32,000 bases of DNA from Planctopirus limnophila DSM 3776 (GCF_000092105.1 NC_014148.1:2610001-2642000), one strand, 5' to 3'; counted from the stretch's first letter, positions 1 through 32,000 are shown. The notes: a model not told the origin generated them from the sequence alone. Made by a program: numbers and translations.

Positions 1-873
1 CTGGGTGTTCCTGAATCCGAAAAACGAATCCAAGATGTTCTGACATATTTCGGTGGAACATTCACCGATCGATGGATCCGAAGAATCGATCTGTGCCTCG
101 ATACACTGTATCCAGATCTCTGCCTGACCTTCTGCAAACTCCTTTTAAGTGGATACTATGTTGGATCAACTCGCGACTACGCTCTTTATCGATCCGCGGG
201 CAACACTTCTGGATTTGGAACCACTTCATCCAGTGGCATTCAGATTCGTGTTTATGACAAACTCACAGAGTTATCGAAGAAATCCGAAGCGTATCAACTC
301 GAGATGTATGCCAATCGCTGGGGCGGTGAGATTCCCTCCAGTGCTACGAGGATTGAGTACCAAATCAGAAAGGAATACCTCGCCCTATTCGGCATCAAGA
401 CACTGGACGAAGCCGTCAAACGACTGCCAGACATCATTCGCCGAGTGACTCAGTTTGAACCAAATCCTCACTTTGGATTCACAACTTCGGTTCCTGATCG
501 GGCCAATAATCATCAATCACGTGCCACCATTCACCCTTTGTGGGCGGCCGTTATCCACAAATTTCAACAATTTGCAGGGACTTCCCAAACCCCTCTCAAG
601 CGAGTCGACCGAGGAAATCTCAATAATCGCAGAGCTCATCAAATGATCTCCGGCTTCCTAACAACTTCAGCAGCCAAAAGCGGCTACCCAATCAAGAATC
701 TAAGCGATGCTCAGAATTGGTTGAAGGAACTCTCTGAACGGAACAACTTCACCGATACCGATTGGAAACTCAAAGGCGAAATGAAAGCGAAGTCGGAGAA
801 TCAATCCATGGATTCTCACCGTTACCAGTCAAACTGGGAAGTCGATCGGGAGGATGTCGATGGACCACGATAA
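1..873 (+). CDS. Rolling-circle-type replication initiation protein (Rep_trans / phage CRI gpII-like), 5' end cut by window edge
   Basis: Frame 1 has no stop from base 1 to 873, so the 304..873 track ORF is only the tail of a longer CDS. My translation of 1..303 gives WIRRIDLCLD, GYYVGSTRDYALYRS and IQIRVYDKLTEL, followed by ATRIEYQIRKEY. These resemble the conserved blocks I recall for replication-initiation-factor proteins (RxDxxxD, YxGSR, uYDKxxE, RuE). Sits directly upstream of xis/int. Confidence 0.5.
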   Translation: MGVPESEKRIQDVLTYFGGTFTDRWIRRIDLCLDTLYPDLCLTFCKLLLSGYYVGSTRDYALYRSAGNTSGFGTTSSSGIQIRVYDKLTELSKKSEAYQLEMYANRWGGEIPSSATRIEYQIRKEYLALFGIKTLDEAVKRLPDIIRRVTQFEPNPHFGFTTSVPDRANNHQSRATIHPLWAAVIHKFQQFAGTSQTPLKRVDRGNLNNRRAHQMISGFLTTSAAKSGYPIKNLSDAQNWLKELSERNNFTDTDWKLKGEMKAKSENQSMDSHRYQSNWEVDREDVDGPR

Positions 874-1078
874 TTATTCCAATCTCAAGCTCATCACCGC
901 AGAAGAACTGGCTAATATGCTGGCGATTTCACAGCGGACTCTCAGGAGACTTGTCTCTGAGGGAAAAGTTCTTCCAGCCATTCGTATCGGGAAATCAGTC
1001 CGTTGGATTCTTCGAGATGTTCTCGCCTGGGTGGAGCAGGGCTGCCCCAATCGAAGATCATCCAATCCCATGAAGTGA
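854..1078 (+). CDS. Excisionase / AlpA-type helix-turn-helix DNA-binding protein
   Basis: 74 aa. LITAEELANMLAISQRTLRRLVSEGKVLPAIRIGKSVRWILRDVLAWVEQG is the typical excisionase-family HTH pattern (HTH followed by RW...V..W). Overlaps the Rep stop by 20 nt and ends 7 nt before the integrase start. Confidence 0.7.
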   Translation: MSMDHDNYSNLKLITAEELANMLAISQRTLRRLVSEGKVLPAIRIGKSVRWILRDVLAWVEQGCPNRRSSNPMK

Positions 1079-1085
1079 GTCGAGC

Positions 1086-2489
1086 ATGGCCAGTCTCTTC
1101 AAACCCACATATACCCGAAAGAATCCGAAAACTGGCGAGCGTGAACTCGTCAAATCCAAGAAGTGGTACGGGCAATATCAGGATGCCCATGGGCAGCGTG
1201 TTCGCGTGCCGTTGTCGACCGACAAAGCCGCCGCGAATGCCATGCTCAATGAGCGTGTCAAACGGGTTCAAAGAGGCGAAGCAGGGCTCTGTGACCCATT
1301 TGAAGATTCCCGGCGACTACCGATCATCGAGCACCTCGAAGCCTTCATTCAATCACTCGAAGTGAAGCGTGTTTCCTCGAAACATCTGGAAGTCTCGCGA
1401 GCACGTCTCACCAAGATCTTCACCGAATGCAAATTCCACTCCTGGGATGACCTGAGCCACGGGAAATTCAATCACTGGCTGCTGGAGCTGCGCAAAAGGG
1501 GAGTGTCTGCCCGCACTGGTAACTACTATCTCCAAGTCTTGCGGCAGTTCTGCAACTGGATAAAACGCGATGGCCGCGCCCCTTCCAATCCGTTCGAGTT
1601 CGCCGAACCAGTTCGCGTGCTCGATGGCGAGACAACTCGGCCTCGTCGCTCAGCAACTCCTGGTGAGATCGAGCGACTGATCACAGCCACCCGCACTGGC
1701 AAAGACTTCGGCGTTCCTGCGGAAGATCGTGCGATGCTTTACCTGGTGGCCTATGCGACTGGTTTACGAGCTTCTGAGCTCGCCAGTCTGACTTGCCACA
1801 GCTTCGACCTAGGCAACTCTTCTCCATCTGTCACAGTCGAAGCCGGTTATTCAAAGCGACGACGAAGGGATGTCTTGCCGCTCCCATCGTTCGCCGTTGA
1901 AAAACTCATGGGTTGGCTGGCCGTCAAACGATCTGTGAACCCTGCAATAAAACTTTGGCCTGGGCGATGGCCGAACAAAGCCGCATTGATGCTTTCGCGT
2001 GACCTCGAAGCAGCCGGCATCGACGCTAAAGATTCGCAAGGGGCGGTACTCGACTTCCATTCTCTCCGGCATACGTTCATTACCCAACTGGTCGCCGGTG
2101 GAGTGAAACCGAAGGTGGTGCAGAAATTGGCCCGTCATTCGACAATCCGCCTCACGATGGATCGTTACGCCCACCTGGACAATTCAGAGATTCAGGAAGC
2201 AGTTACCAGTCTTCCAGTTCCTCAATCTCCAGCGACTGCTCGCGCCCAGGAAGACAAATTTCTTGTACCGCCGCTTGTACCAAATCTTGCACAAACACCT
2301 GTCCCAGCCTGTCCTGTGGTGTCCGCGGGTGGCAGTGGAGTGTTGGAAGCACCCCGGAAATGCGAAACGCCTAACTCCTCTGTGAATGAGAAGTTAGGCG
2401 CTGATTGTCCGCCGGTGGCCACGATTGGCCGCAAAAGGCGCCGCCCGGATTCGAACCGGGGATGGTGGATTTGCAATCCACTGCCTTAG
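1086..2489 (+). CDS. Tyrosine recombinase / phage-type integrase
   Basis: 467 aa. Catalytic residues are visible: GLRASELASL (Arg), HSLRHTF (His-x-x-Arg), ARHSTIRLTMDRYAH (His, Tyr nucleophile). N-terminal SAM-like core-binding region (YYLQVLRQFCNWI). The last ~100 aa are a Pro-rich tail. The final 18 codons are antisense to the tRNA-Cys gene, so the functional C-terminus is uncertain. Confidence 0.9.
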   Translation: MASLFKPTYTRKNPKTGERELVKSKKWYGQYQDAHGQRVRVPLSTDKAAANAMLNERVKRVQRGEAGLCDPFEDSRRLPIIEHLEAFIQSLEVKRVSSKHLEVSRARLTKIFTECKFHSWDDLSHGKFNHWLLELRKRGVSARTGNYYLQVLRQFCNWIKRDGRAPSNPFEFAEPVRVLDGETTRPRRSATPGEIERLITATRTGKDFGVPAEDRAMLYLVAYATGLRASELASLTCHSFDLGNSSPSVTVEAGYSKRRRRDVLPLPSFAVEKLMGWLAVKRSVNPAIKLWPGRWPNKAALMLSRDLEAAGIDAKDSQGAVLDFHSLRHTFITQLVAGGVKPKVVQKLARHSTIRLTMDRYAHLDNSEIQEAVTSLPVPQSPATARAQEDKFLVPPLVPNLAQTPVPACPVVSAGGSGVLEAPRKCETPNSSVNEKLGADCPPVATIGRKRRRPDSNRGWWICNPLP

Positions 2490-2507
2490 CCACTTGGCTA
2501 CGGCGCC
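2436..2507 (-). tRNA. tRNA-Cys (anticodon GCA)
   Basis: The reverse complement reads GGCGCCG-TA-GCC-AAGTGGCTAA-GGC-A-GTGGA-TTGCAAA-TCCAC-CATC-CCCGG-TTCGAAT-CCGGG-CGGCGCC-T. It has a perfect 7-bp acceptor stem, 5-bp anticodon and T stems, a TTCGAAT T-loop and anticodon loop TT-GCA-AA. CCA is not encoded. Confidence 0.9.
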
Positions 2508-2894
2508 GTTGTCTGGCAATTACTGGACTCGATCGCTTTGACGCTCTCGATCCTCAATCGACCATGGCAGGATCTGATATCGGAACTCCGTAAGTGATTT
2601 GTTGAGCAAAAGCTGGCAACTTTACCCAACACGCAAAATTTGCGGATTCGTCACATTTCCCACTCCCGAAATGTAGGTTTTCGAGTCCCACGGGTCAAGC
2701 AAGTCAGCCCTTCGCCTTTCGGCAAAGTTGACCGCCTGCCAGAAAAGCGAGAGTGTCGTTTCTTTGGAAACAGGATGCGGGCACTGGAGGTTTCGTCGCC
2801 GCTGGAATAACTTCTGAGTAATGGCGAAATGTCTGGGGCCCTCGATCAGCGATGGCCGGTTCTTGCCATGCTCAGAAATAACCAAGGTGATTTC

Positions 2895-3671
2895 ATGTCG
2901 ACAGCACATGCCACTGCTTCCAGCGAACAGGAATTGATTTCGATTGCCCAGGAGGCGGTCAGTCAATGCAACTGGACCGTGGGGGAATGTGCTGCCCAGT
3001 GGACTGTCAAATTCGCCAAAGGTCGAACTGACGCCGACTTCGCCAATCTGGTTCATTTAAGTCCTGATCAGGTTTATCAGCGTCGTCGCGTCTGGGAAAC
3101 TTTTGGGGATGTCCGTGGTCAGTACCCGCACCTGAAATGGTCTCATTTTTACTCGGCTGTGGCATGGGATGATGCGGCGGAATGCCTGCAATGGGCTGAT
3201 GAAATTCAGGCCACAGTCGCGGAAATGAAAGCCTGGAGAAGGGCCCAAAGGGGTGAAGACCTGAGCCTTCCTGCGGATGATGAACCTTACATGCTGCTGG
3301 CAGGCGAATCTGTGGCTGTCCGCATGCCAATCGATGGAGAAGAGGCACCATTTGATGGCGCTGTCCCTGGCAATGGTTCAGGAGTGCAGACAGATCCAAC
3401 CGCTTCCAGCTTTGCACGAGAAACTGGGGATTATGCACCCTTCAATGCTGGTGCAGTGACAGTTCCTGATAAAGCGAGTTCCCTCGATGAACGTGTGCCG
3501 CCGAGTGCCGAGCAGATTTTCAAACGGTTAACCTCAACCTGCGAGAAATTTTCAGCACTGCTTTCGGATGAGGTGATCAGCGAATTTCAGTACCTCGATG
3601 GAAAGTCTCAACGGAGACTCGTGAAAGCTTTCGAGACATTGATGGAGAAGATGCAACCCATCGCTGGTTGA
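2895..3671 (+). CDS. Hypothetical protein with a YhcG/DUF1016-N-terminal-like (HTH-type) region and an acidic, probably disordered middle
   Basis: The track ORF is 2829..3671. I prefer the ATG at 2895, which is preceded by aaggtga. The pattern W.VGE....W..KFAKGRTDADFANLVHLSPDQVYQRRRVWETF......LKWSHFYSA resembles the N-terminal domain I recall from DUF1016/YhcG and some phage/plasmid DNA-binding proteins. No enzymatic motif seen. Confidence 0.5.
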   Translation: MSTAHATASSEQELISIAQEAVSQCNWTVGECAAQWTVKFAKGRTDADFANLVHLSPDQVYQRRRVWETFGDVRGQYPHLKWSHFYSAVAWDDAAECLQWADEIQATVAEMKAWRRAQRGEDLSLPADDEPYMLLAGESVAVRMPIDGEEAPFDGAVPGNGSGVQTDPTASSFARETGDYAPFNAGAVTVPDKASSLDERVPPSAEQIFKRLTSTCEKFSALLSDEVISEFQYLDGKSQRRLVKAFETLMEKMQPIAG

Positions 3672-3833
3672 GCATCGATTTCTAACAGGCCATTCCATCG
3701 ACAAAAGTTGTATCGCGTTGGATTCAACTCCCTTCCCGGTTTGCGATAGCATTCAAGGGCGACTGTCCTAATAATGAATAGAACTGTCGCTTATCGGCTC
3801 ACAGTCGCATTTGACACTTTGTGATTGATTGAG

Positions 3834-5015
3834 ATGGGCTGCCAAACCCAGAGGATGCCAGCCGTGGCTTTTGATGATGATTTCAGACAACGGTTTTCTC
3901 CTCAGAACGGTACCGGTGTCAGTAACTGGCTGGTGGCTCTGTTGCTCTTTTCTGGTGGCCTGTGGGCGTTAAGTTCTGCTGGAATCTGGCCTTTCAGTCG
4001 CAATTGGGTCAATGCCGTTTCCCGCCCGATCACTCCTCGCGGTGATTTGTCTGACGATGAAAAGACCACCATCGAGATCTTTCGTGAATCTCTTCCCAGT
4101 GTGGTTTACATCAGCAGTCTGACAGTGAATCGAGCCCAGGCGAGTCCCAATCCTGTGCAGATTACGCGTGGTACCGGAAGTGGATTCGTCTGGGATCATC
4201 AGGGGCATGTCGTCACGAATTATCACCTCATCCGCAATGCACAATCTGCTACGGTAATTCTCGCTGATAACTCAGAATGGGATGCGGCACTCGTGGGTTA
4301 TGAACCGGATCGAGATCTGGCGGTCCTGAGGATCAAGGCACCTGCCAGCCGTCTGCGTCCAATTCCTGTGGGAACATCTGATGATCTCCAGGTGGGTCAA
4401 AAGGTTTTCGCGATCGGTAATCCCTTTGGCTTCGATCACACGTTGACGACCGGTGTCATCAGTGGATTGGGCCGCGATGTGCCCGGGGCGACGGGAGAGA
4501 CGATTCGCGGCATGATTCAGACCGATGCAGCCATCAACCCGGGAAATTCAGGTGGGCCACTGCTGGATAGTGCCGGGCGATTGATCGGTGTGAACACAAC
4601 CATTCTCAGCAACTCAGGTGGCTCGGCGGGCATCGGGTTTGCCATACCTGTCGATACAGTGAATGCCTATGTTCCAGAACTGATCAAGCATGGCTGGAAC
4701 GAACGCCCCGAGTTGGGGATCATTTTCATGTACGATACCTTTGCTCGGCGTCTCGGAGTTACCTCGGGTGCACTGGTGAAACATGTCATCGAAAACAGTG
4801 CAGCAGCACGAGCAGGGATTCGCCCAATGTGGAGCGATGAGGATGGCGATCTCATTCTTGGCGACATTATTGTCCAGATGGATGACTTCCCAATCACTGG
4901 AGAAATGGATGTCTTTCGAACTATGGAACGGTTTAAGATCAATCAGGTCATTCAGGTGAAAGTGATTCGAGACGGTGATTTGAAGAGCATCTCCCTCAAA
5001 CTCGATAATCCGTAG
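3834..5015 (+). CDS. HtrA/DegP-family (S1C) serine protease with C-terminal PDZ domain
   Basis: Catalytic triad contexts are present: GHVVTNYHLI (His), DLAVLRI (Asp), GNSGGPLLD (Ser). There is an N-terminal TM/signal anchor (WLVALLLFSGGLWALSSAGIW) and a PDZ-like C-terminus (GDIIVQMDDFPI). The track ORF starts at TTG 3825; the first ATG is at 3834. Confidence 0.9.
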   Translation: MGCQTQRMPAVAFDDDFRQRFSPQNGTGVSNWLVALLLFSGGLWALSSAGIWPFSRNWVNAVSRPITPRGDLSDDEKTTIEIFRESLPSVVYISSLTVNRAQASPNPVQITRGTGSGFVWDHQGHVVTNYHLIRNAQSATVILADNSEWDAALVGYEPDRDLAVLRIKAPASRLRPIPVGTSDDLQVGQKVFAIGNPFGFDHTLTTGVISGLGRDVPGATGETIRGMIQTDAAINPGNSGGPLLDSAGRLIGVNTTILSNSGGSAGIGFAIPVDTVNAYVPELIKHGWNERPELGIIFMYDTFARRLGVTSGALVKHVIENSAAARAGIRPMWSDEDGDLILGDIIVQMDDFPITGEMDVFRTMERFKINQVIQVKVIRDGDLKSISLKLDNP

Positions 5016-5055
5016 ACATAATCTATGGAAAGTCACAAGGTGCAACTGAGCAAAC

Positions 5056-5556
5056 TTAACGGCGCCAGTGCTGAATGAGATCGATGACATCATCGTGCTC
5101 AACAACGTCATTGCACATCAGCAGATCGGCGATATCGCCAATGGCTGTCCAGTGGTGGTCTTCCCTCAAGAATCGATGGAGTCTCGCACATCGATCTTCG
5201 AGAAACTCGATCTGTTTGCGAAGATCGGGCATGAGCCTTTCGGCCATTTGCAGAGCATTTCGCCAGTCGGGCTGCCATTGCGGTACATGCGCGGGGTGAG
5301 TCTCATCTCCGCTGTAGATTGTTTCTGCCATCGGCCCTGCCAAGGCAACTTCGCATAAGATCAGGGGAAAATCGCTGCGCTCCCGGATCGATTTTCGCCA
5401 GGCAATCGTGGTATCACCAAATCGACGTGGACCTTCGTCTTCTTCCGGTTCCAGACTGGCAAGCTTCAATCTTCCGCCATGCAGGATCCCTACAAAGATA
5501 TGACCCGCCTCGTGATAGGCCGTCAACTCCCGCTCGCTATCACTCGACAAAGCCAT
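5056..5556 (-). CDS. Stand-alone FtsH-like (peptidase M41) metalloprotease domain protein, no AAA+ module
   Basis: LTAYHEAGHIFVG matches the FtsH zinc motif (AYHEAGHA). The downstream LAGPMAETIYSG matches the FtsH GGRAAEE..FG block. The protein is only ~166 aa from ATG 5556 (track ORF extends to 5625). Same strand as rny and ~160 nt downstream of it. Confidence 0.6.
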   Translation of the reverse strand: MALSSDSERELTAYHEAGHIFVGILHGGRLKLASLEPEEDEGPRRFGDTTIAWRKSIRERSDFPLILCEVALAGPMAETIYSGDETHPAHVPQWQPDWRNALQMAERLMPDLRKQIEFLEDRCARLHRFLREDHHWTAIGDIADLLMCNDVVEHDDVIDLIQHWRR

Positions 5557-5717
5557 CTTGTGAATCACCCTTGAGTGAATCGCTCCACGAGAGCACATCG
5601 TCCTGGCGAAACCAGAAGCAATCACTGGACAATCGGCGAGCCAGTTCGTCGCACTGATTCGAAGACACAGTCCTACGAAAACCCGTCATTTCGAAAGATA
5701 GTGTTTCCAACCCTGTT

Positions 5718-7259
5718 TTAGCGTGCGTATTCAATGACTCGTGTCTCACGCAGGACAGTGACTTTGACTTCCCCAGGGTAGGTGAGAGATTGTTCAATGG
5801 CTGTTGCCAGATCGCGGCACAAACGGGCCGCTTCGCGATCATTCACATCCTGCGGATTCACAATGACGCGGATTTCCCGGCCCGCCTGAACTGCATAAGC
5901 CTGTTCGACACCTGGAAATCCACAGGCAATCGATTCCAGTTCTTCCAGACGTTTGACGTATCGCTCAAGCGACTCGCGGCGTGCACCAGGTCGAGAAGCC
6001 GAACAGGCATCGGCAGCCGCCACCAGAACTGTGTAGATGTAATCAGGACGAATATCGTCGTGATGGCCGCGTGCGGCATGGATCACCTCGGGACGTTCGC
6101 CATACCGCTTGAGCAATTCGGCACCCACAGCCGGGTGACCACCTTCCATTTCATGGTCGGCGGCCTTTCCAATATCATGCAGGAAGCCGCAGCGGCGGGC
6201 GAGATTGCCGTCCAGCCCCAGTTGCTCTGCCATCATGCCTGTGAGTGCAGAAACTTCAATCGAATGCCGCAGTACGTTCTGGCTGTAGCTGGTACGGAAG
6301 TGAAGTCGCCCCATGAGTGCGAGCAGTTTCTCGTGGAGGTTAGGAATCGTGGCTTCCTGTGCAGCCTCAGCTCCCTGGCGAAGAATATATTCTTCCATTT
6401 CCTTCTGAGTTTCGAGCACGATTTCGTCGATGCGCGTGGGGTGCATGCGACCATCTTGAATCAGTTTAATCAGTGCGAGCTTGGCTGTTTCCCGGCGAAC
6501 ACTGTCAAAAGCTGAAACAACGACCACACCCGGTGTGTCATCAACAATCACATCGACTCCGGTGGCCTTCTCAAAGGCGCGAATATTGCGGCCTTCGCGA
6601 CCAATGATTCGCCCCTTCATTTCATCATTCGGGATGTCAATTGTGGAAACCGTTGATTCGGAAGTATGGGCTGAGGCGTACCTCTGAATGGCCATACCAA
6701 TGATCTCCCGAGCCTGCTTTTCGCTCTGGGCTTTCACTTCGGCCTCGTGTTTCATTACGAGAGCGCCAGTTTCGTTCTTGAGTTCACGTTCGAGCTGATC
6801 CAGGAGCATTCGGACGGCAGATTCGCGATCCAGGCCGCTGATCTTGTAGAGTTGTTCCTGCTCCTGCTTGAGAATTTTTTCGACTTCTCGATCACGAGCT
6901 TCCACCACTTTGGCGCGTTCTGCCAACTTGGTTTGAGTGGTCTCCAGCATTCTTTCTCGCTTGGCGAACTCGTCCTGGCGCTCGCGAATCGTGGCTTCTT
7001 TTTTATCCAAAGCCCGCTCCAGCTGTCGAAGTTCATCTCGCTGTGCTGAAAGCTCACGGTCAAGTTCTTCTCGACGCTTAAGAAGTTCTTCTTTGGCAGA
7101 GAGCTCGGCAGCTTTTCGCAAGTTCTCGGCGTCACGCTCGGCCTGAGCGACGATCTCTGCACGGGTTTTGAACGCAGTACCACGAACAACTCGTTCAGCG
7201 AAGTATCCCGCTGCTGCTCCGAGTAGCAACCCGAGAATGCCTGCAATGACTATTTCCAC
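5718..7259 (-). CDS. rny: Ribonuclease Y
   Basis: N-terminal TM helix ([20 protein letters not shown]) and a long Glu/Lys/Arg coiled coil. KH domain ([33 protein letters not shown]). HD domain (RHSIEVS...GFLHDIGKA...HH.DI). The probable start is GTG at 7259; the track ORF extends to 7358 through non-conserved sequence. Confidence 0.92.
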
Positions 7260-8083
7260 TTGGCAGCCCTTAAATTTTGTCGGCTGACAAATGAATTCTT
7301 GAATGAAAAAGGCGGAGAAACGAATCAGATCTGTCTGAAGGGAACCAAAGACAATCAATCACCACTCATTGGAGCTTCAACAGTCATTGATGATTTTCGA
7401 CGATATAGGAACCAGCTGATCATTTCACAAACACAGTTTTTACAACGAGTTCATCAATCCGATCTGCCTGAGTCGGGAATACCAACTCTTACAATGAGAC
7501 TTCCATAACCGAACAGAAATCTGGAACTGCTTACCAAATCAAACTGTGTGCCTTCTTCAAGCATTCACAACGATGACAGTCAATTTCCAAAATGATCCAT
7601 CTTTTCGGCAGGTTGTTCTCGGCGTAAGTCAGATCTGAGCCATGATTTGCCAGCGGACTTCGAAATAACTGGTAGAAGTGCGTCGAGAAACTGCCATACG
7701 GTGTTCTTCTCAATGAGTGGAGGCTGATCACCTGAAACTGTAACTGGAGTTTCAAATACGATTCCCCACAACACACTCAAATCACGCCAGATATGGCCCC
7801 TTCAATCGTCAAAAATTTTCCGAGATTCGTTTACTGCCCCCACTGCATTCAACAATCCATCTGCAATCGCTTTATCTGGTTGATGACTGCTTGCGAACAC
7901 ACGTTGCAAGCATTTACAAATCAAACACTTACATTGGTTACTGAGGATTTCAGAAAACCACCGTAAGCCTTATAGTAACAGGTCGGCACGACGAATCAAA
8001 TCGCCGTAGCGATCAACAGTTTCAACATTCTCAAGCCCCGTCAGGCTCTTCCCACGTCTGGAGCCGGGCACTGGCGATGCTTA

Positions 8084-9211
8084 ATGAATCCATCCGCCCA
8101 CATGTCTGATGATTCCACCGGCACAGCCGCGCGCCTTGTCGTGGCCGCAATTTGTGACTGGTGGGTAAAGTCTTGTGTCTCTTCAAAACGAGAATCTTCT
8201 CGTCTGGTGATGGCTGTCTCGGGAGGAATCGACAGCCTGGCTTTATTGCACGGATTCCTGTGGGTTTCGCAGCTCGATGAGTGGCGACGGGATCACGGTT
8301 TCCCAGAAAAATCGGACTGGCTGATTGCTCATTTCAATCATCAGGTGAGAGGGAAAGCATCTGACGAGGACGCAGAGTGGGTGAAGCAACTGGCTGTTCA
8401 GGAGCAACTGCATGTACGGATCGGTGATCGGCAGAGCGAAGCGGGGCAGGGGGCTGGTGAAATCGATCATGCTTCGATTTCTGAAGAAGCACTCCGCCGA
8501 TCTCGTTACGACTTCTTGAGACGAGTCGCTGGGGAACATCAGGCAAAATGTATTGTTCTAGCCCATCATGCCGATGACCAAGCCGAAACCGTACTGCATC
8601 ACCTGCTCAGAGGGAGCAGTTTCAGTGGACTGGCAGGTATGCGGAGATCGCAGCCCTTTAAGCCATCGCTGACACTGGAACGACCACTATTGAGCTTGAA
8701 CAAATCAACCCTTCGCCAATTTCTCGTGGAGATCGGACAAGATTGGCGGGAGGACGGCACCAATAACGAAACCGTCTGGACACGAAACGCCTTGAGGCAA
8801 CTGGTGCTTCCTGCGCTGGACGATGCTCTGATCAAAATGGGAATCCAGCGGACATCAGCGCAAAGTCTTCTTCAACTGGCAAAGCACAGCCAGGAAGTGG
8901 AAACGCTTCTGCAGAACCTGGCAGACGAACTCTTAAAGGAGAGTGTGCTTGAAGGCAGCCTGGGGAAATTTCAGGTTGCACCGTGGGGAAAACGACAACC
9001 AATCATCCAGCGAGAAGCGTTTAAGCAGATCTGGATTAGAAATCAGTGGCCAAGAAAAGGTCTGGCAGCCAGACATCTGGAACGCCTCTGTGAGTTTCTG
9101 GGAGAGTACAAGCAACCTTTATCAGGAGACTTTCCGGGGGGGATCCGTATGACACGCCGACGCGATTGGTTTTCTTTGACGCCGATCCATTGGGAAGAAA
9201 CCGCCCGATGA
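8084..9211 (+). CDS. tilS: tRNA(Ile)-lysidine synthetase
   Basis: PP-loop motif VMAVSGGIDSLALLH. Also FNHQVRG, AHHADDQAETVLHHLLRGS and RPLL, in the typical TilS order. Confidence 0.85.
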   Translation: MNPSAHMSDDSTGTAARLVVAAICDWWVKSCVSSKRESSRLVMAVSGGIDSLALLHGFLWVSQLDEWRRDHGFPEKSDWLIAHFNHQVRGKASDEDAEWVKQLAVQEQLHVRIGDRQSEAGQGAGEIDHASISEEALRRSRYDFLRRVAGEHQAKCIVLAHHADDQAETVLHHLLRGSSFSGLAGMRRSQPFKPSLTLERPLLSLNKSTLRQFLVEIGQDWREDGTNNETVWTRNALRQLVLPALDDALIKMGIQRTSAQSLLQLAKHSQEVETLLQNLADELLKESVLEGSLGKFQVAPWGKRQPIIQREAFKQIWIRNQWPRKGLAARHLERLCEFLGEYKQPLSGDFPGGIRMTRRRDWFSLTPIHWEETAR

Positions 9212-9493
9212 CAATTCGTTACCAGACCTGTTTGATTCCCAGTTTCCTGACATTCCGGCGAAACTGTGTCATGAAATGATTGACATCCACGATCTCAACA
9301 TGGAAAACATGCACGAACGTCGATACGATGCGGCGAAAATCTCCATCGAACGGTGGTGATGACTGCTCGTCTCGAATCAGCGTGTTGGAAAGCCTGCCTT
9401 ACGAGCCGGTATTAGCTTCTGATCTTGTGAATGACGGACAATTCAGTCCTTTCTTGTCTCCTGTTGCCGAGCCTTTCAAGAGGAACATCCGTA

Positions 9494-11164
9494 ATGACTT
9501 CTGCGACGATGACCGCAGGTGCTGCGCCGAATGCTCACCGCCTGCTCTGGGCTGGATTCACAGCAATTCTTGCCGCCGGTGTGGGGTTCGCAATTCGTGG
9601 AGGGATTCTCGATAACTGGGGCAGGGAATTTGGCTTTACCAATGCTCAGCTTGGTGTGATTGGTGGTGCGGGATTTACCGGGTTCTGTTTCGGCATCATT
9701 ATCGGTGGCGTGATCGCAGATAAGATTGGCTATGGCAAACTCGTCGTAGCCGCCTTTGCGTTTCATGTGCTGTCAGCTTTCGTCACATTTGCAGCAGTCA
9801 CTCCCACGGGAGACGCAGCCGCCATTGCAGCTGGCCAGGCAACCGCCTTTAACTTCCTGTTCTGGGGAACGTTCATCTTTGCGATTGCCAACGGAACGCT
9901 GGAAGCCGTCGCTAACCCCCTGGTGGCTACAGTCTTTCCAAATGACCGCACGCATTATCTCAATATTCTGCATGCAAGCTGGCCTGCCGGGATGATCATT
10001 GGAGCGGCTGCCGGTTGGGTGCTGGACGATATGTTCAACGTCCCCTGGAAGTATCAATTAGCTTTGTTCCTGTTACCCACAGTGGTCTATGGGCTGATGT
10101 TTCTGGGACAGGCCATGCCGAAAAGCGAAGCTTCCAAGCAAGGACTCTCATTGGGTGAAATGCTCAAGGATGTGGGTCTTCTCGGTGGACTCGTGGTCTG
10201 CTATCTGCTTTCGCTCTTCTTTGGGGATGTTCTCAAGCCCTTGTTTGCCGAAGGCTCGCCGATGGCAGGTTATGTGGGATACGGCATCGGTGGAGCACTC
10301 CTGATTGCGGTCGGCGTGATTACGAAATTCAGCCTTGGGTCATTCCTGCTCTTTGTACTGTTTGTCACTCACGCTCTGGTTGGTGCCGTGGAACTTGGTA
10401 CCGATGGCTGGATTCAGAACATTACGGGAAACATCCTCACCTCCCAGGAAGGAAAGATTCTCTTCGTGTTTACATCCGCTGTGATGTTTGCTTTGCGATT
10501 CTGTGCTCACTTTATTGAGAAGCAGATGGGCCTTTCACCTGTGGGAATTCTCCTCGTCTGCTCGATCCTGGCTTTCATCGGTTTGAATCTGACCAGTCGA
10601 GTCGATTCATTCACCATGGCTCTGCTGGCACTGACAGTTTACGGGTTTGGCAAAACATTCTTCTGGCCCACAATGCTCGCTGTGACCAGTGACCGCTTCC
10701 CACGAACGGGTGCTGTTGCCATCAGTATCATGGGTGGTATCGGGATGCTGTCCGCCGGTCTGATGGGATCGCAAGGTCTGGGCTATGCTAAAGATCGATT
10801 TGCAGGTGAAGCCTTGAAAGCCGAAAAACCAGCTCTGTTTGAAGAATACAAAGCCTCCAAAGAGAGCACGTTCCTCTTCTTCCCGGCAGCCAAGGGGATT
10901 GATGGCCAGAAACTGGGAGCAATCCAGGAAAAGAAACCTGATCAGAGAACTGAAGACGACAAAATCGTGGTGGCAGCCAGCATTTCTGGTGATCGAAAGA
11001 CTCTCGTGGCAGATTCAGCGATCCCGGCGACCATGGCAGCGATCTATCTCTGCCTGATGATCTACTTCAAGAGCATTGGTGGTTATCGCCCACTGACTCT
11101 CAAGGATCTCTCATCCAAAGACAATGTGCATACCGGCACAGATCTTGGCACTGCTGAGAGTTAA
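9494..11164 (+). CDS. MFS-type transporter (about 12 TM) with a hydrophilic C-terminal extension
   Basis: There are many hydrophobic helices. Gly-rich MFS-like segments are present ([26 protein letters not shown]; [12 protein letters not shown]). A ~110-aa charged C-terminal region precedes a last hydrophobic stretch. The track ORF starts at ATG 9431; ATG 9494 ([10 protein letters not shown]...) is an equally plausible start. Confidence 0.75.
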
Positions 11165-11185
11165 TCGCGCCAATACTCGACCCGT

Positions 11186-11212
11186 GGCGTCTGGATTCGT
11201 TTTCCAGACGCC
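11186..11212 (+). terminator. Stem-loop downstream of the MFS gene (first of two)
   Basis: GGCGTCTGGA (11186-11195) is the perfect reverse complement of TCCAGACGCC (11203-11212), with a 7-nt loop. The downstream T tract is weak. Confidence 0.4.
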
Positions 11213-11240
11213 TTGGGATTTGAGAACTGAGCCACTCAAC

Positions 11241-11287
11241 GGTCTCCACATACTGAGTTCGATATGTGGAGGCCGTTTTGTTTTGTG
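11241..11287 (+). terminator. Rho-independent terminator of the MFS gene
   Basis: GGTCTCCACATA pairs with TATGTGGAGGCC, giving a 12-bp stem with one G-U pair and a 10-nt loop. It is followed by GTTTTGTTTTGTG. Confidence 0.6.
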
Positions 11288-11569
11288 CTCCAACAATGGC
11301 CACGCGGGCATGGCTGATCTCAGGGCCGAGAGCTGATCACAGGGCCAAAATGAGTGGAATGCTGTTGGATTCTTCCACAGCGCACAGCTCAATAATTGGA
11401 TAGCCGCCAGGAGACCCCAAAATGAAGAAAGGGCGAAGCCAATTCTGGCATCACCCTGAAGTTGTCATCATGTGAGCCGGTGACAGCGGCTTATAGCAGA
11501 CCTTCTACACACCTCGGAACCAAGCGAGCCCACTGAAACAAGCGAGCACAGTGGCAAATGCCAATGGTG

Positions 11570-11758
11570 CTACTTGGCTTCGGTTCCTTCAACGCGAGCG
11601 ACAAAGTTCAGCATGGGACTCATGCGGCGAACCTTGGCCACAATGAGTTCCTTGTCGGCGGCTGAGGTCGCAGCTGCGTACTTCTTTTCGAGCTTCTTGA
11701 TCTTGGCCTTACGCTGGCGACGCTTGGCCAACTCACGGTCACGTTCTGTACGAGGCAT
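11570..11758 (-). CDS. Small, highly basic hypothetical protein (62 aa)
   Basis: MPRTERDRELAKRRQRKAKIKKLEKKYAAATSAADKELIVAKVRRMSP... is Lys/Arg-rich and predicted helical. It lies 58 nt downstream of the Zn-ribbon miniprotein on the same strand. The antisense 62-aa ORF (11574..11762 +) looks like a low-complexity shadow. Confidence 0.4.
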   Translation of the reverse strand: MPRTERDRELAKRRQRKAKIKKLEKKYAAATSAADKELIVAKVRRMSPMLNFVARVEGTEAK

Positions 11759-11816
11759 CTGAAATCCAGTTCAGGTCAAGTTGAGAAAAACACCAAACAA
11801 TCCAATGGGAAAGATA

Positions 11817-11936
11817 CTACCGAAGCTTCTTGTGGCAAGTCTTGCAACGAATGGCAAAACCAACCAGCTTGCCGCACTTGGGGCAGCGAATCGACTTCCT
11901 CAACTTCACCAATTTTGTTCGTGGTCGGTAGACCAT
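11817..11936 (-). CDS. Zinc-ribbon miniprotein (39 aa), basic
   Basis: From ATG 11936: MVYRPRTKLVKLRKSIRCPKCGKLVGFAIRCKTCHKKLR, with CPKC..(10)..CKTC. The track ORF extends to 12014, but the N-terminal 26 aa look non-coding. Confidence 0.35.
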   Translation of the reverse strand: MVYRPRTKLVKLRKSIRCPKCGKLVGFAIRCKTCHKKLR

Positions 11937-12207
11937 GTTTGCACTCCACCGCAAATATTCAGCGACAACGTTTCCGCATTTGCGAAAAATAGCAGCTAAG
12001 TTCACGCAGAACAAGTGAATGCCTATCCCAGAAACACGACGATTTTTACGACAATTCCATTTCGGCGGCGAAAGGAGTCCCGTAACTTCATTTGCGAACC
12101 ACCCAAATGCCGAAAACTGACCACCAGAAAATATTCATAAGAACACTTATTTTCATGATCAGTTCCACTTTCGCATTCTGAACCACAATTCAAGAAATGT
12201 GATCTTC

Positions 12208-13485
12208 ATGCAGACGACCCCCAAAATTCTGATCGCAGGGGGAAGTGTGCGTGCTGCAGCGGACTCGGCTCAGCGTGGCGGGTGGCAAGTTATCGCCTAT
12301 GACCAGTACGGAGATCTGGATCTTCAAGAATCATCGATCTGGCAGTCACTTCCCGCAGAAACCAAGAATTGGTCTTTTGATCTCGCCCATGTCGAACACG
12401 TGCAAGGTTGGACATACACAGGCCCATTTGAGAACTGGCCCGCAGATGCATCGAGATTCTCAGAGCAAGCCGACAAATGCTCGATTCCGCTGCTTGGAGT
12501 TTCACCCCGGCTTCTCAAACGGATTCGTGATCCCCGCTTTCTGCAGGAAACGTTTGCCAGTATCGGTGGGAATCCTCTGGCGGTGATCCTTCCCGGCCCA
12601 GTCGTACCTTCCGAATTACGACCAGCGACTCAAATCGATCTATCCAAAGTTCAAGAGTTGATTCGTAAACCGCTGCACTCCGGGGGAGGGTTCAATGTTC
12701 GCGATGTCTCTCAAGCCGACATCATGGAAGAGAGCTTCCCTCATTCGCTTGATGAGCTTGAATACCTGCAGGAAAAAGTCCATGGGGTTCCGCAAAGCTG
12801 CATCTTCATGGCGAGTTCAACCCATGTGGAGAGAATCGGTTGGACTGAAGGTCTGATGGGCACTCCCTGGGGAAAATATGGTTATCGCGGCTCCGTGGGC
12901 CCGATCACTGTTCCCCCACCGATCGATGAGCTGGCCTGTTCACTGGCGAACGCGATTGTCAAAGCGACGGGCCTGTCGGGAATTCTGGGAATTGATGGCA
13001 TTCGCTGCGATGAGTCGTGGCGACCGATCGAAATCAACCCGCGCTACACGGCGAGTTGTGAAATTCTGGAAGGAACAGTCGGCCATCCCGCATCGCTGAT
13101 GGATCTTCATCTCAGGGCCTGGCAGAGCGAACTGATGCCACCTTGTTTGAGAGATGTGTCCGCAACTTCCAGGAAAAAAACAACAGGTGGGGATCATTCG
13201 CAGCGCCCCGACTTCGGTTGCAAGCAGATCGTCTATGCAGGGGAAGCCTTTAATGCGCCGGATTTGCGTGTTCCCTGGTTGAAATCGCATTCTGGCAAAT
13301 TCCTTCCACAAGCATCACCTCATCAAGTGATTGCCGATATCCCCATGCCTGGAAGTCTCATTTCCAGTGGATACCCGGTTTGCACCCTCTTCGGATGGGG
13401 TTCTTCGATTGCCGATGCCCGCCGACAATGCGCAGAGCATTGGTCTCAACTGACGACTCATTTTCCCGAGCTGAAGCTTGCCTGA
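12208..13485 (+). CDS. ATP-grasp family protein (COG2232-like carboligase; possibly H4MPT-pathway associated)
   Basis: The N-terminus ILIAGGSVRAAADSAQRGGWQVIAYDQYGDLDL resembles the pre-ATP-grasp domain of COG2232-type proteins. IRKPLHSGGGFNV, YLQEKVHGVPQS and ILGIDGIRCDESWRPIEINPRYTAS match ATP-grasp nucleotide/Mg-binding segments. The track start is GTG 12199; the first ATG is at 12208. Confidence 0.7.
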   Translation: MQTTPKILIAGGSVRAAADSAQRGGWQVIAYDQYGDLDLQESSIWQSLPAETKNWSFDLAHVEHVQGWTYTGPFENWPADASRFSEQADKCSIPLLGVSPRLLKRIRDPRFLQETFASIGGNPLAVILPGPVVPSELRPATQIDLSKVQELIRKPLHSGGGFNVRDVSQADIMEESFPHSLDELEYLQEKVHGVPQSCIFMASSTHVERIGWTEGLMGTPWGKYGYRGSVGPITVPPPIDELACSLANAIVKATGLSGILGIDGIRCDESWRPIEINPRYTASCEILEGTVGHPASLMDLHLRAWQSELMPPCLRDVSATSRKKTTGGDHSQRPDFGCKQIVYAGEAFNAPDLRVPWLKSHSGKFLPQASPHQVIADIPMPGSLISSGYPVCTLFGWGSSIADARRQCAEHWSQLTTHFPELKLA

Positions 13486-13727
13486 CGACCTCCCTACTTT
13501 CAGACGAATTCATACAGCATGAATCTTTAGATCATCAGTCATAAGCCTTACATTCGGCGATACTTCCCGGAATTATCAGGCTTTACACCGAGATTGTTCC
13601 AAGAGTGGCCCTTGGACATCTTGTTGATGACCACAATCATAGCGAGACGAATGCTGTTCCATCGAATCCTGATTGATCGCGAGCTTGAACAGCCCCTCCG
13701 ATTTGTCCGAAATCGATCCCTCCGTGA

Positions 13728-14612
13728 GTGCGACGTTGTCGCAGTAAAGTCTTCATCGTGCCCACACCTGCCGATCGCATCCATCTGGCCCTCGAAATCC
13801 TTGTCGAAGAGTGGACCCCATTCATTCGACAGGAATTGAGCAAGTCGTATGGACATCGAGTCGAAGAAGTCATTCTTGCGCAGATTCGCGGTGATCGAAA
13901 CATGGCCTCTGCCAGATTTTCCGATCCGCTGTCAGATCCCCATATCTTGCTGAATGTGGTCTGGGAACAGTGGAATCACTGCTTTCGCCATCAGTTGGGA
14001 ATCTTTGAACGGAGCCTGATCAGCGAACTGCGTGAGTTTCGTAATCAGTTAGCTCATCAGTCGTTTCTCACTGAAGACGATGCCTACCGAGTGCTCGATA
14101 GCGTTCAGCGGTTATTGGTGGCGACAGGCCACACCCAGCGGGCGACTCAGTTAGAAGATGAAAAGGTCGATGCACTCCGGCAGAAATTCGGGCATCGCGT
14201 CAATCGCGAACTGGCCAGAATTCGGTTCAATCGACGGCGTCTGCTCGACATCGCACTCTACAGTCTCTGCTGCTTTGCATTGGTCACAACGTTGTGGAGC
14301 TTTCTGTGGGAGCGTCACTGGCTGGCCACATTACTGCTGATTGCCTTCGTGATCTTTACCTTTGGTTACTTCATCTATCAGCGTCTGAGTGCTGCAATTC
14401 CGGTCTTTGGCGTCCATGAATGTGCTCATTGCCGCAGGGTCATCTACACAGAATCTTGCCCGTACTGTGAACAATCGCCTGCACATCGGCATAGACGAGC
14501 TCAAATTCTCGATCCTCGGGAAGAGGCTGATGCGACGCTCGCTCACGAGACACTGGAAATGATTGACCAGAGTGCAAATCCTCTGGAACTGATTTCCAAA
14601 GTTCCGCGCTGA
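13728..14612 (+). CDS. Swt1-like HEPN domain protein fused to two TM helices and a C-terminal CxxC..CxxC zinc ribbon
   Basis: HEPN Rx4H motif ELREFRNQLAHQ (R at 14040). It is preceded by ...LEILVEEWTPFIRQELSKSYG...DPHILLNVVWEQW.., which is typical of Swt1-type HEPN. TM helices are LLDIALYSLCCFALVTTLWSFLW and WLATLLLIAFVIFTFGYFIY. Then CAHCRRVIYTESCPYC. The start is uncertain (GTG 13728 or GTG 13758). Confidence 0.7.
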   Translation: MRRCRSKVFIVPTPADRIHLALEILVEEWTPFIRQELSKSYGHRVEEVILAQIRGDRNMASARFSDPLSDPHILLNVVWEQWNHCFRHQLGIFERSLISELREFRNQLAHQSFLTEDDAYRVLDSVQRLLVATGHTQRATQLEDEKVDALRQKFGHRVNRELARIRFNRRRLLDIALYSLCCFALVTTLWSFLWERHWLATLLLIAFVIFTFGYFIYQRLSAAIPVFGVHECAHCRRVIYTESCPYCEQSPAHRHRRAQILDPREEADATLAHETLEMIDQSANPLELISKVPR

Positions 14613-14642
14613 TCGTTCGCTCATCCACAGTGCGAGTAAGAG

Positions 14643-15014
14643 TTACTGCGCACTCTGAATATCGGGACGCAACTTCTTGGCTTCTCCCAGGTAGACATGC
14701 ACAATTTCACTGGGTGCCTTACTTGAGTTCACATGCAATAACACACGAATACAACGTGGCAACGCCTGGGGAACTGCGATCTCTGATGCGCACAGGAGTG
14801 GCACTTGCCTCATCCCGAGAGCGCGAGCCGCCTCGGCCGGAAATGTCGAGGTGAGATCGGGGGTTGTCGTGAAGATCGCTGAAACGATTTCGTCGAAATC
14901 GACGATTTCATTCTGCTGAAGCAGTTCTGCCAGGAGTTCTCGAGTCGCAGCCAGAAGCAGTTCAGGATTATCGCAATCCACACAGGTTGCACCACGAATT
15001 CCTCTGACGGACAT
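14643..15014 (-). CDS. aroH: Monofunctional chorismate mutase, AroH class
   Basis: [18 protein letters not shown]...[18 protein letters not shown]...CIRVLLHVN...[13 protein letters not shown] is colinear with Bacillus AroH (IRGIRGATTV..., TPDL..VFPAK, CIRVMM, HVYL..LRPD). 123 aa from ATG 15014. The track ORF (to 15167) adds 51 non-homologous residues. Confidence 0.85.
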
Positions 15015-15067
15015 CTCAGCCCACTCCCTCTCGAACTCGCTTGAACATTCGATCCGCAGACATTCAA

Positions 15068-15094
15068 TCAATCGTTGCAGATCGTAACGATTGA
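15068..15094. promoter_or_regulatory. Perfect 9-bp inverted repeat in the aroH / arsR divergent intergenic region (candidate operator)
   Basis: TCAATCGTT (15068-15076) and AACGATTGA (15086-15094) are exact reverse complements with a 9-bp spacer. The repeat lies 54 nt upstream of the aroH start and ~190 nt upstream of the arsR-like start. Confidence 0.25.
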
Positions 15095-15282
15095 CCATCC
15101 TGCCCGACAGCCACCCACAGGCTTGTTCAGCAATTCTTGCCGCAGCCAGCATGACAACCTTGTTCAACTTGTCATTGCCAAACTTTTTCTTACGATTTTG
15201 TCATCTTTCTAACGCCGATCAACGTATCTACAGTCGTAACAGTAACCCGTACACAGATTCAAACATCGAAAGGTGTCGATCG

Positions 15283-15837
15283 ATGCCGTCCTCGACTGTT
15301 GCTACCAGGGAAATGGCTGAGCTTCTTGGAGTCCTGTCGCATCCCTGCCGCGTCCAGATTGTGGAAGAATTGCGCGACAGTGAACGTAATGTCAATGCTC
15401 TTCAAGAGTTGCTAGGAATCAGCCACTCCGGTGTTTCACAACACCTGGCACTCTTAAGAACGCGCAAATTGCTCAAAGAACGCCGTTCAGGCAGGCATGT
15501 TTATTACCGGCTGGCAAATCCCCGGCTCGCCGAGTGGCTGAGAATGGGAAATGTGTTCCTCGATCAACCCACACCCGATCAAATAGAGAACTCCGGGACA
15601 AGTAGCAATGCATCCACAAATGCCAGTTCGTCGATGAGTTGGGAGGCACACGTTCTGCATCAGAAGGTCGTCCCTCAGCCGGAGCCATCACGATCTAATG
15701 GAATGTCAGGCGATCGCTTGCCGGAACAGACTTCACTCGGTGAACATCGCAATTTCAATCCAACAGATTATTCAGAAACGGTTGTGGTCGACAAACCGAT
15801 GGATCTGTCAGACTCCTCCACGACCCAGCCGACATAA
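15283..15837 (+). CDS. ArsR/SmtB-family winged-helix regulator with a ~90-aa Ser/Asn/Pro-rich C-terminal tail
   Basis: LLGVLSHPCRVQIVEELRDSERNVNALQELLGISHSGVSQHLALLRTRKLLKERRSGRHVYYRL is a canonical ArsR HTH. ATG 15283 is preferred over the upstream track start at 15091. First gene of the ABC-HlyD-TolC cluster. Confidence 0.8.
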   Translation: MPSSTVATREMAELLGVLSHPCRVQIVEELRDSERNVNALQELLGISHSGVSQHLALLRTRKLLKERRSGRHVYYRLANPRLAEWLRMGNVFLDQPTPDQIENSGTSSNASTNASSSMSWEAHVLHQKVVPQPEPSRSNGMSGDRLPEQTSLGEHRNFNPTDYSETVVVDKPMDLSDSSTTQPT

Positions 15838-15868
15838 TTTGCATCAAAATTGAATCTCCTGGAGAGCA

Positions 15869-18166
15869 TTGGTTGTGAGCAGATTATCATCTTCGACATC
15901 GAGAGCTGAGCCGGGGGAACTCCGCCACGCGGAGACTGATCGAAACGACTACGGAGATGAAACCGAGTGCTTCTCATCCGGAACGAGTCAGGGTGCGGCT
16001 TTAGCCGGCGCACTGGTCGAATTCGGTAGACTCACCGAAAATCCGTGGGAACCTCTGATCGTTCAACGTGAACTCGAAGCAGCCGCCCGGTGCTGGCAGG
16101 GTGACTTCGACAGTAAGTGGTGGAAGTGGGCCATCGAAGTTGCCAGGTCTCATGGTTTGGCCATCCGGCTCATGGATCTGACGATCAGTGAAGTTCATGC
16201 ACTTGCGAAACATGGTGGTATCGCCCTTTGTCGCACTGAACCAATTCCAACTGTGCCAATTCCAAACGCCTCAGCTCCATCTTCGAAAGCCGCACCAGAA
16301 CTGGCTGAGAGGCTGTTCGTCGTCTCGGGACGAAAAAAAACGCTGGCCATGGAGTTTGCTAATGATCTTTACGGCAAAGATCTGCCCTGGCTCAATTTCG
16401 TCCAGAGTTTTCCACAGGTTGCTGTGCGCTGTGTCGTTTTTGAGCCCAATATCGATGGGTTGGGTGCCGGCCACGAGCACCACCAGCCTCCCTGGAAACG
16501 TCTGCTGCGCATGATCGCGCCAGAAAAAAATGAAATCTGGACGATTTTCCTGATGGCATGTGCGGCTGGCCTGTTATCAGTCTCGGCTCCATTGGCGGCT
16601 CAACAACTCGTCCGCGCGGTGACTTTTGGTGGTGTCTTCCAGCCAATTATCGTTCTGAGCATTATCCTTTTGGGGCTGTTAAGTCTGCTCGGCGCCTTCC
16701 AGATTCTGAAGATCTACATCTCAGAAGTGATCCAGCGCCGCCTGTTCACGCGCATTACTGCGGATCTGGCATGGCGGCTTCCTCGTGTCAAAGAATCGGA
16801 ATGGATGCATCATGACGGACAGGAACTCGTCAATCGGTTTCTGGAAGTGGTGACACTTCAGAAAGTCATCAGCAGCCTGCTGGTGGATGGATTAGCGATC
16901 ATTCTGGCGACAATTGTCGGTATGACATTGATGGCGTTCTATCATCCGTTTCTTCTCGGTTATGACCTTGTCCTGATTGTGCTGTTGTCGATCATCATTT
17001 TGACAATGGGGCGCGGAGGGGTGCGAACTTCCATCGAAGAATCCAACAATAAATACATGGCACTAGCCTGGTTCGAAGAACTGGTTCGCGTCCCCGCAAT
17101 CTTCCGTACTCCTGATGGTGCTGCTCTGGCTTGGCAACGAAGCGATGCGCTATGCACACGTTATCTCAATGCGAGGCAAAGTCACTTTACGATTGTTCTC
17201 AGGCAATACATTGCTCTAGCGATACTCCAGGCTGTGGCAGCAACCGCCCTGCTGGGTCTGGGTGGTTATCTCGTACTTCGAGAACAATTGACACTCGGCC
17301 AACTGGTTGCTGCCGAACTGATCGTCGCCACTATTGTGGGTTCGTTTCTGAAACTGGGCAAGCACCTTGAAGAGTGGTTCGATCTCATGGCAGCGGTGAA
17401 TAAACTGGGCCATCTGTTCGACCTGCCTGTGACCCAGCAAAGAGGGGTCTTGTTGCCCGAATCACGCAAACCGATCGCTCTCGATATGCGAAATGTTTCG
17501 TGGGGCCATTCGCCCGGTGTCGGTCATTGGATGACTCCCCATTTGACATGTGCTGTGACTCCGGGTTCATCGCTGGCCATTCTGGATAATCAGCCGGAGC
17601 ATCGGTCAAAAATTCTCTCGGCCCTGGCAGGTGAGGCCTACGAATTCGAGGGAATCATCGAGCTCGATGGTTTACCACTGAATGATCTTCGTAAAGATCT
17701 TGTCAGATCACAGGTGGCTTTCGTCCAGATGCCTGAGATTCTGTCTGCTTCCATTGCCACCAACGTCCATTTGCATCGACCCGACGTCAGTGATCAGACC
17801 GTCAAGCGACGACTCGAAGATGTCGCACTCATGGCTCGAATTGAAACCTTACACGGTGGTATCCATACCGAACTATCGGCCAAAGGCGACCCGCTTTCTT
17901 CAACAGAGCAGATGCAACTGATGCTCGCACGAGCCATGGCAGGCTCTCCGCGTCTGCTTCTGATTGACGGATGGCTGGATGGCTTGCCCGACCACTTGCG
18001 GCAGCGTTTACTGGGCGTCCTCTTTGCGCCAGACAGAACGTGGACCACGATCATCGCCACCTCCCGGCCCGATATTGCCGCGCTGTGCGACCAGACCATC
18101 GAGATGGACAGTGCCGAATCTCGACCTTTGGAAGCACCTCGTCAACCATCCTTACCTGCGACCTAG
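15869..18166 (+). CDS. ABC exporter-like protein: C39-like domain (no catalytic Cys) + 6-TM type-1 exporter domain + degenerate nucleotide-binding domain
   Basis: The domain order matches HlyB/PCAT-type exporters. In the NBD, the Walker A position reads LAILDNQPEHRSKIL (canonical GxxGxGKS/T). The signature reads LSSTEQ (LSGGQ). Walker B reads LLLIDG (hhhhDE). The H-loop reads IIATSR (His replaced by Ser). The Q-loop Gln is retained (VAFVQ). The start is TTG 15869 or GTG 15875; there is no in-frame ATG for >100 codons. Confidence 0.85.
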   Translation: MVVSRLSSSTSRAEPGELRHAETDRNDYGDETECFSSGTSQGAALAGALVEFGRLTENPWEPLIVQRELEAAARCWQGDFDSKWWKWAIEVARSHGLAIRLMDLTISEVHALAKHGGIALCRTEPIPTVPIPNASAPSSKAAPELAERLFVVSGRKKTLAMEFANDLYGKDLPWLNFVQSFPQVAVRCVVFEPNIDGLGAGHEHHQPPWKRLLRMIAPEKNEIWTIFLMACAAGLLSVSAPLAAQQLVRAVTFGGVFQPIIVLSIILLGLLSLLGAFQILKIYISEVIQRRLFTRITADLAWRLPRVKESEWMHHDGQELVNRFLEVVTLQKVISSLLVDGLAIILATIVGMTLMAFYHPFLLGYDLVLIVLLSIIILTMGRGGVRTSIEESNNKYMALAWFEELVRVPAIFRTPDGAALAWQRSDALCTRYLNARQSHFTIVLRQYIALAILQAVAATALLGLGGYLVLREQLTLGQLVAAELIVATIVGSFLKLGKHLEEWFDLMAAVNKLGHLFDLPVTQQRGVLLPESRKPIALDMRNVSWGHSPGVGHWMTPHLTCAVTPGSSLAILDNQPEHRSKILSALAGEAYEFEGIIELDGLPLNDLRKDLVRSQVAFVQMPEILSASIATNVHLHRPDVSDQTVKRRLEDVALMARIETLHGGIHTELSAKGDPLSSTEQMQLMLARAMAGSPRLLLIDGWLDGLPDHLRQRLLGVLFAPDRTWTTIIATSRPDIAALCDQTIEMDSAESRPLEAPRQPSLPAT

Positions 18167-18278
18167 AATGCCAGATCGAGCTTCATTTCCAGATAAGAAG
18201 TTCCAGATGTCCTGACTGAATAACGGACCAGACCTGCATCACGAACATCATCCACGATTCGCTCGGAAGGAGTGAAAC

Positions 18279-19724
18279 ATGGCTTCCACACAAATCAGTA
18301 CCACACCCCAAGGCACAATTGTGCCCGCTGGTGGGCATCATGATCAGCATGACACTACCCTGGGGCTATGGAACGTCGGCGAAACGTGGCAAGCCCAGAA
18401 CTTTCCGGCACTCCAACTGGCCCAGCCGATCAGTACGATTCGCTGGATCTCGACAGCACTATTGTGGGCGTTGCCCATCAGTCTGATTGTCATGATGTTC
18501 GCCCCCTGGCAGCAATCCGTTGTCGGTTCCGGGCGAGTGATCACTTATGATCCCAATCATCGCCTGCAGGAAATCGATGCTCCCATCGGAGGTCGCATCA
18601 CGAATATTCGTGCCGAGCTGGTGGAAGGGGCGATCGTCAAAAAAGGCGAAGTCCTCATGGATATTGAGGTCATCGACTCGGCTTTGATTTTTCGCCTCGA
18701 AGAACAGTTCATGGCCACTCAGCGTAAACTCGAGACCGAAAAGACCATTGCCATTGCCTACGAACAACAGGTTCAAGCGTTTGAAGCCATTCGCAACCAG
18801 ACGGAACTTGCCCAGGATGAATTCATTAAAATGGCTGGGCAGAAGTTGCTTGCTGAGCAGCAGAACCTGAAAGCAGCGACCGCCGCCTATGAGCAGGCCG
18901 AGAAGGATCGCATTCGACGCATTCAGCTCTTTGAACAGAAGGTGGAATCTCGATACGAAGTCGAAATTGCTGAGCGAAAAGCTCAAGAGGAACAGGCGAA
19001 ACTGGCACAGGCCAATGCTTATGTTGAAGCAGCGAAGAGCGAGCTGTCGGCTAAAGAGGCCGAGCGACTTTACAAGATTCGTGAGGCGATCACCAAGATT
19101 GACTCAGCACGGGCCGTTTATCAGAAGTCGTTGGGAGATATCGCCAGTACCGAGAAGGAGATCGCCGATATCCAAGCTAAACAAAAGTTGCAAGTACAGT
19201 CGGTGGTAGCCCCGATTGATGGGTATGTCCTGCGACTGACAAACTTTCAGGGAGGAAAAATTATTTCGGCAGGCACGCCGCTTTTGGAACTCGTTCCATT
19301 AACAGCAGATCGCGCTGTCGAGATCAAGGTCGATGGAAACGATGCACCGCTGGTCGCCTCACTTTCTAAAGATGGCCAGCATCGCAAAGTCAGACTGCAA
19401 TTTGAAGGCTGGCCTGCGGTTCAATTTTCCGGCTGGCCTTCAGTCGCAGTCGGTACCTTCGGTGGTGTTGTCGCTGTCGTCGATTCGATGGATGATGGAA
19501 TTGGTAAATTTCGAGTGCTGGTATTGCCTGATCCGGATGAAACAAGGCCGTGGCCCACAGCCAATGTCTTGAGGCAAGGGATTCGGGCCAGAGCCTGGGT
19601 GTTGCTGGATCGGGTCACGATCGGGCAGGAACTCTGGAGACAACTCAACGGATTCCCACCCGCTATTCAACTGGATGATTATAAGAGTTCAACGGACGAC
19701 AAACTTCTTCGAGGGAAAAAATGA
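18279..19724 (+). CDS. HlyD-family membrane fusion protein (type I secretion / bacteriocin-export type)
   Basis: Single N-terminal TM (WISTALLWALPISLIVMMFAPW). Lipoyl-like halves (IDAPIGGRITNI...GEVLMDIE and VVAPIDGYVLRL) flank a ~170-aa coiled coil. GGAAGGAG lies 7 nt upstream of the ATG. Confidence 0.85.
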   Translation: MASTQISTTPQGTIVPAGGHHDQHDTTLGLWNVGETWQAQNFPALQLAQPISTIRWISTALLWALPISLIVMMFAPWQQSVVGSGRVITYDPNHRLQEIDAPIGGRITNIRAELVEGAIVKKGEVLMDIEVIDSALIFRLEEQFMATQRKLETEKTIAIAYEQQVQAFEAIRNQTELAQDEFIKMAGQKLLAEQQNLKAATAAYEQAEKDRIRRIQLFEQKVESRYEVEIAERKAQEEQAKLAQANAYVEAAKSELSAKEAERLYKIREAITKIDSARAVYQKSLGDIASTEKEIADIQAKQKLQVQSVVAPIDGYVLRLTNFQGGKIISAGTPLLELVPLTADRAVEIKVDGNDAPLVASLSKDGQHRKVRLQFEGWPAVQFSGWPSVAVGTFGGVVAVVDSMDDGIGKFRVLVLPDPDETRPWPTANVLRQGIRARAWVLLDRVTIGQELWRQLNGFPPAIQLDDYKSSTDDKLLRGKK

Positions 19725-21574
19725 CGCGATCCGGACAAGCATGGATGCTTGTTGGTTGCCTGGTGATAGCCGGATGCTCAACCGCTCGTACAAGTGTGGT
19801 TCGCTCCATCTCACCAGCATCGTCGTCGGTCGAGAAATCGACCGTCGCCAATCACAAGATCTCCGAAGAAAACACCACCGGCAAAGAGACCAGTTCTCGA
19901 TACACAACCAACAAAACTGCCTTCCCACCTGAAATTCCAGAAGATCCGGTGCCTGCGGAAGAGACCTCATCCACGATTCAACTTGCCAATTCTGAAGTGC
20001 TGGATGCAGAACCTGCAGGTGCAACGGCTGCTGAGCAGACCGCTGCTTTACAGGGAGCATCGTCCCCACCAGGTCAAGTCAGCACACCTCCCGCCGGTGG
20101 AGGCGATGAGTTTATGGAGGGATCCTTGCTCCCCGGAAAGATCCGCCAGGAGATTCCTCCCAGCCCCGGGAATGCCGATGAGATTCCTATCGTAGGTGAT
20201 GAGCGAGTCAGTCCACCCCTGGTACTCAACAGTGTCATCGACTCGGTCTACATGTCGTTTCCTCTTTTAAGGAATGCACTTTATGGCCGCAATATTGCCA
20301 ATGGAGCCAATCTCGCTGCCCAGGGAGCTTTCGACCTCAAGCTGAATGCTGATTTGAATAACCAGCCCCTGGGTTACTACCAGACGTATCGGAATGGTGT
20401 CGATATTGCCCAGCCCGTGCTCCAGAATGGTGGAGAAGTGATTGCCGGGTATCGCGCGGGTCGTGGTAACTTTGAACCATGGTACGGAAATCGCGAAACC
20501 AACGATGGGGGCGAGTTCATGGCTGGCCTGGCGATCCCACTTTTGCAGAACCGTGCGATTGATAAACGCCGCGCTGAACTCTGGATTACTCAGGTTGGTC
20601 AATCAAAAGTCGAACCAGAGATTAAAACCCAGCTCCTGCAATTTATTCGTGATAGTACAATTGCCTATTGGGAATGGGTGGCCGCAGGGCAGGGGCTGCG
20701 AGTGGCTCGTGAGCTGCAGGCACTGGCACTGGATCGAGATCAACAGATCCGCGCGACAGTCCAGGAAGGTGATCGTCCCGAATCAGACATTATTGATAAC
20801 CAGCGTTTAATTGTTGCCAGACAGGTCAAGCTGATTGAAGCGGAACAAAAGCTTCAAAGCTCGGCCGTCAAGCTCTCACTCTATTTGAGAGATGCTGCTG
20901 GCAATCCCTTTATCCCTTCCAACAGCATGCTGCCTGCGAGGTTTCCAACTCCGATGCTGGTGACACCCGAGGTACTGGAAGCCGATATTGCCTTCGCTAC
21001 CTCTCGCCGGCCGGAATTGCTGGCACTCGATTTCGACCGTCAGCAATTGTCTATCGAGTTATTAAAGGCACAGAACGAACTGTTACCCACATTGGGTGCC
21101 CATGTCCTGGCCAAAAAAGATGTCGGCGGGCCAACCAGCTCGATCAATGATAAAGGTCCCTTCCAGGGAGAAGCCGGCTTGCAGTTTACCGTTCCTCTGC
21201 AACGTCGAAACGCCAACGGCAAAATCATGATGGTCGAAGGGAAGCTGGCTCAGAATATGGCCAAACGCCAATTCACGGCTGATAAAATTTCCGTCGAAGT
21301 TCGCACTGCCGTCATTGCCCTGGAAAATGCCTATCGTGCCATTGGTCAGGCCAGTGCTTCTGTCCGTCTCAACGAAGAGATGCAACGATTTGAAACCATT
21401 CGATTAAATGAGGGCGCGAGCGATCTCTTGAGATTGAACCTGCGCGAGCAGGCCACCTTTGATGCTCGTGTTCAGGAAGTTCTCGCCCTGCTAGGTTACT
21501 TCGCCGCAGAGGCTGACTATAAGGCCGCAACTGCGGCTGAACTCCCCGAAGAAATCCTGGTTCCCGCCAACTAA
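19721..21574 (+). CDS. TolC-family outer membrane factor, lipoprotein form with a long low-complexity linker
   Basis: Lipobox LVIAGC after a signal peptide (MTRSGQAWMLVGCLVIAGCST). A ~150-aa Ser/Thr/Pro/Glu/Ala-rich region follows. Then come two TolC-type repeat halves (LRNALYGRNI..., RRPELLALDFDRQQLSIELLKAQNELLPTL...). The start overlaps the HlyD stop (ATGA). Confidence 0.8.
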   Translation: MTRSGQAWMLVGCLVIAGCSTARTSVVRSISPASSSVEKSTVANHKISEENTTGKETSSRYTTNKTAFPPEIPEDPVPAEETSSTIQLANSEVLDAEPAGATAAEQTAALQGASSPPGQVSTPPAGGGDEFMEGSLLPGKIRQEIPPSPGNADEIPIVGDERVSPPLVLNSVIDSVYMSFPLLRNALYGRNIANGANLAAQGAFDLKLNADLNNQPLGYYQTYRNGVDIAQPVLQNGGEVIAGYRAGRGNFEPWYGNRETNDGGEFMAGLAIPLLQNRAIDKRRAELWITQVGQSKVEPEIKTQLLQFIRDSTIAYWEWVAAGQGLRVARELQALALDRDQQIRATVQEGDRPESDIIDNQRLIVARQVKLIEAEQKLQSSAVKLSLYLRDAAGNPFIPSNSMLPARFPTPMLVTPEVLEADIAFATSRRPELLALDFDRQQLSIELLKAQNELLPTLGAHVLAKKDVGGPTSSINDKGPFQGEAGLQFTVPLQRRNANGKIMMVEGKLAQNMAKRQFTADKISVEVRTAVIALENAYRAIGQASASVRLNEEMQRFETIRLNEGASDLLRLNLREQATFDARVQEVLALLGYFAAEADYKAATAAELPEEILVPAN

Positions 21575-21602
21575 TGAGTCAACAAAGCCCCCCATAGTCG
21601 AA

Positions 21603-22679
21603 TTAAAAGGTTCCCGATTTGATGGCAGGGGGATTTTGCGAACCTGCCGCGCCACCTGCCTCTGGAACATCTAAACCGGCTCCTTTAAGCAGTGCCGCCG
21701 CATGAGTGGCCAACTGTGTTTCAGGATAATCAGTGACCATCTTTGATAATTGTTCACCCAGCTTTTCCTTAAGCTGGGGCTTGGCATTGGCCAGCTGTCG
21801 CTCAATATTCTGAATCTGCTTAAGCGCAGCCAGCCCAGATTTCACCTGGGGATCTTTCGGCAGATCTTTCTTTAACTTGGCAGCACCATCTGAAAGCGGG
21901 TAGCCCTTAAAAGTATCGTTCAATTTGAGCAGTAGCTCATAAGCCTTGAACTTGTTGCCCGCTTCGGCGGAAGCCAATGCTTCGTTTTCTAATTCCTGCC
22001 GCTCGGCATCGACCACTGCGAGCATTTTTTCTGCCACCGATTTGACCTCAGGGCGATTGGAAAGGGCCGCCTTTTTCAGTGGCTGGGCAACACCGCCGTA
22101 AGCACCAAATTCAACCTGTTGCCACAGAGGAATCATTTCCGGTGGGACTTCCGCACGTTCGACTTTCCATGTGGCACCCTGGGCGAGTCCCTTGATGGCA
22201 TCGCTGTAGTCGTCGTAAGGCAAGCTCTCAATTTTCCCAGCAGCGCTGATTCCGCGAATCTGGCGAATGTTCTGCAGGCTGATTTCTCCCACGGAACTGC
22301 TGGCGAATTCTTTTTCAAAGCTGCGATCCGTATCGACGATGATCGGCCAGTTGATTTTTACCTGCTGAGCATATCGCTCGACTTCCGCTCGCTGTGTTCC
22401 AGAGTTCACTGCGATGAAGACAACAGGCAGCTTTTCATTCGATTTAGCAGCCGAAAGGATATCGGGCCAGGCGGCCCGACATTTGGGGCAGGTTTCTTCG
22501 AAGAACACCAGATAAACTGCTTTCCCACGAAGCTGTTCGTAGCTCAATGGCTGTGAATTGACCCACTGACCCGGATTTTTAGGCAAGGGGGGCTGGGCCA
22601 GAGCCTTACGAGAATCAGCCACCAGCAGAACGAATACGAAGGCCAACAGCACACCGGTCCAACCGGCCTTACTGGTCAT
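21603..22679 (-). CDS. Secreted thioredoxin-fold (TlpA/redoxin-like) protein with a helical-repeat C-terminal domain
   Basis: Signal peptide MTSKAGWTGVLLAFVFVLLVA..ALA. GKAVYLVFFEETCPKCRAAWPDI carries a CxxC in a thioredoxin-fold context. The C-terminal ~170 aa are Ala/Lys/Leu-rich helices (TPR-like). ATG 22679 is preferred over the track start at 22706. Confidence 0.7.
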   Translation of the reverse strand: MTSKAGWTGVLLAFVFVLLVADSRKALAQPPLPKNPGQWVNSQPLSYEQLRGKAVYLVFFEETCPKCRAAWPDILSAAKSNEKLPVVFIAVNSGTQRAEVERYAQQVKINWPIIVDTDRSFEKEFASSSVGEISLQNIRQIRGISAAGKIESLPYDDYSDAIKGLAQGATWKVERAEVPPEMIPLWQQVEFGAYGGVAQPLKKAALSNRPEVKSVAEKMLAVVDAERQELENEALASAEAGNKFKAYELLLKLNDTFKGYPLSDGAAKLKKDLPKDPQVKSGLAALKQIQNIERQLANAKPQLKEKLGEQLSKMVTDYPETQLATHAAALLKGAGLDVPEAGGAAGSQNPPAIKSGTF

Positions 22680-23040
22680 GTTTTTTGCGATCATCGACGG
22701 ACTCACTCACACCTGTGGACACGGAAGGACATCAACAGTCGCGTTCTTTGCGGCATCTACAACATACGGACATCTCGCCCGATTCATCGACAGCCATTGA
22801 TCCAACAACGACCTCTGTATCATTTCGTTGCCCGGTGAACATCGCAAACACAATTCTCAAAAACCATCCATTTCGCAAAGACTCGGCATGTGAGTCACTT
22901 GCGGAGATCTCAGGCAGCAGTTGTGATGCTGTTACCGTATCAAGCTGAGAATCCCGGATACTCGTGCTGGTCAGTTCTGGAAAGAATACAGCAGCAAGCT
23001 CACGGCACTCAGCATCAGCAGCACTCAAGGAATCAACTCG

Positions 23041-23511
23041 ATGTCGAATGAATACACCCAGCGTCTCAAAACGTTAGGGATCGAACTGCCACAACCACCA
23101 GTGGCCATTGCCTCTTACATCCCGGTCACGATCACACACCAGATGGCGATCACCAGCGGTCAGTTACCCATGGCAAATGGCCAGGTGCTGCATACTGGCA
23201 AAGTAGGCTCAGAAGTTTCTATCGAAGATGCCGCCAAAGCCGCCCGGCAATGTGCACTGAATGCACTTTCCCACCTGCAAAAAGCACTTAGCTCGATTGA
23301 TCGCATTGAGCGGATACTGAAAATTGACGGATTTGTGCAATCGGCGCCAGGTTTCAGTTCTCAACCTGCAGTGGTGAATGGTGCTTCCGACCTGATGCTC
23401 GAAATCTTTGGAGAAGCCGGCAGACACACCCGAGTCGCTGTCGGAGTGAGCGAACTTCCTTTGAATGCGGCTGTCGAAGTCGCAGTCTGGGTTTCCATCA
23501 AGCCAGAGTAA
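23041..23511 (+). CDS. RidA/YjgF-family protein
   Basis: 156 aa. ...ITSGQLP...G....G.....[11 protein letters not shown]......[10 protein letters not shown]........QP.V.NGASDL...[19 protein letters not shown] matches the YjgF/RidA-like fold pattern. Confidence 0.8.
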
Positions 23512-23541
23512 CTTCTCGGCGAGTAATAACCGCCAATGAAC

Positions 23542-23580
23542 AACGCGTGTGACTCAACGTCATCCTGAGTCACACGCGTT
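23542..23580. terminator. Perfect 15-bp hairpin between the convergent ridA-like and ndk genes (probable bidirectional terminator)
   Basis: AACGCGTGTGACTCA (23542-23556) is the exact reverse complement of TGAGTCACACGCGTT (23566-23580), with a 9-nt loop. There is no strong U-tract on either side. Confidence 0.5.
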
Positions 23581-23634
23581 GGAAATTTATCATCAGCAGT
23601 CGAAAGGGGACTGCTCCGCCATGAGGGATATGAT

Positions 23635-24099
23635 TTACTCGTCACCAGCCGACAACCATGGCGCAAGTGGCTCAGTGGCATCCACCACTTCATGCGGCTG
23701 AAAGTAGATCGCGATTTCCTTCGCGGCCGCTTCGGGGCCATCACTTCCATGAACAAGGTTCATCTGCCGACTCGTCCCATAATCGCCACGAATGGTTCCC
23801 GGGGCGGCATCGCGACCATTGGTCGGGCCCATCATGCCTCGAACAACACTAATCGCTGACTTGCCTTCAAGAACCAAAGCCACTGTCGGGCCAGCAGTAA
23901 TGAAGCTTTCGAGCATGGGATAAAATGGCTTCTGGACATGTTCGGCATAGTGCCTCTTGGCCAGTTCCGGGGTAACCTGAATCAGCTTCAGAGCTGCAAT
24001 GCGTAGGCCCTTCTGCTCAAAACGAGTGAGAATCGGCCCTGCAAGGCGTCGGGCAACAGCATCTGGCTTCAGCAGGACAAGAGTACGTTCCGTAGGCAT
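23635..24099 (-). CDS. ndk: Nucleoside diphosphate kinase
   Basis: [13 protein letters not shown]...G.I..RFE.KG..I.ALK......LA..HY.EH..KPF...L..FI..GP.VALVLEG..AI...R.MMG.TN...A.PGTIRGD......MN.VHGSDG is the canonical NDK sequence with the active-site His. Confidence 0.95.
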
Positions 24100-24259
24100 T
24101 TCTTTCGAATCCCAAAGACTAAAGAATGTGAGTTAAAGACAAGTCAATTTTTCCAGCAACTATGTGTGAATCGATAGGCCAAACCAGCGTATCGATCGTC
24201 AGGTGTTCTCTGCGAGCAGTCATTGTTCCCGCTGCTTCCTGAGCTGGCACTATGCAGAG

Positions 24260-25411
24260 TCAAGCCTTCATTTTCTCGACCGACAGATCCATCAGGCTGC
24301 AAAACTCTTCGAAAAGATACGCACTGTCATGTGGCCCCGCAGCAGCTTCAGGATGATACTGCACACTGAAAGCGGGTTGATCGGTCAGTCGCATCCCCTC
24401 GATTGTCTGATCATTCAGATTCCGGTGAGTGACCTCGATATTCGCTGGCAAAGTCAAAGCATCGATCGCAAAACCGTGATTCTGCGAGGTAATCTCGACT
24501 TTCGAGTTCCGCAGATTCATCACTGGCTGGTTCGCACCGCGATGACCGAATTTCAGTTTATAGGTTCTCGCTCCAGCAGCCAGCCCGAGGAGTTGATGTC
24601 CCAGGCAAATGCCAAAGATGGGGAGTTTACCCAGCAATTCGCGAATTGTCCGAATCGCATAAGTCAGCGGCTCAGGATCACCAGGGCCATTCGACAAGAA
24701 GACACCATCCGGCTGCAATGCCAGAATTTCTGCTGCCGTGGAAGTCCCCGGGACAACCGTCACACGACAACCAACCTGGGTCAGATGTCGCAGGATATTC
24801 CACTTCATGCCGTAATCAATTGCGACGACGTGATAGCGGGTGGGTTGGGAATCCTGCGGAGCCAACGTCGCGAAATTACCCAGCCTTTCAGTCCAGGCAA
24901 AACTCGCAGCGGGCATGACCTCCTGAACAAGATCCTGACCAACAATGCTGGGGGCAGCCTGGGCTTTGGCAATAAGCGACTGTGGATCGAGATCGACAGT
25001 CGAAAGCACACCCGTGACTGATCCCTGGCTGCGTAAGCGGCGAACCAGCGAGCGGGTATCGATCCCTTCGAGGCCAATAACTCCGGCTTTGCGGAGATAA
25101 TCATCCAGAGAAAGCTCTGAACGAAAGTTACTCGGGGCTCGGCACAATTCCCGAACCACAAAAGCTCTCAGACGAGGACCATTGCTTTCCACATCTTCGA
25201 AGTTGATGCCGTAGTTCCCGATTAGCGGGTAGGTCATCGTCACGATCTGACCGCAATAGGAGGGGTCCGTCAGAATCTCGCCATAACCTGTCATGCTTGT
25301 GTTAAAAACCACTTCGCCAGTGACCTCACCCGAGGCACCGAACGCAGAGCCAAAAAAAACAGATCCGTCTGCCAATGCCAGACAAGCTGAAGACTTAGCC
25401 TCTTGGGACAT
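24260..25411 (-). CDS. carA: Carbamoyl-phosphate synthase small (glutaminase) subunit
   Basis: [52 protein letters not shown] is present. The class-I GATase triad contexts are also present ([22 protein letters not shown]). ATG 25411 is preferred. No carB is adjacent. Confidence 0.95.
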
Positions 25412-25519
25412 CAGACAGCGCCTCACCTTTCCTGGAAAGCCTTAAAAAATGGCTTTGATCAAGTTCAAGACATCACACAGATTCCAAGCGTTATCAAAGC
25501 GTATCGCGATCATGAATGT

Positions 25520-25556
25520 AAAAAAAGGAACCGCAGTGTTTTCACTACGGTTCCTC
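25520..25556 (-). terminator. Intrinsic terminator after the second arsR-like gene
   Basis: AGGAACCGcAGT (25526-25537) pairs with ACTaCGGTTCCT (25544-25555) with one internal mismatch and a 6-nt loop. The plus-strand A7 tract (25520-25526) becomes a U7 tract after the hairpin on the minus-strand transcript. Confidence 0.55.
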
Positions 25557-25647
25557 TCATTTTGTCGAGCCTTTGAAGTAAGCAAAACCTCAAGTCTCAA
25601 TGTATCTGACCCATCACATCCAGGATCATCCCCGGACTGGAAGCACC

Positions 25648-26043
25648 TTAGGCGTTCTCTTCCTGTGACAGCACGAAGTTCTTGAAGCGGATTCGGTCAC
25701 GCTCGCCATCTCCAATGCTGGAGAAGAGTTCAGCCATAATGCGGTGGAAATGCTTCTGGCGCACACTGTAGAAATTGTGCTTACCATCGCGACGGGCTTC
25801 AATCAGACCGGCTACTCGAAGTAAAGCCAGATGATGGCTGACTGCTGGCTGGCTCTGACCCAGGCGCTCGCAGAGGGCAGTCACATGCAATTCCTGATCT
25901 TTCATCAGATACATCAGGATACGCAGGCGAGTTTCATCGGCCAACAGCTTAAAGACCTGAACGAGGTCTTTCTCAAGCTGAGTCGACAGATCGGGGAAGG
26001 ATGAACCTTTTTCGACCAAAGGTTCGGCAACGTTCGAAATCAT
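25648..26043 (-). CDS. ArsR/SmtB-family transcriptional regulator
   Basis: FKLLADETRLRILMYLMKDQELHVTALCERLGQSQPAVSHHLALLRVAGLIEARRDGKHNFYS is a canonical ArsR winged HTH. Confidence 0.85.
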   Translation of the reverse strand: MISNVAEPLVEKGSSFPDLSTQLEKDLVQVFKLLADETRLRILMYLMKDQELHVTALCERLGQSQPAVSHHLALLRVAGLIEARRDGKHNFYSVRQKHFHRIMAELFSSIGDGERDRIRFKNFVLSQEENA

Positions 26044-26071
26044 TATATTCGCTCTCTACTTAAAAGGACCA

Positions 26072-26113
26072 TGACTGAGTGACGCCGATCCATTCGGCGG
26101 GTGAAATCAGTCA
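26072..26113. promoter_or_regulatory. Nested inverted repeat just upstream of the arsR-like start codon (operator or 5' UTR hairpin)
   Basis: TGACTGA (26072-78) and TCAGTCA (26107-13) enclose CGCCGA (26083-88) and TCGGCG (26094-99). The element lies 29-70 nt upstream of ATG 26043 (minus strand). Confidence 0.3.
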
Positions 26114-26735
26114 GGTCAAAATTTTACTATTCCAAATCCATCAGCACCCAGAGTTAACTTGGTGCCTGGAATCAAACACATCGATCAAAAAACCAGAACC
26201 ACAATCTCAGTTTTCACACCGATTTCGATGAACCCACACAACAATTTATATTGATCTGTTGAGCTCACCTGCAGCAATTCAGCAAGTCTGTTCAAACTTA
26301 TTCAGCATTTCCTGAGACCATTGCCTTACAGTTGCTCAAAACACTTGCAAGGATTTAGCGATTTCAGATTATCCCATTACATGAAATCTGCCAAACGAAC
26401 ATCAGTATTCCTAAATATGTCGCATGACTGATTGTTTCTCCAACGTATTTTGCAACCTGGAGGACAGTCCGTCAACAACACTCTCGCCACAACAAGCATT
26501 TCTCCCAAAAGTGGTAGAAATGTAAATCTCTGTCGTGATTGATGTTAAAACACCTTCATAAACGATCACTGAATTTGTGACAGATCATCTTTTCTGTTCC
26601 GACATCGAACTTTAACAGCAGATTGTGTGCCACACATGTGGACACTCTGTTGTGTGGATATGTTCGCTGCCTGTTATGATGCCCTTCTCATGGTCTTTTC
26701 ACGAGGTTTTTCTTCCCCGGTGGAGCACGTCAGCG

Positions 26736-27518
26736 ATGACAAATATGCCTGAAAAGAAAGCATTCTGCAGCTTACACGGGCTGAATGCAGTCATCACCGG
26801 GAGTTCATCCGGTATTGGAAAGGCAATTGCTTTGGAACTTTCTCAAGCAGGGGCCACCGTCGGCTTGCACACCCGAAAGTCGATCAATTCACTTGAGCAA
26901 ATCCGAAAGACAATCCACTCGCAAGGAGGAACAACGCATATTTTTCAGGCAGACCTGCGGAACAACGATGCGGCCGAAACCTTGGCCGAACAGGCATGGT
27001 CAGAAATGGGATCTATTGATATCTGGATCAATAATGCCGGCGTGGATCTCCTCACGACCGAAGAAGCTCGCCTCCCGCCAGTCAATAAACTTGATCTTTT
27101 GCACTCCGTTGATGTGCGCGCTACTTACCAGCTTTCCCGCGAGATCGCCACGCGTATGAAATCACGGGGCAGGGGCTGCATTATCAACATCGGCTGGGAT
27201 CAGGCAGATCGCGGTATGGAGGGAGAAAGCGGTGAACTTTTCGCAGCAGCCAAGAATGCTGTCATGGGTTTTACCCGCTCGATGGCAGTCAGTTTTGCCC
27301 CTGAAGTCCGTTTGAATTGTGTCGCTCCGGGATGGATAAAAACCGCCTGGGGAGTGACTGCCAGCCCCGTTTGGCAGGAGCGGGTCATTCGTGAAACTCC
27401 CCTGAAACGATGGGGATTGCCAGAGGATATTGCCCGTGCTGTCCGATTTCTGGTCAGCGAGGAAGCCTCTTTTATCACGGGACAAGTGATAAACGTCAAC
27501 GGCGGGGCCATCCGCTGA
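26736..27518 (+). CDS. Short-chain dehydrogenase/reductase-fold protein with non-canonical active-site positions
   Basis: The Rossmann motif VITGSSSGIGKA and NNAG are intact, as are PG.I.T and the C-terminal ITGQVINVNGG. At the expected Ser and Tyr-x3-Lys positions the sequence reads NIGW and FAAAK. ATG 26736 is preferred over the track start at 26625. Confidence 0.85.
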   Translation: MTNMPEKKAFCSLHGLNAVITGSSSGIGKAIALELSQAGATVGLHTRKSINSLEQIRKTIHSQGGTTHIFQADLRNNDAAETLAEQAWSEMGSIDIWINNAGVDLLTTEEARLPPVNKLDLLHSVDVRATYQLSREIATRMKSRGRGCIINIGWDQADRGMEGESGELFAAAKNAVMGFTRSMAVSFAPEVRLNCVAPGWIKTAWGVTASPVWQERVIRETPLKRWGLPEDIARAVRFLVSEEASFITGQVINVNGGAIR

Positions 27519-27595
27519 TACAATTGTTAATCTCAAATTCAGAATCTGCCGAGTTGAATTCGTTTGAACATCTTTTGGAATGACGTGACTTCGTC

Positions 27596-29065
27596 TTGGA
27601 AAAACCTCGTCCACGATTGCTGTTCATCACTGGCAAACTGGCAGAGCATTCGCTTCGTCAGACGCTCATTCCCCTTTCTAAAAAAGCCAATTTTGAATTC
27701 GAGATTTGCGTGTTGGGGATCACGGTCGCCGCACTGATGACGACACCATGGATTCTGCGAAAACTCAAAGAATCGCATCTTGAATCTGGTGCATTCGATC
27801 AGGCGATCCTTCCGGGATCCGTCGAGGGGGAGTTAAACCCATTGAATGAGTTTCTGGGTTTCCCGGCCATCCGCGGCCCAAAAGATCTTTTCGACCTGCC
27901 CGAGTTCTTTGGACACGATCAGAAGTCACCGCCAGATCTCACGCAACATGCAATTGAGATACTGGCGGAGATTAATCATGCCCCCCGACTCTCCCTGGAT
28001 CAGATTCTGAGGCAAGCGGAGTCTTATCGCGAAGCAGGTGCTGACGTGATTGATCTCGGTTGTCTTCCCGGTGTGGCCTGGCCCAACCTTGAAGCAACGA
28101 TTCGATCACTGCAAAACCACGGGTTACGACTGTCGATCGACAGTTTCTCACAAGACGAAGTTCTGCGGGCTGTCGCCTCAGGAGTCAAACTGGTCTTAAG
28201 TGCCAATTCATCGAATCGCGATTGGGCACAATCCACCGGGGCTGAATTTGTCCTGGTTCCTGATCATCCTCAGAATCTGGAGACGCTGATCACCACGCGC
28301 GAGGCATTTGTCAGTTCAGGGACTCCTTTTCGGCTCGACCCCATTCTGGAACCCATCGGATTTGGATTTGGAGAATCCATCAGTCGCTATCGGCAAACAC
28401 GCCAGCAGTTCCCCGCTGATAAAATGATGATGGGGGTGGGGAACCTGACAGAGATGACCGAAGTGGACAGTTCGGGTGTCAACTTTCTTCTGGCAGCCTT
28501 ATGTACCGAGTGGCGGATTGAAAGCATCCTGACAACCGAAGTGATCAACTGGAGTCGATCTTCCATTCGGGAGTTTGAGATTGCCCGGCGGCTGACTCAT
28601 TTCGCAATTGAACAACAACGGGTGCCCAAGCATCTGGGCGGAAGCCTTGTTCTTCTGCGGGACCCTAAACTGAAAGAGCAGGGCGAAGCAGGCCTGGCTC
28701 ATTTAAGGCAGCTGGTCACAGACCCGAACTTTCGCATTTTTGCCGAGCGGGGTGAGATCCACCTATTTAATCGTGATGGGTACTGGCATGGGAATGACCC
28801 ATACGAAGTCTATGATCGGATGATCGCCTGTGTGGGAACTTTGACTGCCGAACATGCCTTTTACCTTGGCTATGAACTCTGCAAAGCCAAGACCGCATTA
28901 ACACTTGGTAAACATTACCAGCAGGATCAATCTCTCCGCTGGGGATTTCTCACCGAACCCGAAATCAGTGCCACAGAACGTCGTAAGCAAGAACGGCGTC
29001 AGCAGCAGGATCGATCTCAGGACATGACCTTAGAAAATCAAAGACAGGAGGAACGTCCTGCATGA
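27596..29065 (+). CDS. Dihydropteroate-synthase-like (pterin-binding) protein with an extra N-terminal domain; methanopterin-type DHPS candidate
   Basis: EAGADVIDLGC, LRLSIDSF..DEVLRAVASGVKLVLSAN and MMGVGNLTEMTEVDS resemble the pterin-binding barrel segments of DHPS-like proteins. The ~130-aa N-domain (RLLFITGKLAE...) and the 489-aa length match the archaeal/methylotroph-style DHPS-related proteins I recall. TTG start. The stop overlaps the pabB start (ATGA). Confidence 0.7.
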   Translation: MEKPRPRLLFITGKLAEHSLRQTLIPLSKKANFEFEICVLGITVAALMTTPWILRKLKESHLESGAFDQAILPGSVEGELNPLNEFLGFPAIRGPKDLFDLPEFFGHDQKSPPDLTQHAIEILAEINHAPRLSLDQILRQAESYREAGADVIDLGCLPGVAWPNLEATIRSLQNHGLRLSIDSFSQDEVLRAVASGVKLVLSANSSNRDWAQSTGAEFVLVPDHPQNLETLITTREAFVSSGTPFRLDPILEPIGFGFGESISRYRQTRQQFPADKMMMGVGNLTEMTEVDSSGVNFLLAALCTEWRIESILTTEVINWSRSSIREFEIARRLTHFAIEQQRVPKHLGGSLVLLRDPKLKEQGEAGLAHLRQLVTDPNFRIFAERGEIHLFNRDGYWHGNDPYEVYDRMIACVGTLTAEHAFYLGYELCKAKTALTLGKHYQQDQSLRWGFLTEPEISATERRKQERRQQQDRSQDMTLENQRQEERPA

Positions 29066-30498
29066 TCCCCCCTGTTGTCATTCCCTTGTCTGCGGAAATG
29101 CACCCCCAATTCGTGACCCATCGACTGGCTTCACTCGATGCACTGTGCGTACTCGAAAGTGCTGTTCAACACGCCCATCTGGGCAGGTACTCGTATGTCA
29201 TGGCCGATCCCTGGTTCTTAAGCGATGAGTACAACGTTCAACCCTCGACAGATCCTTTGAGCCCCATCGCCAAGGTAATGAAGAATCTGCCCTTCGAGCG
29301 TCAGCCGGAACTCCCACCTTTTCAGGGTGGCTTTGCCGGAGTGCTTTCTTATGAAGCTGGCCGGGCATTTGACCGCATGCCGTCAGCCAGACATCGCGAC
29401 TTTCTCATCCCGGATTTCTCGATGAGTTTTTACGATGTCGTTTTTGCCTGGGATCATATTGAGAATCGAGGTTGGTTGATCTCTCAAGGCTGGCCCGAAA
29501 TCAAACCGGCTGCTCGTGCAACAAGAGCGACAGCGCGGGCCCGACAATTTATGAATTTGCTTGAGCAGAAGGTCACTGATCTAACTCCCCAGATTCCTCC
29601 AAAGGGAGACATAAGCTATCGCTCTTTGGAAAGCCTCTCTGCACCGTCGTTTGCATTAGCTGGACACGACAACATCTGGAGTAACTTTCGCAGGGAGGAT
29701 TATCTTCAGGCTGTAGATCGTGTGATCGAGTACATCCGGGCCGGCGACATCTTTCAGGCCAACCTGACCCAGCGTCTATTGACTCCACAAACCATACCCA
29801 GCCTGCAGATCTGGGAGAGGCTCCGTCAGCACAATCCCTCGCCATTCATGGCATTCTGGCAAAGGCCCAAATGGTCGTTATTGAGTGCTTCTCCTGAACG
29901 ATTTCTCAAGATCGAAAAGCAAAGCGTTGAGACACGCCCCATCAAGGGGACACGCCGGAGGCAAGGTGCTGAAGCGGATTTATTTCTACGCGACGAATTG
30001 CGAGAAAGCCGCAAAGATGTAGCCGAGAATGTGATGATTGTGGATCTGCTGAGGAACGATCTCTCACGGGTTTGTCGTGCTGGAAGTGTGAACGTTCCTG
30101 CATTATGCGAAGTGGAAACCTATCGGACAGTTCAACATCTCGTGAGTGTTGTCACGGGAGAACTCTCCGAGCCTTTTGACTCCTGGGACGCCTTGCGGGC
30201 CTGTTTTCCCGGCGGTTCGATCACGGGGGCACCGAAAGTTCGAGCGACGGAAATCATTGCTGAACTGGAACCCACCACACGAGGCCCTTACACAGGAACA
30301 TTGTTCTACATGACCCCCGATCTCTGGTGCGACAGCAGTATTCTCATTCGCACATTCATCGCGAGCGAGGGCTGGCTGCAATTGGGAGTCGGGGGTGGCA
30401 TTGTCGTCAATTCCGACCCGGTTCAAGAGTTCGAGGAGACATTAACCAAAGCCTCCGGAATGCTTGCGGCTCTGACTCGCCCCCATTCGAGCGAGTAA
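29062..30498 (+). CDS. pabB: Aminodeoxychorismate synthase component I
   Basis: Chorismate-binding enzyme fold: GDIFQANLTQR, SPERFL, RPIKGTRRR (the Lys in PIKGT is diagnostic of PabB; TrpE has PIAGT), MIVDLLRNDL, FPGGSITGAPK, RGPYTG, IRT, GGGIV.DS. Confidence 0.85.
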   Translation: MIPPVVIPLSAEMHPQFVTHRLASLDALCVLESAVQHAHLGRYSYVMADPWFLSDEYNVQPSTDPLSPIAKVMKNLPFERQPELPPFQGGFAGVLSYEAGRAFDRMPSARHRDFLIPDFSMSFYDVVFAWDHIENRGWLISQGWPEIKPAARATRATARARQFMNLLEQKVTDLTPQIPPKGDISYRSLESLSAPSFALAGHDNIWSNFRREDYLQAVDRVIEYIRAGDIFQANLTQRLLTPQTIPSLQIWERLRQHNPSPFMAFWQRPKWSLLSASPERFLKIEKQSVETRPIKGTRRRQGAEADLFLRDELRESRKDVAENVMIVDLLRNDLSRVCRAGSVNVPALCEVETYRTVQHLVSVVTGELSEPFDSWDALRACFPGGSITGAPKVRATEIIAELEPTTRGPYTGTLFYMTPDLWCDSSILIRTFIASEGWLQLGVGGGIVVNSDPVQEFEETLTKASGMLAALTRPHSSE

Positions 30499-30606
30499 AG
30501 ACCTATTTGCGCCGAATTGTTCCTTCTGTAGGGCAAGAGATGCTATTTTCGTGATGCCACGTTGACCACCATAGATCGCCGATCGACCACGCCTGATAAG
30601 TGCCAC

Positions 30607-31284
30607 ATGCTGCTGATCATCGACAATTATGACAGCTTCGTTCAAAACGTCGCCCGCTATCTGGTCGAGCTTGGCCAGAACGTTCGTGTCGTCAGAAATG
30701 ATGTCCTTTCGATCCAGCAGATCATCGAACTGGCCCCGTCTGCCATTGTCATCTCTCCTGGCCCATGCTCACCTACAGAAGCGGGGATTTCTCTGGAAGT
30801 TATCAAACGGCTATCAGGGAAGATTCCCATACTCGGCATCTGTCTGGGGCACCAGGCGATTGGTGCCGCTTTTGGCGGCAAAGTCGTGCGGGCACATCGT
30901 CCCCTCCATGGAGAAGCATCAAGCGTCACTCATCATGGCCACGCTCTGTTCCATGGTCTGCCAGAAACTTTTCAAGCTGGCCGCTATCACTCACTGGTGA
31001 TTGATCATCATGATTTACCAGACGAACTGGAGCCTTTGGCATGGACTCTCGACGCACCTCACGATACCCCCGTGCTCATGGCCGTTGGCCACCGAACCCA
31101 TGCCACTTTTGGCATGCAATTTCATCCGGAATCGATACTGACACAAGGTGGCCACCGATTATTGTCCAACTTCCTAAGCCTGGCCAAACTCCCATCGTCA
31201 AATCATCTTGCCGAATCAAAAGTTGAGTCCCAACCACCGGAAACAGGCAATTCCGTGGCAGGCAGAGCGGCTGTCTTCTGGTGA
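30607..31284 (+). CDS. pabA: Aminodeoxychorismate/anthranilate synthase glutamine amidotransferase component II
   Basis: MLLIIDNYDSFV.N...YL.ELG, ISPGPCSP.EAGIS, PILGICLGHQAIG (Cys nucleophile), RYHSL and QFHPESI (His/Glu) are present. ATG 30607 is preferred over the TTG at 30562. Confidence 0.9.
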   Translation: MLLIIDNYDSFVQNVARYLVELGQNVRVVRNDVLSIQQIIELAPSAIVISPGPCSPTEAGISLEVIKRLSGKIPILGICLGHQAIGAAFGGKVVRAHRPLHGEASSVTHHGHALFHGLPETFQAGRYHSLVIDHHDLPDELEPLAWTLDAPHDTPVLMAVGHRTHATFGMQFHPESILTQGGHRLLSNFLSLAKLPSSNHLAESKVESQPPETGNSVAGRAAVFW

Positions 31285-31287
31285 AAA

Positions 31288-31464
31288 ATGCTTCTGATCG
31301 ATCCTTCTCAAGATCGTTTCATCGTAAAAGAAACACCATTGGGCGGTCGTCAAACTCTACCTAGATCTCCAATTCTACTTATGCGCCAAAGCGCCCTTAA
31401 AGAGAGCAAAACTCAGTCTCCGTCGAGTTCTCTCGACTTTCTCTTCACCGAAGAAACTTCCTGA
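31288..31464 (+). CDS. Possible 58-aa ORF starting 3 nt after the pabA stop (not in the ORF track)
   Basis: My translation: MLLIDPSQDRFIVKETPLGGRQTLPRSPILLMRQSALKESKTQSPSSSLDFLFTEETS*. The only support is tight spacing to pabA and an open frame. No motif recognised. Confidence 0.2.
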   Translation: MLLIDPSQDRFIVKETPLGGRQTLPRSPILLMRQSALKESKTQSPSSSLDFLFTEETS

Positions 31465-31641
31465 CGTCGGCAACTTTTTCATGAGGCAAGGTTGAGTGGT
31501 TGCAGTGCGAATGCTGCAAATCGGATTTGTCTTCGGAGCCGCCCACTCATGCTCTCTTCATGTCTGCACTGTTCGAGCCAGGATTCACAATCCCACTTCT
31601 GTTCCAACCCAATCGTGGCCTTCCAGAAGGGCCTGCGATCG

Positions 31642-32000
31642 ATGGGACTGGTTCTGCTGATCTTCATCACAACACAATCGGCCTGGGCACAGTATCCACA
31701 GGGAGGACATCCACAGGGAGGGCAGGGAAGTGTGTGGCTGGGCAGCTATAACACAGCACTCCAGGAAGCCAGCCGCACAAACAAACCTGTGCTGCTGCAT
31801 TTCTCAGCCACCTGGTGCGGGCCATGCCAACAGATGGAGCGGGGTGTCTTTCCTCATCCTCAAGTTCAACAGCTTTTGCGCACTTCTGTGGCTGCTGTGA
31901 AAGTTGACTCCGATCAGAATCCACAACTCGTTCAACAGTATGGCGTCCGGGGGTTACCTGCCGATGTCATGATCGATCCTCGAAATGGCAAGGTTCTCCT
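31642..32000 (+). CDS. Secreted thioredoxin-family protein, 3' end beyond the window
   Basis: Not in the track because it runs off the window edge. My translation: MGLVLLIFITTQSAWAQYPQGGHPQGGQGSVWLGSYNTALQEASRTNKPVLLHFSATWCGPCQQMERGVFPHPQVQQLL...VDSDQNPQLVQQYGVRGLPADVMIDPRNGKVL. It has a signal peptide, a WCGPC active site and a cis-Pro context (GLP). No stop to base 32000. Confidence 0.75.
   Translation, partial: MGLVLLIFITTQSAWAQYPQGGHPQGGQGSVWLGSYNTALQEASRTNKPVLLHFSATWCGPCQQMERGVFPHPQVQQLLRTSVAAVKVDSDQNPQLVQQYGVRGLPADVMIDPRNGKVL

Follow-up and report, generated by a model that had tools for sequence, protein, structure and literature searches.

A membrane-anchored Swt1-type HEPN protein with a zinc ribbon in Planctopirus limnophila, a predicted endoribonuclease carried by one bacterial family

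The window analysed here is a stretch of 32,000 nucleotides from Planctopirus limnophila DSM 3776 (NC_014148.1:2610001-2642000). Within it, an uninterrupted open reading frame at 13728-14612 on the plus strand encodes an N-terminal HEPN domain, a pair of hydrophobic helices and a zinc-ribbon knuckle, and we refer to it as the HEPN-2TM-Zn-ribbon gene. An ATP-grasp_3 gene (12199-13485) lies upstream and a convergent gene for a type-I (AroH-class) chorismate mutase (14643-15167) lies downstream. The features discussed below are as follows, with positions counted from the first letter of the window.

5718-7358, minus strand: RNase Y gene
13486-13757, no strand: upstream intergenic region of 272 nt, without a conserved small ORF or known RNA
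13728-14612, plus strand: HEPN-2TM-Zn-ribbon gene, longest ORF (294 aa, GTG start, stop included)
13758-14612, plus strand: probable true coding sequence of the gene (284 aa, GTG start)
13788-14123, plus strand: Swt1-like HEPN domain (aa 21-132 of the 294-aa ORF; Pfam PF18731)
14040-14057, plus strand: predicted R-x4-H catalytic motif RNQLAH, R105...H110 (read from the sequence)
14133-14243, plus strand: basic linker helix from the HEPN domain to TM1 (aa 126-162 in the 284-aa numbering; AF2 helix 126-183)
14244-14309, plus strand: predicted TM helix 1 (Kyte-Doolittle 19-mer windows up to 1.93; LYxxCxxAI pattern retained)
14319-14381, plus strand: predicted TM helix 2 (Kyte-Doolittle up to 2.30; AF2 helix H188-211)
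14409-14468, plus strand: zinc-ribbon knuckle G-x2-E-C-x2-C-x8-C-P-Y-C (C232, C235, C244, C247; from sequence and conservation)
14469-14609, plus strand: C-terminal tail, poorly conserved (low-confidence model; length and sequence vary among homologues)

The longest ORF probably begins upstream of the true start. Homologous proteins begin M-P-T-P or M-N-T-N, and these N-termini align with an internal GTG at 13758. All Planctopirus orthologues share GTG-CCC-ACA-CCT (VPTP) at this position, and a relative that is 65% identical (L058) has an ATG there. On these grounds, the true start is probably GTG 13758, which would give a product of 284 aa.

The single significant Pfam-A match in the 294-aa protein is to PF18731 (HEPN_Swt1); it scores 91.8 bits (cut-off 27.5, E = 4.7e-26) and spans positions 2-113 of the 115 in the model. 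A search with NCBIfam profiles gave nothing significant. Among 5.8 billion clustered proteins, homologues were found in 63 clusters (90% identity), and PF18731 is present in every one; most of the proteins are 240-290 aa in length, a few reach 370, and the named ones belong to Schlesneria, Rubinisphaera and Planctomycetaceae MAGs. PF18731 is matched by all 60 of the homologues that were aligned, and a weak match to DUF4145, a HEPN-clan family, in 22 of them provides secondary support for the HEPN assignment. The codons CGT AAT CAG TTA GCT CAT at 14040-14057 encode RNQLAH. Residues R105, N106, A109, H110 and Q111 are invariant among 24 homologues, and the R, N and H of the RNxxxH motif are still invariant when the alignment is extended to 60. 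They belong to a block, E-L-R-E-F-R-N-x-x-A-H-Q, which is conserved in both alignments and in which the glutamate before the arginine is also invariant, Planctopirus included. Planctopirus does replace two near-invariant tryptophans, as for example where RNRWAH has become RNQLAH. Within this genus dN/dS ranges from 0.06 to 0.20, and the gene is thus under purifying rather than diversifying selection.

Both hydrophobic helices are retained in the two alignments. Hydrophobicity over 19-residue windows peaks at aa 165-183 and 188-206 in the 284-aa numbering (175-193 and 198-216 in the 294-aa numbering). The first predicted helix has conserved Tyr, Cys and Ala positions, including a near-invariant Cys, and the second follows a GF..F.Y..Y.R pattern. 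The four cysteines of the knuckle, C232-x2-C235-x8-C244-x2-C247, are encoded at 14421-14468, and G228, E231, C232, C235, Y240, C244, P245, Y246 and C247 are invariant in the alignment of 24 homologues; the knuckle pattern is still conserved in that of 60. Across 60 homologues, the 16 residues preceding TM1 contain on average 4.45 Lys and Arg, compared with 1.78 in the segment following TM2, and the predicted periplasmic turn between the helices averages 3.6 residues (range about 3-5). This positive-inside bias and the short loop fit an N-in/C-in hairpin that exposes no domain to the periplasm, in which the HEPN domain and the zinc ribbon would both be cytoplasmic.

An AlphaFold2 (AF2) model built from the 60-sequence alignment has a mean pLDDT of 87.1. 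Its N-terminal domain is all-alpha, with main helices at about 4-45, 61-76, 82-99 and 106-122, followed by a single helix (126-183) in which the linker runs into TM1, and then by TM2 (188-211). The zinc region is modelled as a small beta knuckle with pLDDT values of 73-82, and the last 40 residues of the tail fall to 44-66. Modelled on its own (pLDDT 88.8), the HEPN domain is again all-alpha and has four main helices. Foldseek searches with the full-length and HEPN-only models against the PDB, and with the HEPN-only model against the viral BFVD set, returned generic helical bundles, all with E > 0.6, and the HEPN assignment therefore rests on the sequence profiles and the motif. A sequence-profile search of the PDB matched the zinc ribbon weakly to those of Nop10 and Spt4, at E values of 0.1-0.9 that are not significant.

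A reading of this stretch made from the sequence alone had proposed a Swt1-type HEPN domain with an Rx4H motif, hydrophobic helices at aa ~172-194 and ~197-218, a CxxC-x8-CxxC knuckle and a hairpin with both ends in the cytoplasm. The profile match, the conserved cysteines, the hydrophobicity peaks and the charge bias bear out this description, and the arginine and histidine on which its RNase proposal depended prove to be invariant. The sequence-only reading also took the architecture to be undescribed, and in this it was mistaken. Anantharaman, Makarova, Burroughs, Koonin and Aravind (Biol Direct 2013; PMC3710099) sorted the membrane-associated HEPN proteins of bacteria into three groups, and in the third of these two TM helices lead from an N-terminal HEPN domain to a zinc ribbon at the C-terminus; their example is gi 325108440 from Planctomyces (now Rubinisphaera) brasiliensis. 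By analogy with Ire1 and C6orf70, they predicted that members of this group process RNA at the membrane's inner face. Compared by description, the Planctopirus protein agrees with the third group in architecture, bacterial family, predicted location and predicted role, and there is no structural difference between them. A homologue from Rubinisphaera margarita (37% identity, 83% query coverage) has the same architecture. The Planctopirus version does differ from other members in its long branch, in the loss of the two near-invariant tryptophans and in its position away from the DUF1501-linked locus described below. Orthologues are already named 'Swt1 family HEPN domain-containing protein' by NCBI/RefSeq, and a literature search by Pfam and RefSeq family names found the architecture mentioned only in the 2013 paper. 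Both the architecture and its likely role have thus been published in silico, and the gene has been named in RefSeq.

The host genome (5,460,085 bp in two contigs; closest named relative Planctopirus hydrillae, 94%) contains one copy of the gene. In a GTDB sample of the family Planctomycetaceae, the full-length gene was found in 106 of 151 genomes and 70 of 92 genera (76%), and in 83 of the 120 high-quality genomes; carriers almost always have one copy. About 30% of the genomes sampled lack it, complete genomes among them, and the gene is therefore dispensable and does not serve a strict housekeeping function. When 301 genomes from across the phylum were searched, full-length matches were confined to Planctomycetaceae (13 of its 15 genomes), and 13 genomes from other families matched over residues ~5-150 only, inside ORFs of 711-1170 aa. 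A tblastn search of 72,556 plasmids matched 47 records, none at a query coverage of 80% or more, and the 15 plasmid matches listed cover only the HEPN half of the protein (51-60% of the query). No match was found in 50,697 phage records.

We compared the divergence of the HEPN protein with that of RNase Y, which is also encoded in the window. The seven best-scoring genomes from outside the genus by the HEPN protein all fall within the dozen closest by RNase Y. The bit scores of the two proteins correlate with a Spearman rho of 0.44 overall and 0.21 among distant genera, so that the correlation with this marker gene is moderate overall and weak or vanishing at greater distances. Vertical descent is supported mainly by prevalence, single copy number, a shared ancestral locus and the lack of a mobile context, and not by formal reconciliation. 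In these respects, the gene behaves as a chromosomal, inherited gene of one family and not as a mobile anti-phage module.

The gene neighbourhood agrees with this view. The eight contexts covered have annotated neighbours with roles in metabolism or transport and none in defence, PADLOC found no match in ten unannotated or adjacent neighbours, and no cas genes or CRISPR/Cas13b context occur among the annotated neighbours in the window. Run on the HEPN-2TM-Zn-ribbon protein itself, PADLOC gave nothing significant (best E = 0.055, to the TM region only). The 272-nt gap upstream contains no conserved small ORF: its ORFs are frame-broken in P. hydrillae, and comparison with the 65% identical relative gave no match beyond the HEPN coding region. 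An Rfam search of the gap gave no match at E <= 1, and promoter- and terminator-like matches in it occur at chance level only. We considered and rejected an adjacent antitoxin, as in a HEPN-MNT or type II toxin-antitoxin pair, the flanking genes being ATP-grasp_3 and chorismate mutase, with no conserved ORF upstream. The sequence-only reading was right about these two neighbours and about the lack of an adjacent antitoxin or sensor gene. Its implied framing of the gene as a defence or abortive-infection effector finds no such agreement: the gene is single-copy in about 70% of the genomes of one family, its neighbours serve metabolism and transport and give no PADLOC match, the plasmids searched carry only relatives of its HEPN domain and the phages none, and the orthologue neighbourhoods covered, which that reading had wished to see searched for defence enrichment or a conserved partner, contain no defence genes and no obligate partner.

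There is, however, a recurrent arrangement in other genera. Of the 94 loci that have at least 1.5 kb of sequence upstream, 39, from different genera, were found by tblastn mapping to carry a DUF1501 orthologue (620-960 bits) on that side and in the same orientation as the HEPN gene. A PSCyt/PSD1 gene often precedes the DUF1501 gene, and a membrane-anchored Exo_endo_phos (EEP) gene separates DUF1501 from HEPN in 24 loci from distant genera; about 15 loci have a small cupin gene downstream. With intergenic gaps of 70-380 nt, the DUF1501-linked arrangement looks like an ancestral chromosomal locus and not an operon. In Planctopirus 166 kb separate the HEPN gene from the DUF1501 orthologue, and no EEP orthologue is detectable. 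Among 151 genomes, 55 have both EEP and HEPN, 51 have HEPN only, 18 have EEP only and 27 have neither (odds ratio 1.6, p = 0.21). EEP as an obligate partner was rejected on account of this non-significant co-occurrence and its absence from Planctopirus. The HEPN-2TM-Zn-ribbon gene has no fixed partner and no mobile context.

The origin of the architecture was addressed with a maximum-likelihood tree of 80 HEPN domains, comprising 61 with the TM-Zn architecture, two split or fragmentary copies, and 17 HEPN-only segments from longer ORFs. The last were taken as DUF499-type, the domains having been checked in two of them. A branch with 99/96 support separates the 61 TM-Zn sequences and the two fragmentary copies from the 17 longer-ORF sequences, a result that fits the architecture having arisen once. 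Midpoint rooting, which does not prove the root, nests the TM-Zn clan among the DUF499-type sequences. The branch leading to the Planctopirus clade is long (1.04). The two ORFs examined from the 711-1170-aa set combine HEPN_Swt1 with DUF499, and one of them adjoins a DUF1156 methylase gene; a gene of HEPN-DUF499 type also occurs on a Meiothermus plasmid amid helicase, DUF1156 and ATPase genes. The 2013 paper had described this arrangement as the Ava_2192 type, associated with R-M systems. Since these nearest relatives reside in restriction-modification (R-M)-like operons and on plasmids, a conflict-related ancestry of the HEPN domain is likely.

A phmmer search of 1.84 billion representative proteins with the linker, TM hairpin and zinc ribbon (111 aa) returned 40 proteins. 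Nine of the ten module-bearing proteins checked contain HEPN_Swt1, and the short matches resemble fragments. In one protein (P0099) the module is joined to a TPR-like N-terminal domain. To judge from these matches, the TM-plus-Zn module is essentially private to the HEPN-2TM-Zn-ribbon family and would lack the domain shuffling typical of conflict systems.

Comparison with better-known systems helps to place the protein. Its HEPN domain is 31-40% identical over ~150 aa to those of the Ava_2192-type HEPN-DUF499 proteins, with which it shares ERSLVSELRxxRNxWAHQ and DDxYRxLDS blocks. Those proteins, however, are ~850-1170 aa long, carry a DUF499 AAA+ ATPase without TM helices or a zinc ribbon, and are found beside methylase and helicase genes in many phyla and also on plasmids. 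We rejected assignment of the Planctopirus protein as an R-M component of this type; PF18731 stands alone in its 294 aa, without DUF499. The Ire1/RNase L KEN domains and C6orf70, the analogues chosen in the 2013 paper, are HEPN RNases that act as dimers on the cytosolic side of a membrane, as is predicted here, but the present protein has no kinase or lumenal sensor domain, an external loop of only 3-4 residues and no specific sequence relationship with them. RNase Y is an endoribonuclease tethered to the cytoplasmic membrane, as is predicted for the HEPN protein. It has an unrelated fold (KH and HD) and a single N-terminal TM helix, and is present in 142 of 151 family genomes compared with 106 of 151 for the HEPN gene. 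Stand-alone HEPN Abi proteins and toxins (Abi2/AbiD/AbiF, ApeA and HEPN-MNT) resemble it as single HEPN effectors with an Rx4-6H motif, but they are patchy, mobile, and linked to defence islands or paired with antitoxins, none of which applies to the HEPN-2TM-Zn-ribbon gene.

From these data we infer the RNase activity, dimerisation, substrates and physiological role of the protein as follows. The reading that we favour, and to which we give about an even chance, is that of a resident, vertically inherited, homodimeric and membrane-tethered endoribonuclease which carries out membrane-proximal or stress-triggered RNA cleavage. The active site of a HEPN RNase is built from two Rx4-6H motifs. Each chain supplies one HEPN domain, and the protein would therefore have to work as a homodimer or in a larger assembly. 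The tight TM hairpin would hold the HEPN domain and the zinc ribbon at the inner face of the membrane, and the long linker-TM1 helix together with the conserved TM residues probably sets the oligomeric assembly. RNA near the membrane would then most likely be cleaved either constitutively or once membrane or translation stress shifts the oligomeric state. The zinc ribbon could plausibly act as an RNA-, ribosome- or partner-binding module, as a regulatory module or as an autoinhibitory lid. Because there is no external loop, localisation or sensing of the state of the membrane would be expected rather than ligand sensing.

Among the other explanations considered, the most credible, though in our estimation rather unlikely, is a domesticated and lineage-fixed abortive-infection or stress toxin. 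Its RNase would be kept inactive, perhaps because the chain stays monomeric or the zinc ribbon covers it, until phage-induced perturbation of the membrane or of translation released it to degrade cellular or phage RNA and arrest growth. HEPN RNases are recurrent effectors of defence and toxin systems (PMC3710099). The closest HEPN relatives are the HEPN-DUF499 proteins of helicase-DUF1156 methylase operons, some of them on plasmids, among which the TM-Zn clan nests behind its 99/96 branch, by midpoint rooting only, and a gene missing from ~30% of family genomes is dispensable. Against this stand the lack of any PADLOC match or of a defence gene in the eight contexts and ten unannotated neighbours, a single-copy distribution that is broad rather than patchy by genus, the absence of the full architecture from the plasmids searched and of any match from the phages, purifying selection, and the absence of an adjacent antitoxin or immunity ORF.

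A more elaborate reading we hold to be speculative and unlikely as it stands. The protein would be a bacterial counterpart of Ire1-like regulated RNA decay, its RNase domain having been captured once, at the base of Planctomycetaceae, from a HEPN-DUF499 R-M-like ancestor, fused to the hairpin and zinc ribbon, and domesticated. Under envelope or translocation stress the oligomeric state of this resident enzyme would change, and it would then cut mRNAs lying close to the membrane, for example messages for proteins that are exported co-translationally.

It is less probable again that the protein is a regulatory or processing component of the upstream PSCyt/PSD1-DUF1501-(EEP) envelope cluster, for example one controlling the mRNA of that cluster at the membrane. 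The same-strand DUF1501 gene in 39 of 94 loci, with EEP intervening in 24 from distant genera, speaks for such a tie. Yet the HEPN gene is still constrained in Planctopirus, where DUF1501 is distant and EEP undetectable, EEP and HEPN do not co-occur significantly across 151 genomes, and the 70-380 nt gaps suggest separate transcription.

We consider very unlikely a membrane effector resembling Csx28, the type VI-B CRISPR accessory protein, in which the HEPN domain would serve in oligomerisation or nucleic-acid sensing and the TM hairpins would form a depolarising pore. Csx28, likewise a small protein in which a HEPN domain is combined with one or more TM helices, demonstrates that a pore in the membrane can arise from such a fusion (bioRxiv 10.1101/2021.11.02.466367). 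In the present family, conservation of the TM residues exceeds the needs of a simple anchor. In Csx28, however, an N-terminal TM segment precedes a divergent C-terminal HEPN domain and the gene lies by cas13b, whereas here the order is reversed, a zinc ribbon is added and there is no CRISPR or Cas13b context. The hydrophobic hairpins, with their 3-4-residue loop, offer no obvious polar lumen, and the canonical, strictly invariant Rx4H motif with its flanking E, N and Q would point instead to catalysis. Least probable of all is a non-catalytic membrane scaffold that binds RNA or protein and merely keeps the HEPN fold, as proposed for the eukaryotic Swt1 HEPN domains, which are thought to be inactive sensors; the long Planctopirus branch (1.04) and the two replaced tryptophans would suit it, but the R, N, H and preceding E are invariant even in Planctopirus, and Anantharaman et al., who group the Abi2 and Swt1 HEPN families together, class bacterial Swt1-family versions as catalytically active (PMC3710099).

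What the present analysis adds to the earlier prediction is modest and descriptive, namely the distribution of the family, its mode of inheritance, its essentially private C-terminal module, its apparent ancestral locus and the absence of a partner. Planctopirus limnophila, a laboratory planctomycete that causes no disease, has been reported to be genetically tractable, so the in silico prediction of 2013 is directly testable in this organism. If the prediction is true, Planctomycetaceae would possess a second membrane-tethered endoribonuclease besides RNase Y. The family would also provide a clean example of the domestication of a defence-type RNase whose domain is found elsewhere in conflict systems, and possibly a bacterial analogue of membrane-localised regulated RNA decay.

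The Planctopirus clade of the HEPN family sits on a long branch of 1.04 substitutions per site, and the near-invariant Trp residues of the homologues (in WDAH... and RNRWAH) are replaced in it (window 13758–14183 compared with homologues). This long branch and the Trp replacement coincide with a move of the HEPN gene from the ancestral DUF1501 locus to its present site in Planctopirus, the ATP-grasp/chorismate-mutase position. The isolated ATP-grasp gene that precedes the HEPN gene in Planctopirus is also found less than about 2.5 kb from it, on the opposite strand, in genomes of Planctomicrobium and Thalassoglobus (loci L042, L107, L111 and L118). This proximity is a second synteny signal, and a weak one. 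The genes concerned are as follows.

Window 12199–13485: ATP-grasp gene, isolated, upstream of the Planctopirus HEPN gene
L033:5935–6930: Exo_endo_phos (EEP) gene, often preceding the HEPN gene, with equivalents in 24 loci
G000:C1 2789729–2791144, (-) strand: host DUF1501 orthologue (68% identity) of the HEPN-linked copy in other genera

The Exo_endo_phos protein encoded ahead of the HEPN gene (L033 and equivalents) carries about three TM helices at its N-terminus and is a membrane-anchored EEP enzyme. Its gene is linked to one specific PSCyt/PSD1–DUF1501 pair, and in several genomes this gene and the DUF1501 gene upstream overlap at the stop of the latter. DUF1501 paralogues occupy at least 22 places on the host contig (G000:C1), among which only the copy listed is a clear orthologue of the HEPN-linked one.

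Some Planctomycetaceae genomes contain a second, HEPN-only Swt1-family match within a longer ORF.

G016:C179 and G105:C228: HEPN-only match in an ORF of about 1100 aa, additional to the TM-Zn gene
G108:C215 and G142:C289: HEPN-only match in a longer ORF, perhaps in place of the TM-Zn gene

The additional matches indicate that one genome can hold both architectures. In the tree, the HEPN-only ORFs of all four genomes cluster with the DUF499-type HEPN domains. The TM-hairpin/zinc-ribbon module was itself found with a different N-terminal domain in a sole match, the metagenomic protein P0099 (215 aa), in which the TM hairpin and an HEC-x2-C-x8-CPYC zinc ribbon are fused to a non-HEPN, TPR-like domain that matches 'Frankia_peptide' below threshold.

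The HEPN gene is seemingly split, truncated or stop-interrupted in a few genomes of the family, with the HEPN and TM-Zn parts as separate ORFs.

G070:C6:207737–208442
G079, contigs C24 and C6
G087:C2:90407–91092

These copies suggest that decay or loss of the HEPN gene is ongoing in some lineages.

Follow-up and report, generated by a model that had tools for sequence, protein, structure and literature searches.

How can a tripartite export system be maintained when its ABC component has lost the residues that burn ATP? The question is raised by an operon of Planctopirus limnophila DSM 3776, which lies within the 32,000-nucleotide stretch of DNA that was analysed (the window; GCF_000092105.1, NC_014148.1:2610001-2642000; positions are counted from its first letter). 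The four co-directional genes of the original prediction were all found, on the + strand: an ArsR/SmtB-family winged-HTH regulator (15283-15837; 184 aa), an ABC half-transporter of HlyB/PCAT architecture with an apparently non-catalytic NBD without P-loop (15869-18166; 765 aa), a HlyD-type membrane-fusion adaptor (18279-19724; 481 aa) and an OEP/TolC-family outer-membrane factor, a lipoprotein (19721-21574; 617 aa). Read off the sequence, the arsR gene ends with TAA (15835-15837) and the ABC gene starts, 31 nt further on the same strand, with TTG (15869), preceded by GGAGAG (15861-15866). The predicted overlap of adaptor stop and OEP start was seen as a shared ATGA (19721-19724).

The ABC protein scored 31 bits against Pfam ABC_tran and 24.6 bits against ABC_membrane. 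Its top NCBIfam models (83-112 bits, cutoffs 510-853) were NHLM_micro_ABC1 (TIGR03796; 112 bits, the best match), LssB (TIGR03375; 100 bits, cutoff 693), PrtD (TIGR01842; 96 bits, cutoff 510) and HlyB (TIGR01846; 82.9 bits, cutoff 725); it falls five- to eightfold below all NCBIfam T1SS model cutoffs. In the AF2 model (pLDDT 82.7; above 90 in the NBD fold, the former P-loop included), as in Foldseek comparisons, a six-helix type-I-exporter TMD is followed by the NBD fold. With the full-length model as query, the leading matches were PCAT1 and HlyB, with about 715-727 aligned columns, whereas exporters that lack an N-domain aligned over about 560; the HlyB structures 8dck_A and 7sgr_A were matched with E-values of about 1e-19 over 715-723 columns. 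HlyB, which is among the best structural matches, has the same domain order (a C39-like domain without Cys, the HlyB CLD, then six-helix TMD and NBD), and T1SS (HlyB/HlyD/TolC, PrtD; PDB 7SGR, 8DCK, 5L22) have the same three-component gene set and order.

No part of the protein is less conserved than the N-terminal cytoplasmic domain (about aa 38-200; 15980-16468), in which just 1% of columns reach 90% conservation and which about 18 of 262 family members lack. Searched in isolation with Foldseek, it gave weak matches to the peptidase domains of PCAT1 and ComA (TM about 0.5, E 0.02-0.14) and none with E below 1e-3; Pfam C39 (PF03412) does not match the ABC protein, and not one Cys or His of the domain is conserved in the family. 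This weak fold similarity hints at a remotely C39/papain-like domain from which the catalytic Cys and His are absent. A C39-like domain without its Cys nucleophile had been predicted: the absence of the Cys is borne out, and the C39 identity is weak. PCATs (PCAT1, ComA, NHLM_micro_ABC1; TIGR01193, TIGR03796) thus supply the best NCBIfam match, the top Foldseek match and the nearest folds of the N-domain, but the Planctopirus system differs from them in the missing catalytic Cys/His and Pfam C39 match, in the lack of GG-leader genes at the locus, and in being diderm and tripartite with an OEP and an apparently non-catalytic NBD.

Four catalytic motifs had been predicted to be replaced; their coordinates proved exact, and their registry was upheld by alignments to ABCB10 and P-gp. 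The Walker A remnant reads DNQPEHRSK (residues 573-581; 17585-17611), in which neither the Lys nor any of the three P-loop glycines survives. The signature is LSSTEQ instead of LSGGQ (17894-17911), and the H-loop His has given way to Ser732 (18062-18064). Walker B, LLLID, is followed by Gly701 in place of the catalytic Glu (LLLIDG, 17954-17971) and by the D-loop region DGLP (the whole segment spanning 17954-17989), with Pro707 at the canonical D-loop Asp position. In the phmmer comparison with ABCB10, 'ildnqpehrskils' aligned with 'lvGpsGsGKStvls', 'LSsteq' with 'LSggqk' and 'lllidg' with 'lllDEa'; the family profile aligned its 'tGR' with 'AHR' of the P-gp NBDs, and the Pfam ABC_tran match begins at profile position 24, past Walker A. 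Canonical NBD motifs elsewhere in the protein were looked for in the ABCB10 and P-gp comparisons, and none was found. In contrast to T1SS transporters, the Planctopirus protein has lost the catalytic Glu, the H-loop His, the signature GG, the D-loop Asp and Walker A. The predicted catalytically dead subunit, without a functional Walker A, catalytic base, H-loop or signature, is thus upheld, and these sequence data support the conclusion that it cannot be a conventional ATPase.

Lesions of this kind could mark a decaying pseudogene, or be strain-specific damage within an ordinary T1SS, and in one metagenome-assembled genome (MAG L051) the ABC gene is broken into two ORFs. That explanation was refuted by dN/dS and by the conservation of the lesions among orthologues, and we regard it as extremely improbable. 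The 765-codon frame is intact, as predicted; the NBD motifs do not differ in relatives at 97-98% identity, a relative at 78% has similar ones, and the same substitutions occur across phyla. The dN/dS of the ABC gene is 0.061 overall (TMD 0.026, NBD 0.089), compared with 0.02-0.05 for the adaptor gene and 0.07-0.10 for the OEP gene; as single values these two are 0.022 and 0.095. The ABC gene, its NBD included, is under strong purifying selection. Since the ATP-burning residues, and in Planctopirus even those that bind ATP, are lost yet the protein is strongly conserved, the system would have to work in a manner not known from ABC exporters.

The protein belongs to a large and hitherto undescribed subfamily of HlyB/PCAT-like half-transporters. 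Members occur in the genomes of at least 581 species, among them Planctomycetota, Methylococcales and Kuenenia, and form at least 150 clusters at 50% identity with scores above 675 bits. The motif loss that had been noticed at a single locus is accordingly no oddity of that locus: degeneracy was found family-wide, and a fully canonical motif set in none of 255 members. The catalytic Glu is kept in 42 of these, the H-loop His in 27, the Q-loop Gln in nine and LSGGQ in six; the D-loop Asp is lost in 78%. Most relatives retain Walker A, the Walker B Asp and the A-loop aromatic, the last of which tracks Walker A integrity (70% vs 40%). On the tree, the Walker A Lys changed status independently at least 25 times, and the minimum numbers of changes of the catalytic Glu and the H-loop His are 22 and 16. 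The loss of H-loop His, Q-loop Gln, LSGGQ, D-loop Asp and, mostly, catalytic Glu is ancient and family-wide; Walker A loss is clade-specific (Planctopirus and the 78% relative), recurring independently in many other lineages. Walker A, the D-E pair and the H-loop His are all retained in 13 of the 255 members, so ATP hydrolysis may persist in some relatives, and function may differ within the family.

An unorthodox but real NTPase, in which other residues replace the lost catalytic groups, would fit the retention of Walker A, Walker B Asp and A-loop aromatic in most relatives, and a candidate residue is Arg, found at the Q-loop column of 185 of the 255 members. The Planctopirus protein, however, has neither P-loop glycines nor Lys, its Q-loop column is Gln, in contrast to 96% of the family, and so many changes of the Walker A Lys would be unexpected were NTP turnover essential; this explanation is considered very unlikely.

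Synteny was studied in 83 family loci (84 sources when the window is added). In 69 loci the adaptor gene directly follows the ABC gene, and the OEP gene adjoins that of the adaptor in about 61; the ABC-adaptor-OEP order is near-universal and crosses phyla, and in a single case (P0252) ABC protein and HlyD are naturally fused. In Planctopirus, the adaptor starts with a cytoplasmic tail containing GGHHDQHD, which leads into a single TM segment, and has a long coiled coil; it scores above the gathering score of HlyD_3 (PF13437; 42.3 bits, 22.2) and below the cutoff of type_I_hlyD (TIGR01843; 60.2 bits, 208.65). The OEP protein carries a lipobox (VIAGC) and a low-complexity linker of about 170 aa N-terminal of the OEP repeats, and matches Pfam PF02321 in two stretches (62.3 bits, cutoff 22); against TIGR01844 it scores 27 bits (cutoff 225). 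A T1SS-like module of M50 peptidase, HlyD and SecA_DEAD has been described in Planctomycetes and Verrucomicrobia, with the SecA_DEAD ATPase proposed as motor (PMC4452313). It is likewise non-canonical with HlyD/OEP, occurs in overlapping phyla and lacks the usual ABC energiser, but its gene content, without an ABC protein, is unrelated to that of the Planctopirus operon, and none of its genes was found in the window.

The same loci bear on the suggestion that the dead subunit is the obligate partner of an unlinked canonical ABC half-transporter, the heterodimer having one working ATP site. Heterodimeric exporters with one degenerate site are indeed common: TM287/288, TmrAB, BmrCD, TAP and CFTR keep one consensus site, Walker B and H-loop being degenerate in one chain and the signature in the other, and their degenerate sites bind ATP without turnover in a structural role (PMC7756269). 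The kinds of substitution (catalytic Glu, H-loop His, signature) are shared with the Planctopirus family. Those exporters are, however, heterodimers or pseudo-heterodimers, and the partners in known heterodimers are encoded by adjacent genes, whereas each of the 83 loci has one family ABC gene and no conserved partner ATPase beside it. Two adjacent half-transporter genes with one noncanonical composite site, the mark of such heterodimers, were not found at Planctopirus-type loci, and in only four of 84 sources is there an unrelated canonical ABC ORF within 10 kb. Moreover, a single chain carries degenerate forms of Walker A, Walker B, H-loop and signature, which would compromise both composite sites whatever the partner, and a homodimer of this single gene product would have no consensus site; in the Planctopirus protein, unlike the degenerate-site exporters, the P-loop is wholly absent. 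On the evidence of these loci and motifs, the unlinked partner, one option of the original prediction, is disfavoured and appears unlikely.

Constraint is concentrated in the six-helix ABC-exporter TMD (aa 206-525; 16484-17443; AF2 helices 208-517). It is the most conserved part of the ABC protein, with 38% of its columns at least 90% conserved compared with 13% in the NBD, and the greater conservation of TMD than NBD sets the family apart from T1SS. Polar residues of the TMD are 98-100% conserved in the family. Among them, the acidic residue Glu483 (17315-17317) lies within membrane helix TM6 and its column is Glu in 249 of 255 members; its counterpart is Asn in HlyB ('AFNML') and Ser in PrtD, the two proteins that match TM5-TM6 best in sequence. 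The role of the polar residues could lie in docking of the adaptor or in binding of the substrate instead of in proton coupling.

This pattern has to be set against the view that nothing is transported and that the assembly was recruited as a fixed tether or scaffold across the envelope, or for a sensory or regulatory role like that of SUR for Kir6. The loss of energy-coupling motifs, the retention of the NBD as a folded module and the lack of cargo at family loci are compatible with such a role. On the other hand, constraint is strongest on the pore-lining TM helices, the polar TM5/TM6 residues included, a complete adaptor and open-ended OEP duct are kept, and the linked regulators are of efflux-pump type; a non-transporting function is thus given a low probability.

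We marginally favour a homodimeric, hydrolysis-independent inner-membrane component, either a gated facilitator or a proton-coupled exporter, with the NBD as scaffold. The ABC protein would homodimerise and dock on the adaptor/OEP duct, and translocation would proceed independently of ATP hydrolysis: either the substrate's own gradient would drive it, the protein being a gated facilitator or conduit, or the proton gradient would do so by way of the TMD polar residues Glu483, Gln478, Gln446 and His359. The NBD would be retained for dimerisation and coupling, and the TMD would be the strongly constrained functional part in a family in which the P-loop was repeatedly lost. Most relatives have an intact Walker A and A-loop, and their cycle is probably still gated by ATP binding; the Planctopirus clade may have dispensed with ATP gating too, leaving control to the co-transcribed ArsR-family repressor.

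Translocation by an ABC-exporter TMD without hydrolysis has precedents in SbmA, a proton-driven transporter with the ABC-TMD fold and no NBD (PMC8442886, PMC13316013), and in a TAP D-loop mutant that acts as a passive nucleotide-gated facilitator (PMC4242082). The latter is engineered; the Planctopirus-type family, too, has lost the D-loop Asp, in 78% of its members. SbmA/BacA (SLiPT) proteins import and are not tripartite; the Planctopirus family has a constrained NBD and an adaptor/OEP export duct, and is likened to SbmA by transport principle with no claim of SLiPT membership. More tentatively, the family may be a natural evolutionary intermediate between ABC exporters that run on ATP and SbmA-like secondary transporters, that is, a proton-driven tripartite pump with a relic NBD. 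Coupling would then run through TM6 Glu483 and a Gln478/Gln446/His359 cluster, and the NBDs would persist only as remnants for dimerisation and gating, still responding to ATP in most lineages but free of nucleotide in Planctopirus.

For the favoured hydrolysis-independent exporter, a protein substrate is less likely than a small molecule or an ion, since the loci lack a linked cargo gene and the regulators of the family (LysR, ArsR, MarR, AraC) are of efflux-pump type. As predicted, the cluster is without a visible substrate gene: no cargo-like gene was found in the window (no RTX, C-terminal-signal or GG-leader gene at the locus), and no conserved cargo-like neighbour across the 83 loci; RTX or C-terminal-signal cargo is thus not linked to Planctopirus-type loci, unlike in T1SS. 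A weak hint of a metal substrate comes from the His-rich cytoplasmic linker HEHHQ (aa 202-206; 16472-16486), just N-terminal of the elbow helix and TM1. In the family, 10% of the residues in the 25 aa N-terminal to P208 are His, versus 2.5% protein-wide, and at least three His fall in that stretch in 95 of 246 members.

The ArsR protein scores above the cutoff of NCBIfam NF033788 (79.9 bits, cutoff 55) and is also matched by Pfam HTH_5 and HTH_20. Compared with SmtB and ArsR, it presumably lacks the classical alpha3N/alpha5 metal sites, so the hint of a metal comes from the His enrichment alone. Its 184 aa are counted from Met65 of the ORF at 15091, a start that agrees with the annotated 184-aa gene of P. 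ephydatiae; about 95 aa form a C-terminal low-complexity tail, and the dN/dS of the gene is 0.30.

Open reading frames were read from the window, and the four co-directional genes of the predicted operon were all recovered at their proposed positions. The ArsR-family regulator (15283–15837, +) begins at Met65 of a longer ORF, the start of the 184-aa gene annotated in Planctopirus ephydatiae; the part of the longer ORF upstream of Met65 overlaps a divergent chorismate-mutase gene. It is followed by the ABC protein (15869–18166, +; 765 aa; TTG start with GGAGAG 3 nt upstream), and by an HlyD-type adaptor (18279–19724, +) and a lipoprotein of the OEP/TolC family (19721–21574, +), both assigned by ORF and domain match. 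The ATGA overlap of the adaptor stop with the OEP start (19721) is present in the sequence. HMM domain searches with the four proteins agreed with these assignments: the ArsR protein scored 79.9 bits against NF033788 (ArsR/SmtB; cutoff 55), the adaptor 42.3 bits against HlyD_3 (cutoff 22.2) and the OEP-family protein 62.3 bits against OEP (cutoff 22). The ABC protein matched ABC_tran with 31 bits, from profile position 24 onwards and thus past Walker A, remained under the gathering threshold of ABC_membrane, and scored 83–112 bits against every NCBIfam T1SS or PCAT model (cutoffs 510–853). It is a predicted T1SS/PCAT-type exporter, recognisable yet very divergent.

The motif coordinates of the original prediction for Walker A (17585–17611), the signature (17894–17911), Walker B (17954–17971) and the H-loop (18062–18064) were exact when the sequence was read and counted from 15869. 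By using phmmer, DNQPEHRS was placed under GPSGSGKS of ABCB10, LSSTEQ under LSGGQK and LLLIDG under LLLDEA; a family profile aligned to the NBDs of P-glycoprotein placed the family's T-G/S-R under A-H-R. Motif misalignment is ruled out by these two independent alignments to canonical NBDs, in which no canonical motifs were found elsewhere in the protein. The P-loop glycines and Lys, the signature glycines, the catalytic Glu and the H-loop His are missing, as expected for the catalytically dead component that had been proposed, and so is the D-loop Asp, which had not been listed; its position in the P-glycoprotein alignment is Pro707. D704, which pairs with the Ser of SALD, was rejected as the D-loop Asp, whose column is 707. 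With this set of residues, canonical-style ATP binding or hydrolysis would be impossible for the protein.

Decay of the gene was assessed by dN/dS (Nei–Gojobori) against the 97 %-identical P. ephydatiae locus, a check suggested for the substitutions. The values were 0.061 for the whole ABC gene (N-terminal domain 0.15, TMD 0.026, NBD 0.089), 0.022 for the adaptor and 0.095 for the OEP gene; against a more distant relative (78 % identity), the ABC gene gave 0.057. A pseudogene is refuted by these ratios together with the conservation of the protein. An AlphaFold2 model built on a 93-sequence alignment had a pLDDT of 82.7 and a pTM of 0.83 for the whole ABC protein, with pLDDT >90 throughout the NBD, the former P-loop included. 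The protein is the inner-membrane partner of the adaptor/OEP duct and is under strong selection.

The protein has plentiful homologues, with about 40 % identity and about 500 bits. When one genome was scanned for each species, relatives turned up in at least 581 genomes; an exhaustive profile search, with clustering at 50 % identity, gave at least 150 clusters with scores >675 bits. Among the matches listed, Planctomycetota (Planctomycetaceae, Pirellulaceae, Isosphaeraceae, Kuenenia) are the majority; Methylococcales (Methylomonas, Methylotuvimicrobium buryatense 5G and a Bathymodiolus symbiont) also occur, as do MAGs labelled Myxococcota, Verrucomicrobiota and Acidobacteriota, some of whose labels may be binning errors. 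Database names of the members are generic ('HlyB', 'peptidase domain-containing ABC transporter', 'ABC transporter ATP-binding protein').

Motif states were scored over 255 members with an NBD. The Walker B Asp is kept in 253 of them, the Walker A Lys in 208 and the full Walker A GxxGxGK[ST] in 172. Retention is lower for the D-loop Asp (57/255), the catalytic Glu (42/255; Gly in 161), the H-loop His (27/255), the Q-loop Gln (9/255; Arg in 185) and LSGGQ (6/255). Thirteen members combine Walker A, D-E and His, and none has a fully canonical set; motif degeneracy is a trait of the family and no local oddity. Fitch parsimony on a quick neighbour-joining tree required at least 25 changes for the Walker A Lys, 22 for Glu and 16 for His; the catalytic apparatus has thus been eroding many times over, each time independently. 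Many clades have reached the point at which the P-loop is gone, among them that of Planctopirus (the window, the P. ephydatiae locus L001, locus L004 and the 78 % relative). An aromatic A-loop residue is commoner where Walker A is intact (70 % vs. 40 %; Fisher p=3e-4, a test that ignores phylogeny), which suggests that most members still use nucleotide binding, not hydrolysis. Relaxation of the NBD after loss of Walker A was rejected; the effect is small (identity ratio 0.73 vs. 0.77) and confounded by phylogeny.

The NBD is usually the conserved part of ABC exporters. In the 93-sequence alignment, columns at least 90 % conserved make up 38 % of the TMD, 13 % of the NBD and 1 % of the N-domain, so that the polarity of conservation runs opposite to the usual one. 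Seven polar TMD residues (Gln446, Gln478, Glu483, His359, Glu286, Lys495 and Asp505) are 98–100 % conserved and exceed every catalytic residue of the NBD except the Walker B Asp. HlyB and PrtD were the best matches to the TM5–TM6 segment among all PDB chains; as HlyB has Asn and PrtD has Ser at the position of Glu483, this is an acidic residue specific to the family. From the helix boundaries of the AlphaFold2 model and hydropathy, Glu483 probably sits inside TM6.

The N-terminal domain had been described as C39-like and devoid of the Cys nucleophile. The second part holds, with no conserved Cys or His in the domain; the C39 likeness is a weak fold match, and no Pfam C39 match was found there. 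The full-length model matched PCAT1 and HlyB best (715–727 columns), compared with about 560 columns for exporters without an N-terminal domain. The isolated domain was modelled with a pLDDT of 81; its fold matches were weak, the best biologically sensible ones being the C39 peptidase domains of PCAT1 and ComA (TM about 0.5, E 0.02–0.14). The domain, missing in about 7 % of members, is best called a putative remote, non-catalytic C39-like domain. The linker between it and TM1 is His-rich (HEHHQ, aa 202–206, 16472–16486). Over 246 members, the share of His is 10 % in the 25 aa preceding P208 and 2.5 % protein-wide; at least three His occur in 95 of the 246 linkers and at least five in 42, many with (HG)n or HDH runs, and 11 of 25 residues are His in the linker of one family protein (P0242). 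Metal may be bound at this linker, on the cytoplasmic side. A further His-rich stretch (GGHHDQHD, aa 18–25, 18330–18353) lies in the cytoplasmic N-tail of the Planctopirus adaptor. Such a tail is present in 8 of 67 adaptors from other loci; it is therefore lineage-specific and was rejected as family-wide support for metal binding.

The adaptor gene directly follows the ABC gene in 69 of 83 loci, and an OEP gene adjoins in about 61 of 83, at times upstream; in Methylococcales a divergent OEP takes this place. In one member (P0252, 1202 aa) the family ABC protein (aa 8–725) is naturally fused to an adaptor containing HlyD_3 (aa about 1042–1106). The locus is, as predicted from its genes, a T1SS-type tripartite ABC system with a non-catalytic ABC component. 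Each locus has one family ABC gene, and the window holds no second ABC gene. All ORFs of 84 sources (83 loci and the window) were searched for a partner ATPase by using a regular expression for Walker A, signature and D-E. Six were flagged: two belong to the family and are still degenerate in their remaining motifs, and four were unrelated canonical ORFs within 10 kb, in 4 of 84 sources and not conserved, which rules out a linked partner. The original prediction had also offered an obligate partnership with an unlinked ABC subunit. In known asymmetric exporters one chain carries the degenerate Walker B and H-loop and the other the degenerate signature, and one site stays canonical (PMC7756269). 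The family chain differs in carrying both kinds of lesion, so that any partner would leave both composite sites crippled; an unlinked partner is rated lower for this reason. As no partner is linked and both lesion kinds lie in one chain, we infer that the protein would act as a homodimer.

Translocation without hydrolysis has a precedent in SbmA, a proton-driven transporter with the ABC-TMD fold and without an NBD (PMC8442886, PMC13316013). Given such precedents, an export step centred on the TMD would be favoured, in which the substrate would either pass into the duct by facilitated flux along its gradient or be exported by proton coupling via the cluster of conserved polar residues. The NBD would be retained as a dimerisation and coupling scaffold. 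ATP might gate the cycle in most relatives; in Planctopirus the cycle might run free of nucleotide, and control could be exerted mainly through expression by the co-transcribed ArsR-family repressor. A role as a non-transport scaffold or sensor and one as an unorthodox NTPase are both rated lower than this TMD-centred export.

No substrate gene had been seen in the cluster, and none emerged from neighbour clustering: no RTX, GG-leader or cargo-like neighbour is conserved. Linked cargo was rejected, as the clustering yielded regulators, an HPF-like ORF and housekeeping synteny (PEP carboxylase, PurE/PurK). A divergent LysR gene recurs in 26 loci, ArsR in Planctopirus and a few others, and MarR or Ada/AraC in single cases. 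The small, divergent HPF/YfiA (Ribosomal_S30AE)-like ORF (104–136 aa) occurs in about 13 loci and is missing from the window. It immediately precedes the ABC gene, in the same orientation, scores under the TIGR00741 cutoff and has the conserved motif D-x-NGP-x-GG-x-DK-x-C; it may be cargo, a chaperone or a chance neighbour. Examples are found in loci L080 (9605–9961), L011 (6989–7372), L041 (2845–3168), L007 (9583–9924), L072 (1517–1831) and L042 (9082–9432). The regulator types and the lack of cargo suggest that a small molecule or an ion is the substrate, and the His-rich linker before TM1 gives a weak hint that it may be a divalent metal.

Hydrolysis of ATP at one consensus site or more is the defining property of ABC exporters; the known exceptions either were engineered by mutation or have lost the NBD completely. 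The present family is natural, widespread and strongly selected; its homodimer would contain no consensus site, and the P-loop has been lost repeatedly, yet it still has a T1SS-type duct. Full-text literature searches found no description of such an ABC family. The sole 'T1SS-like' report found for a Planctomycete concerns the unrelated, ABC-less SecA_DEAD/M50/HlyD module of Kamneva et al. (PMC4452313), which was rejected as a different system. All conclusions here are computational. The family would add a new class to the envelope-spanning export systems of Planctomycetota, anammox bacteria and methanotrophs, and may be a living intermediate between primary and secondary transport; it would offer a natural test of ATP binding versus ATP hydrolysis versus an NBD scaffold in translocation. 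Labels such as 'HlyB' or 'ABC transporter ATP-binding protein', assigned by automated annotation, are misleading as to the function of these genes.

Several minor observations were made. The operon's ArsR protein has a long Ser/Thr/Pro-rich C-terminal extension (aa about 92–184, 15556–15837) and the highest dN/dS of the four operon genes (0.30); the classical metal sites of SmtB and ArsR are not obvious in it. No ArsR operator palindrome was found, and promoter and terminator counts for 14900–21800 were not above those of shuffled sequence. A second, compact ArsR-family regulator (131 aa; 25648–26043, −), about 4 kb downstream of the operon, is conserved in loci L001, L004 and L084. Convergent with the OEP gene, 28 nt from its stop, lies a gene for an AhpC/TSA-redoxin-domain protein with a long C-terminal helical extension (21603–22706, −), its synteny kept only in Planctopirus relatives. 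Two genes upstream of the operon, the ORF 13728–14612 (+), with a C-terminal TM segment and CxxC...CxxC, is the counterpart of a HEPN_Swt1-domain protein in P. ephydatiae (L001 7871–8725). In a Pirellulaceae MAG (L051, 9977–12142) the family ABC gene is broken into ORFs of 464 and 253 aa, owing either to a genuine frameshift, with the gene a pseudogene, or to faulty assembly. Close to its left end the window carries a gene for a tyrosine recombinase or phage integrase (1086–2489, +); this gene and low-GC blocks at 1–1000 (47.5 %), 7001–8000 (45.6 %) and 26001–27000 (44.4 %), 6–8 points under the window mean, may be a mobile-element remnant unconnected with the operon.
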